The notes under the pieces: model-generated
What the model was told of the DNA's origin: nothing
Database searches by the model: none
The model's input: the letters and a program-made list of their open reading frames with translations, nothing else
NCBI RefSeq assembly: GCF_056712565.1
Contig: NZ_CM160072.1
DNA length: 64,000 nucleotides
Reading direction: 5' to 3' (one strand)
Part shown: in pieces, positions 1 to 64,000 of the stretch
Position numbering within the stretch: the first letter of the stretch is position 1
Layout: every line of letters starts with the position of its first letter
Program-made: the position numbers and the translations under genes

Positions 1-212
1 GACAGGCTGCTGAGAGATTCAGATGGCGTAAAGGTCCGTTCAGTTAACTGCGACATATTCATGAAATCAATGGTTATACATGACGTCGATTTAACCATTG
101 CGTATCTTAACCAAACATCAATAGTGTGATTATTAACGTAAATTTTAGGGTTTTGTTGATATTTCGTTGAAGTTAATGACCCGGATTGGCATATGGAGTA
201 TTCAGAATATTT

Positions 213-1328
213 ATGAAAAAGCGGAAAACCGTGAAGAAGCGTTACGTTATTGCGATGGTGATAGTCATCGCCGGGCTGATTACGTTATGGAGAATTCTTA
301 ACGCACCCGTGCCGACTTATCAGACGCTGATTGTGCGCCCCGGTGATTTACAGCAAAGCGTGCTGGCGACCGGAAAGCTGGACGCGCTGCGTAAGGTTGA
401 CGTGGGCGCGCAGGTCAGCGGTCAGTTGAAAACGCTGTCGGTGGCGATTGGCGATAAAGTAAAAAAAGACCAGCTTTTAGGGGTTATTGATCCTGAACAG
501 GCTGAAAACCAGATCAAGGAGGTGGAAGCAATGCTGATGGAGCTACGCGCGCAGCGGCAGCAGGCGGAAGCGGAGCTGAAACTGGCGCGGGTGACGTATT
601 CCCGTCAGCAACGTCTTGCACAAACGCAAGCGGTTTCACAGCAGGATCTCGATAACGCCGCGACGGAGATGGCTGTGAAACAGGCGCAAATTGGCACCAT
701 TGACGCGCAAATCAAGCGCAATCAGGCCTCTCTCGATACGGCTAAAACCAATCTCGATTACACCCGCATCGTTGCCCCGATGGCCGGGGAAGTCACGCAA
801 ATCACCACTCTGCAAGGCCAGACGGTGATTGCCGCACAACAAGCACCGAACATTCTGACGCTGGCAGATATGAGCACCATGCTGGTAAAAGCGCAGGTTT
901 CTGAAGCGGATGTAATCCACCTGAAGCCGGGGCAAAAAGCCTGGTTTACGGTGCTTGGCGATCCACTGACGCGCTACGAGGGGCAAATCAAGGATGTGCT
1001 ACCGACGCCGGAAAAGATTAACGACGCTATTTTCTATTACGCCCGTTTTGAAGTACCCAACCCCAATGGTTTACTGCGGCTGGATATGACCGCGCAAGTG
1101 CATATTCAGCTCACCGATGTGAAAAATGTGCTGACGATCCCTCTGTCGGCGTTAGGCGATCCGGTTGGCGATAATCGTTATAAAGTCAAATTGTTGCGTA
1201 ATGGTGAAACACGCGAGCGTGAAGTGACGATTGGCGCACGTAACGATACCGATGTTGAGATTGTCAAAGGGCTGGAAGCGGGCGATGAAGTGGTGATTGG
1301 TGAGGCCAAACCAGGAGCTGCGCAATGA
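213..1328 (+). CDS. macA: macrolide efflux periplasmic adaptor MacA (track ORF begins at TTG 186; ATG at 213 preferred)
   Basis: ORF 186..1328; from 213 the product starts [18 protein letters not shown], matching MacA as I recall it; 4-nt ATGA overlap with macB. Confidence 0.9.
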
Positions 1329-3271
1329 CACCCTTGCTCGAATTAAAGGATATTCGTCGCAGCTATCCTGCCGGTGATGAGCAGGTTGAGGTGCTGAAGG
1401 GCATCAGCCTCGATATTTATGCTGGTGAGATGGTGGCGATTGTCGGCGCTTCGGGTTCCGGTAAATCGACCCTGATGAATATTCTCGGCTGCCTGGATAA
1501 GGCCACCAGCGGCACCTATCGCGTAGCCGGTCAGGATGTTGCCACGCTGGACGCCGATGCGCTGGCGCAACTGCGCCGCGAGCATTTCGGCTTTATTTTC
1601 CAGCGTTACCATTTGCTTTCGCATTTAACCGCCGAGCAGAACGTTGAAGTACCCGCCGTCTATGCCGGTCTTGAGCGGAAACAGCGGCTGCTTCGCGCCC
1701 AGGAGTTACTGCAACGACTGGGGCTGGAAGACCGTACAGAGTATTACCCGGCACAGCTTTCGGGTGGCCAGCAACAGCGCGTCAGCATCGCGCGGGCATT
1801 GATGAACGGCGGTCAGGTAATTCTTGCCGATGAACCGACCGGCGCACTGGACAGCCATTCTGGCGAAGAGGTGATGGCGATCCTGCATCAGCTGCGCGAT
1901 CGCGGGCATACGGTGATTATCGTCACCCACGATCCGCAGGTTGCTGCTCAGGCCGAGCGGGTGATCGAAATTCGCGACGGCGAAATTGTGCGCAATCCTC
2001 CCGCCGTTGAAAAAGTGAATGCTACTGGCGGAACGGAACCTGTTGTCAACACGGCGTCTGGCTGGCGGCAGTTTGTCAGCGGTTTTAACGAGGCGCTGAC
2101 GATGGCATGGCGGGCGCTGGCAGCGAATAAAATGCGTACTTTACTGACCATGCTGGGGATTATTATCGGTATTGCGTCGGTGGTTTCCATTGTCGTGGTG
2201 GGCGACGCCGCTAAACAAATGGTGCTGGCGGATATTCGTTCTATTGGTACGAATACTATTGATGTCTATCCCGGGAAAGATTTTGGCGATGACGATCCGC
2301 AATATCAGCAGGCGCTGAAGTACGACGACTTAATCGCCATCCAAAAACAACCGTGGGTTGCCTCTGCCACGCCCGCCGTCTCGCAAAACCTGCGCCTGCG
2401 TTATAACAATGTTGATGTGGCTGCCAGTGCCAATGGCGTGAGCGGCGATTATTTTAATGTCTATGGCATGACCTTCAGTGAAGGGAACACCTTTAATCAG
2501 GAGCAGCTGAACGGTCGTGCGCAGGTCGTGGTTCTCGACAGTAATACTCGCCGCCAGCTTTTCCCCCATAAAGCAGATGTGGTTGGCGAGGTGATTCTGG
2601 TCGGCAATATGCCCGCCAGAGTCATTGGTGTGGCGGAAGAAAAACAGTCGATGTTTGGTAGCAGTAAAGTGCTGCGTGTCTGGCTGCCATACAGCACGAT
2701 GTCCGGGCGAGTTATGGGGCAGTCGTGGCTGAACTCCATTACTGTCAGGGTGAAAGAAGGCTTTGACAGCGCTGAGGCGGAACAGCAACTCACGCGTTTA
2801 CTTTCACTGCGCCACGGTAAGAAGGATTTCTTTACCTGGAACATGGATGGCGTCTTGAAAACCGTTGAAAAGACCACACGTACTTTACAACTGTTTCTGA
2901 CGCTGGTGGCGGTGATTTCGCTGGTGGTGGGCGGTATTGGTGTAATGAATATTATGCTGGTGTCAGTGACCGAGCGGACGCGGGAAATTGGCATTCGCAT
3001 GGCTGTAGGTGCGCGAGCAAGCGATGTTTTGCAACAGTTTTTGATCGAAGCCGTACTGGTTTGCCTGGTTGGTGGCGCGTTGGGAATAACACTGTCACTG
3101 TTAATTGCTTTCACCTTGCAGCTTTTCTTACCCGGCTGGGAGATTGGTTTTTCACCGTTAGCGCTGCTGCTGGCGTTTCTCTGCTCGACGGTCACCGGGA
3201 TTTTATTTGGCTGGTTACCCGCACGAAATGCGGCACGACTGGATCCAGTAGATGCTCTGGCACGAGAGTAA
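1325..3271 (+). CDS. macB: macrolide ABC transporter ATPase/permease MacB
   Basis: 648-aa ORF; Walker [13 protein letters not shown] signature LSGGQQQR, C-terminal FtsX-like permease domain. Confidence 0.93.
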
Positions 3272-3287
3272 TTTTTGAGATAAAAAT

Positions 3288-3311
3288 GCCAGCCGATCGG
3301 GCTGGCATTTT
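3288..3311. terminator. bidirectional rho-independent terminator between convergent macB and cspD
   Basis: perfect 7-bp stem GCCAGCC/GGCTGGC with loop GATCG, A-run upstream and T-run downstream. Confidence 0.6.
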
Positions 3312-3343
3312 GCCTTTAGGATGTACACAATGAGACAGAAGAG

Positions 3344-3568
3344 CTATGCGACTGCCGCTTCTACTTCGACGGGCACAATAACACTGGCGTGATTGCCTTT
3401 TGGCCCCTGGTGGACATCAAACTGAACGGATTGTCCAGCTTTTAGCGTTCTGTAACCATCCATCTGAATGGTGGAATAATGAGCGAAAATATCTTCGCCG
3501 CCGCCTTCAGGGCAGATGAAACCAAACCCTTTGGCATTGTTGAACCACTTAACAGTACCCTTTTCCAT
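3344..3568 (-). CDS. cspD: stationary-phase cold-shock-domain protein CspD
   Basis: track ORF 3344..3598; internal Met gives the 74-aa product MEKGTVKWFNNAKGFGFI (CSD fold). Confidence 0.9.
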   Translation of the reverse strand: MEKGTVKWFNNAKGFGFICPEGGGEDIFAHYSTIQMDGYRTLKAGQSVQFDVHQGPKGNHASVIVPVEVEAAVA

Positions 3569-3890
3569 GCTTCGACATCCTTCGCAAATCTTATACAAGT
3601 AAGATGGAATAAACCGGGGTCAGAGAGGGGGCTGTTCAAAACCTCGCCAACTCTAGAAATACAATTTAGAGAATTAGGGCGAGCCGTCAAGCATTTGACA
3701 GGGGCCAGGGGGCAGGTATGAATCAAAAATTTGAAGCAGTTAACGCTATTGACAGGAATGTGACAGATGTCGCTGATGCTAACGATAGATGATAGTTATC
3801 TATCATGTGGAGTAAATTGGTCAGGCAAATAAGCTCTTGTCAGCGGCAGGGCGTTCTGCCGATAACCGTAACCGAAGATGATAACTGACA

Positions 3891-4211
3891 ATGGGTAAAA
3901 CGAACGACTGGCTGGACTTTGATCAACTGGCGGAAGAAAAAGTTCGCGACGCGCTAAAACCGCCATCTATGTATAAAGTGATATTAGTCAATGATGATTA
4001 TACTCCGATGGAGTTTGTTATTGACGTGTTACAAAAATTCTTTTCTTATGATGTAGAACGTGCAACGCAATTGATGCTCGCTGTTCACTACCAGGGGAAG
4101 GCCATTTGCGGAGTCTTTACCGCTGAGGTTGCAGAAACCAAAGTGGCGATGGTGAACAAGTACGCGAGGGAGAATGAGCATCCATTGCTGTGTACGCTAG
4201 AAAAAGCCTGA
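3891..4211 (+). CDS. clpS: ClpA adaptor ClpS
   Basis: 106-aa [16 protein letters not shown]..., immediately upstream of clpA. Confidence 0.93.
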
Positions 4212-4241
4212 ATGCAGGCATAAAAATTGGGGGAGGTGCCT

Positions 4242-6518
4242 ATGCTCAATCAAGAACTGGAACTCAGTTTAAATATGGCTTTCGCCAGAGCGCGCGAGCA
4301 CCGTCATGAGTTTATGACCGTCGAGCACTTGTTACTGGCGCTGCTCAGTAACCCATCTGCCCGGGAGGCGCTGGAAGCGTGTTCTGTGGATTTGGTTGCG
4401 CTCCGTCAGGAACTGGAAGCCTTTATTGAACAAACCACACCCGTTCTGCCTGCCAGTGAAGAGGAGCGCGACACACAGCCGACGCTGAGTTTTCAGCGTG
4501 TACTGCAACGTGCGGTCTTCCATGTCCAGTCCTCCGGTCGCAATGAGGTTACCGGTGCAAACGTTCTGGTCGCTATCTTTAGCGAACAGGAGTCGCAGGC
4601 GGCATATCTGTTGCGCAAACATGAAGTCAGCCGTCTTGATGTGGTGAACTTTATCTCTCATGGCACGCGTAAAGACGAGCCGACACAGTCTTCTGATCCT
4701 GGCAGCCAGCCAAACAGCGAAGAACAAGCTGGTGGGGAGGAACGTATGGAGAATTTCACGACGAACCTGAATCAGCTTGCGCGAGTGGGCGGAATCGACC
4801 CACTGATTGGTCGTGAGAAGGAGCTGGAGCGTGCTATTCAGGTTCTCTGCCGTCGCCGTAAAAACAACCCGCTGCTGGTGGGGGAGTCTGGTGTCGGTAA
4901 AACCGCGATTGCGGAGGGGCTTGCATGGCGAATTGTTCAGGGCGATGTGCCGGAAGTGATGGCTGACTGTACGATTTACTCTCTCGATATCGGTTCTCTG
5001 TTAGCGGGCACAAAATATCGCGGCGACTTTGAAAAACGTTTTAAAGCGTTGCTCAAGCAGCTGGAGCAAGACACTAATAGCATCCTGTTTATTGATGAGA
5101 TCCACACCATTATCGGTGCGGGTGCAGCGTCTGGTGGCCAGGTCGATGCGGCTAACCTGATCAAACCGTTGCTCTCCAGCGGTAAAATCCGCGTAATTGG
5201 TTCGACAACCTATCAGGAGTTCAGCAACATTTTTGAGAAAGACCGTGCTCTGGCGCGTCGCTTCCAGAAAATTGATATTACTGAACCGTCAATCGAAGAA
5301 ACTGTTCAAATCATCAATGGCCTGAAACCGAAGTATGAAGCGCACCACGACGTGCGTTATACCGCAAAAGCGGTGCGTGCGGCGGTAGAGCTGGCGGTGA
5401 AATACATTAACGATCGTCATCTGCCGGATAAAGCGATTGATGTTATCGACGAAGCGGGCGCTCGCGCACGTCTGATGCCGGTAAGCAAACGCAAGAAAAC
5501 CGTTAATGTGGCGGATATTGAATCCGTGGTGGCCCGTATTGCACGCATTCCAGAGAAGAGTGTTTCTCAGAGTGACCGCGATACCCTGAAAAACCTCGGC
5601 GATCGCCTGAAAATGCTGGTCTTCGGTCAGGATAAAGCCATTGAGGCGCTGACTGAAGCCATTAAGATGGCGCGTGCAGGTTTAGGTCACGAACATAAAC
5701 CGGTCGGTTCGTTCCTGTTTGCCGGCCCTACTGGGGTCGGGAAAACAGAGGTGACGGTACAGCTTTCGAAAGCGTTGGGCATTGAGCTTCTGCGCTTTGA
5801 TATGTCCGAGTATATGGAACGCCATACCGTCAGCCGTCTGATTGGTGCGCCTCCGGGATACGTTGGTTTTGATCAGGGCGGTTTGCTGACTGATGCGGTC
5901 ATCAAGCATCCACATGCGGTGCTGCTGCTGGACGAAATCGAGAAAGCGCACCCGGACGTGTTCAACATCCTCTTGCAGGTGATGGACAACGGTACACTGA
6001 CCGATAACAACGGACGCAAAGCGGACTTCCGTAACGTGGTGCTGGTGATGACCACTAACGCGGGGGTACGTGAAACCGAGCGCAAATCCATTGGTCTTAT
6101 CCACCAGGATAACAGCACCGATGCGATGGAAGAGATCAAGAAGATCTTTACACCGGAATTCCGTAACCGTCTCGACAACATTATCTGGTTCGATCATCTG
6201 TCAACCGACGTGATCCATCAGGTGGTGGATAAATTCATCGTCGAGTTGCAGGTTCAGTTGGATCAGAAAGGTGTTTCTCTGGAAGTGAGCCAGGAAGCGC
6301 GTAACTGGCTGGCCGAGAAAGGTTACGACCGGGCAATGGGCGCACGTCCGATGGCGCGTGTCATCCAGGACAACCTGAAAAAACCGCTCGCCAACGAACT
6401 GCTGTTTGGTTCGCTGGTGGACGGCGGTCAGGTCACCGTCGCGCTGGATAAAGAGAAAAATGAGCTGACTTACGGATTCCAGAGTGCACAAAAGCACAAG
6501 GCGGAAGCAGCGCATTAA
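4242..6518 (+). CDS. clpA: ATP-dependent Clp protease ATP-binding subunit ClpA
   Basis: track ORF 4227..6518; ATG at 4242 gives [24 protein letters not shown]; two AAA+ modules ([16 protein letters not shown]). Confidence 0.93.
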
Positions 6519-6544
6519 TCTGATTGTCAGGTAGGTTGGTTAAG

Positions 6545-6580
6545 TCCGTGATCTCGTCAGGGGTTACGGACTTTTTATTT
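6545..6580 (+). terminator. probable clpA rho-independent terminator
   Basis: GTCCGT...ACGGAC stem followed by TTTTTATTT, 27 bp after the clpA stop. Confidence 0.5.
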
Positions 6581-6730
6581 ATGGGGGGAGGAGGTTCAGA
6601 CCCTTTTTTTAATGATGATGCTAAGTTATTGATAATTAGTGCTGCGGGTAGGTAAGGATAAAAAAGGGTGGCAGCAGGAGATTGAGATGGTTTTGCTTTA
6701 TTAACAACGGGCTAAACGTGTAGTATTTGA

Positions 6731-7058
6731 GTTCACTGCCGTACAGGCAGCTTAGAAATGACGCCATATGCAGATCATTGAGGCGAAACCGTTCACTGCC
6801 GTACAGGCAGCTTAGAAAACGTTCGCACCGGTCAGGGTACTGCGCAGCGTGTTCACTGCCGTACAGGCAGCTTAGAAAGAAACCAGAGCGCCCGCATAAA
6901 ACAGGCACAAGTTCACTGCCGTACAGGCAGCTTAGAAATGATGGCGCAGCAGTCCTCCCTCCTGCCGCCAGTTCACTGCCGTACAGGCAGCTTAGAAACT
7001 GAACGTTGAAGAGTGCGACCGTCTCTCCTTGTTCACTGCCGTACAGGCAGTATTCACA
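6731..7058 (+). CRISPR. type I-F CRISPR array upstream of cas1: 6 repeats, 5 spacers of 32 bp
   Basis: 28-bp repeat GTTCACTGCCGTACAGGCAGCTTAGAAA at 6731, 6791, 6851, 6911, 6971; terminal degenerate copy at 7031 (GTTCACTGCCGTACAGGCAGTATTCACA); exact 60-bp periodicity. Confidence 0.97.
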
Positions 7059-7230
7059 CTACGATAGTGTTAGACGTTTGGTCGTGCAATGACACTCTCA
7101 ACTTCAAACCATTAGCGTTAGCACGCAATAACAATCGTAATAATTGCGATGGAAATCAATTTTCAGCACATAAATCAATGCTGTACTAAGCCCAATACCT
7201 TCAAATATAAAATAATCACAGGATGTGTTT

Positions 7231-8214
7231 ATGTCTTCGAATTACCTTACGCCTTCCGATCTCAAAACCATTCTCCACTCCAAACGCGCCAATATTTATT
7301 ATCTGGAAAAATGCCGGGTACAGGTGAATGGTGGGCGGGTGGAGTATGTTACCAGCGAAGGTAAAGAGTCGTACTACTGGAATATCCCCATTGCGAATAC
7401 CACGGCGTTGATGCTGGGAATGGGAACTTCCGTTACCCAGGCGGCGATGCGTGAATTTGCTCATGCCGGGGTGATGGTAGGCTTTTGTGGTACGGATGGC
7501 ACGCCGCTGTATTCAGCAAATGAAGTGGATGTTGATGTCTCCTGGCTCAGCCCACAAAGTGAATATCGCCCTACAGAGTATCTCCAGCAGTGGGTTTCTT
7601 TCTGGTTTGTTGAAGACAAACGACTTGCTGCCGCGAAACGTTTTCAGTTAATCCGCCTGACACATATCGATAAGCACTGGTCCAGCTCGAAAATGCTGCG
7701 TGAACACGCATTTCAACCTGATGTTAATGCGCTGCATACCCTCCTGAATCGTACTTGTGAAGAAATAGACGCGGCAGAAAACCATACGCAGCTTATGCTC
7801 GTTGAGGCCAAATTGACTAAAGCGTTATACAAAATGGTCAGTCAAACCGTGGGGTATGGCGATTTCACTCGCGCAAAACGGGGCGGTGGTATCGATATGG
7901 CCAACCGCTTCCTCGATCAAGGGAATTATCTGGCTTATGGACTGGCAGCAGTGGCGGCGTGGGTAACAGGTATCCCGCACGGTTTAGCTGTAATGCATGG
8001 TAAGACACGTCGCGGCGGGCTTGTTTTTGACCTTGCCGATCTGATTAAAGATGCTCTTGTTATGCCGCAAGCATTTATTGCCGCAATGGCGGGAGAAGAT
8101 GCTCAGGAGTTTCGTCAACGCTGTGTTAATATCTTTCAACAAGCGGATGCGCTGGATGTCATGATCACCTCTCTGCAGGAAACGGCCCAGGCACTGGCTA
8201 AGGCTGACCAATGA
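7231..8214 (+). CDS. cas1: type I-F Cas1 integrase (track ORF begins at GTG 7225)
   Basis: 329-aa ORF; strong similarity to Pseudomonas/Yersinia I-F Cas1 as I recall it (KTILHSKRAN, LAYGLAA, HGKTRRGGLVFD). Confidence 0.9.
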   Translation: MSSNYLTPSDLKTILHSKRANIYYLEKCRVQVNGGRVEYVTSEGKESYYWNIPIANTTALMLGMGTSVTQAAMREFAHAGVMVGFCGTDGTPLYSANEVDVDVSWLSPQSEYRPTEYLQQWVSFWFVEDKRLAAAKRFQLIRLTHIDKHWSSSKMLREHAFQPDVNALHTLLNRTCEEIDAAENHTQLMLVEAKLTKALYKMVSQTVGYGDFTRAKRGGGIDMANRFLDQGNYLAYGLAAVAAWVTGIPHGLAVMHGKTRRGGLVFDLADLIKDALVMPQAFIAAMAGEDAQEFRQRCVNIFQQADALDVMITSLQETAQALAKADQ

Positions 8215-11200
8215 ATGTCCTAATTATCTCACGCTGTACGAAAAATGCTCGCGTGGAAAGCTGCCGTATTATTGATCAGTTTGCCGAACGCACTGGTGAC
8301 GCAGCATGGCAAACGGTGATTACTCTGGAAGGCGTTAATACACTCCGCCGTTTACTGCGCAAAACCGCCAGGCGAAATACCGCAGTGGCTTGTCACTGGC
8401 TGAAGAAGAATGGGCAAACGGAGCTGATGTGGATTGTCGGCAATATTCGTCGCTTTAATGCTCAAGGCCGCGTTCCCACAAATCGAACAACGCAAATCAG
8501 CCTGGTGAACAAAGAAGAAAATCGCTGGCAGTGCGCGGAAAGTATTGCACTGCTGGCGGCTATCGCTGGGCTATTTCATGATTTTGGTAAATCAGGACGC
8601 AGCTTTCAGCAAAGCCTGACTCAAAAGAATACCCGCAGTTATCAACCTTACCGACATGAATGGATTTCACTGCGGCTCTTTCAGACGTTTGTCGGTGAGC
8701 GGCCCGACGATGTGTGGCTGGCGAAGCTTGGCGAACTCACGGCAGATGATGAATCTGCGATTCTTGAGCGCCTGCAAAAAGACACTCCTCAATTTTCAAA
8801 TAGCCCGTTCAGTTCGCTGCAACCATTAGCCAAAACGGTAGGCTGGCTGATCCTTTCCCATCATCGAATGCCGGAGAATCTTTCTCCACAGTCGGAACAA
8901 TCATGTAAAGGGTGTGAAAGTTGGCTGGAGAAGCAACTTAATGCTGACTGGAATGCCGTTAACCACCGCAGAGATGACTGGTCACAACAGGATTTTGCGC
9001 ACGTCTGGCAGTTTCCATCAGGAACGCCGCTTCAAAGCGCGAGCTGGCGGGAAAAAGCGCGTCAGATAGCCCGCCGGGCAAGCAACGCGCTCGGTTTAAA
9101 GACATATGGGCAGATGGAACAGTTGTTCCCCTTACATATGGCGCGTTTTTGTCTGATGCTTGCCGATCATTACTATTCCTCAAGCGATGCGCAGCAAAAA
9201 TGGCAGGACCCGGATTATATCGTCTGGGCAAATAGCGATCGCCAAAGCGGCACGCTCAAACAACGGGTAGACGAACACCTTGTGGGCGTCGCGCATCATG
9301 CGTATCTGCTTGGGCGGCAACTGATGCACACACGGGCATCGCTTCCGGCAATTGCCCGACATAAAGGTTTTAGCCAGCGGGCTACAGATGTGAATTATCG
9401 CTGGCAAGATAAAGCCTGGGATGTGGCGCGAGCGTTACGTGAACGAAGTCGTGAAGAGGGATTTTTCGGCGTCAATATGGCCTCGACGGGGTGTGGTAAA
9501 ACCTTTGCGAACGCCCGCATTATGTATGCACTTGCCGACGAGCGAGAAGGGTGCCGCTTTACCGTTGCGCTGGGATTGCGCACGCTGACTTTACAAACCG
9601 GCGATGCTCTGCGCAGTCGGCTTGGGCTGGGTGAGGATGAGCTGGCGGTACTGATTGGTTCGGCGGCAGTTAATCAACTGTGGCAACAGGAAAAAATAGA
9701 CAATGATTGCGGAAGTGCTTCGCAAGAGTCGCCGGCAGAGGAGCAACAGTTCGTTAAGTACGAAGGCAGCCTGCATACCGGGGCGCTGGAAAAATGGTTG
9801 AAGGATGACAGCAAACTTAAGGAGTTAGTAAGCGCGCCGATTCTGGTCTCGACGATTGATCATCTTATTTCCGCGACCGAGGGCGTGCGAGGCGGGAAAC
9901 AGCTTCCGGCGATGTTGCGCCTGTTAACCAGCGATTTAGTGCTCGACGAACCTGATGACTTTGATATTGCTGATCTTCATGCGGTATGTCGATTGATGAA
10001 CTGGGCCGGGATGCTGGGAACGCGGGTATTACTTTCTTCCGCGACGTTACCGCCAGGTTTGATTCAGGCGCTGTTCGCGGCTTATCTTGCTGGGCGAAAA
10101 ATGTGGCAGGCGTCTTGTGGTATCAACGGCAGGCCTGTCAATATATGCTGCGCCTGGTTTGATGAAAAAGATGCTGATGCCACGCAAATTTACGACGGAC
10201 CTGGGTTTCGTGATGCTCATGCCAAATTTGTTGCACGACGAGCGGTAATGCTGGCTGAAAAAGAACGACTGCATTTCGGGCGTGTAGCTTCGGTTTCATC
10301 AGCATCAGGCGCGATACAAGATGTTACCGAAAGTGTGGCCCAGACGGTGCATACGCAAATGCTGAAGTTGCATCAGGCGCATCGCCAGCGACACGAAAGC
10401 GGTAAAACCGTTTCGCTGGGCCTGGTGCGCTTCGCGAATATCAATCCACTGGTTGCGGTGACCAAAGCCCTGATTGCCATTCCTTCACCAGAAGATGTCT
10501 GCATTCATTACTGTGTTTACCACTCCCGACATCCGCTGGCGGTGCGTTCAGATATTGAGAAGCGACTGGATCGCGCTTTTACTCGTCATAACGAACTCGA
10601 TTTCTGGAACAACGAAGATATCGCAGATGCCTTACATAACCGTCCGGAATCGCACCATCTGTTTGTGGTGTTGGGGACATCGGTTATAGAAGTGGGGCGT
10701 GACTGGGATGCGGACTGGGGAATTATCGAACCAAGCTCCATGCGTTCGATAATTCAATTTGCCGGACGTATTCAGCGCCACCGTAGAAATGTGCCGACCA
10801 GTGAGAATCTGGTTATTTTGCGTAGCAATATCAAATCATTGCAGAAAAAAGCCCCCGCATTTTGTAAGCCTGGTTTCGAAACAAAAGAACACTTGCTGAA
10901 TAGCCACGATATTTGCGAACTGATTCCGATCGCGGACTACCGGACGATTAACGCCTTGCCGCGGATCCTGTCTGCCAATAATGCCAACAAACTGGCGGAG
11001 CTAGAACATAGTCGTTTATCCGCCGAATTGATGAGCAGTAAAAGCAAACATGTGGTGGCGGCGCAATGGTGGCGTGCACCGCTAAGCTGGAACGGCTGGA
11101 TGCAGCGCCAGACGCCATTTCGTTATTCCCCTTTGCCGGAGGCGGTGTTTTTTCTGCATATGGATGATGAAGAAAGCGAAGCGCGTTTCTATTCCCGCAC

Positions 11201-11444
11201 GGGCGACAACGAGCGTAAAGCGCAAGGGAATTTCAGGCGAGAAGAGGTGAGATGCGCCAGCGGCGTCGCTTGCTGGGGCGTGATGGATTACCAACACGTT
11301 TTGTTGAATTTAGCTGATAAGCAAAGTTGTGAGATAGCAAACGTTGGGGAAAAGTTTGCGGAGGTGAGAGTACCCGTCAGTGAAGAAGATGCGGTCGATG
11401 ACTGGCGTTATCACCCCTGGTTAGGTGTGTTTCGCAACATGTGA
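8211..11444 (+). CDS. cas3: type I-F Cas2-Cas3 fusion (Cas2 domain, HD nuclease, SF2 helicase)
   Basis: 1077-aa ORF; N-terminal Cas2-like segment, HD motif (HDFGK), Walker A STGCGKT, DExD-like LDEPDDF; ATGA overlap with cas1. Confidence 0.9.
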   Translation: MNVLIISRCTKNARVESCRIIDQFAERTGDAAWQTVITLEGVNTLRRLLRKTARRNTAVACHWLKKNGQTELMWIVGNIRRFNAQGRVPTNRTTQISLVNKEENRWQCAESIALLAAIAGLFHDFGKSGRSFQQSLTQKNTRSYQPYRHEWISLRLFQTFVGERPDDVWLAKLGELTADDESAILERLQKDTPQFSNSPFSSLQPLAKTVGWLILSHHRMPENLSPQSEQSCKGCESWLEKQLNADWNAVNHRRDDWSQQDFAHVWQFPSGTPLQSASWREKARQIARRASNALGLKTYGQMEQLFPLHMARFCLMLADHYYSSSDAQQKWQDPDYIVWANSDRQSGTLKQRVDEHLVGVAHHAYLLGRQLMHTRASLPAIARHKGFSQRATDVNYRWQDKAWDVARALRERSREEGFFGVNMASTGCGKTFANARIMYALADEREGCRFTVALGLRTLTLQTGDALRSRLGLGEDELAVLIGSAAVNQLWQQEKIDNDCGSASQESPAEEQQFVKYEGSLHTGALEKWLKDDSKLKELVSAPILVSTIDHLISATEGVRGGKQLPAMLRLLTSDLVLDEPDDFDIADLHAVCRLMNWAGMLGTRVLLSSATLPPGLIQALFAAYLAGRKMWQASCGINGRPVNICCAWFDEKDADATQIYDGPGFRDAHAKFVARRAVMLAEKERLHFGRVASVSSASGAIQDVTESVAQTVHTQMLKLHQAHRQRHESGKTVSLGLVRFANINPLVAVTKALIAIPSPEDVCIHYCVYHSRHPLAVRSDIEKRLDRAFTRHNELDFWNNEDIADALHNRPESHHLFVVLGTSVIEVGRDWDADWGIIEPSSMRSIIQFAGRIQRHRRNVPTSENLVILRSNIKSLQKKAPAFCKPGFETKEHLLNSHDICELIPIADYRTINALPRILSANNANKLAELEHSRLSAELMSSKSKHVVAAQWWRAPLSWNGWMQRQTPFRYSPLPEAVFFLHMDDEESEARFYSRTGDNERKAQGNFRREEVRCASGVACWGVMDYQHVLLNLADKQSCEIANVGEKFAEVRVPVSEEDAVDDWRYHPWLGVFRNM

Positions 11445-11447
11445 TGG

Positions 11448-11528
11448 GGCGCGAGCTGCCTGTACGGCAGTTTACAAGTCCGTATCCGGAGATACCTCTA
11501 TTTCTAAGCTGCTCAAGGCAGTTTGGGT
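11448..11528 (-). ncRNA. candidate Cas-regulating crRNA-like RNA (CreA/CreR-like): degenerate repeat, 25-nt spacer-like segment, degenerate repeat
   Basis: minus strand reads acccaaactgccttgagcagCTTAGAAA / tagaggtatctccggatacggactt / gtaaaCTGCCGTACAGGCAGctcgcgcc; the 8-nt 5' handle and the Cas6f hairpin are conserved, the rest has decayed; possible sigma70 promoter on minus strand (-35 TTGCCA at 11552..11557, -10 TAACAT at 11529..11534). Confidence 0.55.
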
Positions 11529-11604
11529 ATGTTAGTGCTTCAACTATTGCGTGGCAAATATTAAGTTGCTTTAATATCACCTATGGTGATTACATGAGAT
11601 TTAA

Positions 11605-19590: not shown

Positions 19591-21357
19591 TTAAATCTCC
19601 TCCTGACGATGGGCCAGTAATGTGGCGAATGGGCCGCCAGCCACACTTAATTCCGCGTAACGTCCTTGCTCAATAATCTGACCATCCTGCATTACCCAAA
19701 TGACATCCCAGTCAGCAAGATCTTCTAACTGGTGGGTGACCATTAACGTTGTCTGGCGCAGAGAGGCGGTATTCAGCGCCTCCATTACGCGCTGTTCACT
19801 GTGAGCATCAAGGCTGGCAGCGGGTTCATCCAACAGTAATAGCGAACAGGGATTTAGTAACGCACGGGCCACCGCCACGCGCTGCGCCTGCCCCACGGAA
19901 AGGCGGGCAGCCTGGTCACCAACAGGCGTATCAATGCCTTGCGGCAGGAGCGGTAGAAACTCACTGACCCAGGCGTTATCCAGCGCTGTTTGTAACTCTT
20001 GTTCGCTGGCATCAGGTCGCGCCAGTAGTACGTTATCCCGTAATGTTGCTGCCGGTAATTGTGGGTTTTGCCCAACCCAGGAGAGATGTTTACGCCATGA
20101 TTCCGGTGATAAATCGCGTAATTCTATCCCGTTGATTCGTAGCGATCCCTGATATGAGAGAAAACCAGAAAGCGCGTTCAACAGTGAACTTTTACCTGAA
20201 CCGCTGCGACCAACCAACACTGCTCGTTGGCCTGCTGGCAAAGTAAAATTCAGCGGTCCGGCCAGCGTTTTACCTTCCGGCGACGTGATAAACAGATCCT
20301 CGGCTTCAATGGTCACCGGATCGGTCGATGCTAATTCCGCCTCACCGCGCTGCGGATGGGCGAGCGGGGTTTCCATAAACGTTTTCAAACTGTCAGCTGC
20401 ACCAACAGCCTGGGCTTTAGCATGATAAAACGTACCGAGATCGCGTAATGGCTGGAAAAACTCTGGCGCAAGGATCAGGGCCAGAAAACCCGCAGCCAGC
20501 GTCACGCCAGTATCGTAGTGACCAAAATCCAGCTCGCCGAGGTAGGAAAAACCAAAGTAGACCGCCACCAGAGCAATCGACAGCGAGGTAAAAAATTCGA
20601 GAATGCCGGAGGATAAAAACGCCAGCCGTAGCACTTCCATTGTCCGTTGGCGGAAATCTTCCGAAGCAGAACGAATACTTTCAATTTCAGCTTCACCACG
20701 ACCAAAAATACGCAATGTTTCCATGCCGCGCAGGCGATCGAGGAAATGCCCACTTAAGCGAGCAAGAGCGAGAAAGTTACGTCGGTTAGCATCGGCAGCC
20801 CCCATTCCAACCAGCGCCATAAATAACGGAATTAGCGGTGCAGTGCCCAGCAGAATGAGCGCCGCGGCCCAGTTAGAGGGGAAGATAGCCACCACAATCA
20901 GCAGCGGCACCGACACTGCCAGCGCCATTTGCGGCAGGTAGCGTGCATAGTAATCATGCATATCGTCAATTTGCTCGAGTACCAGCGTCGCCCAGCTCCC
21001 CGCTGGTTTACCCTGAATCCACGCTGGCCCTGCTTGTTGCAGACGGTCGAGAACCTGACGGCGGATGGCAAAGCGGATATGCTGCCCGGCGTGATAACCC
21101 ACCCGTTCGCGTAACCAGACCACCCATGCGCGCAGTACAAAGGTCAGAAACAGTAACGTAAAGGGAAGCAGCAGGGCTTCACGGGGAATATTCTCCATAA
21201 TCATATGTTGCAGAATTCGCGCCATGAACCAGGCCTGGGAAATGATCAATATGCCGCTCACAAAGCCCAGCAGACGAGAAATATTCAGCCAACGTTGGGA
21301 GATGACGCTTTGCTGTTTTAACCAGCGGGTTAATTCTTTTTGACGGGATTTATTCAT
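19591..21357 (-). CDS. cydD: cysteine/glutathione ABC exporter subunit CydD
   Basis: 588-aa [12 protein letters not shown] Walker A; abuts cydC. Confidence 0.9.
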   Translation of the reverse strand: MNKSRQKELTRWLKQQSVISQRWLNISRLLGFVSGILIISQAWFMARILQHMIMENIPREALLLPFTLLFLTFVLRAWVVWLRERVGYHAGQHIRFAIRRQVLDRLQQAGPAWIQGKPAGSWATLVLEQIDDMHDYYARYLPQMALAVSVPLLIVVAIFPSNWAAALILLGTAPLIPLFMALVGMGAADANRRNFLALARLSGHFLDRLRGMETLRIFGRGEAEIESIRSASEDFRQRTMEVLRLAFLSSGILEFFTSLSIALVAVYFGFSYLGELDFGHYDTGVTLAAGFLALILAPEFFQPLRDLGTFYHAKAQAVGAADSLKTFMETPLAHPQRGEAELASTDPVTIEAEDLFITSPEGKTLAGPLNFTLPAGQRAVLVGRSGSGKSSLLNALSGFLSYQGSLRINGIELRDLSPESWRKHLSWVGQNPQLPAATLRDNVLLARPDASEQELQTALDNAWVSEFLPLLPQGIDTPVGDQAARLSVGQAQRVAVARALLNPCSLLLLDEPAASLDAHSEQRVMEALNTASLRQTTLMVTHQLEDLADWDVIWVMQDGQIIEQGRYAELSVAGGPFATLLAHRQEEI

Positions 21358-21413
21358 TGCACGCTTAGCAGGTGAGTTATCAGAATTATTTGCAGAGCAA
21401 TGTTACAACGGGG

Positions 21414-21450
21414 AAAAAATAAAGGCGACCCATAGTCGCATGGTGTCGCC
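21414..21450 (-). terminator. probable trxB rho-independent terminator
   Basis: GGCGAC...GTCGCC hairpin with inner CCAT/ATGG pairing, followed by a U-run on the minus strand. Confidence 0.5.
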
Positions 21451-21479
21451 TTCTTTACTTTTGTTACTGATTTGTAAAA

Positions 21480-22574
<1,095 letters not shown>

Positions 22575-22988
22575 TCATTATCACCTCTGCTACTTAAATT
22601 TCCCGCTTTATAAGCCGATTAAATGATGAATAAACGCCCCTGTTAATGAATATCTGGCATGTTGTACTAAAAATCGATGTTTTGCTTTGACAATCCCCTG
22701 GTGTTTTGCGAAAACATTCGAGGAAGAAAAAAAACAGTATTCTTATATGCGCATAACCATGCATGTAAATACCATGTTTACCGTGCTAGTGAAATCTACG
22801 TATGGCGTGGACAGACGCCATTCGTGATGTCGATAGCTGCCACAAGGCAACGGTCTTCTCACCGTAGACCCAGGCATTGCGCGCCGTGAATCTTCATGAT
22901 TTCGGTCTATCGTGACGGGTAGCGACTCTGAACAGTGATGTTTCAGGGTCAGACAGGAGTAGGGAAGGAATACAGAGAGACAATAATA

Positions 22989-23483
22989 ATGGTAGATAGC
23001 AAGAAGCGCCCTGGCAAAGATCTCGACCGTATCGATCGTAACATTCTTAATGAGTTGCAAAAGGATGGGCGTATTTCTAACGTCGAGCTTTCTAAACGTG
23101 TGGGACTTTCCCCAACGCCGTGCCTTGAGCGTGTGCGTCGGCTGGAAAGACAAGGGTTTATTCAGGGCTATACGGCGCTGCTGAACCCCCATTATCTGGA
23201 TGCATCACTTCTGGTATTCGTTGAGATTACTCTGAATCGTGGCGCACCGGATGTGTTTGAACAATTCAATACCGCTGTACAAAAACTTGAAGAAATTCAG
23301 GAGTGTCATTTAGTATCCGGTGATTTCGACTACCTGTTGAAAACACGCGTGCCGGATATGTCTGCTTACCGTAAGTTACTGGGGGAAACCCTGCTGCGTC
23401 TGCCTGGTGTCAATGACACACGGACATACGTTGTTATGGAAGAAGTCAAGCAGAGTAATCGTCTGGTTATTAAGACGCGCTAA
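22989..23483 (+). CDS. lrp: leucine-responsive regulatory protein Lrp
   Basis: 164-aa product MVDSKKRPGKDLDRIDRNILNELQKDGRIS (track ORF starts upstream at 22935). Confidence 0.93.
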   Translation: MVDSKKRPGKDLDRIDRNILNELQKDGRISNVELSKRVGLSPTPCLERVRRLERQGFIQGYTALLNPHYLDASLLVFVEITLNRGAPDVFEQFNTAVQKLEEIQECHLVSGDFDYLLKTRVPDMSAYRKLLGETLLRLPGVNDTRTYVVMEEVKQSNRLVIKTR

Positions 23484-23523
23484 CACGGAACAGGTGCAAA
23501 ATCGGCGTATTTTGATTACACTC

Positions 23524-23539
23524 CTGTTAATCCATACAG
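23524..23539. promoter_or_regulatory. putative LexA (SOS) box upstream of ftsK
   Basis: CTGT-N8-ACAG palindrome (CTGTtaatccatACAG) about 80 bp upstream of the ftsK start; ftsK is known to have an SOS-inducible promoter. Confidence 0.45.
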
Positions 23540-23617
23540 CAACAGTACTGGGGTAACCTGGTACTGTTGTCCGTTTTAGCATCGGGCAGGAAAAGCCTGT
23601 AACCTGGAGAGCCTTTC

Positions 23618-26600
23618 TTGAGCCAGGAATACACTGAAGACAAAGAAGTCACATTGACAAAGTTAAGTAGCGGCCGCCGTCTTCTGGAGGCGTTGCTGAT
23701 CCTTATTGTCCTGTTTGCCGTCTGGTTGATGGCTGCCTTACTAAGCTTTAACCCTTCGGACCCCAGCTGGTCGCAAACGGCCTGGCATGAACCTATCCAT
23801 AATTTAGGTGGGATGCCCGGTGCGTGGTTGGCAGATACGCTGTTCTTTATTTTTGGCGTGATGGCTTACACCATTCCCGTCATTATTGTCGGCGGTTGTT
23901 GGTTTGCCTGGCGTCATCAGTCCAGCGACGAATACATTGATTATTTTGCCGTTTCGCTACGCATCATTGGCGTTTTGGCGCTCATCCTTACCTCCTGTGG
24001 TCTGGCGGCAATCAACGCTGACGATATCTGGTATTTTGCCTCCGGTGGCGTCATTGGCAGCTTACTAAGCACTACGCTACAACCACTGCTACACAGTAGC
24101 GGGGGAACTATTGCGCTGCTCTGCGTTTGGGCAGCGGGCCTGACGCTGTTCACCGGTTGGTCATGGGTGACCATTGCTGAAAAACTCGGCGGCTGGATTT
24201 TAAATATTCTTACCTTCGCCAGTAATCGTACCCGTCGCGATGATACCTGGGTCGATGAAGATGAGTATGAAGACGACGAAGAGTATGAAGATGAAAATCA
24301 CGGCAAACAGCATGAATCACGCCGTGCCCGTATTCTTCGCGGCGCGCTAGCGCGTCGTAAACGGTTGGCGGAAAAATTCATTAATCCGATGGGGCGGCAA
24401 ACAGATGCTGCGCTGTTCTCCGGTAAGCGGATGGATGATGAAGAAGAGATTACCTACACTGCACGCGGTGTGGCTGCCGACCCTGACGACGTCCTGTTTT
24501 CGGGCAATCGTGCAACGCAGCCAGAATATGACGAATACGATCCATTATTAAACGGTGCGCCAATTACCGAACCTGTTGCTGTAGCAGCTGCTGCTACCAC
24601 GGCGACACAAAGCTGGGCTGCACCGGTTGAACCTGTGACTCAGACGCCGCCAGTTGCCTCTGTTGATGTTCCACCTACGCAACCTACAGTAGCCTGGCAG
24701 CCTGTACCGGGGCCGCAAACGGGAGAACCGGTTATTGCACCTGCACCGGAAGGTTACCCACAGCAGTCACAATATGCGCAGCCTGCAGTGCAATATAATG
24801 AGCCGCTGCAACAACCTGTACAGCCACAGCAGCCGTATTATGCGCCTGCGGCTGAACAGCCTGTGCAACAACCTTACTACGCTCCTGCGCCGGAACAGTC
24901 TGCGCAACAGCCGTATTACGCCCCTGCGCCAGAACAACCGGTGGCAGGTAACGCCTGGCAAGCCGAAGAGCAGCAATCCACTTTTGCTCCACAGTCTACA
25001 TACCAGACGGAGCAAACTTATCAGCAGCCAGCCGCTCAGGAGCCGTTGTACCAACAGCCGCAACCCGTTGAACAGCAGCCTGTTGTGGAGCCTGAACCCG
25101 TTGTAGAAGAGACAAAACCCACGCGTCCGCCGCTTTACTATTTTGAAGAAGTGGAAGAGAAGCGAGCCCGTGAACGTGAACAACTTGCGGCCTGGTATCA
25201 ACCGATTCCAGAACCGGTTAAAGAACCGGAACCGATCAAATCTTCGCTGAAAGCACCTTCTGTTGCAGCAGTACCTCCAGTAGAAGCCGCTGCCGCTGTT
25301 TCTCCGCTGGCATCTGGTGTGAAAAAAGCGACACTGGCGACGGGGGCTGCCGCAACCGTTGCCGCGCCAGTCTTCAGTCTGGCAAATGGCGGTGGACCGC
25401 GTCCGCAGGTCAAAGAGGGGATTGGCCCGCAGTTGCCACGACCGAAACGCATCCGCGTGCCAACTCGTCGTGAACTGGCGTCTTACGGTATTAAGCTGCC
25501 CTCACAGCGTGCGGCAGAAGAAAAAGCCCGTGAAGCCCAGCGTAATCAGTACGATTCTGGCGATCAGTACAACGATGATGAAATCGATGCGATGCAGCAG
25601 GATGAACTGGCACGTCAGTTCGCCCAGACGCAGCAGCAACGCTATGGCGAACAGTATCAACATGATGTGCCCGTGAACACAGAAGATGCAGATGCTGCGG
25701 CAGAGGCAGAACTGGCTCGTCAGTTTGCTCAAACTCAACAACAACGTTATTCCGGCGAACAACCGGCTGGGGCGAATCCGTTCTCGCTGGATGATTTTGA
25801 ATTTTCGCCAATGAAAGCGTTGCTGGATGATGGTCCACACGAACCGCTGTTTACGCCAATTGTTGAACCTGTACAGCAGCCGCAACAACCGGTAGCACCG
25901 CAGCAGCAATATCAGCAGCCGCAACAACCGGTAGCACCGCAGCAGCAATATCAGCAGCCGCAACAACCGGTTGCACCGCAGCCGCAGTATCAGCAGCCGC
26001 AATATCAGCAGCCACAACAGCCGGTTGCACAGCAGCCGCAATATCAGCAGCCACAACAACCGGTTGCACAGCAGCCGCAGTATCAGCAGCCACAACAGCC
26101 GGTTGTATCACAGCCGCAGGATACCCTGCTTCATCCGCTGTTGATGCGTAATGGCGACAGCCGTCCGTTGCATAAACCGACGACGCCACTGCCTTCTCTG
26201 GATTTGCTGACACCGCCGCCGAGCGAAGTGGAGCCGGTAGATACCTTTGCGCTTGAACAAATGGCGCGCCTGGTAGAAGCGCGTCTGGCTGATTTCCGTA
26301 TTAAAGCCGATGTTGTCAATTACTCTCCGGGGCCAGTTATCACTCGCTTTGAATTGAACCTGGCACCGGGCGTAAAAGCAGCGCGCATTTCTAACTTGTC
26401 ACGTGACCTTGCCCGTTCACTTTCGACGGTGGCGGTGCGTGTCGTTGAAGTTATTCCTGGCAAACCCTATGTAGGTCTGGAGTTACCGAATAAAAAACGA
26501 CAAACCGTTTATCTGCGCGAAGTTTTGGATAACGCCAAATTCCGCGATAATCCGTCGCCATTAACCGTGGTGCTGGGTAAAGATATCGCCGGTGAGCCGG

Positions 26601-27661
26601 TGGTTGCCGATCTGGCGAAAATGCCGCACTTGTTGGTTGCGGGGACTACCGGTTCCGGTAAGTCTGTCGGGGTGAACGCGATGATCCTGAGCATGCTTTA
26701 TAAAGCACAGCCAGAAGATGTGCGTTTCATCATGATCGACCCGAAAATGCTGGAGCTTTCGGTTTATGAAGGCATTCCGCACCTGTTAACGGAAGTTGTT
26801 ACTGATATGAAAGATGCCGCCAACGCGCTGCGCTGGTGTGTTAACGAGATGGAGCGTCGTTATAAACTGATGTCTGCGCTGGGTGTGCGTAATCTGGCGG
26901 GTTATAACGAAAAAATTGCTGAAGCCGATCGCATGATGCGTCCGATTCCAGACCCGTACTGGAAGCCGGGTGATAGTATGGATGCGCAGCATCCGGTGCT
27001 GAAAAAAGAACCATACATTGTGGTGTTGGTGGACGAATTTGCCGACCTGATGATGACGGTAGGTAAAAAAGTGGAAGAGCTGATAGCACGTCTGGCGCAA
27101 AAAGCCCGTGCCGCGGGTATCCACCTCGTACTGGCAACGCAGCGTCCATCGGTTGATGTTATTACTGGTCTGATTAAAGCGAATATTCCGACCCGTATCG
27201 CCTTTACCGTATCCAGTAAGATTGACTCACGTACCATTCTTGATCAGGCTGGTGCGGAATCACTGCTGGGTATGGGGGATATGCTCTACTCTGGGCCGAA
27301 CTCCACGTTGCCGGTACGTGTCCATGGTGCTTTTGTTCGCGATCAGGAAGTTCATGCCGTGGTGCAGGACTGGAAAGCGCGTGGTCGCCCACAGTATGTT
27401 GATGGCATCACCTCCGACAGTGAAAGCGAAGGTGGCGTGGGCGGTTTCGATGGCGCTGAAGAACTGGATCCGTTGTTCGATCAGGCGGTGCAGTTTGTCA
27501 CTGAAAAACGCAAAGCGTCAATTTCTGGCGTACAGCGTCAGTTCCGCATTGGTTATAACCGTGCAGCGCGTATTATCGAACAGATGGAAGCGCAGGGGAT
27601 TGTCAGCGAACAGGGGCACAACGGAAATCGTGAAGTGCTGGCCCCACCGCCATTTGACTAA
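23618..27661 (+). CDS. ftsK: DNA translocase FtsK (TTG start per track ORF)
   Basis: 1347-aa [25 protein letters not shown]-terminal membrane domain, PQ-rich linker, C-terminal motor with Walker A GTTGSGKS. Confidence 0.93.
25874..26102 (+). repeat. in-frame tandem repeat (39-bp unit) encoding the PQ-rich FtsK linker
   Basis: unit cagcagccgcaacaaccggtagcaccgcagcagcaatat repeated identically at 25874 and 25913, then about four diverged copies ([17 protein letters not shown]). Confidence 0.85.
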
Positions 27662-27672
27662 TTAATGCAACG

Positions 27673-27709
27673 TAGGCCGGATAAGACGCGATAGCGTCGC
27701 ATCCGGTAT
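27673..27709. repeat. REP (repetitive extragenic palindromic) element between ftsK and lolA
   Basis: TAGGCCGGATAAGACGCgatagCGTCGCATCCGGTAT matches the enterobacterial REP consensus. Confidence 0.65.
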
Positions 27710-27819
27710 TCTATCAACTGAAAATTCAGTATTTTCTTCTTTCCTCAAGCTGATTATTAGCCTGGAATAGAGAGTAGAGGGAACTCCCGATTGGGAGTGA
27801 CGTAATTTGAGGAATAATG

Positions 27820-28431
27820 ATGAAAAAAATTGCCATCACCTGTGCATTACTCTCAAGTTTAGTAGCAAGCAGCGTTTGGGCTGATGCCGCAAGCGATCTG
27901 AAAAGCCGCCTGGATAAAGTCAGCAGCTTTCACGCCAGCTTCACACAAAAAGTGACTGACGGTAGCGGCGCGGCGGTGCAGGAAGGCCAGGGCGATCTGT
28001 GGGTGAAACGTCCAAACTTATTCAACTGGCATATGACTCAACCTGATGAAAGCATTTTGGTTTCTGACGGTAAAACACTGTGGTTCTATAACCCGTTCGT
28101 TGAGCAAGCTACGGCAACCTGGCTGAAAGATGCCACCGGTAATACGCCGTTTATGCTGATTGCCCGCAACCAGTCCAGCGACTGGCAGCAGTACAATATC
28201 AAACAGAATGGCGATGACTTTGTTCTGACGCCGAAAGCCAGCAATGGCAATCTGAAGCAGTTCACCATTAACGTGGGACGTGATGGCACAATCCATCAGT
28301 TTAGCGCGGTGGAGCAGGACGATCAGCGCAGCAGTTATCAGCTGAAATCCCAGCAAAATGGGGCTGTGGATGCAGCGAAATTTACCTTCACCCCGCCGCA
28401 AGGCGTCACGGTAGATGATCAACGTAAGTAG
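27820..28431 (+). CDS. lolA: outer-membrane lipoprotein carrier LolA
   Basis: [21 protein letters not shown] signal peptide then LolA core (track ORF starts one codon earlier). Confidence 0.93.
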
Positions 28432-28441
28432 AGGCACTTGA

Positions 28442-29785
28442 GTGAGCAATCTGTCGCTCGATTTTTCGGATAATACTTTTCAACCCCTGGCCGCGCGTAT
28501 GCGGCCAGAAAATTTAGCACAGTATATCGGCCAGCAACATTTGCTGGCTGTGGGGAAGCCGTTGCCGCGCGCTATCGAAGCCGGGCATCTGCATTCTATG
28601 ATCCTCTGGGGGCCGCCGGGTACCGGCAAAACAACCCTCGCTGAAGTGATTGCCCGCTATGCGAACGCTGATGTGGAACGTATTTCTGCCGTCACCTCTG
28701 GCGTGAAAGAGATTCGCGAGGCGATCGAACGCGCTCGGCAAAACCGCAATGCAGGTCGCCGCACTATTCTTTTTGTTGACGAAGTTCACCGTTTCAACAA
28801 AAGCCAGCAGGATGCATTTCTGCCACATATTGAAGACGGCACCATTACTTTTATTGGCGCAACCACTGAAAACCCGTCGTTTGAGCTTAATTCGGCACTG
28901 CTTTCCCGTGCCCGTGTCTATCTGTTGAAATCCCTGAGTACAGAGGATATTGAGCAAGTACTAACTCAGGCGATGGAAGACAAAACCCGTGGCTATGGTG
29001 GTCAGGATATTGTTCTGCCAGATGAAACACGACGCGCCATTGCTGAACTGGTGAATGGCGACGCGCGCCGGGCGTTAAATACGCTGGAAATGATGGCGGA
29101 TATGGCCGAAGTCGATGATAGCGGTAAGCGGGTCCTGAAGCCTGAATTACTGACCGAAATCGCCGGTGAACGTAGCGCCCGCTTTGATAACAAAGGCGAT
29201 CGCTTTTACGATCTGATTTCCGCATTGCATAAGTCGGTACGTGGTAGCGCACCCGATGCGGCGCTCTACTGGTATGCGCGAATTATTACCGCCGGTGGCG
29301 ATCCGTTATATGTTGCGCGTCGTTGCCTGGCAATTGCTTCCGAAGATGTCGGCAATGCCGACCCACGGGCGATGCAGGTGGCAATTGCGGCCTGGGATTG
29401 CTTTACTCGCGTTGGCCCGGCGGAAGGTGAACGCGCCATTGCTCAGGCGATTGTTTACCTGGCCTGCGCGCCAAAAAGCAACGCTGTCTACACTGCGTTT
29501 AAAGCCGCGCTGGCCGATGCTCGCGAACGTCCGGATTATGACGTGCCGGTTCATTTGCGTAATGCGCCGACGAAATTAATGAAGGAAATGGGCTACGGGC
29601 AGGAATATCGTTACGCTCATGATGAAGCAAACGCTTATGCTGCCGGTGAGGTTTACTTCCCGCCGGAAATAGCACAAACACGCTATTATTTCCCGACAAA
29701 CAGGGGCCTTGAAGGCAAGATTGGCGAAAAGCTCGCCTGGCTGGCTGAACAGGATCAAAATAGCCCCATAAAACGCTACCGTTAA
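28442..29785 (+). CDS. rarA: replication-associated recombination protein RarA (GTG start)
   Basis: 447-aa ORF; AAA+ Walker [10 protein letters not shown]; syntenic. Confidence 0.92.
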
Positions 29786-29854
29786 TGTTATCGTTGCGGT
29801 AATGTTGTTAATGTATCCCTGTGGTCGCAGGCTGTGGCCACATCTCCCATTTAA

Positions 29855-31168
<1,314 letters not shown>

Positions 31169-31193
31169 TACCCAATTTTTCTGAATCTAAAAA

Positions 31194-31214
31194 GCGCCTG
31201 CGGGCGCTTTTTTT
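31194..31214 (+). terminator. serS rho-independent terminator
   Basis: GCGCC-tgcg-GGCGC hairpin followed by TTTTTTT. Confidence 0.65.
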
Positions 31215-31222
31215 GTCTCCCT

Positions 31223-31236
31223 TTGATACCGAACAA
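31223..31236. promoter_or_regulatory. putative FNR box in the dmsA promoter region
   Basis: TTGATaccgAACAA, close to the FNR consensus TTGAT-N4-ATCAA; dmsABC is a known FNR-activated anaerobic operon. Confidence 0.4.
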
Positions 31237-31406
31237 TAATTACTCCTCACTTACAAGTAATACTACTTTCGAGTGAAAATCTACCTATCTCTTTGATTTT
31301 CAAATTATTCGATGTATACAAGCCTATATAGCGATCTGCTATAGAAATAATTACACAATACGGTTTGTTACTGGAATCAATCGTGAGCAAGCTTGAGTGA
31401 GCCATT

Positions 31407-33851
31407 ATGAAAACGAAAATCCCTGATGCGGTATTGGCTGCTGAGGTGAGTCGCCGTGGTTTGGTAAAAACGACAGCGATCGGCGGCCTGGCAATGGCCA
31501 GCAGCGCATTAACATTACCTTTTAGTCGGATTGCGCACGCTGTCGATAGCGCTATTCCAACAAAATCAGACGAAAAGGTTATCTGGAGCGCCTGTACAGT
31601 TAACTGTGGTAGTCGCTGCCCGCTACGTATGCACGTAGTGGACGGTGAAATCAAATATGTCGAAACGGACAATACCGGCGATGACAATTACGACGGCCTG
31701 CACCAGGTTCGCGCCTGTCTGCGTGGGCGTTCCATGCGTCGCCGTGTCTACAATCCGGACCGCCTGAAATATCCGATGAAACGAGTCGGGGCGCGCGGTG
31801 AAGGCAAATTCGAGCGCATTAGCTGGGAAGAAGCCTACGACATCATCGCGACCAAAATGCAGCGCCTGATCAAAGAGTACGGCAACGAGTCTATCTATCT
31901 GAACTATGGCACCGGTACGCTGGGCGGCACCATGACCCGCTCGTGGCCGCCGGGAAATACCCTGGTCGCGCGGCTAATGAACTGCTGCGGCGGTTATCTG
32001 AACCATTATGGCGACTACTCCTCCGCGCAAATTGCGGAAGGTCTGAACTATACCTACGGCGGCTGGGCAGATGGTAACAGCCCGTCGGATATCGAAAACA
32101 GTAAACTGGTAGTGCTGTTTGGTAATAACCCTGGCGAAACGCGAATGAGTGGCGGTGGGGTGACTTACTATCTTGAACAGGCGCGCCAGAAATCTAATGC
32201 TCGCATGATCATCATCGATCCGCGCTATACCGACACCGGTGCCGGGCGTGAAGATGAGTGGATCCCTATTCGTCCGGGAACAGATGCCGCACTGGTTAAC
32301 GGTCTGGCGTATGTCATGATCACCGAAAACCTGGTAGATCAGGAATTCCTCGATAAATATTGCGTTGGCTACGACGAGAAAACCCTGCCAGCCAGTGCGC
32401 CGAAAAATGGTCACTATAAAGCTTATATTCTGGGTGAAGGACCCGATGGCGTGGCTAAAACACCGGAATGGGCCTCGCAAATCACCGGTGTTCCGGCAGA
32501 CAAAATCATCAAACTGGCTCGTGAAATCGGCAGTACCAAACCGGCGTTTATCAGCCAGGGATGGGGCCCGCAGCGTCATGCTAACGGTGAAATCGCAACC
32601 CGTGCTATCTCGATGCTGGCGATTCTGACCGGTAACGTTGGTATTAACGGGGGGAACAGCGGCGCGCGCGAAGGTTCATACAGCTTACCGTTTGTCCGTA
32701 TGCCGACTCTCGAAAACCCGATCCAGACCAGCATTTCTATGTTTATGTGGACCGATGCCATTGAACGTGGCCCGGAAATGACGGCGCTGCGTGATGGTGT
32801 GCGCGGGAAAGATAAGCTGGATGTGCCGATCAAAATGATCTGGAACTATGCCGGTAACTGCCTGATTAATCAGCATTCTGAAATCAACCGTACCCATGAA
32901 ATCCTTCAGGATGATAAGAAGTGCGAGCTGATTGTGGTTATCGACTGCCACATGACCTCATCGGCGAAATATGCTGACATCCTGCTGCCTGACTGCACCG
33001 CTTCCGAACAGATGGACTTTGCACTGGATGCATCCTGCGGGAATATGTCTTACGTTATTTTCAATGATCAGGTCATTAAACCGCGCTTTGAATGTAAGAC
33101 TATCTATGAGATGACCAGCGAACTGGCAAAACGTCTTGGCGTCGAACAACAGTTTACTGAAGGTCGTACTCAGGAAGAGTGGATGCGGCATCTGTATGCC
33201 CAGTCGCGGGAAGCGATTCCTGAACTGCCAACGTTTGAAGAGTTCCGTAAGCAGGGGATCTTTAAAAAGCGCGATCCGCAAGGGCATCACGTTGCTTATA
33301 AAGCTTTCCGTGAAGATCCGCAGGCAAATCCACTGACCACGCCATCGGGGAAAATTGAGATTTATTCGCAGGCGCTGGCTGACATTGCCGCTACCTGGGA
33401 ATTGCCAGAAGGTGATGTGATCGATCCACTGCCGATCTACACGCCGGGCTTTGAAAGTTATCAGGATCCGCTGAACAAACAGTATCCGCTGCAGCTTACG
33501 GGTTTCCACTATAAATCTCGCGTTCACTCAACTTACGGCAACGTTGATGTGCTGAAAGCAGCTTGCCGTCAGGAAATGTGGATCAACCCGCTTGATGCGC
33601 AAAAACGCGGTATCAACAACGGCGATAAAGTCAGGATCTTTAATGATCGTGGTGAGGTTCATATTGAGGCGAAAGTGACGCCACGAATGATGCCGGGTGT
33701 GGTCGCACTGGGTGAAGGTGCCTGGTATGACCCGGATACAAAACGTGTCGATAAGGGCGGTTGTATTAACGTACTGACCACTCAACGTCCGTCTCCTCTT
33801 GCCAAGGGGAATCCATCACATACGAACCTTGTTCAGGTTGAAAAGGTGTAA
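31407..33851 (+). CDS. dmsA: DMSO reductase catalytic subunit DmsA
   Basis: 814-aa ORF; twin-arginine signal (SRRGLVKT); molybdopterin oxidoreductase family. Confidence 0.93.
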   Translation: MKTKIPDAVLAAEVSRRGLVKTTAIGGLAMASSALTLPFSRIAHAVDSAIPTKSDEKVIWSACTVNCGSRCPLRMHVVDGEIKYVETDNTGDDNYDGLHQVRACLRGRSMRRRVYNPDRLKYPMKRVGARGEGKFERISWEEAYDIIATKMQRLIKEYGNESIYLNYGTGTLGGTMTRSWPPGNTLVARLMNCCGGYLNHYGDYSSAQIAEGLNYTYGGWADGNSPSDIENSKLVVLFGNNPGETRMSGGGVTYYLEQARQKSNARMIIIDPRYTDTGAGREDEWIPIRPGTDAALVNGLAYVMITENLVDQEFLDKYCVGYDEKTLPASAPKNGHYKAYILGEGPDGVAKTPEWASQITGVPADKIIKLAREIGSTKPAFISQGWGPQRHANGEIATRAISMLAILTGNVGINGGNSGAREGSYSLPFVRMPTLENPIQTSISMFMWTDAIERGPEMTALRDGVRGKDKLDVPIKMIWNYAGNCLINQHSEINRTHEILQDDKKCELIVVIDCHMTSSAKYADILLPDCTASEQMDFALDASCGNMSYVIFNDQVIKPRFECKTIYEMTSELAKRLGVEQQFTEGRTQEEWMRHLYAQSREAIPELPTFEEFRKQGIFKKRDPQGHHVAYKAFREDPQANPLTTPSGKIEIYSQALADIAATWELPEGDVIDPLPIYTPGFESYQDPLNKQYPLQLTGFHYKSRVHSTYGNVDVLKAACRQEMWINPLDAQKRGINNGDKVRIFNDRGEVHIEAKVTPRMMPGVVALGEGAWYDPDTKRVDKGGCINVLTTQRPSPLAKGNPSHTNLVQVEKV

Positions 33852-33861
33852 GGAGTAACCG

Positions 33862-34479
33862 ATGACAACCCAGTATGGATTTTTTATTGATTCCAGCCGT
33901 TGCACCGGTTGCAAAACCTGCGAGCTGGCTTGTAAAGACTACAAAGATTTGACGCCAGAAGTCAGCTTCCGCCGCATTTATGAATATGCTGGTGGCGACT
34001 GGCAGGAAGATAACGGTGTCTGGCACCAGAACGTGTTTGCCTACTATCTGTCGATTTCATGTAACCACTGCGAAGATCCGGCTTGTACTAAAGTCTGCCC
34101 GAGCGGTGCGATGCATAAACGTGAAGATGGTTTTGTTGTGGTCGATGAAGATGTATGCATTGGCTGCCGTTACTGTCATATGGCTTGCCCGTATGGCGCA
34201 CCGCAATATAACGAAACGAAAGGCCATATGACCAAATGCGATGGTTGTTATGACCGTGTTGCGGAGGGAAAAAAACCGATCTGCGTAGAGTCCTGCCCGC
34301 TGCGGGCGCTGGATTTCGGCCCTATCGACGAGCTGCGTAAAAAACATGGCGATCTGGCGGCCGTTGCGCCGTTGCCGCGAGCTCACTTTACCAAACCGAA
34401 TATTGTGATCAAACCCAATGCCAACAGCCGCCCAACCGGGGATACCACTGGCTATCTGGCAAACCCGAAGGAGGTGTGA
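33862..34479 (+). CDS. dmsB: DMSO reductase iron-sulfur subunit DmsB
   Basis: 205-aa ORF with four Cys-x2-Cys-x2-Cys-x3-Cys ferredoxin motifs. Confidence 0.93.
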   Translation: MTTQYGFFIDSSRCTGCKTCELACKDYKDLTPEVSFRRIYEYAGGDWQEDNGVWHQNVFAYYLSISCNHCEDPACTKVCPSGAMHKREDGFVVVDEDVCIGCRYCHMACPYGAPQYNETKGHMTKCDGCYDRVAEGKKPICVESCPLRALDFGPIDELRKKHGDLAAVAPLPRAHFTKPNIVIKPNANSRPTGDTTGYLANPKEV

Positions 34480-34480
34480 G

Positions 34481-35344
34481 ATGGGAAGTGGATGGCATGA
34501 ATGGCCGCTGATGATCTTCACGGTCTTCGGGCAATGTGTAGCGGGTGGTTTTATCGTTCTGGCTTTGGCGCTGCTCAAAGGCGACCTGCGAGCAGAAGCC
34601 CAGCAGCGTGTTATCGCCTGCATGTTGGGTTTATGGGTGCTGATGGGCATTGGCTTTATCGCCTCTATGCTTCATCTTGGTTCACCGATGCGCGCTTTTA
34701 ACTCGCTCAATCGGGTAGGGGCTTCAGCACTCAGTAACGAAATTGCCAGCGGTTCGATCTTTTTTGCTGTAGGCGGCATCGGCTGGTTGCTGGCAATGCT
34801 GAAAAAGCTTTCACCGGCATTGCGTACGCTTTGGCTGGTGGTGACGATGGTTCTTGGCGTAGTCTTTGTCTGGATGATGGTGCGTGTGTATAACAGCATC
34901 GATACAGTACCCACCTGGTACAGCATCTGGACACCGATGGGCTTCTTCCTGACGATGTTTATGGGCGGCCCGTTACTGGGTTACCTGTTGCTGAGTCTGG
35001 CTGGTGTCGATGGCTGGGCGATGCGTCTGCTGCCAGCCATTTCTGTTCTGGCACTGGTAGTGAGTGGCGTGATGTCAGTGATGCAGGGCGCAGAGCTGGC
35101 GAATATTCATAGCTCTGTGCAGCAGGCCGCAGCGCTGGTGCCGGACTATGGTGCGCTGATGTCCTGGCGGATCGTGCTTTTGGCCGTTGCCCTGTGCTTG
35201 TGGATTGCACCACAGCTAAAAGGTTATCAGCCTGCGGTTCCGCTACTTTCTGTATCATTCATTCTGCTTCTGGCAGGGGAATTAATCGGTCGTGGCGTAT
35301 TCTATGGTTTGCATATGACCGTGGGGATGGCTGTCGCAAGTTAA
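34481..35344 (+). CDS. dmsC: DMSO reductase membrane anchor DmsC
   Basis: 287-aa product MGSGWHEWPLMIFTVFGQ (track ORF starts upstream at 34418). Confidence 0.9.
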   Translation: MGSGWHEWPLMIFTVFGQCVAGGFIVLALALLKGDLRAEAQQRVIACMLGLWVLMGIGFIASMLHLGSPMRAFNSLNRVGASALSNEIASGSIFFAVGGIGWLLAMLKKLSPALRTLWLVVTMVLGVVFVWMMVRVYNSIDTVPTWYSIWTPMGFFLTMFMGGPLLGYLLLSLAGVDGWAMRLLPAISVLALVVSGVMSVMQGAELANIHSSVQQAAALVPDYGALMSWRIVLLAVALCLWIAPQLKGYQPAVPLLSVSFILLLAGELIGRGVFYGLHMTVGMAVAS

Positions 35345-35379
35345 TCAGTAACAACCGGGGTTTCGGCCCCGGTTCGCTT

Positions 35380-36006
35380 TTATTTCTGCTTCGTTAACGT
35401 GTCATAACTGGTCATCAAGTTACGATAATCAGGAATGTGGTTAGAGAACAACGTCGCCAGTCCTTCAATATCATTACGCCAGTCGCGATGCAGCTCGCAC
35501 GCCACGCCGAACCATGTCATCAATTGCGCACCAGCTTGCGACATGCGATCCCATGCCGAATGCCGGGTAATTTCATTAAAGGTCCCTGACGCGTCAGTCA
35601 CGACAAAGACGTCAAACCCTTCTTCAATGGCTGAAAGCGCCGGGAATGCCACGCAAACTTCGGTTACCACACCGGCAATAATTAACTGTTTTTTACCTGT
35701 CGCTTTGACAGCTTTTACAAAATCTTCGTTATCCCAGGCGTTAATATTTCCCGGGCGAGCAATGTAAGGTGCATCGGGGAATTGTGCTTTCAGTTCTGGA
35801 ACTAATGGGCCGTTAGGACCGGTTTCAAAACTGGTGGTAAGAATAGTTGGTAAGTTGAAATACTTAGCCAGGTCACCCAGCGCCAGCACGTTATTTTTAA
35901 ACTTATCGGGTTCGATATCTCGTACAAGGGAAAGTAAACCAGCCTGGTGATCAACAAGCAAAACGGCAGCATCATTTTTATCAAGACGAACATACGGTTT
36001 GGTCAT
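35380..36006 (-). CDS. ycaC: isochorismatase-family hydrolase YcaC
   Basis: 208-aa product MTKPYVRLDKNDAAVLLVDHQ (track ORF extends to 36105). Confidence 0.9.
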   Translation of the reverse strand: MTKPYVRLDKNDAAVLLVDHQAGLLSLVRDIEPDKFKNNVLALGDLAKYFNLPTILTTSFETGPNGPLVPELKAQFPDAPYIARPGNINAWDNEDFVKAVKATGKKQLIIAGVVTEVCVAFPALSAIEEGFDVFVVTDASGTFNEITRHSAWDRMSQAGAQLMTWFGVACELHRDWRNDIEGLATLFSNHIPDYRNLMTSYDTLTKQK

Positions 36007-36319
36007 CCTCTTCTCCTTTCGAGAGTCAGTGGTACGTCTAAATCGGTCAGACGTGATGCATTGCTCTGAAAGCATAGACGGGAAATATGAGTTTGCTGTG
36101 ACCATGAAATTTTTCGACTGAACGAAGCGTATGAAATTTGTGTTAGATCAATAAAAACAATCAGATGAGATTAATCGTCTCTTCAGCATTAGCGTTATGA
36201 ATGAGTAATATAAATCGATAATACCGCCGCTGCGATATGCGCGTATTTTCACCCATTGACAATGTTTTTGGCGGTGGCATGATGCGCATGAAATTTGAAC
36301 TTCCTCACGGTTTTAATTC

Positions 36320-37468
36320 ATGTCCACGTATACCCGGCCTGTCATGCTTTTGCTGTCTGGCCTGCTTTTGTTGACTCTGGCGATTGCGGTGTTAAATACA
36401 CTCGTGCCGCTTTGGCTCGCCCAGGAACACATGTCTACATGGCAGGTAGGCGTTGTCAGCTCATCCTATTTTACCGGCAACCTTGTCGGTACATTGCTGA
36501 CAGGGTATGTCATTAAACGCATTGGCTTTAACCGTAGCTATTATCTGGCCTCCTTCATTTTTGCCGCTGGCTGTGCCGGCCTTGGCCTGATGATTGGATT
36601 CTGGAGTTGGTTGGCGTGGCGTTTTGTCGCTGGCATCGGCTGTGCCATGATTTGGGTGGTTGTTGAGAGTGCGCTGATGTGCAGTGGGACGTCGCGTAAC
36701 CGCGGGCGGTTGCTTGCTGCGTATATGATGGTTTATTACGTCGGAACGTTTTTAGGCCAGTTACTGGTCAGCAAAGTCTCAACCGAGTTGATGAGTGTAT
36801 TGCCGTGGGTTACAGGTTTGACGTTGGCAGGAATCTTACCGCTGTTGTTTACGCATGTCCTGAATCAGCAGGCTGAAAACCATGATTCGACGTCAATTAC
36901 GTCAATGCTAAAACTCCGTCAGGCACGGCTTGGCGTGAATGGCTGCATTATCTCAGGAATCGTGCTGGGATCTCTATATGGCCTGATGCCGCTGTACCTC
37001 AATCACAAAGGGGTGAGCAATGCCAGCATTGGTTTCTGGATGGCGGTACTGGTCAGTGCGGGTATCCTCGGGCAATGGCCGATTGGACGTCTGGCGGATA
37101 AGTTTGGTCGACTGCTGGTGTTGCGTGTTCAGGTCTTTGTCGTCATTCTCGGCAGTATTGCGATGCTTAGCCAGGCGGCGATGGCCCCAGCGTTATTCAT
37201 CCTCGGTGCCGCTGGCTTTACGCTATATCCGGTGGCGATGGCCTGGGCTTGTGAGAAAGTTGAACATCATCAACTGGTAGCGATGAACCAGGCCTTACTG
37301 TTGAGCTATACCGTGGGAAGCCTGCTTGGCCCGTCATTTACCGCTATGCTAATGCAGAATTTCTCCGATAATTTATTATTTATCATGATCGCCAGCGTAT
37401 CGTTTATCTATTTGCTGATGCTGCTTCGCAACGCCGGTCATACGCCGAAACCCGTGGCTCACGTGTAA
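36320..37468 (+). CDS. ycaD: MFS transporter YcaD
   Basis: 382-aa ORF with about 12 predicted TM helices. Confidence 0.88.
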
Positions 37469-37477
37469 ATGAATTCA

Positions 37478-37516
37478 AGCAGAGTGTGAACTTACTGTTT
37501 CACACTCTGCTTTTCT
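37478..37516 (+). terminator. ycaD rho-independent terminator
   Basis: near-perfect inverted repeat AGCAGAGTGTGAA/TTCACACTCTGCT followed by TTTTCTG. Confidence 0.65.
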
Positions 37517-37522
37517 GTGCAC

Positions 37523-37552
37523 AAAAAAGCGGCAACTTAATAAAGTTGCCGC
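37523..37552 (-). terminator. pflA rho-independent terminator
   Basis: GCGGCAACTT/AAGTTGCCGC hairpin with a U-run in the minus transcript. Confidence 0.65.
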
Positions 37553-37564
37553 TTTACGGGGAAA

Positions 37565-38305
37565 TTAGAACATGACCTTATGACCGTACTGCTCAAGAAT
37601 GCCTTTCACGCGTTCCATGGTCTCTTTCTTCGGTGGTTTAACACCATCGAGTTTGTATTCTTCACCCATTGCCACCCATTTGTGTTTGCCCAGTTCGTGG
37701 TAGGGGAGGAGCTCGATTTTCTCAACGTTGCCCATATCACGGGTAAATTCACCAAGGCGATGCGCTGAATCGTCATCGTCAGACCAGCCTGGGACAACAA
37801 CATAGCGGATCCACACCTTCACATTTTTGTTCGCCAGATATTTAGCGAACTCCAGCGTGCGGTGGTTGGAAACTCCAACCAGATTTTGGTGGATCTCGTC
37901 GTTCATCTGTTTGAGATCGAGCATTACCAGGTCGGTTACTTCCAGCAGTTCATCAATCACCGGATCGTAACGACGAACAAAACCGTTGGTGTCCAGACAG
38001 GTATGAATGCCTTCTTTTTTGCAGGCGCGGAACCAGTCACGAACAAACTCAGCTTGTAGGATTGCCTCACCGCCGGATGCGGTAACGCCGCCGCCGGAAG
38101 CGTTCATAAAGTGGCGATAGGTCACCACTTCCTTCATCAAATCTTCAACGGTAACTTCTTTACCGCCATGCGTATCCCAGGTGTCGCGGTTATGACAATA
38201 CAGGCAGCGCATCAGGCAGCCCTGGAAAAAGGTGATAAAGCGAATACCCGGGCCGTCTACGGTTCCACAGGATTCAAAGGAGTGAATGCGACCAATAACT
38301 GACAT
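37565..38305 (-). CDS. pflA: pyruvate formate-lyase activating enzyme
   Basis: 246-aa product [23 protein letters not shown]; radical-SAM CxxxCxxC. Confidence 0.93.
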
Positions 38306-38426
38306 TGCGGTGTTTCTCCAGATGTGGCCCATCTGAGGCCGTGTTGGTGCGCAGCTCGAAGGCTACGTCGAGTCTGTTTTGGCAGTCACCTTAAAGTATA
38401 GATAGCTGACAAAAAAGGCTCTCGTG

Positions 38427-38455
38427 CTAAAAAAGGCCCCACTTTCGTGGAGCCT
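38427..38455 (-). terminator. pflB rho-independent terminator
   Basis: GGCUCCAC-GAAA-GUGGGGCC hairpin followed by UUUUUU in the minus transcript. Confidence 0.65.
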
Positions 38456-38496
38456 TTATTGTACGCTTTTTACTGTACGATTTCAGTCAAATCTAA

Positions 38497-40779
38497 TTAC
38501 ATAGATTGAGTGAAGGTACGAGTAATAACGTCCTGCTGCTGTTCTTTAGTCAGCGAGTTGAAACGTACTGCGTAGCCAGATACACGGATGGTCAGCTGCG
38601 GATATTTTTCCGGGTTTTCCATCGCGTCGAGCAGCATTTCACGGTTCATCACGTTAACGTTCAGGTGCTGACCACCTTCGATGGATGCTTCGTGGTGGAA
38701 GTAACCATCCATCAGACCAGCCAGGTTGGTCTTACGAACTTCGTCGTCTTTACCCAGTGCGTTCGGAACGATAGAGAAGGTGTAGGAGATACCATCTTTA
38801 GCGTAAGCAAACGGCAGTTTAGCAACGGAAGTCAGAGACGCTACAGCACCTTTCTGGTCACGACCGTGCATCGGGTTAGCACCCGGTCCGAACGGCGCGC
38901 CAGCACGACGACCGTCTGGGGTGTTACCAGTTTTCTTACCATACACAACGTTAGAAGTGATGGTCAGAACAGACTGAGTCGGGATAGCGTCACGGTAGGT
39001 GTGCAGTTTCTGAATTTTCTTCATGAAACGTTCTACCAGGTCAACAGCCAGGTCATCTACACGCGGATCGTTGTTACCAAACTGCGGGTATTCGCCTTCG
39101 ATTTCGAAGTCGATAGCCAGACCGTCTTCGTCACGAATCGGTTTAACTTTCGCATATTTGATTGCAGACAGGGAGTCAGCAGCAACGGACAGACCAGCGA
39201 TACCACACGCCATGGTGCGGATAACGTCACGGTCGTGCAGCGCCATCAGAGAGGCTTCGTAGCTGTACTTGTCGTGCATGTAGTGGATGATGTTCAGTGC
39301 AGTGATGTACTGTTTAGCCAGCCAGTCCATGAAGTGATCCATGCGCTCCATCACTTCATCATAGTTCAGGACATCGCCTTTGATCGGTTCAGACTTCGGA
39401 CCAACCTGCATTTTCAGTTTTTCGTCAACGCCGCCGTTGATTGCGTACAGCATGGTTTTCGCCAGGTTTGCACGCGCACCGAAGAACTGCATTTGTTTAC
39501 CAACGATCATCGGGCTTACGCAGCAAGCAATAGCGTAGTCATCGTTGTTGAAGTCCGGACGCATCAGGTCATCGTTCTCATACTGCAGAGAAGAGGTGTC
39601 GATGGACACTTTAGCGGCGAATTTCTTGAAGTTCAGCGGCAGTTTTTCAGACCACAGAATGGTCATGTTCGGTTCCGGAGACGGACCCATGGTGTACAGG
39701 GTGTTCAGGAAACGGAAGCTGTTTTTGGTAACCAGGGTACGACCGTCGAGGCCCATACCACCGATAGATTCGGTTGCCCAGATCGGGTCGCCAGAGAACA
39801 GTTCATCGTATTCCGGAGTACGCAGGAAGCGAACCATACGCAGTTTCATGACCAGGTGGTCAACCATTTCCTGCGCTTCTTGTTCGGTGATCTTGCCAGC
39901 TTTCAGGTCACGTTCGATGTACACATCCAGGAAGGTGGAGGTACGACCGAAGGACATTGCAGCACCGTTCTGAGACTTAACAGCAGCCAGGTAGCCGAAG
40001 TAAGTCCACTGGATAGCTTCCTGAGCGTTGGTAGCCGGACCAGAGATGTCGTAGCCGTATTTCGCAGCCATTTCTTTCATCTGACCCAGAGCGCGGTGCT
40101 GTTCAGCGATTTCTTCGCGCAGACGGATAGTCTGTTCCAGGTTTACGCCGTTTTCCAGATCAGCCTGCAGAGAGGTGAACTGTGCAAGTTTGTCTTTCAT
40201 CAGGTAGTCGATACCGTACAGCGCAACGCGACGGTAGTCACCGATGATACGACCACGGCCATAAGCATCTGGCAGACCGGTCAGAACACCGGATTTACGG
40301 CAACGCAGGATGTCCGGAGTGTAAACGTCGAACACGCCCTGGTTGTGAGTTTTACGGTATTCAGTGAAGATTTTTTTGATCATCGGGTCCAGTTCGCGGT
40401 TGTACGCTTTGCAGGAACCTTCGATCATTTTGATACCACCGAACGGGATAAGAGCACGTTTCAGCGGAGCTTCAGTCTGCAGACCAACGATTTTCTCAAG
40501 CTGCTTGTTGATGTAACCAGCGTCGTGAGAGGTGATGGTGGAAGCAACAGCGGTGTCAAAGTCAACTGGCGCGTGAGTGCGGTTTTCCAGTTTAACGCCT
40601 TCCATTACTTTGTCCCACAGGGTGGTGGTCGCTTCAGTAGCGCCAGCCAGGAAGGACTCGTCACCCTCGTACGGAGTGTAGTTTTTCTGAATGAAGTCAC
40701 GGACGTTTACTTCATTCTGCCAGTCACCTTTGGTAAAACCTTCCCAGGCTGTGGCTAACTTTTCATTAAGCTCGGACAT
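38497..40779 (-). CDS. pflB: pyruvate formate-lyase
   Basis: 760-aa [23 protein letters not shown]...; C-terminal glycyl-radical motif RVSGYAV. Confidence 0.95.
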
Positions 40780-40833
40780 GTAACACCTACCTTCTTAAGT
40801 GGATTTTTTATTTACTGCGTACTTCGACAACCA

Positions 40834-41691
40834 TTAATGGTGATCGTTTTCACGCAGGTAAATGACCCAGTATGTCAACCCAACCAACAAACCACCGCCG
40901 ATAATATTACCGATCGTAACCGGAATCAGGTTATCAGTGATGAAATTCATCACGGTCAGGTGAGAAAAATTTTCCGGTGCAGAACCGACAGCGGTCCAGA
41001 ATTCCGGAGATGCGAAGTCGCGGATTACAATACCCATCGGGATCATAAACATGTTTGCGATACTGTGCTCAAAACCGCTGGCAACAAACATCGCGACCGG
41101 CAGCACCATAATGAACGCTTTGTCCATCAGGCTGCGGCCAGAATAACTCATCCATACTGCCAGACATACCATCAGGTTCGCCAGGATACCAAGACAGACG
41201 GCCTCAATAAAAGTATGGTGCACTTTGTGGTCGGCGGTTTGTAGGACGTTTAGTCCCCATTGACCATTTGCGGTCATATACTCGCCGGAAAGCCACATTA
41301 AAAGTACAAACAGCAGTGCGCCGACCAGGTTGCCAAAATAAACATTTAGCCAGTTTTTCGCCAACTGACCCCAGGTGATGCGCCCACTCGCCTTGGCAAC
41401 AACAATCAACACTGTGGAAGTAAAGAGATCGGCTCCGCAGACAACACAAAGAATCAACCCCAGAGAGAAGCAAATGCCGCCAACCAGTTTTGCCATGCCG
41501 AAGGGCATTGTACCTGTGCCAGTGGTTGCTGTGATATAGAAGACGAATGCGATTGAGATGAAAACACCGGCGGTAATCGCCAGATAGAAAGTCTTAAGCG
41601 GATGTTTCGTTGCTTTATAGACACCTGCCTCTTCGGCCACTTTGGCCATTGCAGCAGGAAGTAAAAGATCAAAAGGGTTGTCAGCTTTCAC
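40834..41691 (-). CDS. focA: formate channel FocA (GTG start)
   Basis: 285-aa product (V/M)KADNPFDLLLPAAMAKVAEEAG (track ORF extends upstream to 42030). Confidence 0.9.
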   Translation of the reverse strand: MKADNPFDLLLPAAMAKVAEEAGVYKATKHPLKTFYLAITAGVFISIAFVFYITATTGTGTMPFGMAKLVGGICFSLGLILCVVCGADLFTSTVLIVVAKASGRITWGQLAKNWLNVYFGNLVGALLFVLLMWLSGEYMTANGQWGLNVLQTADHKVHHTFIEAVCLGILANLMVCLAVWMSYSGRSLMDKAFIMVLPVAMFVASGFEHSIANMFMIPMGIVIRDFASPEFWTAVGSAPENFSHLTVMNFITDNLIPVTIGNIIGGGLLVGLTYWVIYLRENDHH

Positions 41692-41751
41692 ACTAACTCT
41701 CTCTTTATTAAGTCGGCGACGAGATACTAACAAAGCATTATAGATGAGAAA

Positions 41752-41765
41752 TTGATATAGATCAT
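41752..41765. promoter_or_regulatory. putative FNR box upstream of focA-pflB
   Basis: TTGATatagATCAT about 60-75 bp upstream of the focA start; focA-pflB is known to be FNR/ArcA-controlled. Confidence 0.4.
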
Positions 41766-42096
41766 ATCTCGCCTGGCTTATAGGCCCGTAACTCGCATGG
41801 TTTTTATGCAAATACGGAGTAAATATTTGATTATCCAAATAAAAATAAATTTTAAAAATTAACAAATGAGTTGAATTTTTTCCGCATCCTCCGCTAAAAC
41901 AGTTAATTAAAAGGGAGCACCTGGCGAATAAAGTAACAATATCGATCGTATTTATTAAATACAAATTACCGATATTTAACCTTATAATTACAATTATTTT
42001 ATTAATGCAAATATATGTAAAGCGGGGCATTAAAAAAACGCCCCGTAATATAACTCAGACGAATCATTAAGCCTACATTGCGTAGGCTATTTGATT

Positions 42097-43857
42097 TTAT
42101 TTTGCCCAGAATGCTGCTTTGGCGCGCTGCAGCTTTTCGTAGGCCTTCAACAACGACTGATGTGCAGCAAACGCGTGCAGATCGCTATCTACTGGTTGCA
42201 AGCCATAAAACGCCGCTTCGCCGCTCATTGCCGCACTGGCGGCTTCCACGGCATCTGCGCCGTACATGCGAACAAACGCATTCAGATATTGCAGCGGCTG
42301 GCGATCTTCTTCCTGCGCCAGTAATAACAACGTTTGCAGGCAGCGATAATAATTGGCGCGTTCCGGGCTGAATACTGATGAGTTAAACTCCATCGTCCAT
42401 TCGGCCCAGACCAGAGCCTGTTCCAGATCGCCACCAGCCAGCGCCAGCATGGCTTTTAATTCACCGATACGCAGAGTGTACCAGCCGTTATCCGACCCGG
42501 TCGCCAGACCCAACAGTTCACGCACGCGGGTAAAGTCATCAAAACCTTCTTCATCCAGTTGCTCGATGAGGTTCAGGTAATCTTCCTTTTCCCACTCGCT
42601 ACCTGGTAGCGAAAGAATCGTTTCACGTAAATGGCTGCCCATACTGTTATTCGCCAGCCACAGATCTTCAGCCGGATAAATATCGGACATGCCAGGCACG
42701 ATAATACGGCAAGCGTAGACACCCAGATGCTCGTAATCGGCAATATAAACTTCTTTATCTTCCTTTTTGAAGATAGCCATCAGCGTGGCGAACTCTTCTT
42801 CCGTGGTGCCGGAGAAGCTCCAGTCAACAAACGGATAATCGGCATCCTGCTTGAACAGGTCCCAGGAGATTAAACCGCTGGAATCGATAAAGTGCGTTTC
42901 GAGGTTGGTATGTTCAGCGACTTCTTCATCATCGAAGGTTGGTGGAGTAAACACATCCAGATCTTTTAGGCCACGACCTTGCAGCAGCTCGGTCACGGTA
43001 CGTTCCAGTGCAACGCCAAAATCAGGATGCGCACCGAATGAGGCAAAGCAGGTACCGTTAGCAGGATTGAACAGTACCACGCAAATCACCGGATACTGGC
43101 CGCCAAGCGAACCGTCATAAGCGAAGATCGGGAAATCTTCCGCTTCCAGCGTTTCGATCGCTTCAACTACTGCTGGATAACGTGCCAGCACGTCTGCCGG
43201 GATTTCCGGCAAGCTGATGCTTTCAGCAATAATGCGGTTTTTCACGTAACGTTCGAAAACTTCAGACAATCCCTGAACGCGTGCTTCGTTACGGGTATTG
43301 CCAGCAGACATACCGTTAGAAACGTACAAGTTACCAATGATATTCATCGGAATATAAATGGTCTGATTGTCGGACTGGCGCGTAAACGGTAGACCGCAAA
43401 TACCACGATCTTCGTTACCGGATTGCAGGTCAATCAGCATACTACCGGTCAGTTCATTCTCCGGATCGTAAAATGCGCGCAGACGGTCATCGAGCAGCCC
43501 TTCTGGTACATCGTCATTTTCGGTCAGTGGGAACCATTTTTCGTTGGGATAATGCACGAATGGGCCGTTGGCGATGGTTTCGCCCAGCCAGAAGTCCGCA
43601 AAAAAGTAGTTGGTTGAGAGACGCTCGAAATATTCACCGAGGGCAGAAGCCAGCGCCGCTTTTTTGGTTGCGCCTTTACCGTTGGTAAAACACAGTGCGC
43701 ACTCTTTGTCGCGAATATGTACAGACCAGACGTTAGGCACGGGATTCAGCCAGGAGGCCTCTTCAATCTGAAAACCGAGGTCTGAAAGTTTTTGCTGGAA
43801 GCGTGCGATGGAATCTTCCAGAGCGGCATCTTTGCCGGGGATAAATGTTTGCGTCAT
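42097..43857 (-). CDS. ycaO: YcaO-domain protein (ribosomal protein S12 methylthiotransferase accessory factor)
   Basis: 586-aa product MTQTFIPGKDAALEDSIARFQ (track ORF starts 11 codons upstream). Confidence 0.9.
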   Translation of the reverse strand: MTQTFIPGKDAALEDSIARFQQKLSDLGFQIEEASWLNPVPNVWSVHIRDKECALCFTNGKGATKKAALASALGEYFERLSTNYFFADFWLGETIANGPFVHYPNEKWFPLTENDDVPEGLLDDRLRAFYDPENELTGSMLIDLQSGNEDRGICGLPFTRQSDNQTIYIPMNIIGNLYVSNGMSAGNTRNEARVQGLSEVFERYVKNRIIAESISLPEIPADVLARYPAVVEAIETLEAEDFPIFAYDGSLGGQYPVICVVLFNPANGTCFASFGAHPDFGVALERTVTELLQGRGLKDLDVFTPPTFDDEEVAEHTNLETHFIDSSGLISWDLFKQDADYPFVDWSFSGTTEEEFATLMAIFKKEDKEVYIADYEHLGVYACRIIVPGMSDIYPAEDLWLANNSMGSHLRETILSLPGSEWEKEDYLNLIEQLDEEGFDDFTRVRELLGLATGSDNGWYTLRIGELKAMLALAGGDLEQALVWAEWTMEFNSSVFSPERANYYRCLQTLLLLAQEEDRQPLQYLNAFVRMYGADAVEAASAAMSGEAAFYGLQPVDSDLHAFAAHQSLLKAYEKLQRAKAAFWAK

Positions 43858-43986
43858 GAAAATCACTTTAGTCGTACGGAAAGCGCGCAATAATACGGGT
43901 TTTATCTCAAAGGTGCTATCACCGCCGCCACGCTGATGAACTGTTAGCTATGCTTTTAGCGGATTAACTACGATAAGAGCATAAAA

Positions 43987-44679
43987 ATGAAGGCGTTTGA
44001 TCTCCACCGTATAGCATTCGATAAAGTGCCTTTTGATTTCCTTGGCGAAGTTGCACTACGTAGTCTTTATACCTTTGTACTGGTCTTTTTGTTCCTCAAA
44101 ATGACCGGAAGACGCGGTGTGCGGCAGATGTCGCTGTTTGAAGTGTTAATCATTCTGACACTGGGTTCAGCGGCGGGAGATGTGGCGTTTTATGATGATG
44201 TGCCGATGGTCCCGGTACTTATCGTCTTTATTACTCTGGCGTTGTTATACCGCCTGGTAATGTGGTTGATGGCGCACAGTGAAAAACTGGAAGATCTTCT
44301 GGAAGGCAAGCCGGTTGTCATTATTGAAGATGGCGAGCTGGCCTGGTCGAAACTCAATAACTCCAACATGACGGAATTTGAGTTCTTTATGGAGCTACGA
44401 TTGCGCGGTGTAGAGCAGTTGGGGCAGGTACGTCTGGCGATTCTCGAAACCAACGGGCAAATCAGTGTTTATTTCTTTGAAGATGACAAGGTGAAACCGG
44501 GATTACTTATTTTACCCAGTGACTGTACTCAGCGTTACAAAGTGGTGCCGGAGTCGGCGGACTATGCCTGCATCCGTTGCAGTGAAATCATTCATATGAA
44601 CGCGGGGGAAAAACAATTATGTCCGCGCTGTGCAAATCCAGAATGGACGAAGGCAAGTCGAGCTAAACGGGTGACCTGA
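43987..44679 (+). CDS. ycaP: DUF421-family membrane protein YcaP
   Basis: 230-aa ORF, syntenic between ycaO and serC. Confidence 0.85.
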   Translation: MKAFDLHRIAFDKVPFDFLGEVALRSLYTFVLVFLFLKMTGRRGVRQMSLFEVLIILTLGSAAGDVAFYDDVPMVPVLIVFITLALLYRLVMWLMAHSEKLEDLLEGKPVVIIEDGELAWSKLNNSNMTEFEFFMELRLRGVEQLGQVRLAILETNGQISVYFFEDDKVKPGLLILPSDCTQRYKVVPESADYACIRCSEIIHMNAGEKQLCPRCANPEWTKASRAKRVT

Positions 44680-44877
44680 CAGCAAAAACATCGGCTTTTT
44701 GCTAATAATCCGAGAGATTCTTTTGTGTGATGCAAGCCACATTTTTGCCCTCAACGGTTTTACTCATTGCGATGTGTGTCACTGAATGATAAAACCGATA
44801 GCCACTGGAATAATGTATTACCTGTGGTCGCAATCGATTGACCGCGGGTTAATAGCAACGCAACGTGGTGAGGGGAA

Positions 44878-58974: not shown

Positions 58975-59868
58975 ATGGAACAGCTGCGTGCCGAATTAAG
59001 CCATTTACTGGGCGAAAAACTCAGTCGTATTGAGTGCGTCAATGAAAAAGCGGATACGGCGTTGTGGGCTTTGTATGACAGCCAGGGAAACCCAATGCCG
59101 TTAATGGCAAGAAGCTTTAGTGCGCCCGGAAAAGCCCGACAACTGGCATGGAAAACCACCATGCTGGCAAGAAGTGGGACTGTCCGTATGCCGACTATTT
59201 ATGGTGTGATGACGCATGAAGAACACCCCGGCCCCGATGTCCTGCTACTGGAGCGAATGCGTGGTGTTTCGGTGGAGGCACCAGCCCGAACACCAGAACG
59301 CTGGGAACAACTCAAAGATCAAATCGTTGAAGCCTTACTGGCCTGGCACCGTCAGGACAGTCGTGGTTGCGTCGGCGCGGTCGACAATACTCAGGAAAAT
59401 TTCTGGCCCTCATGGTACCGGCAACATGTTGAAGTGCTATGGACCACGCTCAATCAGTTCAATAACACCGGTCTAACGATGCAGGATAAGCGGATCCTGT
59501 TTCGCACTCGCGAATGTCTCCCGGCATTATTTGAAGGCTTTAACGACAATTGTGTACTGATTCACGGTAACTTCTGTTTACGTAGCATGCTGAAAGATTC
59601 GCGCAGCGATCAGTTACTGGCGATGGTCGGACCGGGACTAATGCTTTGGGCACCGCGAGAATACGAACTGTTCCGACTAATGGATAATTCTCTGGCGGAA
59701 GATTTGCTCTGGAGTTATCTGCAACGCGCGCCAGTGGCGGAGTCGTTCATCTGGCGGCGTTGGTTGTATGTGTTATGGGATGAAGTTGCGCAACTGGTCA
59801 ACACCGGACGATTTAGTCGGCGTAACTTCGATCTGGCATCAAAATCACTCTTGCCGTGGCTCGCCTGA
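58975..59868 (+). CDS. ycbJ: kinase-like protein YcbJ
   Basis: 297-aa ORF, syntenic; 3' end overlaps convergent elyC by 24 bp. Confidence 0.85.
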   Translation: MEQLRAELSHLLGEKLSRIECVNEKADTALWALYDSQGNPMPLMARSFSAPGKARQLAWKTTMLARSGTVRMPTIYGVMTHEEHPGPDVLLLERMRGVSVEAPARTPERWEQLKDQIVEALLAWHRQDSRGCVGAVDNTQENFWPSWYRQHVEVLWTTLNQFNNTGLTMQDKRILFRTRECLPALFEGFNDNCVLIHGNFCLRSMLKDSRSDQLLAMVGPGLMLWAPREYELFRLMDNSLAEDLLWSYLQRAPVAESFIWRRWLYVLWDEVAQLVNTGRFSRRNFDLASKSLLPWLA

Positions 59869-60624
59869 CGAACCTTTTAGCCACTGCCAGATGCGGCCAA
59901 GCGTTTCATAGCCAACACGATCGCTATGCATCAACCAAACCGGAGAAGGGATTGCCCGTTCCCACGGATTAAGCGGCGAGTCGATGGCCAACTGATTCGC
60001 CGGGGCTGGCAGCGGATTTAGCCCTTCCTGCTGAAAAAAGATCATCGCCCGCGGCAGATGTGATGCGGAGGTCACCAGCAGGAAAGGGGCGTCACCAATT
60101 GCCTGTTTCACTGCCGCAGCTTCTTCTTCGGTATCTTTTGGCAAATCCAGAGTGATAATTTGCTCGCGCGGCACGCCCAGCGATTGCGCAACTCTTGCAC
60201 CTACTTCGGCTGTACTCACCGTATTGGTTTTTGCTACGCCTCCCGTGAAGATCAGTTTTGATCCCGGATTTTCGCGCCATAAGCGAATACCTTCATTCAG
60301 GCGGGGCAGACTGTTATTGATTAAATTCGAGCTTGGTGCCCACTGCGGGTTCCAGGTATAACCACCTCCGAGCACCACGATATAGTCCACTTTTTGCGAA
60401 TTATTCCATGTCGGATAGGTGCTTTCGATGGGACGCAGCAGGCGGTCGGCTACCGGTTGCAAACTCAATAACAAGAGCGCCAGCCACCCAATGCTAATAA
60501 AAATCTTCCCGGTTTTTTGAAAACGGCTAAACCACAGCAGCGCCAGGCCAGCGCCAATAATCAACAACATCAGCGGAAGTGGCAGCAACATATTGCCAAT
60601 CACTTTTTTCAGTGTAAAAAGCAT
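59845..60624 (-). CDS. elyC: envelope biogenesis factor ElyC (YcbC, DUF218)
   Basis: 259-aa ORF with N-terminal TM segment. Confidence 0.85.
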   Translation of the reverse strand: MLFTLKKVIGNMLLPLPLMLLIIGAGLALLWFSRFQKTGKIFISIGWLALLLLSLQPVADRLLRPIESTYPTWNNSQKVDYIVVLGGGYTWNPQWAPSSNLINNSLPRLNEGIRLWRENPGSKLIFTGGVAKTNTVSTAEVGARVAQSLGVPREQIITLDLPKDTEEEAAAVKQAIGDAPFLLVTSASHLPRAMIFFQQEGLNPLPAPANQLAIDSPLNPWERAIPSPVWLMHSDRVGYETLGRIWQWLKGSSGEPRQE

Positions 60625-60759
60625 CCTTTCTGGTTCCTTTTTTGACCATATAGCAAGGGATCGCCAGCGATATTACACCAGACGGGTTCATTCTCGCCGT
60701 GGCTGTGACAAAATAGCGTCTTTATCAGAAAACGTCTTAGCCAACCGGTGGAGAAAGCA

Positions 60760-61545
60760 ATGCAGGATCGCAATTTTGATGATATTGCGGAAAAGTTTTC
60801 CCGTAACATTTACGGCACCACCAAAGGGCAGCTTCGACAGGCTATTCTGTGGCAGGATCTCGATCGCGTGCTGGCGGAAATGGGCCCGCAAAAACTGCGT
60901 GTGCTGGATGCTGGCGGTGGAGAAGGGCAGACCGCAATCAAAATGGCCGAGCGCGGGCATCAGGTCATTTTATGCGATCTTTCTGTGCAGATGATCGACC
61001 GCGCAAAACAGGCGGCAGAAGCAAAAGGTGTGAGCGACAACATGCAATTTATACATTGCGCCGCTCAGGATGTTGCTTCGCATTTGGAAACGCCCGTTGA
61101 TCTGATATTGTTCCATGCGGTGCTCGAGTGGGTGGCCGATCCCCGCAGCGTATTACAGACCCTGTGGTCAGTGTTGCGTCCAGGCGGCGTGTTGTCGTTA
61201 ATGTTCTACAATGCGCATGGTTTGTTGATGCATAACATGGTCGCCGGGAATTTTGATTACGTGCAGGCGGGAATGCCGAAAAAGAAAAAACGGACGCTTT
61301 CGCCAGATTATCCACGCGACCCGGCGCAGGTTTATCTGTGGCTGGAAGAAGCTGGTTGGCAAATTATGGGTAAGACAGGCGTTCGCGTGTTTCATGATTA
61401 TCTGCGCGAGAAGCACCAGCAGCGCGACTGCTATGAAGCATTACTTGAATTAGAAACGCGTTATTGCCGTCAGGAACCGTATATTACCCTGGGGCGTTAT
61501 ATTCATGTCACCGCGCGCAAACCGCAGAGCAAGGATAAAGTATGA
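60760..61545 (+). CDS. cmoM: SAM-dependent methyltransferase CmoM (SmtA)
   Basis: [32 protein letters not shown] motif (track ORF starts at 60748); ATGA overlap with mukF. Confidence 0.9.
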
Positions 61546-62864
61546 GTGAATTTTCCCAGACAGTCCCCGAACTGGTTGCCTGGGCCAGAAAAAATGACTT
61601 CTCCATCTCGCTGCCGGTAGACCGACTCTCTTTTCTGCTGGCGGTTGCCACGCTGAACGGCGAGCGTCTGGATGGTGAGATGAGTGAAGGCGAGCTGGTG
61701 GATGCATTCCGCCATGTGAGTGATGCGTTTGAGCAAACCAGCGAAACCATCGGCGTGCGCGCCAACAACGCGATCAACGACATGGTGCGTCAACGTCTGC
61801 TGAACCGCTTTACCAGCGAGCAGGCGGAAGGGAACGCAATTTACCGTCTGACGCCGCTCGGCATCGGCATCACTGACTATTACATTCGTCAGCGCGAGTT
61901 TTCTACGCTGCGCCTTTCTATGCAATTGTCGATTGTGGCGGGTGAGCTCAAGCGCGCAGCAGATGCCGCCGAAGAGGGCGGTGATGAATTTCACTGGCAC
62001 CGTAATGTTTATGCGCCACTGAAATATTCGGTAGCAGAAATTTTCGACAGTATCGACCTGACGCAACGTCTGATGGATGAACAGCAGCAGCAGGTGAAGG
62101 ATGATATCGCCCAGTTGTTGAACAAAGACTGGCGGGCGGCGATTTCCAGCTGTGAATTGTTGCTTTCAGAAACTTCCGGAACGCTGCGTGAATTGCAGGA
62201 TACGCTGGAAGCGGCAGGCGATAAATTGCAGGCCAACCTGTTACGCATTCAGGATGCGACGATGACCCATGACGACCTGCATTTTGTCGATCGTCTGGTG
62301 TTCGATCTTCAGAGCAAACTCGACCGTATTATCAGTTGGGGCCAGCAATCCATCGACTTGTGGATTGGCTACGACCGCCACGTACACAAATTTATTCGTA
62401 CTGCGATCGATATGGATAAAAACCGCGTCTTTGCTCAGCGGTTACGTCAGTCGGTACAAACCTATTTTGATGAGCCGTGGGCGCTAACTTATGCCAATGC
62501 CGATCGTCTGCTGGATATGCGTGACGAAGAGATGGTACTGCGCGATGAAGAAGTGACTGGGGAACTTCCTGAGGATCTGGAGTACGAAGAGTTTAACGAG
62601 ATCCGCGAACAGCTGGCGGCGATCATCGAAGAACAACTTGCCGTGTACAAAACCAGACAAGTGCCGCTGGATCTTGGTCTGGTGGTACGCGAATATCTGT
62701 CACAGTATCCGCGTGCACGTCACTTTGACGTTGCGCGCATTGTTATTGATCAGGCGGTACGTCTTGGCGTAGCGCAAGCAGATTTCACCGGACTGCCAGC
62801 GAAATGGCAGCCGATTAATGATTACGGAGCCAAGGTACAGGCGCATGTCATCGACAAATATTGA
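61542..62864 (+). CDS. mukF: condensin kleisin MukF
   Basis: 440-aa [27 protein letters not shown]. Confidence 0.95.
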
Positions 62865-63549
62865 ACAAGTGATGCCGGTTAAGCTGGCGCAGGCGCTGGC
62901 GAATCCGTTATTTCCGGCGCTGGATAGCGCCTTACGTTCAGGCCGTCATATTGGCCTCGACGAACTGGATAATCATGCATTCCTGATGGATTTTCAGGAA
63001 TATCTGGAAGAGTTTTACGCGCGTTATAACGTTGAGCTTATTCGCGCACCGGAAGGGTTCTTCTATCTACGCCCACGTTCCACCACGCTGATCCCTCGTT
63101 CCGTCTTGTCGGAACTGGATATGATGGTCGGGAAAATCCTCTGTTATCTCTATCTCAGCCCGGAACGGCTGGCGAATGAGGGGATTTTTACTCAACAGGA
63201 ACTGTACGACGAACTGCTCACCCTGGCCGATGAAGCGAAACTGCTGAAACTGGTGAACAACCGTTCAACCGGTTCAGACGTTGACCGTCAGAAGTTGCAG
63301 GAAAAAGTACGTTCTTCGCTCAACCGTCTGCGTCGTTTAGGCATGGTGTGGTTTATGGGCCACGACAGCAGCAAGTTCCGCATTACCGAATCGGTGTTCC
63401 GCTTCGGCGCCGATGTGCGTGCTGGCGACGATCCCCGTGAAGCACAGCGTCGCCTGATTCGTGATGGTGAAGCAATGCCGATTGAAAATCATCTGCAACT
63501 CAACGATGAAACCGAAGAGAGTCAGCCAGATAGCGGAGAGGAAGAATAA
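62845..63549 (+). CDS. mukE: condensin subunit MukE (track ORF starts at 62818; internal ATG at 62845 assumed)
   Basis: [27 protein letters not shown]; acidic C-terminus. Confidence 0.88.
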
Positions 63550-64000
63550 TGATTGAACGCGGTAAATTTCGCTCACTGACGCTGATTAACTGGAACGGCT
63601 TTTTTGCCCGAACTTTTGACCTTGACGAGCTGGTCACGACGCTTTCTGGCGGTAACGGGGCGGGTAAATCCACCACCATGGCGGCGTTCGTTACGGCGCT
63701 TATCCCCGACCTGACCCTGCTGCATTTCCGTAACACTACGGAAGCCGGGGCCACCAGCGGTTCGCGCGATAAAGGTCTGCACGGTAAGCTGAAAGCGGGT
63801 GTCTGTTATTCGATGCTCGACACCATTAACTCGCACCACCAGCGCGTAGTGGTCGGTGTGCGCCTGCAACAGGTTGCCGGACGCGATCGTAAAGTGGATA
63901 TCAAACCATTTGCCATTCAGGGCCTGCCGATGTCGGTGCAGCCGACACAACTGGTGACCGAAACTCTGAACGAACGCCAGGCGCGCGTGCTGCCGCTTAA
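63549..64000 (+). CDS. mukB: condensin SMC-like ATPase MukB, 5' portion only (runs off the window)
   Basis: ATG at 63549 overlaps the mukE stop (TAATG); [42 protein letters not shown]; absent from the ORF track because there is no in-window stop. Confidence 0.9.

Follow-up and report, generated by a model that had tools for sequence, protein, structure and literature searches.

The CRISPR4.1 array of an ST95-type Escherichia coli is very probably an inert type I-F lineage marker retaining anti-plasmid spacers

The presence of a short repeat array beside a set of type I-F cas genes in Escherichia coli raises the question of whether the array still provides immunity and, if it does not, what its spacers record. 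Within the window, by which we refer to the whole 64,000-nt stretch of DNA analysed, positions 6731-7058 very probably represent the CRISPR4.1 array of the E. coli type I-F CRISPR-Cas locus between clpA and infA, present here as an inert lineage marker, or fossil, rather than as active immunity. The order of elements is clpA, a terminator, the upstream array, cas1f, cas2-3f, csy1, csy2, csy3, cas6f, tRNA-Ser(GGA), a second array and infA, corresponding to the 'CRISPR-III' locus of E. coli, the arrays of which have been named CRISPR4.1 and CRISPR4.2 (Almendros et al. 2014, PMC3903273). In genomes identical to the window, PGAP also annotates a CRISPR at the position of the upstream array. Six copies of GTTCACTGCCGTACAGGCAG, at 6731, 6791, 6851, 6911, 6971 and 7031, recur with an exact 60-nt period and define the following elements:

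6731-7030, plus strand: five 28-nt type I-F repeats of identical sequence, with a 32-nt spacer after each (repeat search, Rfam)
6759-6790, plus strand: spacer 1 (s1), 32 nt
6819-6850, plus strand: spacer 2 (s2), 32 nt
6879-6910, plus strand: spacer 3 (s3), 32 nt
6939-6970, plus strand: spacer 4 (s4), 32 nt
6999-7030, plus strand: spacer 5 (s5), 32 nt, the oldest spacer and trailer anchor
7031-7058, plus strand: degenerate terminal repeat with the hairpin retained (Rfam, 29.6 bits)

Repeats 1-5 are identical 28-mers (GTTCACTGCCGTACAGGCAGCTTAGAAA) displaying the layout typical of type I-F, in which a 5-bp hairpin (CUGCC-N5-GGCAG) is followed by CTTAGAAA, and they match Rfam RF01317 (CRISPR-DR4) on the plus strand at 50.1 bits. 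The sixth repeat retains the first 20 nt, including the hairpin, and has diverged over its last 8 nt (TATTCACA instead of CTTAGAAA), such that it scores below the gathering score of 35. A degenerate terminal repeat at the cas1-proximal end (7031) was part of the original prediction and is borne out by this divergence, and the five spacers listed there agree letter for letter with the sequence. All five are distinct, each is 32 nt in length, and the 60-nt spacing occurs five times; this repeat-spacer structure cannot have arisen by chance. Together with the DR4-like repeat and its period, six adjacent cas genes in canonical order and an A+T-rich leader with an IHF consensus were found, as is characteristic of a type I-F array.

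In a working system, the 132-nt leader (6599-6730) would drive transcription of the plus strand, and new spacers would be integrated at repeat 1 with the assistance of IHF. Cas6f would cut each repeat after its hairpin, yielding crRNAs predicted to consist of an 8-nt 5' handle (CUUAGAAA), a 32-nt spacer and a 20-nt 3' hairpin, with which the Csy complex would find DNA carrying 5'-CC beside the protospacer, for subsequent degradation by Cas2-3. A profile search of the window identified six NCBIfam I-F equivalogs in canonical order, listed here together with the second array:

7231-8214, plus strand: cas1f, intact (TIGR03637, 549.9 bits; PGAP)
8211-11444, plus strand: cas2-3f (cas3f), intact (TIGR02562, 1208.6 bits; PGAP)
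11774-13081, plus strand: csy1 (cas8f), intact (profile match; PGAP)
13078-14001, plus strand: csy2 (cas5f) pseudogene, with an in-frame amber at 13291-13293 (CAG to TAG, Q72*)
14012-15013, plus strand: csy3 (cas7f), intact (profile match; PGAP)
15024-15578, plus strand: cas6f (csy4) pseudogene, with an amber at 15390-15392 (CAG to TAG, Q123* of 184 aa)
16119-16507, plus strand: downstream array (CRISPR4.2), seven repeats and six spacers, with the same repeat as upstream and a degenerate terminal repeat at the infA end

Intact genes for the Csy-complex subunits and Cas6f are not what is found here, given the stops in csy2 (Q72*) and cas6f (Q123*). The profile match to csy2 is split into two segments (1-65 and 95-295), PGAP flags an 'internal stop' in both genes in genomes that match the window at 100% identity, and both stops represent CAG to TAG changes relative to the intact genes of NRG 857C. 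Cas5f/Csy2 is required for assembly of the Csy complex, RNA cleavage needs the C-terminal third of Cas6f/Csy4, and spacer acquisition in type I-F also depends on the interference machinery. Because csy2 and cas6f are broken, the array is expected to be neither processed, used nor extended; to judge by the stop codons, crRNA processing and interference have probably been lost in the window strain.

Two additional repeat-like elements, 25 nt apart, were observed on the minus strand in the intergenic region between cas2-3f and csy1. The first (11448-11475) reads GTAAACTGCCGTACAGGCAGCTCGCGCC, matches the repeat at 20/28 positions and ends in a degenerate tail resembling that of the terminal repeat, and the second (11501-11528) is a gapped copy retaining GCAGCTTAGAAA. 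This 329-nt intergenic region is 100% identical in NRG 857C, and the pair may be what is left of an inverted mini-array or, alternatively, may form a hairpin of the Cas6f type within the cas2-3 3' UTR. Further along the locus, the tRNA-Ser gene (anticodon GGA; 15689-15776, minus strand) lies in opposite orientation and separates the cas operon from the downstream array.

The csy2 stop allele, identified through an exact 61-mer, is widespread, occurring in 124/237 genomes that constitute about the same set as the carriers of s1-s3. The cas6f stop allele is rare (11/240 genomes), and S88 and MS8345 possess the csy2 stop together with an intact cas6f; the decay of the cas genes was therefore stepwise. 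Across 10.3 kb only two positions separate the window from S88: one creates the cas6f stop, and the other is a C-to-T substitution in repeat 1 of the downstream array. N47, a member of another spacer group, features an internal stop in cas3f instead.

A search of 5426 complete genomes located spacers s1-s3 in 126 of them, among others UTI89, UM146 and IHE3034, without exception within an annotated CRISPR feature. Furthermore, 10.1 kb of the window are 100% identical to at least four complete genomes (Z0117EC0054, APEC E18055, AH21G053 and AH19D088), and the window lies within a few SNPs of S88, APEC O1 and ATCC 11775. These matches indicate that the array is a marker of the ST95-type B2 lineage (S88, APEC O1, UTI89), and a conserved type I-F spacer set ('spacerome') has been reported from a mostly ST95 genome group (145/161; bioRxiv 10.64898/2026.01.12.698643). 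The trailer end is shared more broadly: the combination of a repeat, s5, the terminal repeat and the flank, with s5 in terminal position, was identified in 193 genomes spanning several B2 lineages, out of ~237-240 with I-F cas genes. Spacer orders among related arrays, given from the leader end to the trailer end, are as follows:

Window: s1 s2 s3 s4 s5
MS8345 and one metagenome contig: s1 s2 s3 X1 X2 X3 s4 s5
N58: s1 s2 s3 s3 X1 X2 X3 s4 s5
Second metagenome contig: s1 s2 s4 s5
N1420: a b c s3 X2 X3 s4 s5
23AR0806: n1 s1 (seven others) s2 X2 X3 s4 s5
N47: five unique spacers, then s5
NRG 857C: eight unique spacers, then s5

Because of this trailer-anchored comparison, we read the window array not as freshly grown; the alignment indicates that it is a deletion derivative of the eight-spacer form, from which three internal units (X1-X3) have been lost. 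Variation among the arrays of the window lineage consists of deletion and duplication, and not of gain at the leader end. A more extensive relative was observed in E. coli 23AR0806 (813-1680), the 14-spacer CRISPR4.1 array of which comprises s1, s2, X2, X3, s4 and s5 along with NRG 857C spacer 8 and eight others, one of the eight lying on the leader side of s1. Such a mixture points either to an ancestral array that was fuller or to arrays having recombined.

Could the array nevertheless remain in use, through readthrough or suppression of the amber codons or through Cas5f and Cas6f provided in trans? Although cas1f, cas2-3f, csy1 and csy3 have remained intact, the repeats show perfect conservation, and a glutamine-inserting amber suppressor would restore both wild-type proteins given that each stop is a CAG to TAG change, we consider continued immunity to be very unlikely. 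Two independent nonsense mutations acquired stepwise (in 124, then in 11 genomes) follow the pattern of relaxed selection, no second I-F locus was found within the window, and the changes seen in the arrays of the lineage are deletions and duplications as opposed to leader-end gains. Moreover S88, which carries the csy2 stop alone, stably keeps the plasmid pECOS88, containing a CC-flanked target of its own downstream-array spacer 4 (A2_s4) with a single mismatch at position 25. The same plasmid also contains a site that s5 matches with three mismatches, of which two fall at every-sixth positions. S88 is not the window strain, although it shares the same arrays and the csy2 stop with cas6f intact, and its co-harbouring of pECOS88 suggests, indirectly, an absence of interference. 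The first 50 kb of pZ0117ECO054-1, a plasmid of a strain 100% identical to the window that does not have an F-type backbone, contained no spacer targets.

The reading of the array as an inert marker is accompanied by a defined orientation, for which the relevant flanking features are:

6542-6573, plus strand: clpA intrinsic terminator-like hairpin (14-bp stem) with a T-rich tail, the upstream limit of the leader region (clpA itself ends at 6518)
6599-6730, plus strand: leader of the upstream array (CRISPR4.1), 132 nt, A+T-rich, from homology with the downstream leader
6622-6634, minus strand: perfect IHF consensus (TATCAATAACTTA = WATCAANNNNTTR), 96 nt upstream of repeat 1, a site predicted by motif match
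15988-16118, plus strand: downstream-array leader, a homologue of 6599-6730 that has its IHF consensus on the minus strand at 16011-16023

Five independent lines of sequence evidence favour a plus-strand orientation in which the leader is located beside clpA: the strand of the DR4 matches, leader homology with its IHF site, conservation of the leader, the CC PAM and the comparison of arrays. The original prediction had likewise placed the array on the plus strand, co-directional with the cas genes, and had located the leader at about 6590-6730, which was essentially right, the homology giving 6599-6730. Specifically, the 132 nt at 6599-6730 align with 131 nt at 15988-16118, with shared blocks extending from GACCCTTTTT up to the first repeat. 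In both leaders an IHF consensus is situated on the minus strand ~96 nt before repeat 1, in a 64-kb window in which 8 such matches were observed and 2.7 expected. A possible further IHF-like motif, closer to the repeat, was noted by eye. IHF-dependent folding of the I-F leader has been established in P. aeruginosa (bioRxiv 10.1101/2023.05.26.542337). The leader and exactly one repeat are conserved in 5386/5426 E. coli genomes, with matches ending at window positions 6758-6763, and are present even in cas-less K-12 derivatives, BL21 and O157:H7; compared with NRG 857C the leader differs at 1/212 nt. With respect to the PAM, a GG/CC motif at the leader-proximal end, along with native activity, has been described in LF82 (PMC3506596). 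In the plus orientation CC occupies this position in two of the three exact protospacers, those of s4 and of downstream-array spacer 4. Finally, related arrays agree in their cas1-side spacers and diverge towards clpA, the pattern that acquisition at the leader end would produce.

The converse arrangement, in which the array would be read on the minus strand from a leader on the cas1 side (7059-7230), has hardly any probability. The repeat hairpin is symmetric and folds about equally well on both strands (-8.6 vs -9.1 kcal/mol), and the sole promoter-like match in 6480-7260 is on the minus strand (7231-7204), at chance level. However, the Rfam DR4 matches are all on the plus strand, the degenerate repeat and the spacers common to relatives are at the cas1 end, and it is the clpA-side flank, not the cas1-side flank, that exhibits homology and an IHF site in common with the other leader. 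The motif required by the minus-strand reading is absent from 3/3 exact protospacers, as against 2/3 with CC for the plus strand. A strict consensus scan of the leader detected no sigma-70 promoter on the plus strand; plus-strand transcription of the array may still occur, although with csy2 and cas6f broken functional crRNPs are unlikely to result.

Searching the spacers against phage, plasmid and E. coli genomes, as had been proposed with the original prediction, was productive for s4 and s5, which match plasmids, and returned no target for s1-s3. Together, s4 and s5 match at least 5000 plasmids in PLSDB, for the most part conjugative ones from Escherichia, Klebsiella, Salmonella and Shigella, with the s5 site alone occurring in 1862. 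Their targets fall within the gene order methylase - klcA-like - ssb - psiB - psiA - ardA, on one strand, the same as that of the genes, and are 0.4 to 3.6 kb apart. Judged by these matches, s4 and s5 are anti-plasmid spacers directed against the leading region of F/I/K-type conjugative plasmids. The protospacer of s4 is intergenic, ~310 bp upstream of ssb in IncK/IncI plasmids, and that of s5 corresponds to codons 9-19 of a gene for a KlcA/ArdB-like 'antirestriction protein', situated in the leading regions of F, IncI and IncK plasmids. In plasmid F, for example, s5 matches 56779-56810, within the 5' end of a gene that encodes an 'antirestriction protein' of 141 aa (MQYAKPVTLNVEECDRLSF...) and is located in the leading region between a methylase gene and ssb/psiB. 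The protospacer of s4 was also observed to edge a long G+C-rich, hairpin-prone intergenic stretch upstream of ssb (pSFE059 4404-4700; NZ_CP023534.1 ~64097-64128), which by its position resembles the single-strand promoter (Frpo/ssi) elements of F and ColIb-P9.

A check of these targets for a GG/CC PAM, likewise proposed beforehand, gave a divided outcome, since s4 has the canonical 5'-CC and s5 does not. In 1862/1862 plasmids the s5 protospacer is flanked by CT, not CC, being preceded by the Thr codon ACT, and the synonymous ACT to ACC variant, which would create CC, is absent among these 1862 plasmids. Therefore, either the acquisition of s5 was non-canonical or its original source lies outside the database. 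The flank reads A1G2T3 in the target-strand notation of Almendros 2012, in which study G2 alone (AGC) sustained interference (PMC3506596). Because G2 sufficed there, s5 may once have been functional despite its CT flank. The adjacent position of s4 and s5, with targets at neighbouring sites on the same strand, is compatible with primed acquisition; as an independent test of priming, the neighbours of s5 in the NRG 857C and N47 arrays were looked for in the plasmid leading regions that had been retrieved, giving no matches.

For the remaining spacers, no match to s1-s3 or to the lost X1-X3 was found in 50,697 phage records or 72,556 plasmids (E<=10), nor in IMG/VR using patterns that ignore every sixth base. 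Among 5426 E. coli genomes, queried with s1-s3, matches occurred only inside CRISPR features. In species-representative genomes s1 and s3 retrieved nothing, and s2 retrieved two JGI metagenome matches only, both of them arrays themselves. Self-targeting was considered and rejected: with the arrays masked, none of the 11 spacers in the two arrays matched the window at better than 16/17 nt, in keeping with the earlier failure to match any spacer elsewhere in the window by eye. That the array might act in the manner of orphan CRISPR4, with anti-cas spacers (I-F or I-E) blocking the uptake of active CRISPR-Cas, a possibility that came with the original prediction, is vanishingly improbable, for although its leader and first repeat are the same element as in cas-less strains, the I-F cas genes of the window are unmatched by the spacers of either array (best 16/17 nt), s1-s3 match only CRISPR features in genomes most of which have I-E cas genes, and s4 and s5 have exact plasmid targets instead.

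Returning to the array as an inert marker, we infer an order of events for its decay and that of the cas genes. The two oldest spacers, s5 and then s4, would have been taken from the leading region of an F/I/K-type plasmid, the first part to enter a recipient. From an older eight-spacer array three internal units would subsequently have been lost, and the shortened copy frozen. The csy2 Q72* mutation would have occurred in the ST95-type B2 lineage and cas6f Q123* been added in the sub-clade of the window, leaving an array that is most likely still transcribed, and neither processed nor used. It is also conceivable, though rather unlikely, that s5 has persisted through a role in priming spacer acquisition when conjugative plasmids enter, and that csy2 Q72* in the ST95 ancestor, with cas6f Q123* added later, let this lineage acquire and keep the ColV/IncF virulence plasmids that its spacers match.

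Comparison with known systems places this locus within described biology. The CRISPR4.1 locus of LF82/NRG 857C (Diez-Villasenor 2010; Almendros 2012, 2014) has the same locus order, including serW, the same 28-nt repeat and terminal repeat, and the same last spacer, s5; NRG 857C differs, however, in having nine spacers (eight of them different) and six intact cas genes, compared with five spacers and stops in csy2 and cas6f in the window. The ST95-type I-F locus (S88, APEC O1, UTI89 and ATCC 11775; 'group A spacerome' of the preprint) has identical arrays and csy2 Q72*, from which the window is distinguished by its membership of an 11-genome sub-clade with the additional cas6f Q123* and the C-to-T change in the downstream first repeat, whereas the MS8345 sister sub-lineage has three more spacers than the window. 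Arrays of type I-F in P. aeruginosa PA14 and Pectobacterium atrosepticum share 28-nt DR4 repeats, 32-nt spacers, an IHF-bearing leader and a CC/GG PAM, the last seen here at 2/3 exact protospacers, with repeats that differ at a few positions. In a partial comparison of leader architecture, P. aeruginosa features two IHF sites and two inverted repeats, compared with one perfect IHF consensus per leader in the window. The orphan CRISPR4.1-2 arrays of cas-less E. coli have the same leader, first repeat and chromosomal site without adjacent cas genes, whereas the window possesses a full, decayed set and no anti-cas spacer.

Descriptions of the E. coli I-F locus date from 2010-2014 onwards and include the orientation, the leaders, the PAM and the spacers directed at plasmids; use of the ST95 spacer set as a typing marker has also been proposed. 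The array is thus already known biology, since published work deals with the way such arrays are oriented, with their leaders and PAM, with the bias of E. coli I-F spacers towards plasmids, with clonal arrays dominated by deletion and with the ST95 spacer set; the specific csy2 and cas6f nonsense alleles are visible in public PGAP annotation. Only two aspects may be mildly novel, namely the retention of a non-canonically flanked anti-KlcA spacer as a pan-lineage anchor, and the possible opening of ST95 to spacer-matched plasmids through the loss of csy2. The value of the analysis for annotation lies in assigning the plus strand, a leader at 6599-6730, an anti-plasmid role to s4 and s5, and a non-functional state to the system (csy2 and cas6f pseudogenes). 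With csy2 and cas6f being pseudogenes, the presence of 'I-F CRISPR-Cas' here should therefore not be read as plasmid immunity. The stepwise decay, and the co-residence of targeted plasmids in S88, also fit the epidemiological discussion of I-F systems in relation to the carriage of IncF/I plasmids.

The downstream array presents targets of both plasmid and phage origin. Spacer 4 (16328-16359) has its target, flanked by a CC PAM, in RepFIB initiator genes, the identity being 100% in ~1000 plasmids, and spacer 5 resembles an ead/Ea22 region of lambdoid phages at 90-96% identity. Deriving a PAM from the phage matches of spacer 5 was attempted and rejected, as only matches with 3-4 mismatches are available and their flanks (CT, TG) are uninformative. 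The first repeat of this array contains C21T (16139), which has no counterpart in S88, and its first spacer is 33 nt in length; the downstream array of NRG 857C comprises 21 spacers, of which s1, s2 and s6 are common to the window. Elsewhere in the window, tandem 39-nt repeats (also 78/93-nt), rich in CAG/CCG codons (Gln/Pro), were observed at 25873-26118, probably within a coding region.

Follow-up and report, generated by a model that had tools for sequence, protein, structure and literature searches.

The tandem repeats in the ftsK linker examined here are very probably in-frame minisatellites that gain and lose units within a flexible part of the protein, where such changes are tolerated and mark lineages, and the duplicated 14-aa motif that lies among them is best regarded as a separate, selected feature. 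We hold this reading with high confidence for the window analysed (64,000 nucleotides of contig NZ_CM160072.1, assembly GCF_056712565.1; features lie on the + strand unless stated), on the strength of what was observed: the anatomy of the repeats, their polymorphism and preserved reading frame, the identity of the primers, and conservation. The variation in the linker repeats is real, ordinary and already known; the twin motif and its flanking elements are the only mildly new point of the analysis. For genome scanning, the locus is nonetheless a textbook example of how an essential gene can harbour benign minisatellite variation that keeps the reading frame.

Judged from its domains, homology and context, the gene carrying the repeats is an E. 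coli-type FtsK DNA translocase of the FtsK/SpoIIIE family. Its coding sequence (23618..27661; TTG start, 1347 aa, stop codon counted) is supported by the ORF listing, NCBIfam, Pfam and RefSeq: the NCBIfam equivalog NF007615 (PRK10263), whose cutoff is 1566 bits, matches aa 1-1347 at 3085 bits, and RefSeq annotates as ftsK the corresponding gene, identical or nearly so, of MS7163 and UTI89, with linkers that are 100% and 99.9% identical, respectively, to that of the window. The Pfam scan recovered FtsK_4TM, FtsK_alpha, FtsK_SpoIIIE and FtsK_gamma. The N-terminal 4TM membrane domain occupies aa 20-191 (23675..24190; PF13491, E = 5e-42), the motor domain, alpha followed by the FtsK_SpoIIIE ATPase, lies at 26189..27154 (PF17854, aa 858-958; PF01580, aa 966-1179), and the gamma (KOPS/XerD) domain at 27461..27643 (PF09397, aa 1282-1342, with matches to PDB 2J5P and 5DCF). 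Membrane, motor and gamma domains and an equivalog-level score are thus found together with the lrp-ftsK-lolA-rarA context of an FtsK translocase, the full gene order in the window, from its ORFs and from RefSeq annotation of matching loci, being trxB-lrp-ftsK-lolA-rarA. An Rfam scan of 22500..28500 returned no RNA families on either strand, and antisense ORFs at 25502..26095 and 25851..26213 were rejected as genes, being stop-free by-products of the CAG/CCG-rich repeats.

Between the Pfam domains of the anchor and motor lies a gap of aa 192-857 (24191..26188), free of any Pfam domain and rich in Q (15.8%), P (13.7%) and A (12.7%), which encodes a low-complexity tether between the FtsK membrane anchor and its DNA-pumping motor. 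The linker domain of E. coli K-12 (FtsKL) is likewise PQ-rich, measures ~650 aa and sits between FtsKN and FtsKC. Solved structures in the PDB that cover the linker were not found; 2IUS, which matches aa 836-1347 of the window FtsK, starts only at aa 836. The linker of E. coli FtsK is dispensable for growth (PMC3140498), and FtsK linkers contact divisome proteins and differ in length among species (PMC5357621). In the window it holds two arrays of 39-bp units, here termed A1 and A2, and an acidic micro-repeat (24254..24295; TRF period 9 at 24263..24291) that constitutes a minor third indel site, at which strain 2014C-3307 carries an additional EY.

Array A1 (24827..24943) was resolved by TRF and codon-level parsing into three 39-bp units of 13 aa each (24827..24865, 24866..24904 and 24905..24943), in good agreement with an upstream repeat set that the sequence-only reading had placed at about 24830..24950. 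TRF reports period 39, 2.8 copies and a score of 124, and the units are 74-82% identical in DNA, with differences that are mostly synonymous. Array A2 (25874..26122), delimited by the same two methods, consists of six 39-bp units and a 15-bp partial unit; the earlier count of about six units at 25874..26102 was right as to full units, but the array ends at 26122. TRF renders A2 as two rows of period 39, one at 25874..26002 (3.3 copies, 96% matches, score 237) and one at 25991..26118 (3.3 copies, 93% matches), and the codon parse gives two full units, a stretch of one unit plus the partial unit, two further units and a degenerate last unit, each unit of 13 aa. Units 1 and 2 are identical in DNA at 39/39 positions, which we list, as concerted evolution, in support of the minisatellite reading. 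Each A2 unit holds the 9-mer GCAGCCGCA twice, at spacings of 24 and 15 nt. The partial unit, QQPQY (25991..26005), was located by codon parsing and distinguishes the window allele; it corresponds to a full unit minus the 24 bp between the two GCAGCCGCA sub-repeats, in agreement with a TRF row of period 15 and with the 39/15/24 spacings.

The linker matched in 5425 of 5426 complete genomes and was at least 99% identical over its length in only 116 of them; for the A2 region, identity to the window of at least 99% was reached in only 117/5426. Within a systematically spread sample of 60 of the 5426, as opposed to a full census, the A1 region spanned 562 bp (n=20), 601 bp (n=19), 640 bp (n=20) or 523 bp (n=1), and the A2 region 586 bp (n=22), 625 bp (n=26), 601 bp (n=3), 547 bp (n=1) or 571 bp (n=1), with 625 bp or more at the upper end; A2-region alignments were broken in the other seven, five of which were fetched and carried 7.8-8 units. 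Across 19 parsed E. coli alleles (18 alleles chosen for diversity), copy number ranged from 1 to 4 units in A1 and from 3 to 9 in A2, so that the repeat number is far from identical in all strains and its supposed variation is borne out. Eighteen intact FtsK proteins measured 1316-1383 aa, all in frame, with indels confined to A1, A2 and the EY micro-repeat, and repeat variation accounts for the differing annotated FtsK lengths among strains. Variable columns among these alleles numbered 59 in the linker, three in the N domain and two in the C domain. FtsK of K-12 MG1655, at 1329 aa the length with which the sequence-only reading had compared the 1347-aa ORF, has 39 bp less in A1 and 15 bp less in A2 than the window; one A1 unit and the A2 partial unit together explain the 18-aa excess, which the sequence-only reading had called consistent with variation in repeat number. 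Because three distinct A1/A2 combinations yield 1329 aa, the length of FtsK by itself marks a strain only ambiguously. Some matches are filed under plasmids; measuring 0.07-4.9 Mb, non-mobilizable and with ftsK on them, they were considered as mobile copies of the repeats and rejected, as they are chromosomal pieces or whole chromosomes.

Use of the repeats as strain markers had also been anticipated, and A2 is in fact the established MLVA locus CVN001, one strain-typing marker already in routine use and part of a generic E. coli MLVA scheme (Lindstedt et al. 2007, as cited in PMC8143711). The published primers (PMC8143711, forward primer from Table 1) each have a unique exact match in the window, the forward at 25761..25779 (+) and the reverse at 26201..26220 (-), and lie directly on either side of A2, a tandem array of 39-bp units whose copy number varies among strains. 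In-silico amplicons across the parsed alleles range from 328 to 562 bp and fit the offset formula (PS-250)/39, and we see no biological difference between A2 and CVN001. The window amplicon (25761..26220) measures 460 bp, and (460-250)/39 = 5.4, the fraction reflecting the extra 15-bp partial unit that sets this allele apart from CVN001 generally. This value rounds to allele 5, which is also the K-12 call, and agarose-based MLVA would not separate the two; sequence reading of CVN001 is therefore more informative than fragment sizing.

Two other accounts of this polymorphism carry almost no weight. The first is that repeats were collapsed or expanded during assembly, which 39-bp repeats over ~250 bp can suffer with short reads, and one record is indeed annotated as frameshifted; we nonetheless judge it exceedingly improbable, given that the collection comprises complete-genome assemblies only, that lengths fall into discrete in-frame classes common to many independent genomes, that a read pair or long read of usual size covers more than the whole array, and that PCR fragment sizing of CVN001 in independent laboratories also gives several alleles (PMC8143711). 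The second is that the arrays form a phase-variable contingency locus, in which changes in the repeats would toggle FtsK or modulate its expression, as tandem repeats of high copy-number variability might suggest. We rejected this notion, to which we grant virtually no credence: units of 39, 24 or 15 bp are all multiples of three, each of the 18 intact alleles keeps the reading frame, and the arrays lie within coding sequence far from the promoter, so that neither a shift of frame nor a switch in promoter spacing is seen. The single allele annotated 'frameshifted', that of strain A22, is in frame across the array region and carries its shift outside the arrays, in the downstream motor-domain part; moreover, cells cannot grow without the N-terminal domain of ftsK (PMC3140498).

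Copy number alters faster than point substitution. Alleles diverged by no more than 0.5% from the window outside the repeats have A2 arrays of 62, 65, 83, 91 or 104 aa, and sister alleles carry three versus nine A2 units. E. coli recombines frequently, and homologous recombination importing whole ftsK linker alleles between lineages, in place of slippage in situ, might be the main source of diversity; A1 unit variants such as YYATAPEQ and QQSYY are common to alleles lying far apart in the tree built from non-repeat sequence. Such import could account for part of the copy-number pattern. As the main source we consider it unlikely, as five A2 lengths on near-identical backbones, together with a six-unit difference between sisters, make local gain and loss necessary, and as partial units coincide with the internal sub-repeat, which is what slippage would produce. 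According to the minisatellite reading, A1 and A2 would grow and shrink through misaligned pairing of near-identical units, whether by replication slippage or unequal recombination, and linker length would thereby shift in steps of 13 aa. A2 would also step by 5 aa and 8 aa, because the occurrence of GCAGCCGCA twice per unit permits out-of-register pairing, and the window array may effectively derive from seven units, the loss of 24 bp having reduced unit 4 to QQPQY.

A change of ~13 aa amounts to only ~2% of a flexible spacer of ~650 aa, for which reason such changes may well be tolerated, and copy number may consequently drift and mark lineages. Near-neutrality is suggested by general knowledge of linker deletions and by one Salmonella phenotype: S. 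Enteritidis isolates differ by an 84-bp ftsK indel, described by the authors as removing two of nine tandem repeats, and swapping it between strains left egg-white survival, the one phenotype assayed, unchanged (PMC6137255). The opposing view, that A1/A2 copy number is selected, for example to tune motor reach or timing relative to the closing septum, such that alleles reflect niche or lineage adaptation as opposed to drift, seems to us quite improbable. It gains some plausibility from the need for the linker in full FtsK activity and from its contacts with divisome proteins (PMC5357621; PMC3870252), from the persistence of arrays of the same 13-aa unit in Escherichia and Salmonella, and from the better conservation of A1 units as amino acids than as DNA. 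Copy numbers are, however, scattered over the allele tree, with near-identical backbones differing widely and distant backbones sharing numbers; single steps are small relative to the linker, as above; the Salmonella allele swap was without phenotype; and Klebsiella and other genera are PQ-rich in this region with no regular array.

The Salmonella array is itself a typing locus. The Salmonella enterica VNTR SENTR2/STTR7 lies within ftsK, has a unit of 39 bp and serves in MLVA (PMC2430564); it encodes the same 13-aa unit as in E. coli (Salmonella fragment P0008) and represents the orthologous locus in another genus, with ~9 copies reported in S. Enteritidis against 6-7 in most E. coli sampled. 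VNTRs of other envelope or division proteins, such as SENTR1 (45 bp) in tolA, are likewise in-frame minisatellites that code for low-complexity spacers and serve as typing markers (PMC2430564), although tolA, with a different gene and unit, offers an analogy only.

The duplicated 14-aa motif had been grouped with the slippage-prone repeats, and here the sequence-only reading does not hold. Its two copies are exact, as had been noted, and lie at 25604..25645 (aa 663-676, the C-terminal part of a predicted helix at 653-680) and 25709..25750 (aa 698-711, the end of a predicted helix at 688-711), the second having been placed about 10 nt too early. When linker aa 192-752 was shuffled 500 times with its composition preserved, the longest exact repeat was no more than 6 aa, and an exact repeat of 14 aa is therefore far beyond chance. 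The copies are non-tandem, with starts 105 bp apart, and only 81% identical in DNA; codons differ at eight of 14 positions, all eight synonymously and none nonsynonymously. Both are invariant in 19/19 E. coli alleles, and the motif is conserved across Enterobacterales (Salmonella, Klebsiella, Cronobacter, Raoultella, Pantoea, Erwinia, Serratia and Xenorhabdus), and across 13 segments that represent several families, copy 2 keeps its residues L, F, Q, R and Y without exception. It looks, from these patterns, like a selected motif of predicted helical structure, and may go back to an old duplication, non-tandem in arrangement, that purifying selection has maintained. AF2 models the helices 653-680 and 688-711 at block pLDDT values of ~62-83, the model of the motif region being of only moderate confidence (mean pLDDT 67, pTM 0.21) and built from an alignment of only 13 sequences. 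A literature search for the ELARQ motif or for FtsK linker motifs yielded no paper naming it, and an earlier description is possible.

FtsKL has been described as lacking any evolutionarily conserved feature (PMC5391129), whereas the alignment of Enterobacterales linkers reveals an island of conservation at aa 602-745 inside the otherwise poorly conserved low-complexity sequence. Around the twin LARQFAxxQQxRY motif, it contains a basic element of 18 aa (aa 614-631; 25457..25510), with 11 invariant columns among 13 Enterobacterales linker segments, and a 26-aa segment conserved in the cross-genus alignment (aa 720-745; 25775..25852), and it includes NPFS..FSPMK..EPLF. A profile search of the PDB with the island gave no meaningful match. 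The twin motif would probably form two short helices that bind a putative partner. We propose, tentatively and with rather less than even confidence, that aa 602-745 form an Enterobacterales-wide module of a basic element, two acidic-flanked helices, each bearing xLARQFAxxQQxRY at or close to its C-terminal end, and the NPFS..FSPMK..EPLF element, in which the twin motif would serve a partner from the divisome or from chromosome segregation as a putative bivalent docking site, and A2 only as a spacer between module and motor. If it is a docking site, the twin motif would help to map how the linker couples the divisome to chromosome segregation. The search of protein representatives gave 65 matches among 1.84 billion, of which P0107 and P0120, being repetitive unrelated proteins, were ignored; the homologues retrieved with the 144-aa island segment were short fragments only, fit for motif counting as opposed to full-length comparison. 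Enterobacterales linkers carry one or two copies of the motif, possibly three.

The single ORF at 23618..27661 (+ strand, TTG start, 1347 aa) is FtsK: it matches the NCBIfam equivalog PRK10263 from end to end (3085 bits; cutoff, 1566), carries the Pfam domains FtsK_4TM (aa 20-191), FtsK_alpha (aa 858-958), FtsK_SpoIIIE (aa 966-1179) and FtsK_gamma (aa 1282-1342), and lies among trxB, lrp, lolA and rarA, in agreement with the RefSeq E. coli annotation. Over 24600..26300, the E. coli strains MS7163 and UTI89 are 100% and 99.9% identical to the window. The interval singled out by the sequence-only reading falls within the linker (aa 192-857), which is devoid of Pfam domains and composed of 15.8% Q, 13.7% P and 12.7% A. 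A PDB search found no solved structure covering the linker, and the E. coli motor structure 2IUS starts at aa 836, directly past the second repeat array. The PQ-rich linker of ~650 aa is dispensable for growth (PMC3140498), is required for full FtsK activity (PMC3870252), contacts FtsZ, FtsQ, FtsL and FtsI, and differs in length among species (PMC5357621). No Rfam family was detected on either strand of 22500..28500.

Tandem Repeats Finder located period-39 arrays at 24833..24943, 25874..26002 and 25991..26118, and a period-15 row at 25978..26017. Parsed codon by codon, these resolve into two + strand arrays of 39-bp units: A1, nearer the N-terminus (24827..24943; three units of 13 aa each), and A2, nearer the motor (25874..26122; six units and a 15-bp partial unit encoding QQPQY at 25991..26005). 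The linker repeats and the duplicated 14-aa motif described in the sequence-only reading are thus present, with coordinates displaced by ~10-20 nt at most. Units 1 and 2 of A2 are identical at 39/39 positions, and the remaining unit pairs at 77-95%, so that long perfect tracts are available for misalignment. Each A2 unit contains GCAGCCGCA twice, as evident from the sequence, the period-15 row and the 39/15/24 spacings, with copies spaced 24 and 15 nt; partial units arise because of this internal doubling, and the window's QQPQY is, by its sequence, apparently a unit minus its internal 24 bp. Two antisense ORFs spanning A2 (25502..26095, - strand, 197 aa; 25851..26213, - strand, 120 aa) were rejected as genes, being stop-free by-products of CAG/CCG-rich repeats.

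Of 5426 complete E. coli genomes, 5425 gave a megablast match to the 1701-bp linker query, over spans of 1608 to 1803 bp, and a single genome gave none; identity reached at least 99% in only 116. With 601-bp queries against two spread samples of 60 genomes, the A1 region measured 523 bp (one genome; 1 unit), 562 bp (20; 2 units), 601 bp (19; 3 units) or 640 bp (20; 4 units). The A2 region measured 547 bp (one genome; 5 units), 571 bp (one; non-integer units), 586 bp (22; 6 units), 601 bp (three; the window's own class) or 625 bp (26; 7 units), and gave broken alignments in seven genomes, of which five were fetched and have 7.8-8 units. In 18 alleles picked for diversity, fetched and parsed, A1 ranges from 1 to 4 units and A2 from 3 to 9. 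These length classes bear out the anticipated variation in repeat number among strains, as does K-12 MG1655 (1329 aa), whose A1 is one unit shorter (-39 bp) and whose A2 has no 15-bp partial unit, accounting exactly for the 18-aa gap in the sequence-only reading. The 18 intact proteins measure 1316-1383 aa, keep the reading frame throughout, and, in protein alignment, confine their indels to A1, A2 and an EY dipeptide at aa 213-226. The latter belongs to an acidic micro-repeat (24254..24295, period 9), a third, minor indel site, where strain 2014C-3307 has an extra EY. Irregularities of 5, 8 or 3 aa, related to QQPQY, occur in 536, LCP30S3_I5, TUM14771 and EC_Lstone01. The ftsK of strain A22 (NZ_CP028753.1, 371..4479) carries a frameshifted-pseudogene annotation; the frame is intact across its arrays and breaks further downstream, in the motor-domain part. 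As the N-terminal domain of ftsK is essential, this shift probably reflects an error in sequencing or assembly. Eleven plasmid-filed records matching the repeat region (H181-H191; 0.07-4.9 Mb) are non-mobilizable and carry chromosomal ftsK; mobile copies were therefore rejected in favor of mislabelled chromosomal sequence.

On a neighbour-joining tree built from non-repeat ftsK DNA, alleles within 0.5% of the window have A2 arrays of 62, 65, 83, 91 or 104 aa, and OkiPb01691, with 3 units, is sister to 2014C-3307, with 9. This shows copy number outpacing point substitution. As lengths vary on near-identical backbones, the tree pattern favours recurrent local gain and loss, for which slippage or unequal exchange is the inferred mechanism, with a possible contribution from allele import. 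Three A1/A2 combinations (2/6, 3/5 and 1/7; L001, L011 and L017) all yield an FtsK of 1329 aa, and such size homoplasy means that length alone cannot identify an allele. The suggested use as a strain marker is already practised: both printed primers of CVN001, a locus of the generic E. coli MLVA scheme (PMC8143711), have unique exact matches in the window (forward, 25761..25779, + strand; reverse, 26201..26220, - strand), and hence A2 is CVN001, one of the most polymorphic loci of that study, with five alleles. With the published formula, the in-silico amplicon of 460 bp corresponds to 5.4 repeats; rounded to 5, it is scored like that of K-12 (445 bp). In Salmonella, the orthologous 39-bp repeat is the MLVA locus SENTR2/STTR7 (PMC2430564), and swapping alleles of an 84-bp repeat indel between two S. 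Enteritidis isolates left egg-white survival unchanged (PMC6137255). Variable ftsK repeats are, then, an ordinary, already known feature.

The duplicated 14-aa motif is distinct in kind from these arrays. Its exact copies (25604..25645 and 25709..25750, + strand) are non-tandem, start 105 bp apart, and differ at 8/14 codons, all synonymously; the repeat is not due to chance, since the longest exact repeat in 500 linker shuffles never exceeded 6 aa. Both copies are unchanged in 19/19 alleles, against 59 variable linker columns. A search of aa 610-753 against 1.84 billion representative proteins returned only 65 matches, and the named matches of two protein searches are FtsK of Salmonella, Klebsiella, Cronobacter, Raoultella, Pantoea, Erwinia, Serratia and Xenorhabdus. 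Matched proteins carry xLxxxFxxxQxxRY once or twice, or possibly three times in the case of the truncated fragment P0071; in a 13-sequence alignment, copy 2 shows no variation at its L, F, Q, R and Y. We read the twin motif as a putative old duplication under purifying selection. From the same alignment, AlphaFold2 predicts helices at 653-680 and 688-711, the latter terminating with the motif and the former extending four residues beyond it; confidence is moderate (mean pLDDT 67, pTM 0.21), and the model lacks a stable tertiary fold. The copies are probably a pair of helical recognition elements.

The twin motifs are flanked by a basic 18-aa element upstream (25457..25510, + strand), in and just past which 11 positions are invariant in the 13-sequence alignment, and by a second element conserved across genera (25775..25852, + strand), together forming a conserved island at aa 602-745. 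The statement that the linker lacks any evolutionarily conserved feature (PMC5391129) is not quite true within the order Enterobacterales. A literature search, whose reach excluded the main linker-dissection papers, found none naming the twin motif, and residual novelty lies in this island only. Upstream of the gene, the lrp-ftsK intergenic region (23484..23617) contains CTG/CAG-rich stretches, such as TACTGTTGTCCGTTTTAG. The ftsK promoter is SOS-inducible, and these stretches might bear some relation to it.

Follow-up and report, generated by a model that had tools for sequence, protein, structure and literature searches.

A 96-bp spacer between ycaD and pflA as the probable scar of an old deletion in a large Escherichia coli lineage

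Why do ycaD and pflA face each other across fewer than a hundred base pairs in some E. coli genomes when, in K-12, they do not? The original prediction placed ycaM, ycaN and ycaK between ycaD and pflA in K-12, and the annotation of MG1655 (NC_000913.3) agrees, giving the order ycaD, ycaM, ycaN, ycaK, pflA. In the stretch of DNA analysed here (64 kb, the window in what follows), the three genes appeared to be absent. The question is therefore whether the short spacer is what is left after a loss, or whether the adjacency of ycaD and pflA is the older state to which K-12 added genes.

The window itself is readily placed. The E. coli type strain, ATCC 11775 (DSM 30083; NZ_CP033092.2), matches a 1.2-kb probe spanning the spacer with 100% identity, and a 12-kb comparison elsewhere yields 2 mismatches against the same record. 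The two also differ in length by 39 nt, probably in the ftsK repeats. With at least 99.98% identity to ATCC 11775, the window is, judging from these matches, that strain or a near-identical genome. The type strain has been assigned to phylotype B2 (PMC4334874). The features of the locus, in window coordinates, are as follows.

36320..37468, plus strand: ycaD, MFS transporter, complete, 382 aa; an open reading frame annotated as ycaD in NZ_CP033092.2, with 99% amino acid identity to K-12 YcaD.
37469..37564: the ycaD-pflA spacer, 96 bp, between convergent genes.
37477..37518, plus strand: predicted intrinsic terminator of ycaD; 14-bp perfect stem (37477-37490 / 37499-37512), 8-nt loop, T-rich tail TTTTCTGT.
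37519..37522, no strand: deletion junction GCAC, 4 bp without a K-12 counterpart, in place of K-12 947,070-950,297 (3,228 bp) or of 1,757 bp of the O157-type allele.
37523..37555, minus strand: predicted intrinsic terminator of pflA; perfect 13-nt arms (37526-37538 / 37543-37555), 4-nt loop.
37565..38305, minus strand: pflA, pyruvate formate-lyase 1 activating enzyme, complete, 246 aa; so annotated in the matching record NZ_CP033092.2, with 100% amino acid identity to K-12 PflA.

The gene ends proposed at the outset (ycaD on the plus strand ending at 37468, pflA on the minus strand at 37565, with a 96-bp gap) are also those of the open reading frame listing, in which the pflA frame runs from 37565 to 38332 and is thus longer than the annotated gene. 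A promoter scan returned no promoter-like sites in or near the spacer, and no Rfam family was found within it: two sub-threshold chance matches reached 18.9 and 16.5 bits, where the gathering scores are 72 and 100, and a known RNA in the spacer was rejected.

What the spacer does contain is two hairpins. The original prediction had described two strong opposed hairpins at 37478..37516 and 37523..37552; the same two objects are present, but their coordinates need shifting by a few bases. Folded as RNA in the sense of ycaD, hairpin 1 has a dG of -22.1 kcal/mol (z -4.6 versus shuffles) and is followed by UUUUCUGUG; its T-rich tail TTTTCTGT overlaps the base of the stem. Hairpin 2, folded as RNA on the minus strand, has a dG of -19.9 kcal/mol (z -5.3 versus shuffles) and is followed by UUUUUUGUG. 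It has a G+C core (37529-37538 / 37543-37552), and on the minus strand the stem gives way to UUUUUU, the complement of 37523-37528, and then to GUG. Both are G+C-rich stem-loops in the range of about 5-14 bp with a short loop, both continue into a U-run in the expected direction (GCUUUUCUGUG on the plus strand after hairpin 1, GCUUUUUUGUG on the minus strand after hairpin 2), and both are suitably placed, 8 nt past the ycaD stop and 9 nt past the pflA stop, respectively. By chance, 96 nt would be expected to hold about 6e-6 perfect hairpins of 13 bp or longer.

Because each hairpin leads into a U-run when read in the sense of its own gene, we predict the two to be convergent Rho-independent terminators of textbook form, and we infer that they terminate transcription in vivo. 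A consensus terminator scan called hairpin 1 on the minus strand only and missed hairpin 2; this is a limitation of the tool, whose longest-stem rule uses up the A/T runs as stem, and does not count against the terminators. A short A/T run also borders each hairpin on the far side, so each might act in part bidirectionally. Conservation agrees with the terminator reading, in that each hairpin travels with its own gene in K-12, O157, E. albertii and other Escherichia. The ycaD terminator lies 8 nt past the ycaD stop in all E. coli alleles, with or without ycaM as the next gene, and is kept with substitutions in other Escherichia species; the pflA terminator is conserved beside pflA throughout the same set.

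Alignment to K-12 then locates the missing DNA precisely. Window position 37518 corresponds to K-12 947,069 (L001:3070) and window position 37523 to K-12 950,298 (L001:6299), with GCAC in between. An adjacency of ycaD and pflA in K-12, which would have undone the argument, was not found at the locus; both terminators are present there unchanged, 3.2 kb apart. The shortfall relative to K-12 is 3,228 bp, within the 3-4 kb that had been estimated, and the suspected absence of ycaM-ycaN-ycaK holds up across the window: no homologue of YcaM, YcaN or YcaK (at least 45% identity, E of at most 1e-10) occurs anywhere in its 64 kb. The left breakpoint lies directly past the U-run of the ycaD terminator and the right breakpoint directly ahead of the A-run (that is, the minus-strand U-run) of the pflA terminator. 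The locus thus has the form of a lineage deletion, with flanks collinear with the full allele and the intervening DNA gone.

Can the breakpoints tell us how the DNA was lost? No convincing microhomology, direct repeat or target-site duplication was found at them, either against K-12 or against the O157-type allele, and the short matches that do occur (CTGT, TGTGCA, CTGTGC) are at the level expected by chance for 4-6-mers in 2-3 kb. We also considered the K-12 segment as a genomic island or mobile element and rejected the idea: it holds only ycaM, ycaN and ycaK, has no repeats at its edges and no tRNA nearby, and its sole island-like sign is a slightly low G+C content (45%). Foreign replacement, by recombination with a species in which ycaD and pflA are natively adjacent, is ruled out by the flanks and both terminators, which are typical E. 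coli sequence.

It had further been suggested that the locus is a second strain-variable point in an otherwise core region. That it is a genuine strain-variable point stands: it is one of only two large indels relative to K-12 in the 64 kb, the window being otherwise collinear. The absence is not confined to this strain, being shared by what looks to be a large clade, about 19% of complete genomes, in which B2 members were verified. The other indel is a type I-F CRISPR-Cas locus (window 6731-16507) between clpA and infA, without a counterpart in K-12. It comprises cas1f, cas3f, csy1, csy2, csy3 and cas6f, flanked by two CRISPR arrays, one to either side; the annotation gives csy2 an internal stop and pseudogene status, and a tRNA-Ser(GGA) lies beside the locus (15689-15776). 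Separately, the ftsK linker region carries tandem repeats with a 39-nt period (window 24833-24943 and 25874-26118), at which BLAST segments against K-12 overlap. The 39-nt difference between the window and NZ_CP033092.2 falls somewhere between 17225 and 36900, and the copy number of the ftsK repeats probably varies even between assemblies of near-identical strains.

How widespread is the junction? Among 5,426 complete E. coli genomes, ycaD and pflA are contiguous, as in the window, in 1,048; a 201-bp junction probe gives 1,046. The K-12 segment is present at 80% coverage or more in 3,316 genomes and at least in part in 4,377, and in 1,022 of the 5,426 the interval holds ycaM, a 111-bp ycaN 3' pseudogene and the last ycaK bases, followed by the pflA terminator. 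The contiguous and the segment-bearing genomes (1,048 + 4,377) add up to 5,425, which is every genome having the flanks. The two sets thus look complementary and, because the counts exhaust the flank-bearing genomes, ycaM, ycaN and ycaK appear not to be located elsewhere in genomes of the junction type. In all other genomes, split matches of the probe break at the same query positions.

We read the spacer itself in five genomes: ATCC 11775, ST131 EC958, GABEEC10, Q5 and EPEC E2348/69. All five share the breakpoint and the GCAC, and the only differences among their spacers are one to three substitutions, in hairpin 2. Over ycaD and pflA, identity to the window reaches 99% or more in 1,031 genomes, compared to 97-98.5% for the sampled split-match genomes. 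These close shared flanks fit a single clade sharing one event. EC958 and E2348/69 are strains that we take to belong to phylogroup B2. A common breakpoint in 1,046-1,048 genomes and identical junction letters in the five read, with phylogroup checked for a handful of the ~1,047, suggest that a large clade which includes B2 members lacks ycaM, ycaN and ycaK. (In E2348/69, as a separate matter, RefSeq annotates the neighbouring dmsA with an internal stop and ycaC as frameshifted; L096 1472-5988.)

This distribution bears on two alternatives. One might suppose that the junction is an artefact or private to one strain, the product of assembly collapse or of a recent laboratory deletion. Apart from the age of the type strain as a culture-collection strain, nothing speaks for this. 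The same junction is found in more than 1,000 complete genomes that were assembled independently and are of human, animal and water origin, E2348/69 and EC958 among them, which makes the idea a negligible prospect. Alternatively, imagine that the hairpins or A/T tracts cause the same junction to form again and again, so that the ~1,047 genomes do not share it by descent. The locus is certainly prone to deletion, with at least three different ycaN-ycaK deletion junctions in Escherichia and an IS1-associated deletion in H9Ecoli. However, those independent events all differ in their endpoints, whereas the B2-type genomes examined share not only both breakpoints but also the orphan GCAC, and the contiguous genomes are set apart by their flanks in the manner just described. 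We consider recurrence very improbable and take the identical GCAC junction in ATCC 11775, EC958, GABEEC10, Q5 and E2348/69 as a sign of what was apparently a single event.

A shared junction does not by itself tell us whether DNA was lost in one lineage or gained in the other. We therefore scanned for ycaD, using one genome per species, and mapped the K-12 proteins onto the resulting 80 loci. In all five non-coli Escherichia loci (E. albertii, Escherichia sp. E1V33, MOD1-EC7003, SCPM-O-B-8794 and E69), ycaM is next to ycaD, and it also follows ycaD in Salmonella enterica subsp. arizonae and diarizonae, in most Citrobacter, and in Kluyvera and Yokenella. Within Escherichia, the same ycaD terminator precedes ycaM, and a motif upstream of ycaM is conserved as far out as Salmonella and Citrobacter. 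Given that ycaM adjoins ycaD in the outgroups, ycaM is ancestral to the Escherichia-Salmonella-Citrobacter group, and the B2 state, including that of the window, is a derived deletion as opposed to an ancestral absence. The outgroups thus carry the missing DNA, ycaM at the site itself and ycaN-ycaK by way of remnants in Escherichia. Since the Escherichia alleles without ycaN-ycaK keep a 3' fragment of ycaN, loss is the direction of change at the locus.

Is it nonetheless conceivable that adjacency is primitive in B2, and that the K-12 lineage gained ycaM-ycaN-ycaK by insertion? Across the 72 loci that contain both ycaD and pflA, the two genes are directly adjacent in 21, separated by ycaM in 23 and by other DNA in 28, a split that makes the interval a general variable spot. 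The 21 adjacent loci (spacers of 36-185 bp; for example Enterobacter soli, Trabulsiella, Buttiauxella, Siccibacter and Citrobacter koseri) mean that adjacency may be the deep ancestral state of the family, and the G+C content of the K-12 segment, at 45.4%, is lower than that of ycaD (52%) and pflA (50%). Against this, all close outgroups (E. albertii, other Escherichia, Salmonella, most Citrobacter) have ycaM at the site, behind the same ycaD terminator and with its conserved upstream sequence; E. coli of phylogroups D and E also have ycaM; and the spacers of the natively adjacent loci (L010) are not homologous to the B2 spacer, which consists of two E. coli terminators joined together. An ancestral absence in B2 is accordingly given very little credence.

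Some further variation was seen in the same survey. Where unrelated DNA separates ycaD and pflA (28 of 72 species, L010-L084), it measures ~0.65-0.69 kb in Enterobacter, Lelliottia and Leclercia and ~5 kb in Klebsiella and Raoultella. One locus, L054, has ycaN-ycaK homologues without ycaM in the ycaD-pflA interval. Two Salmonella loci (L015 5654-7338, L022 12249-13912) have ~1.7 kb extra between pflA and pflB, where E. coli has ~190 bp.

If DNA was lost, how much of it went in the event that produced the B2 junction? The answer depends on which allele was deleted. The allele with ycaM plus remnants is carried, among others, by O157:H7 and O55:H7 (phylogroup E) and by ST69 (phylogroup D); it lies at L003 6591-6799 in O157:H7 and at L086 7690-7898 in ST69, with ~1.5 kb missing. 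Similar structures are found outside the species. The four non-coli Escherichia loci that contain pflA (E. albertii, L008 10787-11001; L005, L006 and L009) lack ycaN-ycaK and keep 100-160 bp of the ycaN 3' end together with the ycaK 3' terminus. The ycaN remnant encodes FQMYYPNRQYMSCGLRAFLDYVKT, which matches the conserved C-terminus (a LysR C-terminus) of a 68%-identical YcaN homologue from a distant enterobacterium, so that the Escherichia ycaN fragments are true deletion remnants. At least three ycaN-ycaK deletion junction types can be told apart in Escherichia: that of O157, ST69 and E. albertii, the E. albertii junction aligning with that of O157/ST69; that of SCPM and E1V33; and that of MOD1-EC7003. 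A further, rare form is that of H9Ecoli (L004 4150-5084), in which an IS1 sits directly past the ycaD terminator and everything as far as the last ycaK bases is gone, an independent, recent IS1-associated loss of ycaM-ycaN-ycaK from a K-12-type allele. This independent loss shows the ycaM-ycaN-ycaK segment to be dispensable.

A two-step history consequently has to be weighed, in which the ancestor of B2 was already reduced to ycaM, its ycaN-ycaK deleted as in O157:H7, ST69 and E. albertii, and the B2 event took only ~1,757 bp instead of 3,228 bp. The remnant allele is present in E. coli of phylogroups D and E (1,022 genomes in all), the four non-coli Escherichia loci containing pflA have the same junction or one like it, and intact ycaN-ycaK are seen only in K-12-type E. 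coli, the one counterpart among the 80 species-representative loci being the distant homologue in L054. However, no deleted DNA survives in B2 to reveal the substrate, and both alleles contain the sequence in which the right breakpoint (K-12 950,298) falls. We regard two steps as a serious contender, falling just short of an even chance: because D, E and all outgroups carry the remnant allele, the 1.76-kb event is about equally likely as the 3.2-kb event, a balance struck on alleles of phylogroups A, D and E and of other Escherichia, the closest relatives of B2 being phylogroups F and G. As an aside on phylogroup F, genes of the K-12 2.1-2.2 Mb region are located at ~0.92-1.03 Mb in the reference genomes IAI39 and SMS-3-5 (L085, L093, L094), indicating a large chromosomal inversion shared by the two.

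The essentially identical ycaN-ycaK deletion junction of E. coli D/E and E. albertii, with the genes kept intact in phylogroup A (K-12) and other K-12-type genomes, raises the more speculative prospect that the ycaD-pflA interval is, beyond a simple B2 deletion, a long-lived presence/absence polymorphism. We hold this to be rather unlikely. If it were true, both alleles would either predate the species split or have moved between Escherichia species by homologous recombination; this apparent sharing is the only mildly interesting lead that the locus offers.

Taking these observations together, we are confident, if short of certain, that the spacer marks where a piece of the chromosome was lost long ago, in a deletion now fixed across a large E. 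coli lineage to which B2 and ATCC 11775 belong. The anatomy of the spacer, its junction, its distribution and the polarity of the change (loss, not gain) are matters of observation; the mechanism of deletion, given that no microhomology was found and that the 4-bp GCAC is unexplained, is one that we infer. The simplest scenario would be a single deletion by illegitimate recombination in the ancestor of the lineage that includes B2, which would have removed ycaM along with either intact ycaN and ycaK (3.2 kb) or their remnants (1.76 kb), through breakpoints in the A/T-rich tracts directly beyond the ycaD and pflA terminator hairpins. Because the breakpoints lie beyond the hairpins, both flanking genes keep their own terminators, and the facing terminators, ~10 nt apart, should together block convergent transcription into the opposite gene. 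Selection may have favoured breakpoints that spare both terminators; that breakpoints at the locus fall repeatedly just outside the two could be the mark of selection against transcripts running convergently into pflA and ycaD.

What, if anything, does the lineage forgo? The products absent at the locus are those of uncharacterised y-genes: YcaM, a putative APC-family permease; YcaN, a LysR regulator; and YcaK, a flavin-type NAD(P)H oxidoreductase. In K-12, deletion of ycaN has been reported to change the expression of ycaC, ycaD and focA (PMC9068703). K-12 has the YcaN regulator at the locus whereas the strain studied here has no such regulator there and, in view of the reported effect, genes around the pfl operon may be regulated differently in K-12 and in B2 strains, which calls for caution when K-12 regulatory maps are transferred to pathogenic lineages. 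Otherwise, documenting the absence of YcaM, YcaN and YcaK in B2 strains, including the type strain, ST131 and EPEC E2348/69, is of little importance beyond bookkeeping. A literature search for the absence of ycaM, ycaN and ycaK in B2 returned no paper dedicated to it; this is ordinary pan-genome variation, already visible as a state annotated in more than 1,000 public genomes, and nothing about it is unexpected. In practical terms, the 96-bp spacer provides a simple PCR or in-silico marker against the ~1.85 kb or ~3.3 kb found in other alleles.

How does the locus compare with systems already known? Its nearest relative is the K-12 MG1655 locus (b0898-b0902), which has the same flanks (dmsABC, ycaC and ycaD on one side; pflA, pflB and focA on the other) and the same terminator hairpins, at 97-98.5% nucleotide identity, but differs by the extra 3,228 bp that encode YcaM, YcaN and YcaK (APC permease, LysR regulator and NAD(P)H oxidoreductase, respectively). 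The O157:H7/ST69 allele (ycaD-ycaM-'ycaN-pflA) is likewise a natural deletion of the same interval between the same two terminators and is similarly frequent; unlike the B2 allele, it keeps ycaM, the ycaN pseudogene and the end of ycaK, and its breakpoints lie elsewhere (K-12 L001 4773 / 6285). Native ycaD-pflA adjacency, as in Enterobacter soli, Trabulsiella, Siccibacter and Citrobacter koseri, resembles the window in its convergent order and short spacers, but these spacers are unrelated to the E. coli one, that of C. koseri carrying a REP-like palindrome; such adjacency represents different histories, ycaM having either never been gained or been lost independently. Finally, the spacer shares with convergent gene pairs that have back-to-back Rho-independent terminators the two G+C-rich stem-loops, each with a U-run in its own direction, 8-9 nt past the stops. 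The difference is one of origin: here the close apposition is secondary, made by the deletion, whereas in K-12 the same two hairpins stand ~3.2 kb apart.
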